Below are positions 1 through 56,444 of a DNA stretch of 56,444 nt, in pieces (positions within the stretch are counted from its first letter, which is position 1; the number at the start of each line of letters is the position of its first letter). Below the pieces are notes generated by a model. That model made no database searches, had not been told where the DNA came from, and saw only the letters and a list, made by a program, of their open reading frames with translations. Position numbers and translations under genes: made by a program. The DNA is from an uncultured Pseudomonadota bacterium (lineage in GTDB: Bacteria > Pseudomonadota > Alphaproteobacteria > RF32 > CAG-239). The stretch lies in contig CASDRW010000120.1 in NCBI GenBank assembly GCA_949283275.1, positions 1 through 56,444 on the forward strand. The letters are read 5' to 3'.

Positions 1-52
1 AGTTTTAAATAAATTGGCACGTTCAATAGTAAATCTCATATCTTTAATCCAT

Positions 53-128
53 AAAAAAACGACTTATTGTTAATCTGCCAAAATGATAGCACAAACTGCT
101 AAAATCAAAAGACAAAACAATAAGTCGT
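53..128 (-). terminator. possible intrinsic terminator of dnaA (long-loop hairpin)
   Basis: 13-bp inverted repeat ACGACTTATTGTT (59-71) / AACAATAAGTCGT (116-128) lies about 20 nt past the dnaA stop. It is followed on the minus strand by a T-run (A53-A58 on +). The 44-nt loop is long for a terminator. Confidence 0.35.
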
Positions 129-149
129 CAACAGGTTTTTAAGAAGATT

Positions 150-1601
150 TTAAGCCTCTAACATCCTTCTCAAGGTCTCAACATTTTCGGCCAAAGAAAC
201 ATCTTCCATAATAAGCTCTTCCACTTTGCGTACGGCGTGCATAACCGTAGTATGGTCGCGGTCAAATTTGCGCCCGATTTCAGGCAAAGAACGCGAGGTC
301 AGCTGTTTGGCCAAATACATGGCAATTTGACGCGGTCTGGCAACGGTTCTGGCACGGCGCGACGATTGCATCTCTTTAACCGAGATATTAAAGTGCTCGG
401 CTACTTTCTTTTGAATCTCGTCGATAGTGGTGCGTTTATCAAAAGAACGCAGCATATCTTTTAGGATATCTTGAGTCATATCAAGAGTAATTTCGTGATT
501 ACTCAAAAGTTGCGAATGAGCGATAACTCTGCGTAAAGCGCCTTCCAGCTCACGAATATTAGAGGTAATCTTGGTTGCCAAAAATTCGGCAACTTTTTGC
601 GGCAACTCAAGACCTAATTGTTTTGCTTTGCTGTTTAAGATGCCCATTCTCAAATCAAAGTCGGTCGGATGAATATCGGCCACCAAACCACAACCCAAAC
701 GAGATTTAAGGCGCGCCTCGATACCTTCCAAGTCCGCCGGTGATTTATCAGCCGAAATAATGATTTGCCGTCCTTCTTCAATCAAAGAATTGAAAGTGTA
801 AAAGAACTCTTCTTGAGTGGTGTCTTTTCCTCCCATAAATTGCACATCATCAACCATCAACACATCAACCGAGCGGAATTGTTCCTTAAAAGCGGTGGTG
901 TCTTTATAGCGCAAAGCCCGTACAAATTTATACATAAACTTTTCTGCCGAAAGATAAACAATATTGCGGCTAGGATCTTGTTGTTTTATATGCCAGGCAA
1001 TGGCGTGCATTAAGTGAGTTTTACCCAGTCCGACTCCCGAATATAAGAACAACGGATTAAAGGAAATATTCCGCGATTCTGCAACTTTGCGAGCTGCCGC
1101 ATAAGCAAACTCGTTAGTTTTGCCCACAACAAAATTATCAAAAGTATATTGCGGATTCAAAGGAACCGACAAAGAGTCATTAAGCGAGCCTTCATTAGCA
1201 TTTGCTGCGACCGAAGCAATTCCCGATTGATAAATATTCTGCGGTATTGGAGAAGAGCTTATTTTTTTCAACAAAGAACGACAAGTAGGGTTGCATAGTC
1301 CTCTGGAAACAACAGGTTCTTGACCTGCTTGAACGATAAAGTTAACATTTTGAATCTGCGGATTCTTTTTCTGCCAAATTTTGTGAATTCTATCGCTGTA
1401 ATTAGTAATAACCCAATTTCGCATAAATCGTGTTGGCACACAAATATTCATTACCCCGTTGTTAAAAGAGCCGACACTCAAAGGCTTAAGCCAGCTGTCA
1501 AAAGCCGTATCGCCGATTTCTGTCTTCAATTGTTCGCAAATTTGTCCCCATTGTTCTAAAACCGATGCTTCATCAGCAAGTACCTCTTCGGTCATTTTCA
1601 C
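150..1601 (-). CDS. dnaA: chromosomal replication initiator protein DnaA
   Basis: 483-aa ORF with AAA+ Walker A GVGLGKTHLMHA. C-terminal DnaA-box-binding helix-turn-helix region (RSLPEIGRKFDRDHTTVMHAVRKV). The rpsT neighbour is typical of alphaproteobacteria. Confidence 0.97.
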   Translation of the reverse strand: MKMTEEVLADEASVLEQWGQICEQLKTEIGDTAFDSWLKPLSVGSFNNGVMNICVPTRFMRNWVITNYSDRIHKIWQKKNPQIQNVNFIVQAGQEPVVSRGLCNPTCRSLLKKISSSPIPQNIYQSGIASVAANANEGSLNDSLSVPLNPQYTFDNFVVGKTNEFAYAAARKVAESRNISFNPLFLYSGVGLGKTHLMHAIAWHIKQQDPSRNIVYLSAEKFMYKFVRALRYKDTTAFKEQFRSVDVLMVDDVQFMGGKDTTQEEFFYTFNSLIEEGRQIIISADKSPADLEGIEARLKSRLGCGLVADIHPTDFDLRMGILNSKAKQLGLELPQKVAEFLATKITSNIRELEGALRRVIAHSQLLSNHEITLDMTQDILKDMLRSFDKRTTIDEIQKKVAEHFNISVKEMQSSRRARTVARPRQIAMYLAKQLTSRSLPEIGRKFDRDHTTVMHAVRKVEELIMEDVSLAENVETLRRMLEA

Positions 1602-1813
1602 TCCCCAATCTATTTCTTAAAATTAAACCCCTACATCAGTTGTTTTTGTTTTTTTGTATTGCTGTTATATATCTTATCTAGACCGCTAACTTTTCAAAGA
1701 ATGAAAAACATTAAAAAGCTCTGTTGCCTTTAGACCGATAACATCACCATTTTGTAATAATTTTCCCCTATTACATAACACCAAAACAAACTGACACCTA
1801 AATAAATAGACTG

Positions 1814-1923
1814 TACTGTCCCTTTTTAGATTCTAAAAACTTCAAAATCCTCTAATCAAGCAATCCTGACATCATCGACCATACTGTCTCTTTTTAGATT
1901 CTAAAAACTTCAAAATTCTCTAA
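1814..1923. repeat. two 42-bp direct repeats (1814-1855, 1882-1923), each with a perfect 17-bp palindrome, in the dnaA upstream region
   Basis: 40/42 identical copies with a 68-bp period. Each copy contains TTTTTAGA-T-TCTAAAAA (1823-1839 and 1891-1907). Confidence 0.85.
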
Positions 1924-2045
1924 CAAAGTGATTCGGATATTATTGCAAAAAAAAATAAATACAACAGAACTTTTGCCGAACATATAAATTAAATTTCTTG
2001 ACAGGTATTTTTAAAGGAGTCGCCCGGATTCTGTCGCTTTTTATG

Positions 2046-2091
2046 CAAAAAACACAAGCCAACAAATCCCTTAAAAGGGCTTGGCTTGTGT
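2046..2091 (-). terminator. intrinsic terminator of rpsT
   Basis: 11-bp stem ACACAAGCCAA (2052-2062) / TTGGCTTGTGT (2081-2091) with inner CCC..GGG pairing. It is followed on the minus strand by TTTTTT and lies 27 nt after the rpsT stop. Confidence 0.75.
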
Positions 2092-2117
2092 TTATAAATT
2101 AAAGTAATAAAGCTATG

Positions 2118-2378
2118 TTACAAAGCTTTAATTTTCTGTGACAAACGCGAAACTTTGCGAGCAGCGGTATTAAGTTTGAAAACACCTTTTCTAACAGCGC
2201 GCATCAACTCAGATTCGGCAGTCTTAAAAGCGGCATTAGCCTGCTCTTTATCTCCGGCAGTGATAGCAGCCTCAACTTTCTTAACAAAAGTGCGAACTCT
2301 GCTTCTGCGAGCACCGTTGATAAGAGCTCTTTTATTATTTCTTACGATTCTGCTTTTTGCAGATTTATGATTGGCCAT
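2118..2378 (-). CDS. rpsT: 30S ribosomal protein S20
   Basis: 86-aa basic protein starting [19 protein letters not shown], with typical S20 length and N-terminus. Confidence 0.95.
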
Positions 2379-2499
2379 TTTTCTTATTCCATTTCAATCT
2401 AAAAGTTATTCCGATTTTTTTAATGTTACTGCTTTATAAACTTGAACACCCCGATAAGTCAACAACAATTTTACCTCAAAAGCCGATTCTTCAAGCTTT

Positions 2500-3249
2500 T
2501 TATTTAAAATTGGCCAAAATATCTCTAAATTCCGGGGTGTTCATACTCAAACGACAACTTTTTAGTTCCAATTCCATGCCGTTTTTAAGATTCATATTTT
2601 CCACTTGCTTCAGAGTCTCTTTTGCCTGCAAGACAGCCTGATACGGCAAAGAGACGATTCTGTTGGCTACGCGCGAGGCTTCATCAAACAAATCAGGCAA
2701 AGGTACGACTCTGCTGATAAGTCCGCTCATACAAGCCTCTTCGGCACTCATTGCTTTGCCGGTCAAGATCATCTCCATAGCTTTAGCTTTACCGATTCGA
2801 TGCATTAATCTTGAACATCCACCAAAAGAGGGAATAGTGCCGATAGAAAGTTCGGGATATCCTATTTCGGCCGATTCTGCAGCCAAAATAATATCTCCGG
2901 CCATAGCCAAATCACATCCTAAACCCAAGGCATATCCGGCAACGGCCACAATAACCGGCTTACAACAATTGGCAATTTTATTAAACTCATCTTGCCACGC
3001 CTTTAGAGCCAAGCTTTGTTGTGAGACTTCATAACTCAAAGCTTTTACATCGATTCCCGCGGCAAAAACTTTGTCGGTTCCTTTAATAATGATGCAGCGA
3101 ATGGCGTCATCATATTCCCAAGTTTGCACTTGATAAGCAATTTCATTAAGCATTTCAAGGTTAACCGCATTCATATTTTCCGGGCGATTTAATGTTATGG
3201 TTCCTACATTACCGTCAATAGAGGTTAAAATAGTATTATTTTCTTCCAT
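2500..3249 (-). CDS. enoyl-CoA hydratase/isomerase (crotonase) family protein
   Basis: 249 aa with crotonase signatures (KVFAAGIDVKAL, AGYALGLGCDLAMAGD, ELSIGTIPSFGG). Confidence 0.85.
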   Translation of the reverse strand: MEENNTILTSIDGNVGTITLNRPENMNAVNLEMLNEIAYQVQTWEYDDAIRCIIIKGTDKVFAAGIDVKALSYEVSQQSLALKAWQDEFNKIANCCKPVIVAVAGYALGLGCDLAMAGDIILAAESAEIGYPELSIGTIPSFGGCSRLMHRIGKAKAMEMILTGKAMSAEEACMSGLISRVVPLPDLFDEASRVANRIVSLPYQAVLQAKETLKQVENMNLKNGMELELKSCRLSMNTPEFRDILANFK

Positions 3250-3267
3250 GAATATATTCCTTAAACT

Positions 3268-3636
3268 TTAAAGTTTGCTTTTAACGGTTAGTCTGACGAT
3301 TAAGGGTTTGGTCGATTCTTTGCTTATTTCAAGGGTTTCCCCCTCACGTTCAAATAAGATTTTTCCCTTATTCTGTCGCTTAATTTGCCACCCCATCTGC
3401 GGCAAGGTTTCTTCATAAAATTTAGCCACCTGCTGAAACATCAAATCAGGCGAAGTAAGATAAGCCTCAATCAGGCGGATTTCTTCATTGCCAAAGCTCA
3501 AATTTCCGTTTTCGACTTGAGACAATCCCTCCGGCAAAGGAATATCTTCCAGACCTTCAACAAAATCAGCTCTTGCTTGCCAGGCAAAACAAAGCAACAA
3601 AAGCATTACAGAAAACATAAGCAGCAATCTTTTCAT
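3268..3636 (-). CDS. hypothetical secreted protein
   Basis: 122 aa with a signal-peptide-like N-terminus (MKRLLLMFSVMLLLLCFAWQARA). It overlaps the mutM stop by 4 nt, which suggests coupling. Confidence 0.6.
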   Translation of the reverse strand: MKRLLLMFSVMLLLLCFAWQARADFVEGLEDIPLPEGLSQVENGNLSFGNEEIRLIEAYLTSPDLMFQQVAKFYEETLPQMGWQIKRQNKGKILFEREGETLEISKESTKPLIVRLTVKSKL

Positions 3637-4475
3637 TTTTGCAAACTTTCACAATAAAAGGTTGACCTACCTCCCTGTATAATCTTCTTTATACCACCGG
3701 TTTTATCAATATTGCAAATACAATCAGGGCAACGTTGTCCGGTTTTGTTATAAACGCAATGTTGATTCTGAAAATAGCCCAAGCTTCCGTCAGGTTTTTT
3801 ATAATCGCGCAAGGTTGATCCACCTGCTTTAATTGCTTTTTGCAAAACGAATTTGGTTTTTTCAATCAAACACGCACATTCCGCTTTGGTGATATTTACA
3901 GCCAAACGCAAGGGAGATATTCTTGCCTCATATAAAATTTCCGAAGCATAAATATTGCCGATTCCGGCGATTATACTTTGGTCGAGCAAAGCAAGTTTTA
4001 TGGGAATTTTTTTCTTTTTCTGTAGCTTTTCAAACAAATATTCATCCGAAAGTTCTATTCCGAACGGATCAACTCCGCAACGCTCAAACAAGCCGCTTTG
4101 GGCAAGGTTATCTGTTTTGCAGTAAGTAAACAAGCCAAATCTTCTGGGATCATTATAAACGATAATTCCGTTTGTTGTCACAATCACCACATGATCATGC
4201 TTTTCCCAACAATCTGGTTTCTTCTCAAGCAGGGATATTTTTCCGCTCATGCCCATATGCCAAACCAAACTTATGCCGTTATCAAGATTTATCACGATAT
4301 ACTTTGCCAACCGTTGATAAGTTTTGATTTTGGCTTTGCAAACTTTCCTCGGCAAATCAGCGGGAACTTTTTGCCGCAAATTAGAATTACGAACAATTAC
4401 TTCTTTAATAAAGGCATTGCCGATTCCTTTTGCAATCGCGTTTTTTATAGTTTCGACTTCGGGTAATTCGGGCAT
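3633..4475 (-). CDS. mutM: formamidopyrimidine-DNA glycosylase (Fpg/MutM)
   Basis: 280 aa with the catalytic N-terminus MPELPEVETI and an H2TH region. The C-terminal zinc-finger region reads CPDC...FYCESLQK, so the last Cys of the usual CxxC is Leu. Confidence 0.93.
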   Translation of the reverse strand: MPELPEVETIKNAIAKGIGNAFIKEVIVRNSNLRQKVPADLPRKVCKAKIKTYQRLAKYIVINLDNGISLVWHMGMSGKISLLEKKPDCWEKHDHVVIVTTNGIIVYNDPRRFGLFTYCKTDNLAQSGLFERCGVDPFGIELSDEYLFEKLQKKKKIPIKLALLDQSIIAGIGNIYASEILYEARISPLRLAVNITKAECACLIEKTKFVLQKAIKAGGSTLRDYKKPDGSLGYFQNQHCVYNKTGQRCPDCICNIDKTGGIKKIIQGGRSTFYCESLQK

Positions 4476-4616
4476 TTTTACGCACAGACCTCAAAATTTT
4501 ATAAAAACACTTTAAGTATAAATAATTTTTACCTTAATACAATAACAAATAAATTGTTGCACTCAAGAGTTAAATGAGCTATTTTGCAGCCAATCTTTAC
4601 TAAGAGAAAAAGGCAA

Positions 4617-5150
4617 ATGATAAACAAGAGCAAGCGTCAAAAAAAATATTTTGCTCCGCAAAATGATAATTGCGAGCATCGTTGCGATTATCCCGGCTGC
4701 ACCAAAGCCGGAGAATATCGTGCGCCCAAAGATGCTCGTCTCAAAGAATATTATTGGTTTTGCTTGGAACATGTTCAAGAATACAATGCCAAATGGAATT
4801 ATTATGAAGATTCGGCCATGGAAAATGATGAAGAAGGTATCGGCCGTCGCTTTAGATTTTCTTCGCGTATAAAATATGGATTTGGATTCGATTTCCCTGG
4901 CGGATATAATATCTTTAATGATATTCCTAATGGTTCATCACCGAGTATTCGCTTGACGGGAGCGGAAAGAGAAGGTCTGAAAATTATGGAAGTGGAAGTA
5001 GAAAATTTGAGTGTTTCCGAGCTTAAAAAAGCCTATAAAAAAGCCGTCAAAAAATATCATCCCGATATAAACATTAATGACAAAACCGCCGAAGAAAAAT
5101 TCAAAATCATCAGTACAACCTACAAATCGTTGCTTGAAAAGCTATCCTAA
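4617..5150 (+). CDS. small J-domain protein (Cys/His-rich N-terminus, C-terminal J domain)
   Basis: C-terminal J domain with HPD (ELKKAYKKAVKKYHPDININDKTAEEKFKIISTTYKSL). N-terminal cluster is CEHRCDYPGC...FCLEH. The track ORF starts at a TTG at 4584; the first ATG is at 4617. Confidence 0.75.
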   Translation: MINKSKRQKKYFAPQNDNCEHRCDYPGCTKAGEYRAPKDARLKEYYWFCLEHVQEYNAKWNYYEDSAMENDEEGIGRRFRFSSRIKYGFGFDFPGGYNIFNDIPNGSSPSIRLTGAEREGLKIMEVEVENLSVSELKKAYKKAVKKYHPDININDKTAEEKFKIISTTYKSLLEKLS

Positions 5151-5968
5151 TCTCTGACATTGATTTTTTTGATAGTATTTTGCAGCTTTTTTTGTTGTAG
5201 TTTCTTTTCTTTTTTACTCAGTTTTTTTCTTTCTTTTCTACCGGATTTTTCCAAAATAATTTCGGCATTTTTTTTGTCATCATTACTTCGACCAAGCTTA
5301 ACTAAATCTTCCATAGAGGTGTTTTTCAAGACATGTTCTTGCTTTTTATCTGACAATAAAGAAGCTTGGTGTACCTTGCGTAATCCTTTAACCATATTGG
5401 CAGTATCTTTGGCTGATAAACCATTGGTTTTTAACTTGGTTTTGGCGGTTATGTTTTGTTTTATGGTGTTGTCAAAAGTTTCGGAAACAGGGGCCACATC
5501 TTGAATGTTATTATTAACGATTTTTCGTTTTATACTTTTAAGTCCCAGTTGCTTAGACATCTTGTCAGCCATAATTATGGCCTCCATCTTTCCGGCAGTT
5601 TGCTGCATTTTTTGGTTCTCTAAAGTTTTGTTAACCTGGAGTTTGCTTTTTTCGTCGTCCTTAAGAGCCGACATCAAAGAAGAATTTTCTGCTTCCAAGG
5701 ATATATCAAAATTAAATACGATTTCAGTTTCTTCCTCGTCCTCATCTTCATCGTCATAAACATCTCGTATTTTAGTTTTAAGTCTTTTTAAGTTAGGAGA
5801 TAAGTTTTTTATTTGTTTTGCCGTTGCCTTAAAATTATTACGATCTTTAGCTTCCTCGGTTACGGCTTTTTGTAAGTCGATTCTGCGCGAAAGATGAGTT
5901 TTGCCGGATTCTCCTTTTTTTTGTTCCCATTCAATATTTGAAGGATTGTCCTCTTCAACCATATCCAT
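5147..5968 (-). CDS. hypothetical highly charged (Lys/Glu-rich) protein
   Basis: 273-aa ORF with an acidic run DDEDEDEEE and a Lys-rich tail KERKKLSKKEKKLQQKKLQ. I recognise no motif. Confidence 0.55.
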   Translation of the reverse strand: MDMVEEDNPSNIEWEQKKGESGKTHLSRRIDLQKAVTEEAKDRNNFKATAKQIKNLSPNLKRLKTKIRDVYDDEDEDEEETEIVFNFDISLEAENSSLMSALKDDEKSKLQVNKTLENQKMQQTAGKMEAIIMADKMSKQLGLKSIKRKIVNNNIQDVAPVSETFDNTIKQNITAKTKLKTNGLSAKDTANMVKGLRKVHQASLLSDKKQEHVLKNTSMEDLVKLGRSNDDKKNAEIILEKSGRKERKKLSKKEKKLQQKKLQNTIKKINVRD

Positions 5969-6024
5969 TCCTAACTGTTATAATTTATTCATTAACGATA
6001 TCTTTTCATAAAACATTGTCTCTG

Positions 6025-7728
6025 TCAATTAACAGTACCGTCAATTTTTTTGTAAGTAATCATTAACGAGCCATCAGACAGATTAGCCACGGCAATTTGC
6101 AGATTTTCTTTATCTCTTTGCAGAGTCATGGTTTTTGAAGTCATGTTTAACAAATTTGCACCGATTCCCTGTTTTAGAGTGTCCCAGTCCTCATCTTTGG
6201 CAAAAAAAGAACGTTGACTATCCAAAACCTCATCAAAAGAGGGTTCTGCGGCCATAAAGTTTTTGTCGGCATTCCATAATTTTAAATAAGCCTCATTAAA
6301 AAATTGCAATCTTCCGTTTGCGCCAAACACCAAAACGGCATCAAACAAATTATTAAACATTTCGTTTTGAACAGACATCAAAGCGTTATATGCACTGGTT
6401 GCGGCTAATCTATCGGATATATCCTCATAAGCAAAAACAATTCCCCCCATCGGATAAGGAGCTCTCATCCTGCGCAAAGTTTTACCGTTTGGCAAATGAA
6501 GCAAGTCATTAATCGGTTCAATTATTTTACTGAAACTTTTTAGCTCTTCTTGCTTAAAAGCTTTATAATCCGGGACTTCCGGAAGCAGTCGATTCTCGCG
6601 CAAAACATCCAAAAAAGAAGAATAAGAAGGTTTTTGATCAAGCCAAATACTGTCTAAATGCCACAATTCAAAAAACGAACGGTTATAAAAGTTTAGTACC
6701 ATATCCTGATTAAATACGGCAAAAGCAGTTCCCAAAGAGCCAAGAATTTCCAGTTGGGCATTTTGATGCCTTTTAAGATTGCGTCGCAACAAATCCAAGT
6801 CGTGAATATCAATCAGACATCCGGCGGAATAAGTTTTTTCAAGATTTTGTTCGGCATAAAAAGGGGTTTCGTATGCTTCCATGGCAATTCTGTTTCCTTT
6901 AACCACAACGCTGGCAGATGTTTTTCCAGGCTTATTGGTATTATGTACACGTTCAGCCAAAGCTTTTGAGATACTTTCTCCGTTGGTTCCCATAATTTCG
7001 CAATGATCGTCGGTGCTGTTTTCTTGTGGTTTGTCAGCCGCAAAATCATTAAATTTTTTATTGCCATAAATAATATCCAAATTATTATCTCGCAACCATA
7101 CGGCAAAAGGCAAATTATCAAGCATATCTTCTTGTAACAAAAGTTTTTTTTCAATGTTAGCTTTGTCCTCTTCCAAAGATTTTATTCGGTTGGTGGCAAA
7201 ACTTACATCTCTGAACCAAATCATATCACAATAAATATTTCCATCAGCCCCGTTGATTCTAACCCCCTCAAGACGAATATATTTATTTGCGTTTTTAAGC
7301 AGAAAATAATCTTCAAAAGCCACACCTTCTTCTTTTAACATACCGACATACTTGCTGATTTTTTTCACATCATCTTTATAAAAATTTTTCAAAACATCAT
7401 TAAAATCTGATTTTACGCCGTTTTCCAAATTCAAAATAACCGCCAACCTTCTTGAGCATCTTTCGGTTATGGTTTTTCTGGGATCATTGACTTTGTCATC
7501 CGGATAAATAAAAGCAAAATATCCGTCATGAGAAGCATACAAAGTTTCGGCATATCTTTCGCGATCACGACGCAAGAAATAGTTTTTTTGCCGCAATATT
7601 AATACCTTAAAAGCCAAAAACAAAATGATTAAAAAAGCCACACAAGCAATTGCTCCGATCCCGAACCATAATTCCGGCGCCGCATCATACATGTTTTGCA
7701 ATAAAGTTGTATCCATGATTTTTGCCAT
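6025..7728 (-). CDS. membrane-anchored PAS-repeat sensor protein lacking a kinase domain
   Basis: 567 aa with one N-terminal TM helix (WFGIGAIACVAFLIILFLAFKVLIL). Three PAS-like repeats follow (LDNLPFAVWLRDNNLDIIYGN, LGTAFAVFNQDMVLNFYNRSFFELW, FDAVLVFGANGRLQFFNEAYLKLW). There is no H-box or ATPase motif. Confidence 0.7.
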   Translation of the reverse strand: MAKIMDTTLLQNMYDAAPELWFGIGAIACVAFLIILFLAFKVLILRQKNYFLRRDRERYAETLYASHDGYFAFIYPDDKVNDPRKTITERCSRRLAVILNLENGVKSDFNDVLKNFYKDDVKKISKYVGMLKEEGVAFEDYFLLKNANKYIRLEGVRINGADGNIYCDMIWFRDVSFATNRIKSLEEDKANIEKKLLLQEDMLDNLPFAVWLRDNNLDIIYGNKKFNDFAADKPQENSTDDHCEIMGTNGESISKALAERVHNTNKPGKTSASVVVKGNRIAMEAYETPFYAEQNLEKTYSAGCLIDIHDLDLLRRNLKRHQNAQLEILGSLGTAFAVFNQDMVLNFYNRSFFELWHLDSIWLDQKPSYSSFLDVLRENRLLPEVPDYKAFKQEELKSFSKIIEPINDLLHLPNGKTLRRMRAPYPMGGIVFAYEDISDRLAATSAYNALMSVQNEMFNNLFDAVLVFGANGRLQFFNEAYLKLWNADKNFMAAEPSFDEVLDSQRSFFAKDEDWDTLKQGIGANLLNMTSKTMTLQRDKENLQIAVANLSDGSLMITYKKIDGTVN

Positions 7729-7809
7729 AACGTAAAAAACGATTGTTTATTGATAGATTTTATTATATAAAAAACATTATTCAAACCTTAAAATAAAATA
7801 AGTGGACAA

Positions 7810-8475
7810 ATGTATACTCTTTCTTTTGATACAACCGCTGCGGCATGCAGCATTATTTTGCAAAAAGACGAGCAAACGATATCTCTTTTCTCACAGACGA
7901 TGGAATTTGGCCAGGCGGAGGTGTTGCTCCCGCAAATAAAAAGAATGCTGGCTTTGGCAAAGATAGAGTTTGCTGATTTAGGAGCTTTGTTTGTTTGTGT
8001 TGGCCCCGGCTCTTTTACCGGTGTAAGGTCGTCGATCTCGGCGGCCAAAGTTTTTAATTTGGCGTTACCCCAGCTTAAAGTTATTGGTGTTTCGGCTTTT
8101 GATGTCTATAAAATGACTTTTTCTGAGGCCGATATAGCCGAAAGCAATGCCATAATCATAGAAACCAGGCGAGAGGATTTTTATGTTCAAATTTTTGATA
8201 AGCATATGCAAAAAACAACCGAACCGCAAGCTCTTATGCGAGATGACATAATATCGCATCTCAAAGGCCGGCTAGTTTCACTTTGCGGCGATGGAGTAGA
8301 AAGATTTTTAAACACCCCCAGTGGGCTTAACATTCATGCGGTAAAGATGTTTGACAATCTGCCGATAGAAACATTATCTGCCGCCAGCAAACAAATGCTG
8401 GCTGCCAAAAAACTCAATTTTCCCAAGCCGTTATATTTACGTGCGCCGGATGTAACCATTCCCGCAAAGATTTGA
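7810..8475 (+). CDS. tsaB: tRNA t6A37 biosynthesis protein TsaB
   Basis: 221 aa with an N-terminal ASKHA fold signature (LSFDTTAAACS ... GPGSFTGVRSSISAAK). Confidence 0.9.
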   Translation: MYTLSFDTTAAACSIILQKDEQTISLFSQTMEFGQAEVLLPQIKRMLALAKIEFADLGALFVCVGPGSFTGVRSSISAAKVFNLALPQLKVIGVSAFDVYKMTFSEADIAESNAIIIETRREDFYVQIFDKHMQKTTEPQALMRDDIISHLKGRLVSLCGDGVERFLNTPSGLNIHAVKMFDNLPIETLSAASKQMLAAKKLNFPKPLYLRAPDVTIPAKI

Positions 8476-8485
8476 TAAAATTTTA

Positions 8486-9028
8486 TTATCTTTCGCGGTT
8501 TCCACGCTCATGTTCCATCATGCGTTGGCGAATTTTTGCTAATTCATATTCTTTGATGTTGCGCTCACGTTTAGCTCGTTCTTTAGGAGTTTCTCGGTAG
8601 TTAGCTTTGGCCTCGCGCAAAGCCATAAGTCGTTTGACAAGGTTTTTTTGTGAAATACCGTTAGTACTGCTTTTAAGGAAGCTTTGAATATTTTCCGGTG
8701 TAAGAACTTCTTCCATGTTTTTAAGCAGCGCCTTGTCGGCCATAATTCGATTAAGCTCAACTTCAATGGCTTCGTCCCAGTCCTCATCATCGTCATCATC
8801 TAGGCTTTGTTTTATGATTTTAAGCAAAAACCCCTTAAACAGTTTATTTACCAGCTTAATAAAATTTTTATTTGTAACCATTTCGTTGCTGGATGCGTTC
8901 ATTAAGGCAAACAACAAAAGGTTTTTTACATATTTTTTTTGCCTTGACGATAATTTAACATTTCCGGTAATACCGCATTTTGCGGCCTCCAAAACCAAGC
9001 TTCTTTCTTTTTTAAATTTATCTGTCAT
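8486..9028 (-). CDS. hypothetical protein
   Basis: 180-aa ORF with an acidic run DDDDDEDWDE and a basic tail RQRMMEHERGNRER. No recognisable motif. Confidence 0.5.
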   Translation of the reverse strand: MTDKFKKERSLVLEAAKCGITGNVKLSSRQKKYVKNLLLFALMNASSNEMVTNKNFIKLVNKLFKGFLLKIIKQSLDDDDDEDWDEAIEVELNRIMADKALLKNMEEVLTPENIQSFLKSSTNGISQKNLVKRLMALREAKANYRETPKERAKRERNIKEYELAKIRQRMMEHERGNRER

Positions 9029-9048
9029 GATGTAGCTTCTTTCTTTTA

Positions 9049-9531
9049 TTAAATATGATTTTTTAAATACGGAGCAAAAGCTTTGGCCACAGCCTTATAG
9101 ACATCTTTTTTAAAACTGATGATATTTTCTGCGGCTTCTTCAATGTCAATCCATTTAAATGCCCTAAATTCCACTTCTTGAGGATTGGTTACAAAATTTA
9201 TTTCGTCATCGCAGCCCCAAAAACGCAACAATACCCAATGCTGTTCTTGCCCGATTTCATTCCATCCCAAAGCCTTGCGTTTTTCTATAATTTGCTTGGG
9301 AAATTTATATCTTAGAGTTTCCGGTAAAACATATACTGTTTCCACCGAGATTATACCTGTTTCTTCTTTAAGCTCTCTTAAAGCGGCCTCAATTACATCT
9401 TCGTCATCTTCAATTCCGCCCTGAGGAAATTGCCAGCAATCTTCTTTTTTGTCGGCACGCGCACAAACCAAAACCTTGTTTTGGTTATTAAAAACAACAA
9501 TGCCTACATTTTTACGATATCCGTCAGGCAT
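9049..9531 (-). CDS. rppH: RNA pyrophosphohydrolase (NUDIX)
   Basis: 160 aa with the N-terminus GYRKNVGIVVFN and Nudix box GGIEDDEDVIEAALRELKEETGI. Confidence 0.9.
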   Translation of the reverse strand: MPDGYRKNVGIVVFNNQNKVLVCARADKKEDCWQFPQGGIEDDEDVIEAALRELKEETGIISVETVYVLPETLRYKFPKQIIEKRKALGWNEIGQEQHWVLLRFWGCDDEINFVTNPQEVEFRAFKWIDIEEAAENIISFKKDVYKAVAKAFAPYLKNHI

Positions 9532-10709
9532 TATTCTACTACCAAATTTGATAAAGGAACCAAAGCAAACGGCTTAGATATTTCAAGTGTTTTGGCTTCT
9601 TCATAAGAAACTTGAGGCGAAAAAGTCTTAATCCAGTTATATAGGGTAAAAATAATTATTGGTTTAGGGTCAGCAACGATTAAGACTTGGCCGTTATCAA
9701 AAGCGATATCTTCAGCGTTTTGCAGGTGTTTCTCAATAGTTTCTTTATCCATGTCTTTGTCAATAACAATATCGGCTTTTCGTCTTGCCAGACCATCAAT
9801 TTCTATTTTATCAATACCATCTTCATTGGTGGCATCAACTACAAGCAAACCGCGATTTTTTGCTTCTCCTAATAATGCAACCAAAAGGATTTTTGAGTTT
9901 TCGTCGGCAATACCGTCTCTTATGATTATACCACCTACAGGAGCAGGCTGCATAATTGTATCCCGAAATCTTTTTAAAGCCTCCTCTAAAGATAGATTTA
10001 GGGTTATGGAAAGAGGCCCAGTATCCTCTTTTAAGAAATCCCGAGAAGACAATAACAAATCGACATAAGTTTCATGACCGAGGGTTCTAGCCTTATTTAT
10101 GGCATCATAAGGTCTGGGAGTGTATGGTGTAAAGCTTAAGGAAACTTCAGAATCCAAAGCCTCGGCCACTTTATTAACGGCATTGATATCAAATCCCATT
10201 CCGGCAATAATGATAGCCACTTTCTTAAAATTAGGTTGAACATCAACCGTTGTCCCATAAGTACTCCAAGGTTTTTTAGCGGTATCGGAAATTTTTGGCA
10301 GCTTACGATTACCTTCTCCTGGTTCAATTAACGTTTCATCAAAGTCAATATAATCCAGTTGCTGTGTTGCGGTTTTTACTGGCAAATTTTGCAACAAAGG
10401 AACATTTTTCAATAAATCTTCCAAAGAAAATATAGTATCTTCTTCTGGTTTACGAGAAGGCTTATTTTCTTTAATAACATCAACAAAAATTTTTTCTTTT
10501 TTTACCGTTTTAAAGGCAAATTTATCAGGCAGCGTCAAAACAAATTTGGGAGCCTTATTATCTTTGTCAAACATCAGCTTATCAATTTTTGATAAATATA
10601 CCGGTTCGCTTTTTTCTTCGGCAAACCAATATCCGATTCCAAGCACAAAAGCCACAATCACCAAAACGGCTGTAATCAACTTGTCATATTTTTCTATAAT
10701 ATCGCGCAA
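9531..10709 (-). CDS. divergent polysaccharide deacetylase (YibQ-like) family protein
   Basis: 392 aa with an N-terminal TM helix. The C-terminal region resembles the YibQ family (VAIIIAGMGF...ETYVDLLL). It sits in the conserved ctpA-yibQ-rppH neighbourhood. Confidence 0.75.
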   Translation of the reverse strand: MRDIIEKYDKLITAVLVIVAFVLGIGYWFAEEKSEPVYLSKIDKLMFDKDNKAPKFVLTLPDKFAFKTVKKEKIFVDVIKENKPSRKPEEDTIFSLEDLLKNVPLLQNLPVKTATQQLDYIDFDETLIEPGEGNRKLPKISDTAKKPWSTYGTTVDVQPNFKKVAIIIAGMGFDINAVNKVAEALDSEVSLSFTPYTPRPYDAINKARTLGHETYVDLLLSSRDFLKEDTGPLSITLNLSLEEALKRFRDTIMQPAPVGGIIIRDGIADENSKILLVALLGEAKNRGLLVVDATNEDGIDKIEIDGLARRKADIVIDKDMDKETIEKHLQNAEDIAFDNGQVLIVADPKPIIIFTLYNWIKTFSPQVSYEEAKTLEISKPFALVPLSNLVVE

Positions 10710-10722
10710 AAGCTACATCTCC

Positions 10723-12015
10723 CTATTTGTCTTGGGTATAAATATTAAGAGCTTTAACTAAATCGACAGCTCTAGATAGTTGGTAATCTTTGCGCCAATC
10801 TTTATCTTCGTCTTTGGTGTCATCTTTTTTCTTTTTATCATCCTTAATGGTTTCATTTTTCAAAGCATTGGTGTATTCGGCCTCGCTAAAACCATATTCA
10901 TTAGTAAATTCCTCAATTTTTGCCGGATGCACCACAATATCAGGTTCAATACCGGTTGCCTGAATTGAGCGTCCCGAAGGAGTATAGTATCTAGCGGTAG
11001 TTAGGCGCATAGCTCCGTCATTTCCCAAAGGAACAACGGTTTGCACACTGCCTTTACCAAAAGATTTTTCGCCTATAACAACTGCACGTTTATGATCTTG
11101 TAAAGCTCCTGCCACAATTTCCGAGGCTGAGGCCGAACCATTGTTAATCAGCACCACAATAGGTAGTCCTTCGGTAATATCTTTGCCTTTAGCTGAATAA
11201 CGCAAGGTATCTTCCTCGTTTCTGGCTCTGGTTGAAACCACCTCACCTTGATTAAGAAATAAGCTGGATACAGCAACCGCCTGATCCAAAAGCCCTCCAG
11301 GGTTGTTTCTCACATCCAAAACAATACCTTTCAAAGGCTCTTTGCGGTCTTTGGTTGCTTTCTCAAAGGCTTTTTTAATATCCTTATCTACATCTTCGGA
11401 GAAAGAGCCGATTCTCACATATAAAACATCATCATCTTTAATATCGCTTTTAACCGATTGCGTTTTAATTTCTTCACGCTTCAAGGTAACATCAAAAGGT
11501 TTTTCGTTAATTCTTCTAATGGTAAGTTTTACTTTTGTACCCGGTTTGCCGCGCATTTTGTCAACAGCCTCATTTAATGTCATGCCGATGATAGTTTCGC
11601 CGTCGATATTGGTAATATAATCACCAGGTTTAAGTCCAGCCTTAAAAGCTGGGGTGTCATCAATTGGTGATACAATTTTAACCACACCTTGCTCCATGGT
11701 TATCTCAATTCCCAAACCGCCGAATTTTCCTGAAGTTTGCTCATTCATATATTTAAAATCTTTTTCATCCAAATAGCTTGAATGCGGGTCAAGAGAGGTC
11801 AACATACCGTTAATTGCCGCTTCAATCAACTGCTTATCGCTGACTTCCTCGACATAAGAAGCTTTAGCTCTCTCCAAAACCTCGCCGAACAAATTCAAAA
11901 GCTCATAAGAGCTTATATCCTCATCTTTATTGTCCTTAGCCGGCTTAGCTTCGCAAGCAACGGCATTCATCATCAAAGCCGTCAAAGTAACTATAAGCAG
12001 TTTTTTAATCATCAT
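10723..12015 (-). CDS. ctpA: carboxy-terminal processing peptidase (S41)
   Basis: 430 aa with a signal peptide, a PDZ segment (GLKPGDYITNIDG) and an S41 core (VLINNGSASASEIVAGALQD, GKGSVQ). Confidence 0.92.
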   Translation of the reverse strand: MMIKKLLIVTLTALMMNAVACEAKPAKDNKDEDISSYELLNLFGEVLERAKASYVEEVSDKQLIEAAINGMLTSLDPHSSYLDEKDFKYMNEQTSGKFGGLGIEITMEQGVVKIVSPIDDTPAFKAGLKPGDYITNIDGETIIGMTLNEAVDKMRGKPGTKVKLTIRRINEKPFDVTLKREEIKTQSVKSDIKDDDVLYVRIGSFSEDVDKDIKKAFEKATKDRKEPLKGIVLDVRNNPGGLLDQAVAVSSLFLNQGEVVSTRARNEEDTLRYSAKGKDITEGLPIVVLINNGSASASEIVAGALQDHKRAVVIGEKSFGKGSVQTVVPLGNDGAMRLTTARYYTPSGRSIQATGIEPDIVVHPAKIEEFTNEYGFSEAEYTNALKNETIKDDKKKKDDTKDEDKDWRKDYQLSRAVDLVKALNIYTQDK

Positions 12016-12031
12016 AACACACCCCTAATTT

Positions 12032-13261
12032 CTAAATTTTAAACCAAGCTGCCGGATTAATCGGCTGATTATTTTTACGCAACTCAATATATAGTTCCGC
12101 ATTTTCTTGTTTAGGCATTACGCCGATGGGTTCTCCGGCCAACAACATCTGTCCCAACTCAACATCTATATTTCCGAGCCCCGACATCAATGACAAATAT
12201 CCCTCGCCATGCTCCACAATAATCATATTGCCATATCCTCTAAAAGGCCCTGCAAAAACCACAGCCCCGTCAAAAGGCGAAATAACCTGAGCATTTTCTC
12301 TTGTTGCAATGGTTATTCCTTTTGCCGAAACACCGCCTGCTTGCTGTTCGCCATAGCGCGAAATGATTTTTCCTCTGGCAGGAACGGGCAATTTGCCTTT
12401 AGCTAAAGCAAAACCGTGCGCTATATTTGTTATAGCGGCTTGCTCAGATTTAATCAAGTCATCAGATTGTTTTTCCTCTAGTTTTCTTTTTTCTTCTTCT
12501 CTGCGACGTTGTTCTGCTTCTCTTGCTTCTTTTTCTTGGCGTTGTTTTTCGATTTGCTTTAACAAGTCGCGCAAATCCTGCGCTTGAGAGGCGAGCTTAT
12601 CCATATTCTTTTTAGCTTGTTCAGATTTAATCTCAACACTGTTACGTAATTTTGATTTTTTTTGCACCAACTGTTGCATTCTTTTGTGTTCAGCCTGCAA
12701 TAATATTTTTTGTTTGGATATTTCGCTGATTTGCTTTTCGATTTTTTGTTTTTTTGCAGCAATATTTTGCAATTTTTCACGAATTCTTTGGGCGTTTTCT
12801 TCCAAATGCGGCACGGTTTCACGCAAAACAATGGCGCTTCTTATTATATCCACCGGCCCCAGAGGTTGCACCAAAAGAGATTCTGTTGGTTTAAGAGCCA
12901 GATTTTGCAATGCTGCCAAAGTTTTTATTAAATTATCGTCTTCTTTGGTAAAGCCTTTTTGCGCCGCTTCAAGATCTTTTTCCAAAGCTGTTAATTGATT
13001 TTCCATATTAGACAGCCGGTCCTCATTATTTTGAATTTGCCTTGCGGCTTTAATCATCTCGCGGCTGACCGTAGTTAATTCAAGGTTGATTTGGGTGGCT
13101 TGGGCCTGCAGCTTTTTGTGTTCCATACTTTGCTGCAACACTTGCTCTTCCATTTTTTTCAAGTCTTCTTTTGACGGCTTTGCAGCTTCGGCGGTATCAA
13201 GGCTAAAACCTAGCAATACCGCCGCCAGAACACTGTATTTAAAAGCTACTTTTAAGTCCAT
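12032..13261 (-). CDS. EnvC-like murein hydrolase activator (coiled coil + degenerate M23/LytM domain)
   Basis: 409 aa with a signal peptide and a long coiled coil. The C-terminal LytM domain has lost its metal ligands (KGITIAT instead of HxGIDI; ELYIELR instead of HLHFE). Confidence 0.85.
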   Translation of the reverse strand: MDLKVAFKYSVLAAVLLGFSLDTAEAAKPSKEDLKKMEEQVLQQSMEHKKLQAQATQINLELTTVSREMIKAARQIQNNEDRLSNMENQLTALEKDLEAAQKGFTKEDDNLIKTLAALQNLALKPTESLLVQPLGPVDIIRSAIVLRETVPHLEENAQRIREKLQNIAAKKQKIEKQISEISKQKILLQAEHKRMQQLVQKKSKLRNSVEIKSEQAKKNMDKLASQAQDLRDLLKQIEKQRQEKEAREAEQRRREEEKRKLEEKQSDDLIKSEQAAITNIAHGFALAKGKLPVPARGKIISRYGEQQAGGVSAKGITIATRENAQVISPFDGAVVFAGPFRGYGNMIIVEHGEGYLSLMSGLGNIDVELGQMLLAGEPIGVMPKQENAELYIELRKNNQPINPAAWFKI

Positions 13262-13264
13262 TGG

Positions 13265-14797
13265 TTATCTCTTCAATAACGAAACTCCGGTCATCTCATC
13301 AGGTTGTTTAATGCCCAAAAGCTCAAGCATTGTCGGCGCAATATCAGCAAGTCTTCCGTCTTTCAAAGCTTTAACTCCGCTTTTGTCATTAACCAATATT
13401 GCTTGTACTTTGCCAACCGTGTGCGCCGTATAAGGCTGTCCGGTAACTTCGTCAACCATTTTTTCGGCATTGCCGTGATCAGCGGTTACAATCAACACAC
13501 CGCCGACATCTTTGATTGCTTTTTCAACTTTGCCCAAACATTCGTCAACCGCAGCCACGGCTTTTAATGCGGCCTCCATAATACCGGTATGTCCCACCAT
13601 ATCACCGTTGGCAAAATTGCAGATGATTACATCAAATTTTTTGTTTTCGATAGCCTGAACCAATTGCTCGGTAACTTCATAAACGCTCATCTCTGGCTTT
13701 AGATCATAAGTCGCAACTTTTGGGCTGGCAATTAAAATACGTTCTTCACCCTTAAATTCGCGTTCTTCGCCGCCGTTAAAAAAGAACGTAACATGAGCAT
13801 ATTTTTCGGTTTCGGCAATACGCAGCTGGGTTAAACCGTGTTCTGCCACCACTTCGCCCAAAATATTAACCAGCTGCTCCGGCGGAAAGATGGTTTGCAT
13901 AAAGCGGTTGTGGTCAACCGAATATTCCGTCATTCCGATATGCGATGAGAATTTAACGGTTTTTTTGCGCGCAAATCCGCTAAACTCGGTATCGGCCAAA
14001 GCATAAAGAATTTCTCTTGCTCTATCGGCCCTGAAATTTGCCATCAAAACAGCATCGCCATCTTGCATTCCTTGATAGTTGCCGATAACTGCCGGTATAA
14101 CAAACTCATCGGTAACCTTGTCGGCATAAGATGCTTTTATGGCCTCATCGGCGCTGGCAAAACGTTTACCGTCGGCAAACACCATATTGTTATAAGCTTT
14201 TTCGATTCTGTCCCAGCGTTTATCACGATCCATGGCATAGAAGCGTCCTTCAATGGTGGCAATTTCCACATTATGCAAATTGGCAATATCTTTTTCAAAC
14301 TGCGCCAGATATTGGACGGCTGACGATGGCGGTGTATCACGTCCGTCCAAAAAGGCATGAACCCTGACCGGAATGCCATGGCTGCTGATAATTTTTGCCA
14401 AAGCCAGAATATGGCTCTGCATTGAGTGTACTCCGCCCGGCGACATCAATCCCATAAGATGGCAGGTTTTGCCGTTATCGCGCAATTTTTCAATCATCTT
14501 AAGCAAGGTTGGATTTTTAGCTAAAGATCCGTCCTTAATGGCCTGGTCAATTTTCGGCAAATCTTGCATAACCACGCGTCCTGCACCAAGATTGGTGTGT
14601 CCCACTTCGGAGTTGCCCATTTGTCCCTCGGGCAAACCAACCGCCAGACCTGAGGTTTCAACAAAACCATGCGGGCATTCTTTAAGCAATCTGTGCCAAT
14701 TTGGAGTATGTCCGTTTTCAATGGCATTATCTGGTGTAATTTTTTCGCGGTATCCCCAGCCGTCCAAAATAAGAAGCATTACAGGTTTTTGTGTCAT
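13265..14797 (-). CDS. gpmI: 2,3-bisphosphoglycerate-independent phosphoglycerate mutase
   Basis: 510 aa with N-terminus PVMLLILDGWG, NSEVGHTNLGAGR and C-terminal TADHGNAE. Confidence 0.96.
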   Translation of the reverse strand: MTQKPVMLLILDGWGYREKITPDNAIENGHTPNWHRLLKECPHGFVETSGLAVGLPEGQMGNSEVGHTNLGAGRVVMQDLPKIDQAIKDGSLAKNPTLLKMIEKLRDNGKTCHLMGLMSPGGVHSMQSHILALAKIISSHGIPVRVHAFLDGRDTPPSSAVQYLAQFEKDIANLHNVEIATIEGRFYAMDRDKRWDRIEKAYNNMVFADGKRFASADEAIKASYADKVTDEFVIPAVIGNYQGMQDGDAVLMANFRADRAREILYALADTEFSGFARKKTVKFSSHIGMTEYSVDHNRFMQTIFPPEQLVNILGEVVAEHGLTQLRIAETEKYAHVTFFFNGGEEREFKGEERILIASPKVATYDLKPEMSVYEVTEQLVQAIENKKFDVIICNFANGDMVGHTGIMEAALKAVAAVDECLGKVEKAIKDVGGVLIVTADHGNAEKMVDEVTGQPYTAHTVGKVQAILVNDKSGVKALKDGRLADIAPTMLELLGIKQPDEMTGVSLLKR

Positions 14798-14881
14798 TTT
14801 CTCATATCCTTTATATTTCGTAAAAACTTTTTGCCATTATATATAATATTTCCCAAACTAAAAGCACTATTTTTTTTAATT

Positions 14882-16654
14882 TTACTGCATGATTTTTTTC
14901 CAAATTTTGCCCGGCAAACCTGAACCGTAAACATATTTCATCGGTGAATCGTCATCATTTCCGACCCACACCGCACAGATTAAATTATCATCAAAACCGA
15001 CAAACCAAGCATCGCGGTGGTCTTGCGATGTTCCTGTTTTACCATAAGCTTCGCGGCCGATATTGGCATTACGTCCGGTTCCGGTTTTCATTACCTCGCG
15101 CAGAAGTTTTTTCATCAATATGGTTTTGTCTTCTGCAAATATTCGCAAAGGTCCGCTGTCTAGCCGCTGATAAAGCTGAAAACCATCGTTGCTGTAAATT
15201 TCCTCCACCGTATACGGCCGAACCGCCAAGCCGCCGTTTAAGATTGTTGCATAAGCTGCCGCCAAATCAATAACTTTAACCCCTGATGTTCCCAAAGCCA
15301 AAGACAAATCATTTTCCAAATTGGTAGTGATGCCCATTTTTTTGGCATTGCTGATAATGGCTCCGGTGCCGATTTTTCTTGCCAAATTGATGGTTGCCAA
15401 ATTAAGCGACTTGGCAAAAGCCTGTCTCAAGGTCACCGGTCCGTAAACTTTATGGTCGTCGTTTTCCGGCATCCAATCGCCGAATTTTACCGGCTTGTCC
15501 TCAATAATATCCTCGGGCATCATTCCTTGGTTGATTGCTGTCATATAAACAAACAGCTTAAACGCCGATCCCGGTTGGCGTATCGCCTGAGTTGCGCGGT
15601 TAAATTGGCTTTGCCAGTAATTAACTCCGCCAACCATGGCTTTGATGGCGCCTTGTTTATCCATCACCACCACCGCACCTTGAGTAACATTTTTATCTTT
15701 GGCATTGGCAATTTCTTCTTGCAAGATTTTGGATGCTTTTTCCTGCAACTCTTGGTCAAGCGTGGTCAAAGCATAGATATCTTGTTCTTGCTCACCGATG
15801 CGGGCAATGATTTCATTATAGGCAAAATCGGCAAAATAGGCTCCGTCTTTTACTTTTGCCGGTTTTTCTTTACCCAGTGGCATTTTAAGCGCTCGGTTAT
15901 AATCTTCCTCTGACAAGAGATTTGTATCTTTCATAATTCCCAAAACCACAGATGCTCTTTCAAGTGCTCTTTCTTTTGAGGCAATAGGGTTATAGCGCGA
16001 CGGAGCTTTAAGCATTCCGGCCAAAATGGCTCCTTCCAAAATATTCAAGTCGCGCGAGGTTTTTTGAAAATATTTTTGCGCTGCCGCCTCAATGCCATAA
16101 GCGCCGTTGCCGAAATATACCCGGTTCAGATAAAGGGTCAAAATCTGCTCTTTGGAGAATTTATATTCCAGCCAAAAAGCAAGCAAAAGCTCTTGTGCTT
16201 TGCGGTTAATGGTTTTTTTGTTGGTTAGAAACAAATTTTTGGCCACTTGCTGGGTGATGGTGCTGCCACCTTGGACAAACCTTCCGGCAAAGACGTTGGC
16301 AAACATGGCGCGGGTAAACGAGATTATATCAAACCCGAAATGGCTGTAAAAGCGCCTGTCTTCGGTATAGACAATAGCATCCACCACATATTGCGGCAAC
16401 TCTTCTGCGCGGATGATTTCGGAATATACCGTGCCAAAACTTTGCACTTCGTTGCCGTTTTCGGCAATAATGGTGGTAGAGGGCAGACGCGTGCGATTAA
16501 TTGCCTCGTCCAAATCGGGCAAAGTTATCAGACAAAACAACAGATAGACCAAAACCAAAGCCCCCGCAAACAAGCCGAGCTTAAACAGTTTTATCCATTT
16601 GCCGTTGTGTTTTTTGCGTCTTGTTGTTTTATGTTTTTTGGTCTTTTTTGCCAC
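14882..16654 (-). CDS. class A penicillin-binding protein (glycosyltransferase + transpeptidase)
   Basis: 590 aa with a basic N-terminus and TM helix. GT51 motifs EDRRFYSHFG and GGSTITQQ are present, plus transpeptidase SAFK, SLN and KTGTS. Confidence 0.9.
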   Translation of the reverse strand: MAKKTKKHKTTRRKKHNGKWIKLFKLGLFAGALVLVYLLFCLITLPDLDEAINRTRLPSTTIIAENGNEVQSFGTVYSEIIRAEELPQYVVDAIVYTEDRRFYSHFGFDIISFTRAMFANVFAGRFVQGGSTITQQVAKNLFLTNKKTINRKAQELLLAFWLEYKFSKEQILTLYLNRVYFGNGAYGIEAAAQKYFQKTSRDLNILEGAILAGMLKAPSRYNPIASKERALERASVVLGIMKDTNLLSEEDYNRALKMPLGKEKPAKVKDGAYFADFAYNEIIARIGEQEQDIYALTTLDQELQEKASKILQEEIANAKDKNVTQGAVVVMDKQGAIKAMVGGVNYWQSQFNRATQAIRQPGSAFKLFVYMTAINQGMMPEDIIEDKPVKFGDWMPENDDHKVYGPVTLRQAFAKSLNLATINLARKIGTGAIISNAKKMGITTNLENDLSLALGTSGVKVIDLAAAYATILNGGLAVRPYTVEEIYSNDGFQLYQRLDSGPLRIFAEDKTILMKKLLREVMKTGTGRNANIGREAYGKTGTSQDHRDAWFVGFDDNLICAVWVGNDDDSPMKYVYGSGLPGKIWKKIMQ

Positions 16655-16806
16655 GTCTCACCTCATAAATCACCGATTCTTTTGTTTCTTTTACCACAAA
16701 TAAGTTAAAGAAAATTTTAATGTTATAAACCTTTTTAATTTGTTGGCTTTGTGTTAAATAATCTGGTAAACTTTTTTGTTGTAATCATAAACGGAGTTTT
16801 TGTTAG

Positions 16807-19530
16807 ATGAGCGGGAAGATATGTTTAATTGACGGTTCGGGCTATATTTTCAGGGCGTTTTATGGCCTTCCGCCGCTCACCGCTCCCGACGGCACGCCGG
16901 TTAATGCCGTCTATGGATTTACCAATATGTTTCTAAGGCTCACCACCAAAATAGATTGCGACTATTGCTTGGTTTTGTTTGACGCCAAACGGCAAAATTT
17001 CCGCAACGACATCTATGCCGACTACAAAGGCACCCGCAAAGAAACCCCGCCCGAGCTTATACCTCAGTTTCCGCTGATTCGCGAGGCTGTCAATGTCCTA
17101 AACATCAGCTTTCTTGAGCAAGAAGGCTATGAGGCCGATGATTTAATCGCCACTTTTGCCGACAAAGCTCTCTCCCAAGGGCTTGATGTGGTGGTTGTCT
17201 CCGGTGACAAAGATTTGATGCAGCTTATTCGCCCGCATGTCGAATTTTATGATCCGATGAAAGACAAGTTTTTTACGCCTGAGGATGTCAAAGAAAAATT
17301 CGGCGTCTATCCCGACAAAGTGGTAGAGGTTCAAGCTCTTTCGGGCGATAGTATCGACAATGTGCCGGGTATCCCCGGCATTGGCCCCAAAACCGCCGCC
17401 CAGCTTATTAACGAATATGGCTCGGTCGAGGGCTTGCTTGCCCATGCGCAAGAGATAAAGCAGGAAAAGCGCCGCCAGGCTGTTATTGATAATGCCGAAA
17501 ACGCGCGTATTTCGCTTCGGTTGGTAACCCTAAAAAACGATGTTCCGGTTACTCAAAACATCAAAGATTTTGTTTGCCGCTGTCCCGATGCTGAGCGGTT
17601 GCATGCTTTTATTGATAAATATGGTTTTAATTCGCTAAAAAATCGGGTTGAAAAATGGCTTTCCGAGCGGTGTCGTCAGGTATCGGAGCATATTGTGCCC
17701 CAAATCATAAAAAAATATACCTTGGTTAACGACGAAAAAAGCCTCCAGGCGCTTGCCTTGCGCATCAAGGAAGAGCGGATATTTGCGTTTTCAGTTGCTT
17801 CAAGTGGGCTGTTTGCCAAGCCCGAGGGGCTGGGCTTTGCCGTCAAACCTGGCGAGGCCTACTGCCTTCCGCTAAAGGTGCAAACATCTGGCAACATGGA
17901 TTTGTTTGCCGCCGCAGATGATAAAAAATATATTGATGAGGACTTGTTTGCGCGCTATCTCAAACCGTTGTTTGCCGATTCTTCCATCCTCAAAATCGGC
18001 CACAACCTAAAAGACGCCATGCACTTAATTGCCAAAAGTTTTGGCCAAACGGCATTTTTCCCTTATGATGATGTGGCGGTAATGTCCTATTGTTTGGATA
18101 GTTCCGAGCATTCTCATGACTTAAATACGCTTGCCTCACTCTTTTTTGAAGAAACTCTGCCCTCTTTGGATGATATGTTAGGCACTGGCAAATCCCGCCA
18201 AAGCTTTGGTTCATTAGAAGAAAACCAAGCTTTGGAATATCTTTGCTCGCAGGCTGACTATACTTTAAGGCTGCAAATCTTTTTGCGCCGCCGTTTGCTT
18301 GATGAAAAACGCACTCGTGTTTATGAGGTTTTTGATCGCCCCCTGCTTCAAACTCTTTATAATATGGAAACCTGCGGTGTAAAGGTCAATGCGCAAGAGC
18401 TAACGGAACTAAGCCGCTATTTTGACGAGAGGATGAAGTCGCTTGAGGCTGAGATTTTTGTGCTTGCAGGCGAGGAATTTAATGTCGGCTCGCCCAAACA
18501 AATCGGCGACATTTTGTTTGGCAAACTTGGGCTAAAGGGCAAAAAAACCGCCTCTGGTGCTTGGGCCACCGGAGCTGATATTTTGGCCGATTTGGCAGAC
18601 GAGGGGATTGAGCTTGCCGCTAAAATTTTGGATTGGCGCGAGCTAAGCAAGCTCAAATCGACCTACACCGATTCTCTGGCCGTATTGCTTGATAGCAAGG
18701 GGCGTGTTCATACCACCTATACCCAAACCGTTGCCAACACCGGCAGGCTGGCCTCCAACAATCCCAATTTGCAAAACATTCCCATCCGCAGCGAAGACGG
18801 GCGCAAAATCCGCTCTTGTTTTATTGCTAAAGAAGGCCACAAGCTGATATCTTGCGACTATTCGCAAGTAGAGCTGAGGCTTTTGGCCGATGTTGCCGAT
18901 GTCAAAAAGCTCAAAGAAGCCTTTGCCCAAGGTATTGATATTCATACCGCCACCGCCTCGCACGTGTTTGGAGTATCGCCCGATAAGGTTGATGCCAATC
19001 TGCGCCGCCATGCCAAGGCGATAAACTTTGGTATTGTCTATGGTATTTCGGCCTTTGGTCTGGCCAAAAACATCGGTGTATCAACATCCGAGGCCAAGGC
19101 CTATATTGATGCCTATTTTGCCCAAATGCCCGAGATTAAAACTTATATGGAAAAAACCATTGCCTTTGCCCATGCCCATGGCTATGTCGAAACGCCTTTT
19201 GGGCGCAAATGTTCGGTTTTAGGTATTAATGATGCCAACAAGCGTTTGTCTGCCAATGCCGAGCGTGTGGCAATCAATGCGCCGATTCAAGGCGGCGCGG
19301 CCGATATCATCAAGCTTGCCATGAACAAAATCGAGGATGTTTTGTCATCGCAAGGCCTCAAGACCAAAATGCTTTTGCAGGTGCATGACGAGTTGGTTTT
19401 TGAAGCCCCCGATGAAGAAGTCAACGAAGCCCTAAAACTTGTCAAATACCATATGGAAAACATTGTTGATTCATCGGTTGAATTCAAGGCCGAGGCCGGC
19501 GTCGGCCAAACCTGGACCGAAGCCCACTAA
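16807..19530 (+). CDS. polA: DNA polymerase I
   Basis: 907 aa with a 5'-nuclease N-terminus (LIDGSGYIFRAFY). Pol A motifs DYSQVELRLLA, RRHAKAINFGIVYG and QVHDELVFE are present. Confidence 0.97.
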   Translation: MSGKICLIDGSGYIFRAFYGLPPLTAPDGTPVNAVYGFTNMFLRLTTKIDCDYCLVLFDAKRQNFRNDIYADYKGTRKETPPELIPQFPLIREAVNVLNISFLEQEGYEADDLIATFADKALSQGLDVVVVSGDKDLMQLIRPHVEFYDPMKDKFFTPEDVKEKFGVYPDKVVEVQALSGDSIDNVPGIPGIGPKTAAQLINEYGSVEGLLAHAQEIKQEKRRQAVIDNAENARISLRLVTLKNDVPVTQNIKDFVCRCPDAERLHAFIDKYGFNSLKNRVEKWLSERCRQVSEHIVPQIIKKYTLVNDEKSLQALALRIKEERIFAFSVASSGLFAKPEGLGFAVKPGEAYCLPLKVQTSGNMDLFAAADDKKYIDEDLFARYLKPLFADSSILKIGHNLKDAMHLIAKSFGQTAFFPYDDVAVMSYCLDSSEHSHDLNTLASLFFEETLPSLDDMLGTGKSRQSFGSLEENQALEYLCSQADYTLRLQIFLRRRLLDEKRTRVYEVFDRPLLQTLYNMETCGVKVNAQELTELSRYFDERMKSLEAEIFVLAGEEFNVGSPKQIGDILFGKLGLKGKKTASGAWATGADILADLADEGIELAAKILDWRELSKLKSTYTDSLAVLLDSKGRVHTTYTQTVANTGRLASNNPNLQNIPIRSEDGRKIRSCFIAKEGHKLISCDYSQVELRLLADVADVKKLKEAFAQGIDIHTATASHVFGVSPDKVDANLRRHAKAINFGIVYGISAFGLAKNIGVSTSEAKAYIDAYFAQMPEIKTYMEKTIAFAHAHGYVETPFGRKCSVLGINDANKRLSANAERVAINAPIQGGAADIIKLAMNKIEDVLSSQGLKTKMLLQVHDELVFEAPDEEVNEALKLVKYHMENIVDSSVEFKAEAGVGQTWTEAH

Positions 19531-19540
19531 TAAAATGACG

Positions 19541-30907: not shown

Positions 30908-31661
30908 AAGACACCAAAAATTTAATGTTTTTTGTATTGTTTGCGTTTACTACGTCCAAGTCAATTATTCCCATTTCCTTGAAACCCAAGACATAAAATC
31001 CCGGAATTGAAAAGATATCAAACGCCATATCAGGATTAAACAAAAGCCTGTTTTTAACACTAAGATTAGATGTTTCAATAAAATTTTTAAAAGATTTGCT
31101 CCATGCCGGTATGCCAAACTCGCCAAAAATAATAACCGGATTGTCGTTTTGTGCAATAAATTCATTCAAGTGCCTAAATATCAAAGGATAATCGCTGAGA
31201 CTAGCATTGCTGAAATCAACCTGTATCAAGGTAATTGGCGTGTTGTGCTCAACAACGGCATAAGAAGCTTTGTAGTGTTGAGCCAAAATAATGGTTCCTG
31301 CCGCTTTTATGTTTTCTTTATCCAAAGTATCACTAAGTTTTTGTTTTTTGTTAAAACTCAATTCCAAAATCTGCTGACCTTCAAACTTATCTGATAAAAA
31401 TATATTGGCATAGGCTGCCAGAGAAGTATAATTGATAAGCAACAAAAATGCAAAAACTAGAACGCTTTTAAATTTTTTGCGCCACAACGAGTAAATCATT
31501 AAAACACTGGCCAGACAAAACAGATGAAACAAGTTAAAATACTTACAGTCAATACCGTGCTCGGTAAAAGAAAGCGCGGTCAATGCTGCCAACATCACCA
31601 TCATAGCGGCGAGAAAAATATTTTCACGCTTTTGCTGTTTTTTTTGACGTAAGTAACCCAT
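30888..31661 (-). CDS. membrane protein with a short, degenerate EEP (YafD-like) C-terminal region
   Basis: 257 aa with three N-terminal TM helices. PVIIFGEFGIPAWS sits where membrane EEP proteins have GDFNxTPWS, so the catalytic Asp and Asn are replaced. This call is tentative. Confidence 0.45.
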   Translation of the reverse strand: MGYLRQKKQQKRENIFLAAMMVMLAALTALSFTEHGIDCKYFNLFHLFCLASVLMIYSLWRKKFKSVLVFAFLLLINYTSLAAYANIFLSDKFEGQQILELSFNKKQKLSDTLDKENIKAAGTIILAQHYKASYAVVEHNTPITLIQVDFSNASLSDYPLIFRHLNEFIAQNDNPVIIFGEFGIPAWSKSFKNFIETSNLSVKNRLLFNPDMAFDIFSIPGFYVLGFKEMGIIDLDVVNANNTKNIKFLVSFNPEKP

Positions 31662-31739
31662 TTTTAATCTGTTTGCATTAAGTTACGGTTTAAGGAATAT
31701 TATATGACAAAAAAATTTTTTGTAAATGGTTGAGAATAA

Positions 31740-33113
31740 ATGATAGAACAACTTGGCTCTTTAGAATTTATTGCCACGGTATCATCAAAGTTTGAGTTTT
31801 TACTTGAAGCTGTGAATGCTTATTTTGCGGGAGGAAACAATCTCAAGTTTATCTCTTTTACATTGATATTGTTCGCATTGGTTTTATTTTTACTATTGGT
31901 TATAATTATTTATATCCGCAACATCATATTTTTTGTAAAAAGTAACAACCCCGGAAAAAATGTAGAAAGAGAGAATGCAGAAGAAAACGAAGATTTGTTT
32001 GATGAAGAAGAACAAAGAGAACTTGAAAAAGAGTTACAAAAAGAATTGGATTTGGCATTAGAGGAACGTCGAGAGATTGAACGGCAAGCAGAAGAAGATC
32101 AAAGACAAAAGGAATTGTCTCAAGCCAAAAAAGCAGAACAAAAAAAGATAAAAAAAGAAAAACAAGAACAGGAAAAAGAGCAAAAAATAATGAGCCGTGA
32201 AAAGCCAAAAAATGTTGGTATAGACTTTGATTGGCAAAAAGGCAAAATTCCTCCGGCGGAATTAAGTGAAACAAGTAATATTACTGAGATATCAATATCA
32301 TATAAACAAAGCCGTAAAGAGCTAAATGAGCTTATGGGCTTGGTTATTGATATGCTAGGCCGTGGCGTTGATGACCTCAAAATAGCTCAAACCGTCAATT
32401 ATAAAAATCAAGGTATGCAAGATGAAAACGAGATATTAAAAACCATTGATGCGGTTAAATTTTTTATAAGCCTTTGTGTGTCGGGCAAGTTTTCGCATCT
32501 TGAGCGCTATGCCGATCTTCCCGGAGAAGAACAAGCTCTCTATAACCTAGCCAACGGTGATCCTTCATTAGCTTTGGCTTTGCTTGAAAGTTTAATGGAT
32601 ACAAATATCGATAAAGCCAACGCAGTTACATCCGAAGCTAAGCGCCAACAAGTTTATATGGATGTATCTTCTTATGCCTGCTGTTTCGGCGCTTTGGCTG
32701 AGCTCAATGATATTATGCTGGCCACCTCGGCCTATGAATTGGCAATTGAGCTACAATCGGTCAATGTTGTTGCCTGGAGCAGGCTAGGAGATGTCTATAA
32801 AAAAGCAAGCTCTATGTCCAAAGCGGCATGGGCCTACCAAAATGTTCTGAATTTTGCCGACGGTGAAATAGATATCACCGAGGTAGCCAACGCCAATCGT
32901 CATCTGTCTGAGCATTTATATGCGGAGGGCAACAGTTTGCAAGCGGCCAAACTCTACAACAGCGCCAAACAATACTACGATTCTTTGGGCATTAATCGTC
33001 GTTTAGACAAGCAAGAGCTTGAAATTATAGGTATTATCGAAAGCAATCGCCAGACATCGTTGCCTGAATCCATCAAAAAACTTTTAGGCGCCGCCGAAAA
33101 TTCAAGGAGTTAA
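31740..33113 (+). CDS. hypothetical membrane-anchored coiled-coil / TPR-like protein
   Basis: 457 aa with a TM helix (FISFTLILFALVLFLLLVIIIYI), a Glu/Lys/Gln-rich coiled coil and a helical-repeat C-terminus. Confidence 0.55.
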   Translation: MIEQLGSLEFIATVSSKFEFLLEAVNAYFAGGNNLKFISFTLILFALVLFLLLVIIIYIRNIIFFVKSNNPGKNVERENAEENEDLFDEEEQRELEKELQKELDLALEERREIERQAEEDQRQKELSQAKKAEQKKIKKEKQEQEKEQKIMSREKPKNVGIDFDWQKGKIPPAELSETSNITEISISYKQSRKELNELMGLVIDMLGRGVDDLKIAQTVNYKNQGMQDENEILKTIDAVKFFISLCVSGKFSHLERYADLPGEEQALYNLANGDPSLALALLESLMDTNIDKANAVTSEAKRQQVYMDVSSYACCFGALAELNDIMLATSAYELAIELQSVNVVAWSRLGDVYKKASSMSKAAWAYQNVLNFADGEIDITEVANANRHLSEHLYAEGNSLQAAKLYNSAKQYYDSLGINRRLDKQELEIIGIIESNRQTSLPESIKKLLGAAENSRS

Positions 33114-33115
33114 TT

Positions 33116-34243
33116 CTAAGAGAGTTTAGTTTCGAAATTAATTCTTGGATCAATCAGACAATAGGTAATATCGGAAATAAGTTTAAGAATTAGCCCCAAT
33201 AAAGCGAAAATATACATCGTGCCGAAAATCACCGGATAATCGCGTGTCATTATCGCCTCATACCCTAAAAGGCCCAAACCGTTAAGCGAGAAAATAACCT
33301 CAATAAGCAATGATCCGGTAAATAGCATTTTAATAAGCAAGGACGGAAATCCTGCAATAACAATCAGCATAGCATTGCGAAACACGTGTCCGTAAAGGAT
33401 TTGATTTTGGTTCAAACCTTTGGCTTTTGCAGTTAAGACATATTGTTTGTTTATTTCATCCAAAAAAGAGTTTTTAGTAAGCATAGTAAGCGAGGCAAAT
33501 CCGCCGACAACCATTGCTGTAATAGGAAGCGTGATATGCCAAAAATAATCAATAATTTTTTGCCACCAAGATAAATCTGACCAGTTATCGGATGTCAGAC
33601 CATGCAAAGGAAACCAGCTTAAATATGTTCCTCCGGCAAAAAATACAATCAAAAATACGGCAAACAAGAATACCGGCACCGCCGAGCCGATTACCACGGC
33701 AAAAGATGTTGCAACGTCAAATTTAGAACCATCGCAAACGGCTTTTTTAATGCCCAGCGGAATGGCAATCAAATAAATAATCAAAGTCGACCACAGCCCC
33801 AAAGAAACCGACACCGGCATCCTCTCTGCAATCAGTTTTGCTACGCTTTTGTCTTGATAAAAGCTTTTGCCGAAATCAAATAAGGCATAGTCTTTTATCA
33901 TTTTCAAAAAACGAACATGTGCCGGTTTGTCAAAACCAAACTGCTTTTCTAGCTCTTTTATCAAATCTTCCGGTACTCCGGATGCTCCTTGATATTTGCT
34001 GCTTCCGCTCTCCATATAAGCGGTTCCGCTACCTGATATTGCTCCGGTTGCTTCGGTGTTCATTCCGCGATATTGGGCCAACACGTGTTCAACCGGTCCC
34101 CCCGGAGCAAACTGAATAATAACAAAATTCAAAGTCAAAATTCCCAACAAAGTCAAAGGAATAAGCAAAAGACGTTTAAATATATAATTACGCATTTTAT
34201 TCCTCCACCCACCAGGTATAAAGGTCAACTCCGGTTTTGACAT
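33116..34243 (-). CDS. yejB: peptide/microcin-type ABC transporter permease YejB
   Basis: 375 aa, collinear with E. coli YejB as I recall it (FIIQFAPGGPVE, WHITLPI, LTMLTKNSFLDEINKQYVLTAKAKGL, IDPRINFE). Confidence 0.9.
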   Translation of the reverse strand: MSKPELTFIPGGWRNKMRNYIFKRLLLIPLTLLGILTLNFVIIQFAPGGPVEHVLAQYRGMNTEATGAISGSGTAYMESGSSKYQGASGVPEDLIKELEKQFGFDKPAHVRFLKMIKDYALFDFGKSFYQDKSVAKLIAERMPVSVSLGLWSTLIIYLIAIPLGIKKAVCDGSKFDVATSFAVVIGSAVPVFLFAVFLIVFFAGGTYLSWFPLHGLTSDNWSDLSWWQKIIDYFWHITLPITAMVVGGFASLTMLTKNSFLDEINKQYVLTAKAKGLNQNQILYGHVFRNAMLIVIAGFPSLLIKMLFTGSLLIEVIFSLNGLGLLGYEAIMTRDYPVIFGTMYIFALLGLILKLISDITYCLIDPRINFETKLS

Positions 34244-36041
34244 CGGTTTTTAAGTGTTTCAATCGCCGATTATAGGCGATGCGTTCGGTCGCCGAATACC
34301 ATTGCGGAATAAAATAATGTTGCCGCATAACAACGCGGTCAAGTGCTTTGACATAAGCTTTATAAGTTTCTTCATCTTGCGCCGCAATCAAACCGGTGAT
34401 AAGCTCGTCAATTATTGGATTTTTTATCCCCAATACATTAAAAGAACCTTTTATATCGGCAGAATTAGAGCCCCAGATTTCTTTTTGCTCGTTTCCCGGC
34501 AAATTGCTTAGTCTGTAAGATAAGATAGCCGCCTCAAACTCAAAATTATCCAAACGATTCTTAAAAATATTAACTTCCAAATTGCGAAAAGTCATTTTAA
34601 TACCGATTTTGCGCAAATTTTCGATAAAAGGCAGCATAACACGGGTAAAAGCCGAACCATTGGCAGAGTTGCCCAAAACCTCTATTGTCAAAGGCTCGTT
34701 GGTTTTAAGGTTAGTCATTTTACCGTCAACAAATCCATAACCGGCATCAGCTAAAAGTTTTACGGCTTTTTTAAGATTCTCGCGTTGTTTTTTTGGTGTT
34801 GAGTTATCAGGGTTTTGATAAGGTTTATCAAAAATATCGTCTGGTATCTGCCCCTTAAAATGTTCTAAAATCTGTCTTTCTTTTCCTTGTGGCAAACCTG
34901 TGGCTGCCAAATCGGTGTTGCTAAATATGCTATACAGGCGCTCATATTGATTATAAAAAAGTTTTTCGTTGGCCCATTCAAAATCAAAAGCCAAACCAAT
35001 GGCTTCTCTGACCTTAGCATCAGCAAACTTATCCAGCCTGGTATTAAACCCAAAAAACTGCAACACGGCCGGATTGTTGTGTTCTATAGCTTCTTTTATT
35101 ATTTTTCCTTCTTTAATCAGTTTGTTATCATAACCGTTGGCCCATATTTTGGCAATATATTCTTCTCTGGCATCGATGTTTCCGGCAAACAAAGCTTGCA
35201 AGGTTACGGTTGTATCCTGATAGAACTCAAAACGGATGACATCAAAATTGTAAAAACCTTTGCGCGACGGCAAATCCTTGGCCCAATAGTTGGGATTTCG
35301 TTTTAACTCCACAAATTTATTAACTTCAAACTTGTCAATAATATATGGACCGCTGCCTGTGGGAGGGACAAGCGATGGAGTGGCAAAATCTTTTTGATCA
35401 AAATCTTTGGCCGAAAATATTTTAAACTGAGTTAAGATAAGCGGAAGTTCGCGATTGTTTGTCCCTTTTTTAAAATAAAAACGCACATGCCGATCATTAA
35501 CTTTTTCCACTCTTTCGACATCGGCATAATAAACTTTATAAATCGGCGCTCCTTTTTCAATTAAAGCCTTAAAGCTAAAAATAACATCATCAGCGCTAAC
35601 TTTATCACCGTTGGCAAATCTGGCCTCAGGATTTAAGATAAACCCGATAAAAGATTTATCACCCGGTAATTCAAATTTTTCTGCCAAGAGGGGATAAGCC
35701 GTTCTTTGGTCGTCAACCGGGGAATAGCCCAAGCTTTCAAGGCTCAAATCGGCGCCGTTGGTAAAAGCGATTCCCTTAAATATAAAAGGATTAAAATTGT
35801 CAAAAGTTCCATAAGCCGGCAAAGTTATTTTCCCGCCTTTAGGCGCTTTGGGGTTAACAAACTCAAAATTTTTAAAACCGGCCTCATATTTGGGGTGATT
35901 ATAAAGAGATAGCGCGTCACTAATTATGTTTTTGGCTTCAGCAAGATTAAAAACACCCCAAACGCCCAAAAACAGCAGGCTATTTCTGATAATTTTCAAC
36001 ATCTGTCCAACCGCTGAAAGGAGATATAGTCTTTTCATCAT
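34197..36041 (-). CDS. yejA: ABC transporter periplasmic substrate-binding protein YejA-like (family 5 SBP)
   Basis: The mature N-terminus FEFVNPKAPKGGKITL resembles YejA. The start is ambiguous: ATG at 36041/36038 or 36002, giving signal peptide ...LLFLGVWGVFNLAEA. The track's TTG at 36158 is unlikely. Confidence 0.85.
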   Translation of the reverse strand: MMKRLYLLSAVGQMLKIIRNSLLFLGVWGVFNLAEAKNIISDALSLYNHPKYEAGFKNFEFVNPKAPKGGKITLPAYGTFDNFNPFIFKGIAFTNGADLSLESLGYSPVDDQRTAYPLLAEKFELPGDKSFIGFILNPEARFANGDKVSADDVIFSFKALIEKGAPIYKVYYADVERVEKVNDRHVRFYFKKGTNNRELPLILTQFKIFSAKDFDQKDFATPSLVPPTGSGPYIIDKFEVNKFVELKRNPNYWAKDLPSRKGFYNFDVIRFEFYQDTTVTLQALFAGNIDAREEYIAKIWANGYDNKLIKEGKIIKEAIEHNNPAVLQFFGFNTRLDKFADAKVREAIGLAFDFEWANEKLFYNQYERLYSIFSNTDLAATGLPQGKERQILEHFKGQIPDDIFDKPYQNPDNSTPKKQRENLKKAVKLLADAGYGFVDGKMTNLKTNEPLTIEVLGNSANGSAFTRVMLPFIENLRKIGIKMTFRNLEVNIFKNRLDNFEFEAAILSYRLSNLPGNEQKEIWGSNSADIKGSFNVLGIKNPIIDELITGLIAAQDEETYKAYVKALDRVVMRQHYFIPQWYSATERIAYNRRLKHLKTDVKTGVDLYTWWVEE

Positions 36042-37263
36042 CTTGTTTCGGCAATTCAACTTTATTTTCTTTAGCCGCCAAACCTTGCCATTCTTTTTTA
36101 AGAGAATCAAGCGTTCTTTGGGTGTCAAAAACCGGTTTTTGAATAGGTTGAGGTGCAATATCTATATTAGATTTTTCCTGCAGATTCTGTTCATCTTCCG
36201 ATTCTCTAAAGGTAGATATAGAATCAAAAGCAACAGTCTTTTCAAAAGAAGGTTCTTTAATAATTTTTTCTTCTTTACCAAAACTTCTTTCCAAAGCCAA
36301 AGAAAAAGCATCTTTTTGTAAGGTTGTCTGTTGATTTTGAACTCCCTCTTTTTTCTTTGGTCTAAATTTCTCCCACACTTTAGTTACACGTTTACCTATT
36401 TCTTTATAAGCCATAGAAGATTCGGCAATCATAGCAGCCTTTGCCGGTTGATCAAATTCTCGTTGGGATTCAAATTCCGACTCATTTTTCTGCGGAGATA
36501 AAAAGTCAGAATCATTGTTTAACGCTTCTTGCTTTTCCGGAGCAAAAGTCTCTCTGGTTCTGCGAATTTCATCGGCAACCGGAGCCAAAATGGCAAACAC
36601 TTTGCCAAAAACACCGGTTTCGATAATATTAAGCAGGACTCTCTCTTTATCATATTTTTCAAGCAAGCCGAGCAAAGTTTGATATCTGGCGCAAAATTCC
36701 AGAATTGTTCCAGCAAGCAAGGCATCATTTTGAGCATTGCCGAAAACTCTTTTTTGAAAGCCAGGTTGCAGATTAAAGTTTTCAATCACCACTTTACCGA
36801 AAGACCATTTGCCGCCGTTTTGCACTTTGCTCCACAAAAGTTCTATCTGCTCGTTTGCAACCAGTCGTTCACGTTGCAAAAATTCGCTCAACAGCTCGTT
36901 CATGTCGGCAATCATCAAATCAAAACGCCCTAGCATAAAAGAGTTTTTGATATTTTGTTCAGTTTCCAACATAATTCTTGCCAACAAATCAGAATATTCC
37001 TGATTTTTTTTCATCTGAGAAAACAATTTGAAAATTTGTCTGTTAACAGAGCGGTTATAGATATATTGGCTTATAAATCCGAATATGGCCCAAATTATAA
37101 GTATCGGCAGACAAGCAAACAAAGCATAGAGCAAAACATTAACTATTCCGGCATCAAAAAAAGACATACCGCCAAGCGATGAAGCCACAAAACGAAAAGC
37201 ATAAAGTATCCAGGTTATAGAAGCAAAAACGGCGCCAAACAAAACAAGTGTCAGCATCATCAC
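35980..37263 (-). CDS. hypothetical inner-membrane protein
   Basis: 427 aa with three N-terminal TM helices and a soluble region without motifs I recognise. It overlaps the start of yejA. Confidence 0.55.
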   Translation of the reverse strand: MMMLTLVLFGAVFASITWILYAFRFVASSLGGMSFFDAGIVNVLLYALFACLPILIIWAIFGFISQYIYNRSVNRQIFKLFSQMKKNQEYSDLLARIMLETEQNIKNSFMLGRFDLMIADMNELLSEFLQRERLVANEQIELLWSKVQNGGKWSFGKVVIENFNLQPGFQKRVFGNAQNDALLAGTILEFCARYQTLLGLLEKYDKERVLLNIIETGVFGKVFAILAPVADEIRRTRETFAPEKQEALNNDSDFLSPQKNESEFESQREFDQPAKAAMIAESSMAYKEIGKRVTKVWEKFRPKKKEGVQNQQTTLQKDAFSLALERSFGKEEKIIKEPSFEKTVAFDSISTFRESEDEQNLQEKSNIDIAPQPIQKPVFDTQRTLDSLKKEWQGLAAKENKVELPKQDDEKTISPFSGWTDVENYQK

Positions 37264-37413
37264 AAAATCTCCTGCAACAACATAATAAGCAATAATATTT
37301 GAAAATATCTATTTTTCCAATAAAATTCATATCTTATTACACAAAAAGAAAAAAGATTGCTAAAATAACAAAAGCTGTGTTATAAACAAAGAAAAAGAAA
37401 GAAGAGCAAAGAT

Positions 37414-38388
37414 ATGGATACGGAAGAGATAGAACCGCTTGAGTTTGAAAAAAACATTGCCGAGGTTGAAGATAAGATTAAACGCTTAAAACAGTTGGAA
37501 TTAAGCGACGGTCTAAATATTGATGCCGAGATCCAAAGACTTTCACAAAAGCTTGATCGGCTGTTTAAGCAATTGTATTCTAAATTAACTCCTTGGCAAA
37601 AAACGTTGGTTGCCCGTCATCCGGCACGTCCGCATTGTCTTGATTATATAAAAGGTCTTATAGAGGATTTTGAGCCTTTGGCCGGGGACAGGGCTTTTGG
37701 CAACGATGAGGCCATGGTTGGGGGGCTTGGCAAATTTATGGGGCGTTCGGTTGTGGTTATTGGCCAAGAAAAAGGCAATGATCTTGCGTCCAGAGTAAAA
37801 TATAACTTTGGCATGGCCAAGCCGGAGGGCTATCGCAAAGCCCAACGTTTAATGGATTTGGCCGACAAATTTTCGCTTCCGGTAATAGCCTTTGTTGATA
37901 CATCGGGTGCTTTCCCTGGTGTTGATGCCGAAGAAAGGGGTCAAGCTCAGGCCATTGCCTCAAGTATAGAGCGCTGCCTAAATCTCAAAGTTCCGTTCAT
38001 CTCAGTAGTAATAGGCGAGGGAGGCTCCGGCGGGGCCATAGCCATAGCTACAGCCAACAGGATTCTGATGCTTGAACATGCGATTTATTCGGTAATTTCC
38101 CCTGAGGGCTGCGCTTCTATTTTGTGGCGTTCGGCTACCAAAGTCAAAGAAGCAACCGAGGCTTTATGCTTAACAGCTCAAGATTTAAGGCGGCTTGGGG
38201 TTATCGACGAGATTATTGCCGAACCTGCCGGTGGTGCACAGCGTCATCACAAAGAAATGATAGAGCGTGTGGGAGAGGTGATGGCGCGTCATCTCAAAGA
38301 GCTTTCATCTCAAACCGGAGAGGAATTAAAAAAGAAAAGAACCGACAAATTTTTAAAAATGGGGCGTCATCTTGCAAAATCTGAATAG
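37414..38388 (+). CDS. accA: acetyl-CoA carboxylase carboxyltransferase subunit alpha
   Basis: 324 aa (ARHPARPH, FVDTSGAFPGVDAEERGQAQAIA, IGEGGSGGA). Confidence 0.96.
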   Translation: MDTEEIEPLEFEKNIAEVEDKIKRLKQLELSDGLNIDAEIQRLSQKLDRLFKQLYSKLTPWQKTLVARHPARPHCLDYIKGLIEDFEPLAGDRAFGNDEAMVGGLGKFMGRSVVVIGQEKGNDLASRVKYNFGMAKPEGYRKAQRLMDLADKFSLPVIAFVDTSGAFPGVDAEERGQAQAIASSIERCLNLKVPFISVVIGEGGSGGAIAIATANRILMLEHAIYSVISPEGCASILWRSATKVKEATEALCLTAQDLRRLGVIDEIIAEPAGGAQRHHKEMIERVGEVMARHLKELSSQTGEELKKKRTDKFLKMGRHLAKSE

Positions 38389-39502
38389 TTTTATCTATGA
38401 CAACGTAGGTTTGGTTGTTATAAGTATTTTGTTATTAATTTTAGGCAACATAGTGTTTTTGTTGTTGCGCCGAGACAAAAGCAACATCAAAGATATTTTG
38501 TTGCAGTCTCAAGGCGAGCTTTCTGGGCGTTTGGCATTGTTGCACGAGAACAACCGTCAGGAACAAAAGCGTATTTTTGAAGCCCTAAACGAGCAAAAAA
38601 TGACGGTTTTAAAGATGATGGACGAAAAGCTTTTGGCTGTAACCAAGAGTGTTGGTGAAGGCTTGCAGCAAAGCACAACCAAAACCAACGAAACCCTGGC
38701 CGCTCTAAGAGAACGCTTAGCCAAAATAGATGCGGCGCAACAAAAAATATCATCATTATCCGAGCAGGTTGTGTCGTTGCAAGAGGTGTTGTCAAACAAA
38801 CAGGCAAGGGGGGCATTTGGCGAGATACAGCTAAATGATTTGGTAACCTCGATTCTGCCGCCCAATGCCTATTCTTTTCAGGCTCTTTTAAGCAATGGCA
38901 AAAAGGCCGACTGTCTGCTCAATCTTCCCAATCCTCCCGGAGCCATAGTAATAGACGCCAAATTTCCGCTGGAAAGCTATTATGCTTTGCGCCATGCCTC
39001 ATCCGAGCGTGAAAAGCTTGACGCCGAACGTTTTTTTAGGGCATCAGTAATAAAACACATCAAAGATATTGCCGAGAAATATATAATTTCGGGCGAAACG
39101 GCGGAATCGGCTTTGATGTTTTTGCCGAGTGAAGCTATATATGCCGAGCTTCATGCCAATTTTATAGATGTGGTAGAACATTCATACAAAGCCAAAGTCT
39201 GGATAGTATCTCCCACCACATTAATGGCCACCCTCAACACGGTGCGGGCAATCTTAAAAGATGCGCATATGAGGGAGCAAGCCGGAGTTATTCAAAAAGA
39301 GGTTGGGATATTGATAGATGATATTTGCCGGCTTGATGAACGTGTAGAGAACCTAAGTCGTCATTTCAAACAAGCAGGAGATGATATCGATTCGATAAAA
39401 GTATCATCAGGCAAGATTGCCAAAAGAGTACAGAAAATAGAGGCAATAGAGCTTGGAGAAAACACGCATCCTGCATTGGAGCATATTGCAGCCAACGAGT
39501 AA
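38372..39502 (+). CDS. rmuC: DNA recombination protein RmuC
   Basis: 376 aa with an N-terminal TM helix, a coiled coil and a C-terminal RmuC nuclease-like region (GAFGEIQLNDL..., DAKFPLESY, MFLPSEAIY). Confidence 0.9.
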   Translation: MQNLNSFIYDNVGLVVISILLLILGNIVFLLLRRDKSNIKDILLQSQGELSGRLALLHENNRQEQKRIFEALNEQKMTVLKMMDEKLLAVTKSVGEGLQQSTTKTNETLAALRERLAKIDAAQQKISSLSEQVVSLQEVLSNKQARGAFGEIQLNDLVTSILPPNAYSFQALLSNGKKADCLLNLPNPPGAIVIDAKFPLESYYALRHASSEREKLDAERFFRASVIKHIKDIAEKYIISGETAESALMFLPSEAIYAELHANFIDVVEHSYKAKVWIVSPTTLMATLNTVRAILKDAHMREQAGVIQKEVGILIDDICRLDERVENLSRHFKQAGDDIDSIKVSSGKIAKRVQKIEAIELGENTHPALEHIAANE

Positions 39503-39600
39503 AATTTTTGGATAAATGATAAAATAGCTCTTGGCTTTTTGCAAAATTGATATATTGATAAATAAAATTTATTGTTTAATTTAAGAAAAGGACAATCAAA

Positions 39601-39882
39601 GTGACCAGATCAGAATTAATTGAAAAAATAGCAGCCAAAAACCCGCACTTAATGCTCAAAGATGTGGAGCGTATAGTAGCGGTTGTTTTTGATACGATTA
39701 TAGATTCGCTAGCCAAAGGCGATAGAGTAGAGTTTAGAGGCTTTGGGGCTTTTTCGGTACGCTCTCGCAGTCCGCGTCTGGCCAAAAACCCACGCACCGG
39801 AGCGGAAGTAAAGGTTGAGGAGCGCAAAATTCCTCATTTCAAGACCGGTAAGCAACTGTTTGAATCGCTCAACTCAAAATAA
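39601..39882 (+). CDS. ihfB: integration host factor subunit beta
   Basis: 93 aa from a GTG start ([11 protein letters not shown]...[29 protein letters not shown]...PHFKTGK), matching the IHF-beta pattern. Confidence 0.9.
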
Positions 39883-39940
39883 AGGATTGGCGTTTTTTCC
39901 AATCCTTACGACACAAGTCTTTTTATAAGGAGATGACGTT

Positions 39941-40333
39941 ATGGGATTTATCAAAGCGCTTATAGGTCTGCCGTTGGCATTTATTGTTTTGGTTTTTGCC
40001 TTTGTCAACAATGACATGGCAACGTTTTCTCTTTGGCCCACGGCCATAGAAATAACCGTTTCATTAAGCGTTGCGATAATCTTTTTATTGGTGTTGGGAT
40101 ATATCATCGGTTGGTTCTTTACCTGGTTGTCATATATGCCATTGAGGAAGGCATTGCGGCATCAGAAAAAGCAAAATAAAAAACTATCCAAAGAGCAGGA
40201 AAAATTGGCCAAAGAGGTTGAGGGGCTGCAAGGCAACATAGAAAGTTTGCGTTCAGCCGTTCCTTCTGAGCCGAAAGTTTCGTTCAAGGAGCGTTTAAGA
40301 AAAGCTTTTATAGGTGACAAAGCGGCAGACTAG
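39941..40333 (+). CDS. LapA-domain (DUF1049-like) inner-membrane protein
   Basis: 130 aa with two TM helices and a basic coiled tail. It holds the conserved position after ihfB. Confidence 0.65.
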   Translation: MGFIKALIGLPLAFIVLVFAFVNNDMATFSLWPTAIEITVSLSVAIIFLLVLGYIIGWFFTWLSYMPLRKALRHQKKQNKKLSKEQEKLAKEVEGLQGNIESLRSAVPSEPKVSFKERLRKAFIGDKAAD

Positions 40334-40343
40334 GAGAAATAGC

Positions 40344-41204
40344 ATGAACTGGATTTCCGATTTTGTCCGCCCCAAGATAAAAAAGACCTCCACCAAAGAA
40401 ATCTCGGAAAACTTATGGACCAAATGCCCGGAGTGCGGGCAAATGTTGTTTAATAAAGAGCTGGAAAAAGACCTTTATATCTGTTCGTTTTGCGGTCATC
40501 ATCTGAGGCTTCCGCTGCAAAAAAGGTTTGCCCTGTTGTTTGACAAAGGCAAATACAAAACATTGACCTTGCTCAAATTGCAAGATGATCCGCTTAATTT
40601 TAAAGATTCAAAAAAATATACTGACCGTTTGCGTGGTTACCGCAAACTAACCGGACATGATGATGCCATAGAGGTTTGCTACGGCGATTTAGGCGGCATC
40701 AAAACGGTAATAGCGGCGCTTGATTTTTCATTTATGGGAGGATCCATGGGAACTGCCGTGGGCGAGGGAATAGTAAAAGCGGCGGAATTTGCAGTCAAAA
40801 CATCCTCTCCGTTGATAATAATTTCTGCCTCGGGAGGAGCCAGAATGCAAGAAGGTATTTTGTCTTTGATGCAAATGGCCAGAACCACGGCAGCGGTTAA
40901 TCAGCTAAAAGAAAAAGGGCTGCCCTATATTTCGGTTATGACCGATCCAACTACCGGCGGTGTTTCAGCCTCTTTTGCCATGCTTGGGGATATAAACATT
41001 GCCGAAAAGGGTAGTATTATAGGCTTTGCCGGAGCAAGAGTTATTGAGCAAACCATCCGCGAAACTTTGCCCGAGGGCTTTCAGCGGGCCGAATATTTGC
41101 AAACTCACGGCATGGTTGATATAGTTGTTTCGCGCCAGGAAATGCGCAATAAATTAATAAAAGTGCTACAACTACTGTTAAACAAAAACATAAATTATGA
41201 CTAA
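40344..41204 (+). CDS. accD: acetyl-CoA carboxylase carboxyltransferase subunit beta
   Basis: Zn-ribbon CPECGQ...CSFCGHH and the carboxyltransferase core. Start set at ATG 40344 (AGGAG 8 nt upstream) rather than the track's GTG at 40314. Confidence 0.93.
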   Translation: MNWISDFVRPKIKKTSTKEISENLWTKCPECGQMLFNKELEKDLYICSFCGHHLRLPLQKRFALLFDKGKYKTLTLLKLQDDPLNFKDSKKYTDRLRGYRKLTGHDDAIEVCYGDLGGIKTVIAALDFSFMGGSMGTAVGEGIVKAAEFAVKTSSPLIIISASGGARMQEGILSLMQMARTTAAVNQLKEKGLPYISVMTDPTTGGVSASFAMLGDINIAEKGSIIGFAGARVIEQTIRETLPEGFQRAEYLQTHGMVDIVVSRQEMRNKLIKVLQLLLNKNINYD

Positions 41205-41285
41205 GAAATAAGAGTTTTTGTTGCGCATTAAATAATCTTATGCCATAATTTGACCTATCATAAACCCCCAACCCGCGGATAAATC

Positions 41286-42776
41286 ATGTTATCGCTCAAG
41301 CACATAGCCGTAAGTTCCTTTAATGAAAACATAGCCTATTTGCATAAAGATTGCAGTACCTATAAAATAGATGAAATTAAAAACATTACCAAGGTAGAGA
41401 TTCATGGCGGAGCGACACCGGTATATGCTTTTTTGGAGATAGTTGATGATTCATCTTTAATATCTCCGGATGAGATAGGCTTGAATAATGAAGCTTTTGG
41501 CAAGCTCAATTTGCCGCAAGGTGCCAATGTAACGCTAAGTTTAGCGGGGCGTCCTCCATCAGCCGGCATCCTGCAGCGCAAAATTGAAGGCAATATTTTA
41601 TCATCATCGGAGTATTCGTCAGTTATCAAAGACATAGTTTCCGGACGTTATTCCAATATGGACATAGCCTCGTTTTTGGTGGCGTCTGGTTCATTTATGA
41701 CCTCAACGGAGGTTTTGTCATTAACCGAGGCCTTAATAGGCGATGAGGTTATAAAATGGGACAATGAGAATATAGTTGTTGACCACCATTGTCTAGGCGG
41801 CGTCCCCGGCAACAAGACAGATATAATAATAACGGCGATTGTTGCGGCCTATGGATTGCCCATGCCCAAAACGGCAGCCCGTTCGCTAACCTCATGTGCC
41901 GGTGTGGCGGATACTTTTGCGGTTTTGGCCAATGTTGAGGCCGATGAAAGCAAGCTAAAAAAGCTGATCAAAGAAACCAGAGGAGCAATTATAGACTATA
42001 ACAGTTTGCCGATAGCCTATGCCAGCAAAATAGTTTCATCGGTTGAGCGATCTTTGGGCGTTACTCAGCAACAGCATATTATATCTTCTATTTTAGCTAT
42101 AAAACTTGCTGCCGGAGTAACCCACTTGGTTTTGGATATTCCGGTAGGTCCCTCGTCACGTATAAAATCAACCAATGAGGCGATGCGCTTGCGCAAATTG
42201 GTAGAATATGTCGGCGATATGCTTTCAATAGAGATAGACGCGGTAATAACCGATGGCAGCGAACCTGTAGGCAACGGTGTCGGAGCAGTTTTGGAAGCGC
42301 GAGATGTGATGAGAATTTTGCGCAATAAGGAAGAAGCGCCGCAAGACTTGTTGGAAAAATCATTATTTTTGGCCGGCCGCATTTTAGAGTTTGATCCCAA
42401 ATTACGCGGCGGTCAGGGTTATCATGTCGCCAAAGAGATTTTAACTTCCGGTAGGGCTTTAGAGGCAATGAATCGCATAATTTATGCTCAAGGCAAATCC
42501 CCACAGGCGCAGCTTGGTCATTTAACCAGAGATATTGTATCCTCGCGCGCCGGTGTGGTTGAGAGTATAAACAATCGCCAAATTAACAAAATCGGTGTTT
42601 TAGCCGGAGCATCGCAATATCCTGGAGCCGGGCTTGATTTATTAAAAAAGGTTGGAGACACGGTCGAGGCCGGAGAAGCGCTATACCGCATTCATTCGGT
42701 GAACGCCAGTGACTTTGCCTTTGCCAACTCGTTTGCCGACGGCGATTCCGGCTATGAAATAAATTCCAAAAGATAG
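41286..42776 (+). CDS. thymidine phosphorylase family protein (AMP-phosphorylase-like, with N-terminal extension)
   Basis: 496 aa with an about 85-aa N-terminal extension. Motifs are VDHHCLGGVPGNKTD and PKTAARSLTSCAGVADT, and the C-terminal alpha/beta domain ends ...GEALYRIHS. Confidence 0.82.
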   Translation: MLSLKHIAVSSFNENIAYLHKDCSTYKIDEIKNITKVEIHGGATPVYAFLEIVDDSSLISPDEIGLNNEAFGKLNLPQGANVTLSLAGRPPSAGILQRKIEGNILSSSEYSSVIKDIVSGRYSNMDIASFLVASGSFMTSTEVLSLTEALIGDEVIKWDNENIVVDHHCLGGVPGNKTDIIITAIVAAYGLPMPKTAARSLTSCAGVADTFAVLANVEADESKLKKLIKETRGAIIDYNSLPIAYASKIVSSVERSLGVTQQQHIISSILAIKLAAGVTHLVLDIPVGPSSRIKSTNEAMRLRKLVEYVGDMLSIEIDAVITDGSEPVGNGVGAVLEARDVMRILRNKEEAPQDLLEKSLFLAGRILEFDPKLRGGQGYHVAKEILTSGRALEAMNRIIYAQGKSPQAQLGHLTRDIVSSRAGVVESINNRQINKIGVLAGASQYPGAGLDLLKKVGDTVEAGEALYRIHSVNASDFAFANSFADGDSGYEINSKR

Positions 42777-42821
42777 TTTTATATAAATATTTTATACAAT
42801 TTTACAAAAAAATTGTTGAAG

Positions 42822-42855
42822 CCCTTGCACGGCTCAAATCTGATTCCTATATAAG
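42822..42855 (+). promoter_or_regulatory. RpoH (sigma32)-type heat-shock promoter of dnaK
   Basis: CCCTTGCA (42822-42829), then CCTATATAAG (42846-42855). With the spacer counted from the end of CTTG this reads CTTG-N18-CCTATATAAG. It fits the alphaproteobacterial pattern CTTG-N17-18-CYTATNTNNG (quoted from memory) and lies about 50 nt upstream of the ATG. Confidence 0.5.
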
Positions 42856-42901
42856 CAAATAGACAGATAAAATCGAACTTACAAGAAAGAAGGAAAAGAT
42901 T

Positions 42902-44815
42902 ATGAGCAATAAGGTAATAGGTATAGATTTGGGAACTACAAACTCTTGTTTTGCGGTTATGGAAGGCGGCGAGGCCAAAGTTTTAGAAAACTCCGAGGGT
43001 GCACGCACCACCCCATCAATGGTAGCATTCACCGATACCGAGCGCTTGGTTGGTTTTCCGGCCAAACGTCAGGCCGTAACCAATCCGGAAAACACATTGT
43101 TTGCTATTAAAAGGTTGATTGGTCGTCGTTATGATTCACCCGAGGTTGCCAAAGACAAAGCGCTTGTTCCGTTCAAGATTATCGAGGGAGACAATGGCGA
43201 TGCTTGGGTTGAAGTCAAGGGGCAAAAATATGCTCCGTCGCAAATTTCGGCCATTGTGTTGCAAAAGATAAAAGAATATGCCGAAAGTTATCTTGGCGAA
43301 AAGATAGAAAAAGCAGTTATTACGGTACCGGCATATTTTAATGATTCGCAACGTCAGGCCACTAAAGATGCCGGCAAGATTGCAGGTTTGGATGTTTTGC
43401 GTATCATCAACGAGCCTACCGCTGCCGCGCTTGCTTACGGTTTGGATAAAAAGACCAATGGCACCATTGCGGTTTATGACCTTGGCGGTGGTACGTTTGA
43501 TATCTCGATTTTGGAAATTGGCGACGGCGTATTTGAAGTAAAATCGACCAACGGTGATACTTTCTTGGGTGGTGAAGACTTTGACCAACGTTTGGTAAAC
43601 TATCTTGCCGAAGAGTTTAAGAAAGAATCCGGCATTGATTTGAAGAACGATCGTTTAGCTTTGCAGCGTTTGAAAGAAGCCGCCGAGAAAGCCAAGATTG
43701 AGTTGTCCTCGACCACCCAAACCGAGGTCAACTTGCCGTTTATTACCGCCGATGCAACCGGCCCGAAACACTTAAATATCAAGTTGACCAGAGCCAAATT
43801 AGAATCTTTGGTAGAGGATTTGATAGACAAGACAATTGAGCCTTGCAAAAAAGCCATGGCCGACGCCGGCGTTTCTCCGTCTGACATCAGCGAGGTTATT
43901 TTGGTTGGCGGTATGACCCGTATGCCCAAGGTTCAAGAAAAAGTAAAAGAGATTTTCGGCAAAGAGCCGCACAAAGGTGTAAACCCTGACGAGGTTGTTG
44001 CCGTCGGTGCCGCAATTCAAGGCGGTGTTTTGATGGGCGATGTCAAAGACGTGTTGTTGTTGGATGTAACGCCTCTGTCTTTGGGTATTGAGACCTTGGG
44101 TGGTGTGTTCACTCGTTTGATTGACCGCAACACCACCATTCCGACCCGCAAGTCGCAGGTATTTTCAACCGCCGAGGATGGACAAACGGCAGTTACTATC
44201 AGGGTATTCCAAGGCGAGCGTGAAATGGCTGCCGACAACAAATTGCTTGGCCAGTTTGATTTGGTAGGAATTCCGCCTGCACCGCGTGGTATGCCGCAAA
44301 TAGAGGTAACTTTTGATATTGATGCCAACGGCATTGTAAACGTATCGGCCAAAGATAAAGCCACCAACAAAGAACAAGCTATCAGAATTCAAGCCAGCGG
44401 CGGCCTGTCCGATGCCGATATCGAAAAGATGGTCAAAGATGCCGAAGCCAATGCCGAGGCCGACAAGAAGAAAAAAGAGGTTGTCGAGGCCAAAAACCAA
44501 GCCGAGGCTTTGGTTCACACCACGGAAAAGACCTTGAAAGAAAACGGCGACAAGATTTCTGCCGCCGAAAAAGAGGCTATAGAAAAAGAGCTTAACGCCT
44601 TAAAGACGGCGTTGGAGGCCGATGATTTGTCAGTTATCAAAGAAAAGACCGAAAGCTTAATGCAGGCTTCTCTCAAACTTGGCGAGGCGATGTACAAAGC
44701 TCAGGCAGAAAGCGCCCAAGCTCAAGGAACCACCCAAGGTGCTGACGGCGGTTCATCTTCGGAACAGCCCAAAGATGAAAAGGTAGTCGACGCCGACTTT
44801 GAAGAGGTCAAATAA
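42902..44815 (+). CDS. dnaK: molecular chaperone DnaK (Hsp70)
   Basis: 637 aa ([31 protein letters not shown]-terminal DADFEEVK). Confidence 0.98.
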
Positions 44816-44839
44816 GCATCTAAAAAGCCAAATATAAGA

Positions 44840-44873
44840 AAAGCCTCGCTTCTTTTAAAAAGCGGGGCTTTTG
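44840..44873. terminator. bidirectional intrinsic terminator between dnaK and the convergent J-domain gene
   Basis: Stem AAGCCTCGC / GCGGGGCTT (one G-U pair) with a 12-nt loop. TTTT follows on the + strand, and the flank on the minus strand is T-rich. Confidence 0.6.
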
Positions 44874-44877
44874 TAAA

Positions 44878-47800
44878 TTACCTGGTTTTTTGTTTAGTTG
44901 CCGTTTTTTGCGGACTTGGATTATTATGAGGTCTGGCTGATTTTCCTAAGCTTTTAAGAGTTAATGATGAGCCATCTATGTTATAAACCTTACCTGATGG
45001 CTTTTTATTTTTTCCTGTTTTGGCAGGAGCACGCCCACGATCTTCGGCAGCTTTTAATTTAGCATTTTCGGCATTGTTTTTACCGACGGAGGCAATCATC
45101 ATAAAGGCCAACAAGGTAACATCTTTACTTTCCAGCTTGACATTATCAACAGATAAGTTGGTTTTCCAGATGGTTTCTCTGGTTGTATTAATATGATCAA
45201 TTCCCTTTTTAGTATCGGCAAAACCCTTTGCCTCATCATTAAGAGCAACGTCAAGAGTTATTGATTGTTCAAAAACGTTCCACCTTTCTTCAAGATAGCG
45301 CTCAAAATTCATGTCAGAGCCTTCTTTTTTCCACTCACCGTCCACAAGAGTACGATAGCGCAGCCGTTCAGTTTTATCGGGAGCGATACCATGAACAACT
45401 TTATATTCACGATCCAACAGTTGGTCGATGGAATCAACATGCGCAGGAAGTTGTTTAAGCTCTTTATGAGGGCCAATCTGTTTAGGCTCTTCGTGCTCTG
45501 GAAGTTGTTTAAGCTCTTTATGAGGGCCAATTTGTTTAGGCTCTTTGTGCTCTTCAAGGAACTTATCCTCTTTCTCCGGTTTAGGAGGAGTTGGCGGTAT
45601 AATCGGATCAACTGGCCCAACCGGATCAATCGGCCCTTTTTTGGGTTTTACCATTCTGTCGAGCAAACTCCCCACTCTGTTTTTAAGCTTTTTAACAGGA
45701 TTAATTGTTTTTCCCATTACGCCAAACATACCCAGACCAAGATTTGTTTCATTTCTGACCATTGCGTAGTCATCAACTTTTTCTAAGATATCAACCTCTT
45801 TTAAAGGTATCTTTGGAGTATGGTCATAAGTAGATTCTCTGTCGCCATAAAGCTCACGAATAACTGGTCGGTCTTCTATTCTGGACACGAAGTTATCTTC
45901 ACCCACATGAGGAGCAAGGCTATTATAGGATTTAGCCGCCTCAATATTAACCGAGCCGTCACTATTAAACAGATTTTTCATGGCCTGAACATCTTTAAAA
46001 TCAACATTGTTTTGCTCAGCCCAACTTTGTGTCAAAACGGTATGATTACCGTGGCTGTGAGTTCCGCCCCACAATTCCATATTATCCGGAGCAATCATTC
46101 CGGCATCATGAGAAATCAACAAAGCGTGTCCGGGGTTTTCAACTCCGGCAGCCTGCAAAGCATCAAGTCTTTGTTGTAGCAACTCAGGATTATCTTTGTA
46201 CCAATTATTTTGCAAAAAGCCCTTGGCGTTTTCTTCGATTTTGGCATAATCAACAACAGTATCGGTTCCGACTTTTTCCCAGTGTTCACCGACTTTTTCT
46301 TTGTGTTGGAAAATATTATTATCCTGGTTTTGTTCATTGAAATAATTAATACCCTGATTTGCCGTCCATCTACCGGCAAAACCGGCACCGACGGTAGCAA
46401 CAGTCTGCAATGTAGCCCAACCTGCAGCTTCCCATTTACTCAGACCGGATTTAACAGCATCCTGAGCATTAGATATAATACCGTTTGCCGCCCCCATAGC
46501 CATAGAAGAATAACCAAGTATTTGAGCAACACCAGGGTTTCCGGTTACAGCAAAGCCCAAAGCAGCGGCACCCAAAGCGGTTGTAGCAACGGTCATTACC
46601 ATTCTGCGGTCTTTTAAGAAAGCTTTAAGATTAGCTTTTTGACCGTTTTTCTTACGTTCTTTACGCCAACGTCTTATCTGAAGAGCCGTCATGGTAATAG
46701 CCACAGCAGAGCCTACAGCCAACCCAGCAACTTTATTAAGTCCCAAGGAAGAAGCCGTAATTGAGGCATCGGCAGCAGTTGTAGCGGCGGTTGAGGCTAT
46801 TGTAATAGCACCTGATACGAGGAAAGCCGAGGCAGCACCTTTTGCTGTCCTCTTTAACATCTCGATTCTTACTTTACGTTTATCAACTCCTTTGGTAACA
46901 AAACGATCTTGGGCGCGTTTATCCAAATCTTTTAGATGTTCAAAAACATTTGTTACAATATCATTGTCTTTGCCAACCTTATTTCCCAAACGATGAGCAA
47001 AACCACCCACATTATTAATATTATTGTCTATGCTGGCTTCATAAGCAGAATCCGACACACTAACAGGTTTTCTTATATCGCTTAAAGAAGATATAAAGGT
47101 CTCAAAATATTTTTTGTCGGTAAATTGTTTTGGGTCCTCCAAAATACCTTTTTCTGTTTGGCTTACCACATAAGTAGAGTACAAAACAAAAGGCACCTCA
47201 TCCCTAAGTTTCTCGTCCAAAGCTGATTTTGAAATTTCATCGGCAGATCCCAGCTCATTCATCAAAACATTTTGACGAGCCACTCTGATTATATTTTCGA
47301 GTTTGCTGTTCTCAATGATTTTGCATCCGGCTTCATAGGTAGTACGTTTATTTCCGTCCTTATCAATAAATTGCGGCTCTATATTTCCTTGTTGATCAAG
47401 GAATTGGAAATTACTAACCAGCCTTATTGTCTCATCATCCAAAGATGTCTGAGGCAAAATCTTAGTCAAATCTTCGAAACGTTTATTTAGTTTAGGTTCA
47501 TCATTTTGGGTAACATTGGTTAAATTCCATCCGTCATCATATTGGCTAATCAGCTCATTTAAGACATTACGGTTGGATTGTATCATTGCCAGCTTATTTT
47601 TATCAGCCTCGGTATTGCCGAGAGTTTTTTCTCTGGCCTCAAACATATGCATATATCCGTCATAAGTATCGGCCACGTTTGTAACATCGGCAAAGAAGAG
47701 ATTTTGTTTGCTATAAGCATCTGTAATTAATTGATCTATTTTTTTTTCAAGCCTGGCAATCAACTGTTCCTCAAGCCCATAAGCTTGACTGTCTTTGGGC

Positions 47801-48561
47801 ATGGAGCTCAAAAGACTAAGATGTCTGGCATATTCCTTGGCCAAAATTTCCGGAGGTATAATTTCAAACAATTTCTCATCTTGTAGCATATAAGCAGAGA
47901 TGCGATCTTGGAAATCAGCTAATTCTTTATCATTAAGCTGACGAACATTTTGGATTTTTTCGATTGCGGCATCGGGGCGTTGTATTCCGGCATCATATAT
48001 GTGCTGATTAATAACCCCCATATCCAAAAAGACTTTTAATTTTAAACGATCCATCAAAAACTCGTTTTGATCGGAATTTTGGCTTCTTAAACGGTAACTT
48101 TCGTCTTTGGCTATTTCAGTGGCATGAGTCTTAGTTGTAGCGTTGACTTTAGTCTTAGAGCTGTTTTTTCCGTTTACTTCTTGATTAACTTCTACGGCAT
48201 CAAGCGTTTTTTCTTTAGAGCTTGCTCCTTTGGCGTTTTCCATATATATGTAGTTTTGCAAAGCCACACTATATCCTCTTTTTTCATCTGCGGTAATTTG
48301 CTTGGCATCATATTGCTTGCGTTTTTCTACATCACCCAGAATACTGTAGGCATAAGAAATTTCTTGAAATTTAGCTGTTGTCTCAGGATCATCTTCGGTT
48401 TTATCCGGATGATATTTTCTTGCCAAATCGTAATAATGTTTTTTAATTTCATCATCTGAAGCATCGGAAGAAAGCCCTAAAGAAAGATACAACCAATCAT
48501 TTTGGTGAGCACTAAAAAATTTTTTCTTGTTTTCTTCATCATCATATTCGTTATCAGTCAT
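44878..48561 (-). CDS. giant J-domain membrane protein (N-terminal J domain, hydrophobic hairpins, Pro-rich linker, tandem repeats, basic tail)
   Basis: 1227-aa uninterrupted ORF with AGGAG 7 nt upstream of the ATG. J domain is at residues about 22-88 with HPD at 51-53. Ala/Gly/Thr-rich hydrophobic segments span residues about 575-730. The Pro-rich linker is PIDPVGPVDPIIPPTPPKP, and there are two 18-aa repeats at 1004-1039. Confidence 0.8.
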   Translation of the reverse strand: MTDNEYDDEENKKKFFSAHQNDWLYLSLGLSSDASDDEIKKHYYDLARKYHPDKTEDDPETTAKFQEISYAYSILGDVEKRKQYDAKQITADEKRGYSVALQNYIYMENAKGASSKEKTLDAVEVNQEVNGKNSSKTKVNATTKTHATEIAKDESYRLRSQNSDQNEFLMDRLKLKVFLDMGVINQHIYDAGIQRPDAAIEKIQNVRQLNDKELADFQDRISAYMLQDEKLFEIIPPEILAKEYARHLSLLSSMPKDSQAYGLEEQLIARLEKKIDQLITDAYSKQNLFFADVTNVADTYDGYMHMFEAREKTLGNTEADKNKLAMIQSNRNVLNELISQYDDGWNLTNVTQNDEPKLNKRFEDLTKILPQTSLDDETIRLVSNFQFLDQQGNIEPQFIDKDGNKRTTYEAGCKIIENSKLENIIRVARQNVLMNELGSADEISKSALDEKLRDEVPFVLYSTYVVSQTEKGILEDPKQFTDKKYFETFISSLSDIRKPVSVSDSAYEASIDNNINNVGGFAHRLGNKVGKDNDIVTNVFEHLKDLDKRAQDRFVTKGVDKRKVRIEMLKRTAKGAASAFLVSGAITIASTAATTAADASITASSLGLNKVAGLAVGSAVAITMTALQIRRWRKERKKNGQKANLKAFLKDRRMVMTVATTALGAAALGFAVTGNPGVAQILGYSSMAMGAANGIISNAQDAVKSGLSKWEAAGWATLQTVATVGAGFAGRWTANQGINYFNEQNQDNNIFQHKEKVGEHWEKVGTDTVVDYAKIEENAKGFLQNNWYKDNPELLQQRLDALQAAGVENPGHALLISHDAGMIAPDNMELWGGTHSHGNHTVLTQSWAEQNNVDFKDVQAMKNLFNSDGSVNIEAAKSYNSLAPHVGEDNFVSRIEDRPVIRELYGDRESTYDHTPKIPLKEVDILEKVDDYAMVRNETNLGLGMFGVMGKTINPVKKLKNRVGSLLDRMVKPKKGPIDPVGPVDPIIPPTPPKPEKEDKFLEEHKEPKQIGPHKELKQLPEHEEPKQIGPHKELKQLPAHVDSIDQLLDREYKVVHGIAPDKTERLRYRTLVDGEWKKEGSDMNFERYLEERWNVFEQSITLDVALNDEAKGFADTKKGIDHINTTRETIWKTNLSVDNVKLESKDVTLLAFMMIASVGKNNAENAKLKAAEDRGRAPAKTGKNKKPSGKVYNIDGSSLTLKSLGKSARPHNNPSPQKTATKQKTR
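45446..45553. repeat. 2 x 54-bp in-frame tandem repeat inside the J-domain gene
   Basis: 45446-45499 and 45500-45553 differ at 2 of 54 positions. They encode EHKEPKQIGPHKELKQLP / EHEEPKQIGPHKELKQLP. Confidence 0.9.
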
Positions 48562-48628
48562 TTCTTATCTCCTAAAGAGGCTTTCACAGAGCCTAAAACA
48601 TCAATCATACTTCAAACATACCACATTT

Positions 48629-48655
48629 TTGACACAAAATCAAATTTTTTGTCAA
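48629..48655. promoter_or_regulatory. 27-bp imperfect palindrome carrying back-to-back TTGACA hexamers in the divergent J-gene/dnaJ control region
   Basis: TTGACACAAAAT-CAA-ATTTTTTGTCAA, with 11 of 12 arm positions complementary. Each arm starts with TTGACA reading outward. Confidence 0.3.
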
Positions 48656-48744
48656 ATTTTTAGCAAAAACTTTCAATAACGGCATTATAACCAAAGATGG
48701 TTAATATAATATTTATTTGCTAAACCAAAAAGTTATATAAATTG

Positions 48745-48776
48745 CTTGCAATTTGTCTGTAATATCCCTAAATAAA
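48745..48776 (+). promoter_or_regulatory. possible RpoH-like promoter for the separated dnaJ
   Basis: CTTG (48745-48748)-N18-CCTAAATAAA (48767-48776). It shares the CTTGCA -35 with the dnaK promoter, and the -10 deviates at the T of CYTAT. It lies about 35 nt upstream of the dnaJ ATG. Confidence 0.35.
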
Positions 48777-48810
48777 GAACATAGTAAAAAATAAGGACGA
48801 AAAATAATTC

Positions 48811-49959
48811 ATGACCGAAAAAGACTATTACGAGATATTGGAAGTATCAAAGAATGCCAGTGGCGAAGAGATAAAAAAGTCTTTTCGTCGTCTTGCCATG
48901 CAATATCATCCGGATCGCAATCCCGGTGACAAAGTTGCCGAGGCCAAGTTTAAGGAGATTAACGAGGCCTATGAGGTACTAAAAGACGAGCAAAAGCGCG
49001 CTGCCTATGACCGCTATGGACATCAGGCTTTTGCTGCAGGAGGCATGGGCGGCGGCAATCCGTTTGGCGGGTTTAATTTTGATTTTGGCGGTGCGGCCGG
49101 CGGATTTGCCGACATTTTTTCCGAGGTTTTTTCCGAATTTATGGGCGGAGGCCGCGGCCGCAAACAAAGCTATGCCCAAAGGGGGCAAGATATCCGCTAT
49201 AATTTATCCATAAGTCTTGAAGAGGCATTTAGCGGGATAGAAAAAGAGATAAAATTTCCCTCTACCCAAACTTGCGAAACCTGCCACGGTCACGGCACCA
49301 AAGACGGCAAAGAAGCTCCGGTTTGCCCGCATTGCAACGGCACCGGCAAAATTCGTTTGCAACAAGGTTTTTTTGTGGTTGAGCAGTCCTGTCCGCAATG
49401 CAAAGGGACGGGGCATTTGGTTAAAGAGGCTTGTCCTGATTGCAAGGGCAAAGGGTTTATCAACCAAGAAAAAATCATCAAAGTCAAGATACCGGCAGGC
49501 ATTGAAGATGGCACTCGTATGCGTATTGAGGGCGCCGGCGAGGCAGGCACCAGAGGCGGGGCCAACGGTGATTTGTATGTATTTATAACAGTTAAAGAGC
49601 ACAAGCTCTATGAGCGTGACGGAGCCAATTTATATACTCGCATCCCTATTTCGATGTGTTGTGCGGCCCTAGGCGGGCAGATAGAAATTCCTTCAATAGA
49701 TGGTTCCAAGCTTGATGTCGAGATAAAACCCGGTTCGCAGTCAGATCAAGTGGTCAAGGTCAAAGGTCAAGGCATGACGATGGTTCGATCCGAAAAGCGC
49801 GGAGATTTATTTGTCAAATTGCGGGTTGAAACGCCGGTTAATTTATCGGCGCGTCAAAAAGAGCTTTTGGAGGAATTTCGAAGCATAAGCAAAGAAGATT
49901 CCTGCCAGCCGGAATCCAAGAGCTTTTTTGACAAAATAAAAGATTTATTTGCGGCTTAA
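48811..49959 (+). CDS. dnaJ: molecular chaperone DnaJ (type I)
   Basis: 382 aa with a J domain ([13 protein letters not shown]...YHPDRNPGD), a G/F region, four CxxCxGxG zinc-finger motifs and C-terminal domains. Confidence 0.97.
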
Positions 49960-50038
49960 AAACTCAAGAAATTAATTGTTTGTTTAACAAATTTGTGCTA
50001 TTATAAACTAAAGAAGTGAACTTTTAAGGAGAAAGCTC

Positions 50039-50950
50039 ATGCCTTTGGCTAGTGTTAGCAACAAAGTAGACGGTGTTGCCGGCTGGGACAAAACGGTAGC
50101 CGACGTTAATAATATTGACGAAACCTTTGCCAACGCAAGGGATCTTGGTTATGCGCGCCTTAACAATTCGCGTATATCGGTAATCGGCAATCTTGGCAAA
50201 TACGACAACAAAGATATGTACATGGTTCAGGTACAATCTAATGGTAAGTTGTTTATTAATTTGCGCACCGGCGATTCGACCGATGATGAAAAAGTCCTTG
50301 ATTTGTCCAAGTACGACCAAAGGCTCAACGAAATTAAAGCCGAGATGGAGGCGTTGGGCATCAAAACGGAGGAAGAAGAGGTTGTTGATACTACTCCCAA
50401 AACTCCGCTAGAGATAGCCAGGGCAGAAGTTCAAAAAATGAAAGAAGAACGTGAAAAAGCGCAAGCGGGATTGCTTGACGATATTGCACCCGGCATGACT
50501 ATCAAGGTTTATATGCAAAAAGGCAACCGCACGATTTGTATCGGCGATTCGACGGCAGATAAAAATTCCGAAGAATATGCCACCATGAAATCAATTCTTT
50601 CCGGCGAATACAAGGCCAAAAAAGGACAATATTATATCGAAATTGGCTCCGAAGATGAGACCTTGCGCGAGAACACCCCCTATGTTATGCAAATTAAACA
50701 AGGCACCAAATACATTAATGACTATTTGGTAACCGAAACAGAGTCTGAAGACAGCAAAAACGAAAAGATATCGCTTACCTCAAGCACCTCATCATCGGAG
50801 TATATTTCATCGGCTTATGCCGCACAAATACAGGCGCAAAAATATGAAGCCACCGCCAACATGATGGTTGATGCCTATACCAACCTGGCCTCAATCCGTA
50901 ACAAGCAAAGTGGTGCGACCAAACTGTTTTCCACCTTGTTAAACATTTAA
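50039..50950 (+). CDS. hypothetical protein, probably co-transcribed with dnaJ
   Basis: 303-aa ORF with AAGGAG 7 nt upstream. I found no terminator in the 79-nt gap after dnaJ. It has a central Glu/Lys-rich helix and a Ser-rich stretch, with no motif recognised. Confidence 0.55.
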   Translation: MPLASVSNKVDGVAGWDKTVADVNNIDETFANARDLGYARLNNSRISVIGNLGKYDNKDMYMVQVQSNGKLFINLRTGDSTDDEKVLDLSKYDQRLNEIKAEMEALGIKTEEEEVVDTTPKTPLEIARAEVQKMKEEREKAQAGLLDDIAPGMTIKVYMQKGNRTICIGDSTADKNSEEYATMKSILSGEYKAKKGQYYIEIGSEDETLRENTPYVMQIKQGTKYINDYLVTETESEDSKNEKISLTSSTSSSEYISSAYAAQIQAQKYEATANMMVDAYTNLASIRNKQSGATKLFSTLLNI

Positions 50951-50952
50951 GT

Positions 50953-50980
50953 AAAAAAGCTCCCGCAAGGGAGCTTTTTT
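50953..50980. terminator. bidirectional intrinsic terminator shared by the 303-aa gene and the flagellin gene
   Basis: AAAAAAGCTCCC-GCAA-GGGAGCTTTTTT is a perfect stem flanked by an A-run and a T-run. It lies 2 nt after one stop and 20 nt after the other. Confidence 0.85.
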
Positions 50981-51000
50981 CAAAAACCGTCATCGTCGTT

Positions 51001-52872
51001 TTAATAAAATAAAGTAAGAATACTTCTGGCTGATAGCGAGGCGAGCGAGAGGGAGTTAATCGCCAGTTGTTGGCGAGTTTGGAGCGATAAGTATTGGGCT
51101 GAGGCCTCGTTCATGTCGGCAAGCGTCAAATCATCCGCTCCGGTTTCCAAGACATCAGTTAAAGCCTCAGTAAAGTTAATCCTTGTCGTGATGACGGAAT
51201 ATTGGTTGCCCAAACTTTCGGCCAGAGAGCGCAAAGTGGTGATAGAGAGATTGAGTTGATTTATCGCTTCTTCAATATCGCCTTGAGTTTGCCACAAAGC
51301 CTCGTTGATATTAAGCGCCTTGCTGGTGATATCTTGGCCCAAGACATTAAAGACATGCTTTCTGTTTTCATCAAACACCACTTTGAGGTTGCCGCCTTTG
51401 AGTAAATTTATGCCCTGATATGAGCAATCGGATAATAACTTGTCATATTCTTTGATGATTTGGTCAAATTGCTGATATTTATCTTTGGTATCATTATCAT
51501 TTTCAATATGGAAAAACTTATCCATTTCTTCATCAATATCTGGAATAGCAGGGGCAATTTTATTGGTTAATATAAATGATTGTGGTGGAGTATTGGTATC
51601 ATCAAGGTATTCTGCAGAATCCATATCGTATGAACATTCATAATATTGATTATTAATAATCATAGATACTCCTGCTTTAGATATTAAATTGCTATCATAA
51701 AATGTATTTACATTTGTCATTGTTGGGCTATTTCCATTAATAACAACTTGAGACGAATTCAAAAAAGCATCAGTCTCTTCAAACAATACACCTACATAAT
51801 TTGCTTTATAATTAACTCGGCTTTGATTTTCCATCACAAGTTTTGTCGCCACAAAAGCATTGCCTTTATAACCATTCGACATCATATTAAAAATACTGTT
51901 ACCTCTCATTACGACATTTGCATAACAAAACCCATGACCATATTGAGCGTTAGTTTCAATATTAAGTTTGGTCCCATCCTCAATAATAAATGTTGCACTA
52001 TTTTCATAATTTCCCGGATCAGTTTTAATTTTTCCGATAAAGCCGCGGCTATACATACTGTTTGAATTAACTCCGTCATTAATATTCACCGGACTATTAT
52101 CATGAATGTTAATTATACCTTTTAAAATTACTTCTACACTGTTTCCTTCGGCATAAACTCCGGCAATAGCATCATTTGTAGGTAATGAATTGGTCATATC
52201 AAAATTAATATCCAAATTTTGTAAAACAACATTTGTCGAGCCAGATGAAACTTGTATTACTCCCGCATATCCTCCGGATATTTTGCTATCAGTAGTATAA
52301 TTAAGTTGCAAATCAGAAACCATTGCTCCATCGCCGACAATTAGTCCTGAAGCTCCAACTCCTTTAAAGGTAAAAGTCAAAGATGAAGTTTTCCCAGTGC
52401 CAAAATAATTACTTCCGACTAACGACTGTCCTTTTCCTAAAATAATTGATTCGTTTTCTGATAAAGTTATATCTCCGTCAATTACAATCAAACCGGATTT
52501 TCCTGATTGAATCGCAGCCAATAGTTCGTCCTCGGTTGTAACTCGGGCGACAATTTCTTCTTCTGCTTTTTCTAGGGCCGAATTGGCAACAGCTTGGGCT
52601 TGTTCCAACAAGGTAATGGCTTTTTCGATACCGACATTAGCTGCTTCAATGGTTTGGATGCCTTGTCCCATGCTGTCCAACAACGCGGTCAAATCCGCCG
52701 CGCGGTTGGTGAGCGAGCGGGCTTGATAATAAGAGCTTGCGTTGTCGATGGCTGAGTTTACCTTTTTGCCGGTGGCAAGAATAAGCTGGGTCTTGTCCAT
52801 TTGGGTGGCAATGTTTTTAAGGCTCAAGAGATTGCTACGCATTGAGGCATTGAGAGTTATGCTATTACTCAT
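51001..52872 (-). CDS. flagellin (Caulobacter-type termini) with a large beta-helix-like central insert
   Basis: 623 aa. The N-terminus is ...ILATGKKVNSAIDNASSYYQARS.... The C-terminus is ...YQGINLLKGG...LGNQYSVITTRINFTEALTDVLETGADDLTLADMNEASAQYLSLQTRQQLA.... AGGAGG lies 5 nt upstream of the ATG. Confidence 0.9.
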   Translation of the reverse strand: MSNSITLNASMRSNLLSLKNIATQMDKTQLILATGKKVNSAIDNASSYYQARSLTNRAADLTALLDSMGQGIQTIEAANVGIEKAITLLEQAQAVANSALEKAEEEIVARVTTEDELLAAIQSGKSGLIVIDGDITLSENESIILGKGQSLVGSNYFGTGKTSSLTFTFKGVGASGLIVGDGAMVSDLQLNYTTDSKISGGYAGVIQVSSGSTNVVLQNLDINFDMTNSLPTNDAIAGVYAEGNSVEVILKGIINIHDNSPVNINDGVNSNSMYSRGFIGKIKTDPGNYENSATFIIEDGTKLNIETNAQYGHGFCYANVVMRGNSIFNMMSNGYKGNAFVATKLVMENQSRVNYKANYVGVLFEETDAFLNSSQVVINGNSPTMTNVNTFYDSNLISKAGVSMIINNQYYECSYDMDSAEYLDDTNTPPQSFILTNKIAPAIPDIDEEMDKFFHIENDNDTKDKYQQFDQIIKEYDKLLSDCSYQGINLLKGGNLKVVFDENRKHVFNVLGQDITSKALNINEALWQTQGDIEEAINQLNLSITTLRSLAESLGNQYSVITTRINFTEALTDVLETGADDLTLADMNEASAQYLSLQTRQQLAINSLSLASLSARSILTLFY

Positions 52873-52995
52873 CTCTGCCTCCTTTCAGATACAACAAAAC
52901 CTTCTGCCAAATTGGTAGCAGAAAGCTCAAAATCCCATAAGGGGCGATGTGTCAATTCTTGTAACAACATCCTGGTTGTATCCTTTAGTTTTGTT

Positions 52996-53034
52996 AACAA
53001 AAACTCGTGCGGCTGAATTCTTCCGCACGAGTTT
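52996..53034 (-). terminator. strong minus-strand intrinsic terminator between tRNA-Arg and the flagellin gene
   Basis: 12-bp perfect stem AAACTCGTGCGG (53001-53012) / CCGCACGAGTTT (53023-53034) with a 10-nt loop. On the minus strand it runs into TTTTTG. Confidence 0.65.
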
Positions 53035-53151
53035 AGAATATCATATCTTAGGTAAAGAAAAAGTTAATTCCTAAAATATATCCGTTCAAATTAAGAAACG
53101 AGAGACCGCAGCGAGTTAGCTTTTGAGGTCAAAGCATCAAAAGCTTATGAG

Positions 53152-53187
53152 CCAGAACGAACCTTGGTTCGAATACCGCTCGGGCGC
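53152..53187 (+). repeat. remnant of a tRNA-Arg 3' half, inverted relative to the intact gene
   Basis: GTTCGAATACCGCTCGGGCGC (53167-53187) matches the T-loop, T-stem and acceptor 3' strand of the neighbouring tRNA, with 1 mismatch and 1 indel over 21 nt. A CAGAA further 5' may match the anticodon-stem 3' strand. There is no matching 5' half. Confidence 0.5.
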
Positions 53188-53194
53188 AATAATA

Positions 53195-53227
53195 AAAAGA
53201 CAAAACCTCCCGATTTTAGGGAGGTTT
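53195..53227 (-). terminator. intrinsic terminator of tRNA-Arg
   Basis: Stem AAACCTCCC (53203-53211) / GGGAGGTTT (53219-53227) with a 7-nt loop lies 9 nt after the tRNA CCA end. On the minus strand it is followed by TTTGTCTTTTTATT. Confidence 0.65.
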
Positions 53228-53236
53228 AAATATAAA

Positions 53237-53313
53237 TGGCGCGCCCGGCGGGATTCGAACTCACAACCTTCTGATCCGTAGTCAGATGCTCTATCCAATT
53301 GAGCTACGGGCGC
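53237..53313 (-). tRNA. tRNA-Arg (anticodon ACG), CCA encoded
   Basis: Hand-folded as GCGCCCG-TA-GCTC-AATTGGATA-GAGC-A-TCTGA-CTACGGA-TCAGA-AGGTT-GTGAG-TTCGAAT-CCCGC-CGGGCGC-G-CCA. The acceptor, D and anticodon stems are perfect. The T-stem has one G-U pair and one A-C mismatch. Confidence 0.92.
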
Positions 53314-53529
53314 ATCTTGTCGGTGAAAATAGTTATTACAACATCAAAATAAAAAAAGCAAGAAAATTTTTAAAAATATCTTTTTGTTTAGCAATAATTT
53401 AAGAAATAAGGATTATCTTAAGATAAAATCTGATGGCAGATTTATTTTTTGTAAAAAATTTTCTTTACAAAACTGGCAGATAGTGTAAAACAAAAAGGAA
53501 AGTTATTTTTAAATTAGGGTGCTTTTTCA

Positions 53530-54624
53530 ATGACAAAATTAACAAAATTATCATCTCTGTTAATTGCAGCTGCGGCTTTAAGCGGATGCACATATTCATC
53601 TGACGCAATTTTCCCGTCGCTTTTTGGCTCTGATTCGGAAAATGTTTCTCAAAACAATGATGCAGCCCAAGCGGGCATTGTCTTGGGGACAACCAATTTT
53701 GAACCGGTTAATATATCAGAAGTCAGCAACACCGGCACTTTTGTAGGGCAAAAAGTTATTACTTTCCGCAATGAGCTAAGTCAGCTTCAGACCTCAATTA
53801 GAGAAAACAATGCTCAGTTGCAAGAGGTTAGAAATTCGGTTGTTAACAATGCTTTGCAATATCACAAAACCGTCGGCATGATAGAGGCTAAATTACAAGT
53901 AGGTACAACCCCTGGCAACCCGCATATGTTTGAAATGTTGGCCCAAGCTCAAAACAACATTCAGGTTATGAGCACCAATTCTGCCGCCTTAAATCAGCTT
54001 TCGGCCAAAGTTGCGGCCGATACCGCCAACACCGATTATTTGATTGAATCTATTCGTTCGGTATATAGTGTTTCCGGTGCGGTTGACGAAGATCATCGTC
54101 AGCTCAGGGTTTTGGAGAACGAGGCCGGCCAAACATCAATTTTGATGCACTCTTTGTTGAGTGAGGTAAACAGCGATATTTCGCGTCAGCAACAATACAT
54201 TGACACCGCCAACAACAATATTGTTAAGCTAAGCGATGCTATTCGGGTTGGCAGTTATGGGGTTAACAATGTGCCAATGATGCACTCACCGCTGTCGTTT
54301 AACAATCCTGCACCCATGGCAAACGCCAAATCTTCTCCGGCATTGATTAGCGGCAAACCGCTTTTGGCAATTAAATTTAACTCTGACAATGTCAAATATC
54401 AAGAAGGGCTAAAACAAGCAGTCGGCAATGCCGTAGCTAAAAAACCCGATGTTGTTTTTGACGTGGTAGCGGTTAATTCTCCGCAAGGCAGCAACGCCCA
54501 AAAATATGCCTCTCAGGTTTTTCAGGAAATCATAAATTTAGGTGTCAGCGCCGACAAGGTTAATATCTCAGCCAAGACCGATGCCAAAGCATCTGTTCCG
54601 GCAGTTATGGTGTTTGTCCGTTAA
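53530..54624 (+). CDS. hypothetical lipoprotein
   Basis: 364 aa with a lipobox (LIAAAALSGC). The body is Gln/Asn/Ser-rich and helical, with no catalytic motif recognised. Confidence 0.6.
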   Translation: MTKLTKLSSLLIAAAALSGCTYSSDAIFPSLFGSDSENVSQNNDAAQAGIVLGTTNFEPVNISEVSNTGTFVGQKVITFRNELSQLQTSIRENNAQLQEVRNSVVNNALQYHKTVGMIEAKLQVGTTPGNPHMFEMLAQAQNNIQVMSTNSAALNQLSAKVAADTANTDYLIESIRSVYSVSGAVDEDHRQLRVLENEAGQTSILMHSLLSEVNSDISRQQQYIDTANNNIVKLSDAIRVGSYGVNNVPMMHSPLSFNNPAPMANAKSSPALISGKPLLAIKFNSDNVKYQEGLKQAVGNAVAKKPDVVFDVVAVNSPQGSNAQKYASQVFQEIINLGVSADKVNISAKTDAKASVPAVMVFVR

Positions 54625-54646
54625 AACATCATCCTAACAACTAAAT

Positions 54647-54675
54647 AAGCCGCCTCTTTAATAGGCGGCTTTTTT
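54647..54675 (+). terminator. intrinsic terminator of the lipoprotein gene
   Basis: AAGCCGCCT-CTTTAAT-AGGCGGCTT followed by TTTT, 22 nt after the stop. It overlaps the stop of the convergent gene. Confidence 0.75.
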
Positions 54676-55279
54676 ATCTGCTTTTTTGTCTTGAAGAAGG
54701 CCTGCTTGCAGTTGTTCTGTTGGGCAGAGATGTCCTGAGTGCCAATATTTTTTGCCCCAAAGACATAGGCTCTTTTTTCTTTTTTTTCGGATTCTTTTTA
54801 TTGCCGGCTTCTTTGATTTGTTCTTTACGCTGGTTTGTTTTTGAGCTTGGCAAGGGTTTAATTTTTACATCGGTTATTATTTGAGCCGACAAAGGCTCGT
54901 GAAACTTCTCGCTGCTTTTTAATCGTAACAGCTCATTTTTATTATAGCCTCTGACGGCAATAATCTCAGCCACGGCTCGTGTCAAAAATTTATTATCGGC
55001 CGAAACTTTGTTCAACAATTCGTTAATTTCCTCGTTATCAGGATTTTCTTTGGCATAACCGACCAACAATTTACGAGCAGTATTAGCTTCAGCTTGTTGC
55101 TTTTTAATTTGTGTTTGCATTTTTTTAAGTTGTTTTTCCAGCTCAATCAGCATTTCCAAAAGCTGTTCTCGTTTGTTCTGATATTGCGGATCGTTTTTAT
55201 CAAGCTCTTCAATTTTTTTGTTAAGAGATGATCCTTCGTCAATATCCTCAATATTTGTTTGTTGGTCCGTATCAGCCAT
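54674..55279 (-). CDS. hypothetical coiled-coil, Lys-rich protein
   Basis: 201-aa ORF with an acidic N-terminus, a coiled-coil middle and a KKNPKKKKKE run. The tail is basic (NRTTASRPSSRQKSR). Confidence 0.5.
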   Translation of the reverse strand: MADTDQQTNIEDIDEGSSLNKKIEELDKNDPQYQNKREQLLEMLIELEKQLKKMQTQIKKQQAEANTARKLLVGYAKENPDNEEINELLNKVSADNKFLTRAVAEIIAVRGYNKNELLRLKSSEKFHEPLSAQIITDVKIKPLPSSKTNQRKEQIKEAGNKKNPKKKKKEPMSLGQKILALRTSLPNRTTASRPSSRQKSR

Positions 55280-55343
55280 TTATATCTCCGCAGCAATAAT
55301 AAGATAAAACTATGATAACATAAATTTTATAAAAAAACATCAC

Positions 55344-55376
55344 AAAAAACGCCTCCCTCGCAAGAAGAAGGCGTTT
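55344..55376 (-). terminator. intrinsic terminator of rpsA
   Basis: Stem AAACGCCT (55347-55354) / AGGCGTTT (55369-55376) lies 25 nt after the rpsA stop. On the minus strand it runs into a T-run. Confidence 0.55.
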
Positions 55377-55401
55377 CTAAAGCAAAAACCAAGCTCAAAG
55401 C

Positions 55402-56444
55402 TTAGGCGTTTTTCTTCAAGGCCTCGCCCAGGGCATCGCCTAAAGCCGAGTTGCCCGAAGCAGAAGAATATTCTTCCAAAGCTTTCTTCTCTTCGTCAAT
55501 TTCCAAAGCCTTAATCGACAAGTTTACTTTAGAGTTTTTCTTGTCAATCGAGGTTACTTTGGCTTCGACAGTATCGCCTTCTTTGAAGTTTTCAACATTT
55601 TGCGAGGCCTTGTCTTTAGCCAAATCACCCTTTTTGATGTAAGAGGTCAAACCGTTAACATTAACGGTGATACCTTTTTCATCAATAGCGGTAACGCAAG
55701 CTTTAACGACATCGCCTTTCTTAATGCTTTCCAAAGCTTGAGCAACGGTGTTTTCGGTTAATTGCTTAATACCCAAGCTGATGCGTTCTTTTTCAACATC
55801 AACATCAATAATTTTGGCTTGAATATCTTGACCTTTGCTATAGTCTTTAACCGCTTCTTCACCGGGTTTGTCCCAAGAAATATCGGACAAGTGGATCATG
55901 CCGTCGATTTCATCAGACAGACCGACAAACAACCCAAACTCGGTAATATTTTTGATTTTGCCCTCGATAATCGATCCGAGCGGGTGCTCTTCAATATAAG
56001 CAGCCCAAGGATTCGGAGTGCATTGTTTAATGCCGAGGCTGATACGTCTTTTTTCGGCATCAACTTCCAAAACCTTAACCTCAACTTCTTGCGAGGTCGA
56101 AACGATTTTACCCGGATGAACGTTTTTGCGGGTCCAGCTCATCTCAGAAACATGAACCAGTCCCTCGATTCCGTCTTCCAGCTCAACAAAAGCACCATAA
56201 TCGGTGATATTGGTAACTTTTCCGGTATAAATTTCGCCGACATTGTATTTACCCTCGACCTTGGCCCAAGGATCATCTTCCAACTGCTTCATACCCAAGC
56301 TGATACGTTGAGTATCTTCGTTAAATTTGATAACCTGAACCTTAACTGTTTGTCCGACAGACAAAACCTCGGCCGGATGATTAATACGGCGCCAAGAAAT
56401 ATCGGTAACGTGCAACAATCCGTCAACACCGCCCAAATCAATAA
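55402..56444 (-). CDS. rpsA: 30S ribosomal protein S1, C-terminal part (5' end lies beyond the window)
   Basis: Repeated S1 domains (GLLHVTDISW, GLVHVSEMSW, GMIHLSDISW). The frame stays open to the window edge, and the track's Met is a TTG inside the gene. Confidence 0.93.
   Translation of the reverse strand, partial: IDLGGVDGLLHVTDISWRRINHPAEVLSVGQTVKVQVIKFNEDTQRISLGMKQLEDDPWAKVEGKYNVGEIYTGKVTNITDYGAFVELEDGIEGLVHVSEMSWTRKNVHPGKIVSTSQEVEVKVLEVDAEKRRISLGIKQCTPNPWAAYIEEHPLGSIIEGKIKNITEFGLFVGLSDEIDGMIHLSDISWDKPGEEAVKDYSKGQDIQAKIIDVDVEKERISLGIKQLTENTVAQALESIKKGDVVKACVTAIDEKGITVNVNGLTSYIKKGDLAKDKASQNVENFKEGDTVEAKVTSIDKKNSKVNLSIKALEIDEEKKALEEYSSASGNSALGDALGEALKKNA

Follow-up and report, generated by a model that had tools for sequence, protein, structure and literature searches.

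Proteobacterial dnaK and dnaJ usually adjoin and are co-transcribed. In the DNA analysed here (the window, 56,444 nucleotides in total), dnaK (42902..44815, plus strand; PF00012, 934 bits) and a class A dnaJ (48811..49959, plus strand; J domain, zinc finger, and DnaJ_C according to Pfam) are separated by 3995 bp, and this gap is occupied by a minus-strand ORF (44878..48561) whose 1227-aa product itself carries a J domain. What does such a protein do between these two genes, and how did it get there? The ORF with its good ribosome-binding site had been described in an earlier note on this DNA, and re-derivation of the coordinates bears out the description: the ORF is complete, an AGGAG motif (48569-48573, minus strand) lies 7 nt upstream of its ATG and, together with a hairpin (48579-48593), makes up a 5′ UTR element at 48569..48593, and a bidirectional hairpin terminator (44843..44872) is located between the convergent dnaK and ORF. 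The same fusion is intact in three independent assemblies (the window, L007, and L055), and comparison with the conspecific strain L055 yields a whole-gene dN/dS of 0.20; the ORF is a real gene under purifying selection. The difference in GC content pointed out earlier does not mark the gene as foreign, as the ORF (39.6%) is close to the window mean (41.1%), and it is dnaK and dnaJ (47.4–47.5%) that are GC-high.

The J domain spans residues 24–85 (48307..48492, minus strand) and scores 79 bits with PF00226, well clear of the 27.8-bit cut-off, in agreement with the canonical domain recognised earlier. The His-Pro-Asp tripeptide (residues 51–53, nt 48403-48411) occupies the helix II–III loop and is kept in the window, L007, and L055/P0001; equivalents of Y25 and F47 of Escherichia coli DnaJ are also present, and the equivalent of K26 is Tyr. 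Neither PF00684 nor PF01556 matches the ORF product in Pfam, and, just as the earlier note had it, the G/F region, zinc finger, and DnaJ_C are all absent; hence, the product is a class C (type III) J-protein with a non-DnaJ architecture. The NCBIfam models of DnaJ and CbpA match the J domain only, with 36–68 bits against cut-offs of 291–619. The domain is of the bacterial type, and its nearest match is the CbpA-like protein of L009, a related MAG (63% identity); identity to the J domain of the adjacent DnaJ is 48%, which rules out a copy of the neighbouring gene.

The remainder of the protein, encoded on the minus strand throughout, divides as follows. A polar linker (residues 86–150, 48112..48306) has no match in homologues, whose alignment places the start of the conserved core at about residue 150. 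It is followed by a conserved all-α N-domain (residues 151–560, 46882..48111; AF2 pLDDT about 90) with the invariant motif ADxTNxADxYDGY, for the AF2 model of which Foldseek yields no structural neighbour. Then come a stretch rich in Ala, Gly, and Thr for which five long helices are predicted (residues 561–744, 46330..46881), containing RRWRKERKK (nt 46648-46674), and, according to the alignment and AF2, a conserved post-helix domain (residues 745–970, 45652..46329), with nearly invariant H818-D819 and N839-H840 (nt 46042-46110), that ends with LGLGMFG and a basic amphipathic segment. A disordered Pro-rich spacer (residues 971–1045, 45427..45651; AF2 pLDDT below 50) varies in length and repeats within the family, differing by 9 aa in strain L007, and includes the two 18-aa tandem repeats reported earlier (45446-45553; by TRF, 54-nt period, 2.0 copies, 96% matches). 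A C-terminal helical domain with the EYKIVHG motif (residues 1046–1160, 45082..45426; alignment, AF2) and a Lys/Arg-rich tail (residues 1161–1227, 44881..45081) complete the protein. RRWRKERKK, GGTHSHGNH, the Pro-rich linker, and the basic tail, all listed in the earlier note, are each found in the product. The statement that no described family has this architecture stands as well, since the body has no match in Pfam, NCBIfam, PHROGs, PADLOC, the PDB sequence search, or two Foldseek searches.

The body is not an orphan. From residue ~150 to residue 1227 it is homologous end to end to members of 23 clusters (E = 0 to 1e-39, 24–46% identity). Widening the collection raised the number of clusters at 90% identity from 23 to 76, and, at the 50% identity level, 231 representatives emerged from 1.84 billion proteins. 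All members are hypothetical proteins of about 1,050–1,400 aa from MAGs of uncultured gut or termite Alphaproteobacteria, the hosts being humans, ruminants, birds, and termites, and the ORF product carries the family motifs ADxTNxADxYDGY, ATGNPG, HDAG...GNHxVL, and KKLKxRxGxLxDK. Judging from these alignments, the body is a member of a closed, clade-restricted family that had no prior annotation and is described here for the first time. The J domain, on the contrary, is found by the J-domain HMM in only one of the 217 family members tested, P0001 from this species. The heads of the J-less members are unrelated helical segments of several visibly different types in the alignments; the commonest one does not resemble the J-domain profile (hhalign, P = 0.086), and its AF2 model, a seven-helix bundle with pLDDT of 87, has no J-domain match in PDB. 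By sequence comparison, the J domain is thus a single-species novelty on a conserved J-less family, with the fusion confined to one species-level tip of the family tree.

The location of the gene is older. A divergent dnaJ occupies position −1 in 19 of the 49 family loci, dnaK is nearby in 17, and the linkage to dnaJ is scattered over deep branches of the family tree and present in the closest J-less relatives. Four J-less members (P0006, P0014, P0069, and P0078) show the identical order dnaJ(−)/gene(+)/dnaK(−). The position beside dnaJ, and that between dnaK and dnaJ, predates the J domain. The fusion arose in situ: in this one species, the head of a gene already sitting between dnaK and dnaJ was swapped for a canonical HPD-bearing J domain. 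An unrelated thymidine-phosphorylase-like gene is also in conserved synteny, and therefore the family gene may stay near dnaK and dnaJ because gene order has been inherited, with no functional coupling behind it. The genes around it are core housekeeping ones and the family is chromosomal, which is consistent with vertical inheritance.

The earlier note proposed four hydrophobic stretches. The hydrophobic Ala/Gly/Thr region does exist, but AF2 predicts five long helices in it, and these are weakly hydrophobic: Kyte–Doolittle maxima are 0.9–1.8 (19-aa window), and the summed Hessa insertion energy is positive for all five (+1.2 to +6.6 kcal/mol), compared to −1.4 to −6.8 kcal/mol for transmembrane segments of other proteins of the window. 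By these scales the helices are marginal, too weak for classical transmembrane segments, and are best called candidate membrane hairpins. Their polybasic flanks agree with the positive-inside rule, and the region has the lowest dN/dS in the gene (0.05 vs. L055). The protein is probably membrane-associated, and, if the fifth helix crosses the membrane, its C-terminal half would be periplasmic.

The same properties could be expected of an amphitropic pore-former or membrane remodeller, akin to colicin pore domains, ClyA-type toxins, or tape-measure segments, whose J domain would only recruit DnaK for solubility or unfolding prior to insertion or export. The positive insertion energies, the strongest constraint in the gene falling on this region, and the polybasic flanks of the hairpins suit such a protein, as do the best structural echoes in Foldseek, namely, tape-measure proteins (E = 0.036) and the α-pore-forming toxins SmhB and NheA (E about 1–3). 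However, these echoes are non-significant (for BFVD, the best match has E = 0.036 and probability 0.18), and no significant structure or sequence match was obtained; synteny of the family loci reveals no partner or immunity-like gene conserved beside the family gene, no phage context was found, and the protein has neither a signal peptide nor evidence of a secretion system. We consider this explanation quite unlikely. A phage tape-measure, phage, or plasmid protein as such was rejected, given the BFVD score above and the lack of any hit among the viral contigs of IMG/VR, the phages of INPHARED, or the plasmids of PLSDB.

The reading we prefer, with a probability of about one half, is a lineage-specific class C J-protein fusion through which the protein would bring in the cell's own DnaK. 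A partnership with the bacterial Hsp70 of the same cell is suggested, but not proved, by the J domain. As the N-terminus is acidic and lacks a signal peptide, it would remain cytoplasmic, where the J domain may dock the cell's DnaK-ATP and trigger ATP hydrolysis. DnaK could then clamp nearby segments of the same protein, the basic-flanked hydrophobic helices being similar to the classic DnaK-binding motif, or else partners gathered on the protein at the membrane; accordingly, the protein would be a DnaK client that delivers itself or, alternatively, a recruiter of DnaK at the membrane. The membrane-tethered co-chaperone proposed in the earlier note survives in this modified form.

Class C J-proteins share the J domain alone with other J-proteins and are thought to deliver specific substrates or to localise Hsp70; the E. 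coli case is DjlA, whose proposed role is to draw DnaK to the inner membrane (PMC3486835). Like the ORF product, DjlA is a bacterial J-protein without the G/F region, zinc finger, and DnaJ_C, but it is about 270 aa long, with a single N-terminal transmembrane helix and a C-terminal J domain, whereas here the J domain is N-terminal in a protein of 1227 aa with a dark body. Identity with DjlA was rejected on this position of the domain and on the NF006948 score (14.5 bits vs. the cut-off of 162). TopJ, involved in assembly of the Mycoplasma terminal organelle, is a class C J-protein that serves a single cellular structure. It resembles the ORF product in the N-terminal J domain, the long non-DnaJ body, and the acidic and Pro-rich stretches; it differs in having no hydrophobic hairpin region and in belonging to an unrelated lineage, and the likeness is limited to the J domain. 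Identity with TopJ was also rejected, since NF037946 (53 bits vs. 300) and TIGR03835 (45 vs. 512) match the J domain only. In Rki of phage RB43 and AtcJ of Shewanella, a J domain with a unique module aims DnaK at one task (PMC3486835, PMC6715715); these proteins are small and soluble, unlike the present one, which is very large, probably membrane-associated, and has widespread J-less orthologues. In general, class C J-proteins point Hsp70 at specific jobs, and few bacterial ones have a defined target.

The evolutionary rate of the J domain complicates the preferred reading, as does the Tyr at the position equivalent to K26. Compared to the conspecific strain, the domain has accumulated eight nonsynonymous and three synonymous changes, and its dN/dS of about 0.64 (0.18–0.20 elsewhere in the gene) cannot be told apart from neutrality. 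It could thus be a recent, nearly neutral capture of a piece of a J-protein gene, in a family whose heads turn over freely; the protein would then work like its J-less relatives and depend on DnaK little or not at all. The restriction of the fusion to one species-level tip, the several head types, by which head replacement appears common, and sister lineages functioning J-less all point the same way; the fusion could be dispensable, because all other family members work without a J domain. Yet the HPD and the core positions are intact in three out of three independent sequences, all substitutions being at the surface or in loops, the Pfam score is far over the threshold, and a J domain joining the very gene that dnaK and dnaJ already flanked would be a striking coincidence if meaningless. 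We regard neutral capture as unlikely.

The earlier note had also offered a translocated effector that recruits host Hsp70. Such a protein would be exported, e.g., by a type IV system via its basic C-terminus, with hairpins inserted in a host membrane and the J domain engaging eukaryotic Hsp70. Several features could be read in this way: the net charge of +13 over the last 60 aa, the weakly hydrophobic hairpins, suitable for a protein that is soluble first and enters the membrane later, the Pro-rich repeat spacer, the gut-associated hosts, and the rapid evolution of the family protein, 25–50% identical where DnaK is 86–97% identical. However, the family median charge of the tail is +4, and the very basic tail is, by this comparison, peculiar to this protein rather than a family trait; the J domain is of the bacterial type and, being missing from all homologues, cannot define the role of the family; the gene is chromosomal, of native composition, among housekeeping genes, and its family was not found on mobile elements (phages and plasmids searched); and no secretion-system genes, T4SS included, are present in the 56-kb window. 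The window also encodes a flagellin-like protein, which would fit an extracellular lifestyle, and would count against an effector, only if the bacteria are motile lumen dwellers. The effector explanation is therefore disfavoured, and we hold it to be very improbable.

Two known effector types illustrate the differences. HopI1, a secreted effector of Pseudomonas syringae, combines a J domain with Pro-rich repeats, as does the ORF product, but its J domain is C-terminal, it carries a type III secretion signal, and it is one of a pathogen's set of effectors; in the ORF product, the J domain is N-terminal and bacterial-type, the context is native, chromosomal, and housekeeping, and no secretion system is seen in the window. 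Chlamydial Inc proteins likewise have paired hydrophobic helices parted by a tight turn. Their hairpins are strongly hydrophobic and they depend on type III secretion, whereas the helices here are Ala/Gly/Thr-rich and only marginally hydrophobic. The earlier analogy with Inc proteins is correspondingly weak, and an Inc-like effector was rejected, the ORF product resembling Inc proteins neither in sequence nor in fold.

Returning to recruitment of the cell's own DnaK, the fusion offers the sole clue to function for some 230 dark protein clusters, and DnaK dependence is the testable idea it provides. We tentatively extend it, as a speculation with a real but minor chance of being right, to the whole family as an Hsp70-dependent membrane device, either an obligate client of DnaK/DnaJ or a machine that uses DnaK to drive insertion into membranes or their remodelling. 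If so, Hsp70 dependence would explain why the gene is kept head-to-head with dnaJ and usually near dnaK despite identity of only about 25%, and in most species DnaJ would provide in trans the J function that is built in here, in the manner of a Rosetta stone.

The divergent genes have different candidate promoters. That of the ORF (48615..48655, minus strand) consists of a dyad, TTGACAAAAAATTTGATTTTGTGTCAA (48629-48655), around the −35-like TTGATT, and an extended −10 box, TGGTATGTT (48615-48623). About 38 of the 49 loci have a GACAAAA element 5′ of the family gene (background 0.047), and the strict dyad occurs nine times upstream of the family gene and twice elsewhere in 662 kb. The conserved candidate promoter of the family gene is of the sigma70 type with its own dyad, which counts against the preferred reading. 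It differs from the sigma32-like promoter of dnaJ, CTTGCA-N15-CCCTAAAT (48745..48773, plus strand), which is conserved, in both sequence and location, across most of the loci linked to dnaJ, about 60–70 nt upstream of the dnaJ ATG where measured. The locus is an example of a split of the classic dnaK-dnaJ operon, with dnaJ gaining a heat-shock-type promoter of its own.

The product of the 1227-aa minus-strand ORF at 44878–48561, flanked by dnaK (42902–44815, +) and dnaJ (48811–49959, +), is best supported as a lineage-specific class C J-domain protein. Pfam confirms both neighbours, identifying the dnaK product as an HSP70 and the dnaJ product as a DnaJ that carries zinc-finger and DnaJ_C modules. 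The Pfam J-domain model matches ORF residues 24–85 with 79 bits (cut-off 27.8), and the HPD tripeptide occupies residues 51–53, confirming the canonical J domain that the earlier note had seen in an ORF between the two chaperone genes. The absence of the G/F region, zinc finger, and DnaJ_C module, also claimed there, holds in scans with Pfam and NCBIfam, and the NCBIfam DnaJ, CbpA, DjlA, and TopJ models match the J domain only, far under their cut-offs. The motifs RRWRKERKK and GGTHSHGNH, the Pro-rich spacer, the 18-aa tandem repeat, and the basic tail were likewise all found in the ORF, and the good ribosome-binding site is AGGAG, 7 nt ahead of the ATG. A hairpin terminator separates the convergent dnaK and ORF. 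Identical fused architecture in two more assemblies of the same species (loci L007 and L055), together with a whole-gene dN/dS of 0.20 between the ORF and L055, demonstrates that the ORF is a real gene.

The contrast in GC content between the ORF and dnaK, previously reported from single sequence lines, proved in the whole-gene comparison to stem from the chaperone genes: the ORF (39.6%) is close to the window mean (41.1%), and the deviating genes are dnaK and dnaJ (47.4–47.5%). Thus, composition is uninformative on foreign origin, and the argument from GC for such an origin of the ORF was rejected. Strains of the species differ in how long the Pro-rich repeat region (window 45446–45553) is, with 1218 aa for the L007 protein vs. 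1227 aa here, and these repeats vary widely throughout the family (KP-, EP-, and HEETKGLP-type). Nucleotide identity with L055 is mosaic in window 48210–49110 (88–99% per 300 nt), with 88% at the dnaJ 5′ end (dnaJ dS 0.36) and mostly 97–99% in the ORF (dS 0.087), which suggests within-species recombination tracts.

The first search yielded 23 clusters with 24–46% identity, all of them hypothetical proteins of Alphaproteobacteria MAGs, and a precomputed J-domain match was present only in P0001, the 96%-identical twin of the ORF. A profile search enlarged the family to 76 clusters, and only 231 relatives emerged when 1.84 billion representatives were scanned exhaustively with an HMM. When an unfiltered J-domain HMM was run against 217 family sequences, P0001 was again the sole match. 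Conservation in the alignment begins at about residue 150 (RxRSxNSDxNEF), the homologue N-termini being unrelated to the J domain, and several visibly different types of these N-terminal heads are seen ahead of the conserved body. The family has a conserved body with swappable heads, and the J domain is a one-species addition to this closed, dark family.

No Pfam domain was accepted in family members, long-headed and partial-match proteins included (the permissive scan took in 22 members, and the latter two kinds were scanned separately); an EAD9 match was dismissed as weak (14.5 bits), restricted to one lineage, and situated inside the conserved N-domain. Searches of Pfam, NCBIfam, PHROGs, and PADLOC and of PDB with a profile revealed no functional homology beyond the J domain, and hence assignment of function by homology was rejected. 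In the literature, too, searches turned up neither the family nor any gene kept between dnaK and dnaJ, so the statement in the earlier note that no described family matches is upheld by both databases and literature. Among GTDB species genomes, the family is present in 48 MAGs from human (Hadza, Brazilian), ruminant, chicken (Ca. Scatocola), horse (Ca. Enterousia), and termite guts.

The homologue heads were considered as possible decayed J domains. The commonest one carries ...YFPGKKYxELSxEDKAF..., set by MAFFT against ...KYHPDK...AKF... of the J domain; hhalign reproduced this register without support (P = 0.086, 22 columns). The AF2 model of this head is a confident seven-helix bundle (pLDDT 87, pTM 0.79), for which a search against PDB retrieved no J-domain structure. 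The idea that the heads are degenerate J domains (YFPGKK vs. YHPDK) was therefore discarded, and the J domain has replaced an unrelated head.

The fused J domain is 48% identical to that of the window's own DnaJ, whereas the DnaJ J domains of the clade are 80–91% identical to each other and 70–74% to that of E. coli DnaJ, and thus it did not arise from the neighbouring dnaJ by inverted duplication of that gene's 5′ end. In a set of 5.8 billion proteins, the top matches reach only 55–60% identity. The closest J domain found (63%) belongs to a CbpA-like class B protein (J domain and DnaJ_C, 295 aa) encoded in a related MAG (L009:13374–14258, −) a few kb from dnaK; it has the signature LARKYHPD...ILGD.EKRK.YD in common with the ORF. 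Given this nearest match, the donor was most plausibly a class B J-protein from within the clade. No CbpA-like gene was found in the 56-kb window.

The most persistent neighbour of the family genes is dnaJ (19 of 49 loci, always at position −1 and divergent), followed by dnaK (17 of 49). The order dnaJ(−)/gene(+)/dnaK(−) is the same for J-less P0006 and P0014 and for the nearest J-less relatives, P0069 and P0078; hence, the synteny check suggested in the earlier note returns a positive answer, the gene being located between dnaJ and dnaK in J-less relatives as well. Mapped on the neighbour-joining tree of the family, the dnaJ linkage occurs in deep branches (the L045–L050 clade with ~25% identity, L030, L027) and in the window's own crown clade, and has been lost several times, among others in L008, which is sister to the lineage of the window, while the J fusion is limited to the tip formed by the window and L007. 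Given the deep linkage and the confinement of the fusion to this tip, the fusion took place in situ, in a gene already positioned between both chaperone genes; the chaperone-adjacent position is thus older than the J domain. The family evolves fast, with 25–50% identity where DnaK retains 86–97% and DnaJ, 65–81%.

At the same time, the synteny also takes in an unrelated thymidine-phosphorylase-like gene (13 loci), and other recurrent neighbours are housekeeping genes (NUDIX-ASCH, ROK kinase, AnmK, CCA-adding enzyme); therefore, linkage alone is only moderate evidence of functional coupling. Function could not be derived from neighbours, since those recurring besides dnaJ and dnaK are such unrelated housekeeping genes. 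If the fusion is treated as a Rosetta stone, the whole dark family would depend on DnaK and DnaJ, a generalization that we regard as tentative and rather unlikely. In a clade without the dnaJ linkage (L014, L019–L029), the family gene has a NUDIX-ASCH gene upstream and, downstream, two genes of cell-wall recycling, one for a kinase or regulator of the ROK family and one for the anhydro-MurNAc kinase AnmK.

Two conserved elements, one per direction, were identified in the dnaJ/ORF intergenic region. The element on the dnaJ side, CTTGC-N15-17-CC(C)TAAAT, is present in most dnaJ-linked loci, ~60–70 nt from the start codon where measured, and in the window reads CTTGCA-N15-CCCTAAAT (48745–48773, +); we take it to resemble the alphaproteobacterial sigma32 consensus. 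It appears that dnaJ, separated from dnaK, has its own heat-shock-type promoter. The ORF side carries a candidate promoter of sigma70 type, whose −10 box is extended, and a conserved GACAAAA element. In many cases, this element belongs to a dyad, GACAAA-N3-13-TTTGTC, that encloses the −35 box; the window version reads TTGACAAAAAATTTGATTTTGTGTCAA (48629–48655, −) and lies within the promoter region 48615–48655. No conserved sigma32 element was found on this side, and a heat-shock promoter for the ORF was accordingly rejected.

In ~38 of 49 loci (numbered L001–L051), GACAAAA precedes the family gene by no more than 160 nt (background, 0.047 per 160 nt), and it travels with this gene whether or not dnaJ adjoins. 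Of the strict dyads in the 662 kb of loci, nine lie upstream of the family gene and only two elsewhere, both in ORFs. These frequencies indicate that the family gene likely has its own conserved control site, the dyad being a candidate operator for its regulator. A search of the 662 kb and the window for further intergenic copies of the dyad gave none, and therefore no regulon could be proposed from this site.

The AF2 model of the body (ORF residues 151–1227, 61-sequence alignment, mean pLDDT 75.5) comprises an all-alpha domain (residues ~170–550, pLDDT ~90) with invariant ADxTNxADxYDGY, five long helices (residues 561–744), a conserved domain (residues ~750–890) with nearly invariant H818–D819 and N839–H840, a disordered Pro-rich spacer, and a C-terminal helical domain. 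The fold search recommended in the earlier note was unproductive: Foldseek against PDB and BFVD produced nothing at E ≤ 0.001 (top PDB match, E = 0.2; top BFVD match, a tape-measure protein, E = 0.036, probability 0.18), so function by fold was rejected. A profile search of PDB sequences with the body also gave no match.

The helices are rich in Ala, Gly, and Thr and have strongly basic flanks (KRKVRIEMLKR ahead of helix 1, RRWRKERKK...KDRR between helices 2 and 3), a pattern that fits a cytoplasmic location of the N-terminus and loop 2. Their summed Hessa ΔG values are +1.2 to +6.6 kcal/mol (family medians, +2.3 to +6.5), compared with −1.4 to −6.8 for real transmembrane segments of other window proteins. 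Thus, the hydrophobic region described earlier as four stretches is retained, but the predicted helices are five and only weakly hydrophobic. As no other part of the ORF is so strongly constrained (dN/dS 0.05), membrane association of the body is plausible. The weak hydrophobicity would also suit a conditional pore-former or membrane remodeller, but this reading received no significant support and seems to us quite improbable.

The C-terminal tail bears a charge of +13 over 60 aa, while the family median is +4 (range −3 to +8); its strong basicity sets this protein apart and is not conserved family-wide. This weakens the suggestion that the product is an effector translocated into host cells, and so do the native chromosomal context of the gene, its bacterial-type J domain, the lack of secretion genes in the window, and the failure to find the family in mobile elements (IMG/VR viral contigs, phage genomes, plasmids). 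Such an effector role is very improbable.

[quoted passage not shown] DjlA, for instance, may work in this way at the E. coli membrane (PMC3486835); it is of class C, as is the proposed ORF product, the resemblance to its NCBIfam model being confined to the J domain. Having an acidic N-terminus and no signal peptide, the ORF product should expose its J domain to the cytoplasm, the site of DnaK, and the 65-residue linker could allow the J domain to load DnaK onto its own body or onto membrane partners; we infer these loading steps. The basic-flanked hydrophobic helices resemble the DnaK-binding motif.

Several observations speak against this co-chaperone reading. The J domain has diverged more quickly than the remaining ORF, and its eight nonsynonymous and three synonymous changes relative to L055 (dN/dS ~0.64) are not distinguishable from neutral evolution; a Tyr occupies the position equivalent to K26 of E. 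coli DnaJ, a contact residue; and every relative does without a J domain. Taken together, they make near-neutral capture of the domain a serious rival, albeit an unlikely one. The class C protein is known in kind; the hypothesis is testable, the bacterium is uncultured, and the genomic context proved richer than a sequence-only reading could show.

Downstream of dnaJ, the window encodes a 303-aa protein without a Pfam match (50039–50950, +), and genes of similar size (302–303 aa, also without a Pfam match) occupy the same position in L001 and L055. The product of the adjoining gene (51001–52872, −) has 623 aa and contains a flagellin N-terminal domain. The only Rfam match in the window is one tRNA gene (53240–53313, −). 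Finally, the window encodes a Lon-like protease of 811 aa (26966–29401, −) with AAA_32, LonC_helical, and Lon_C domains; it is of the LonB/LonC type, believed uncommon in Alphaproteobacteria.
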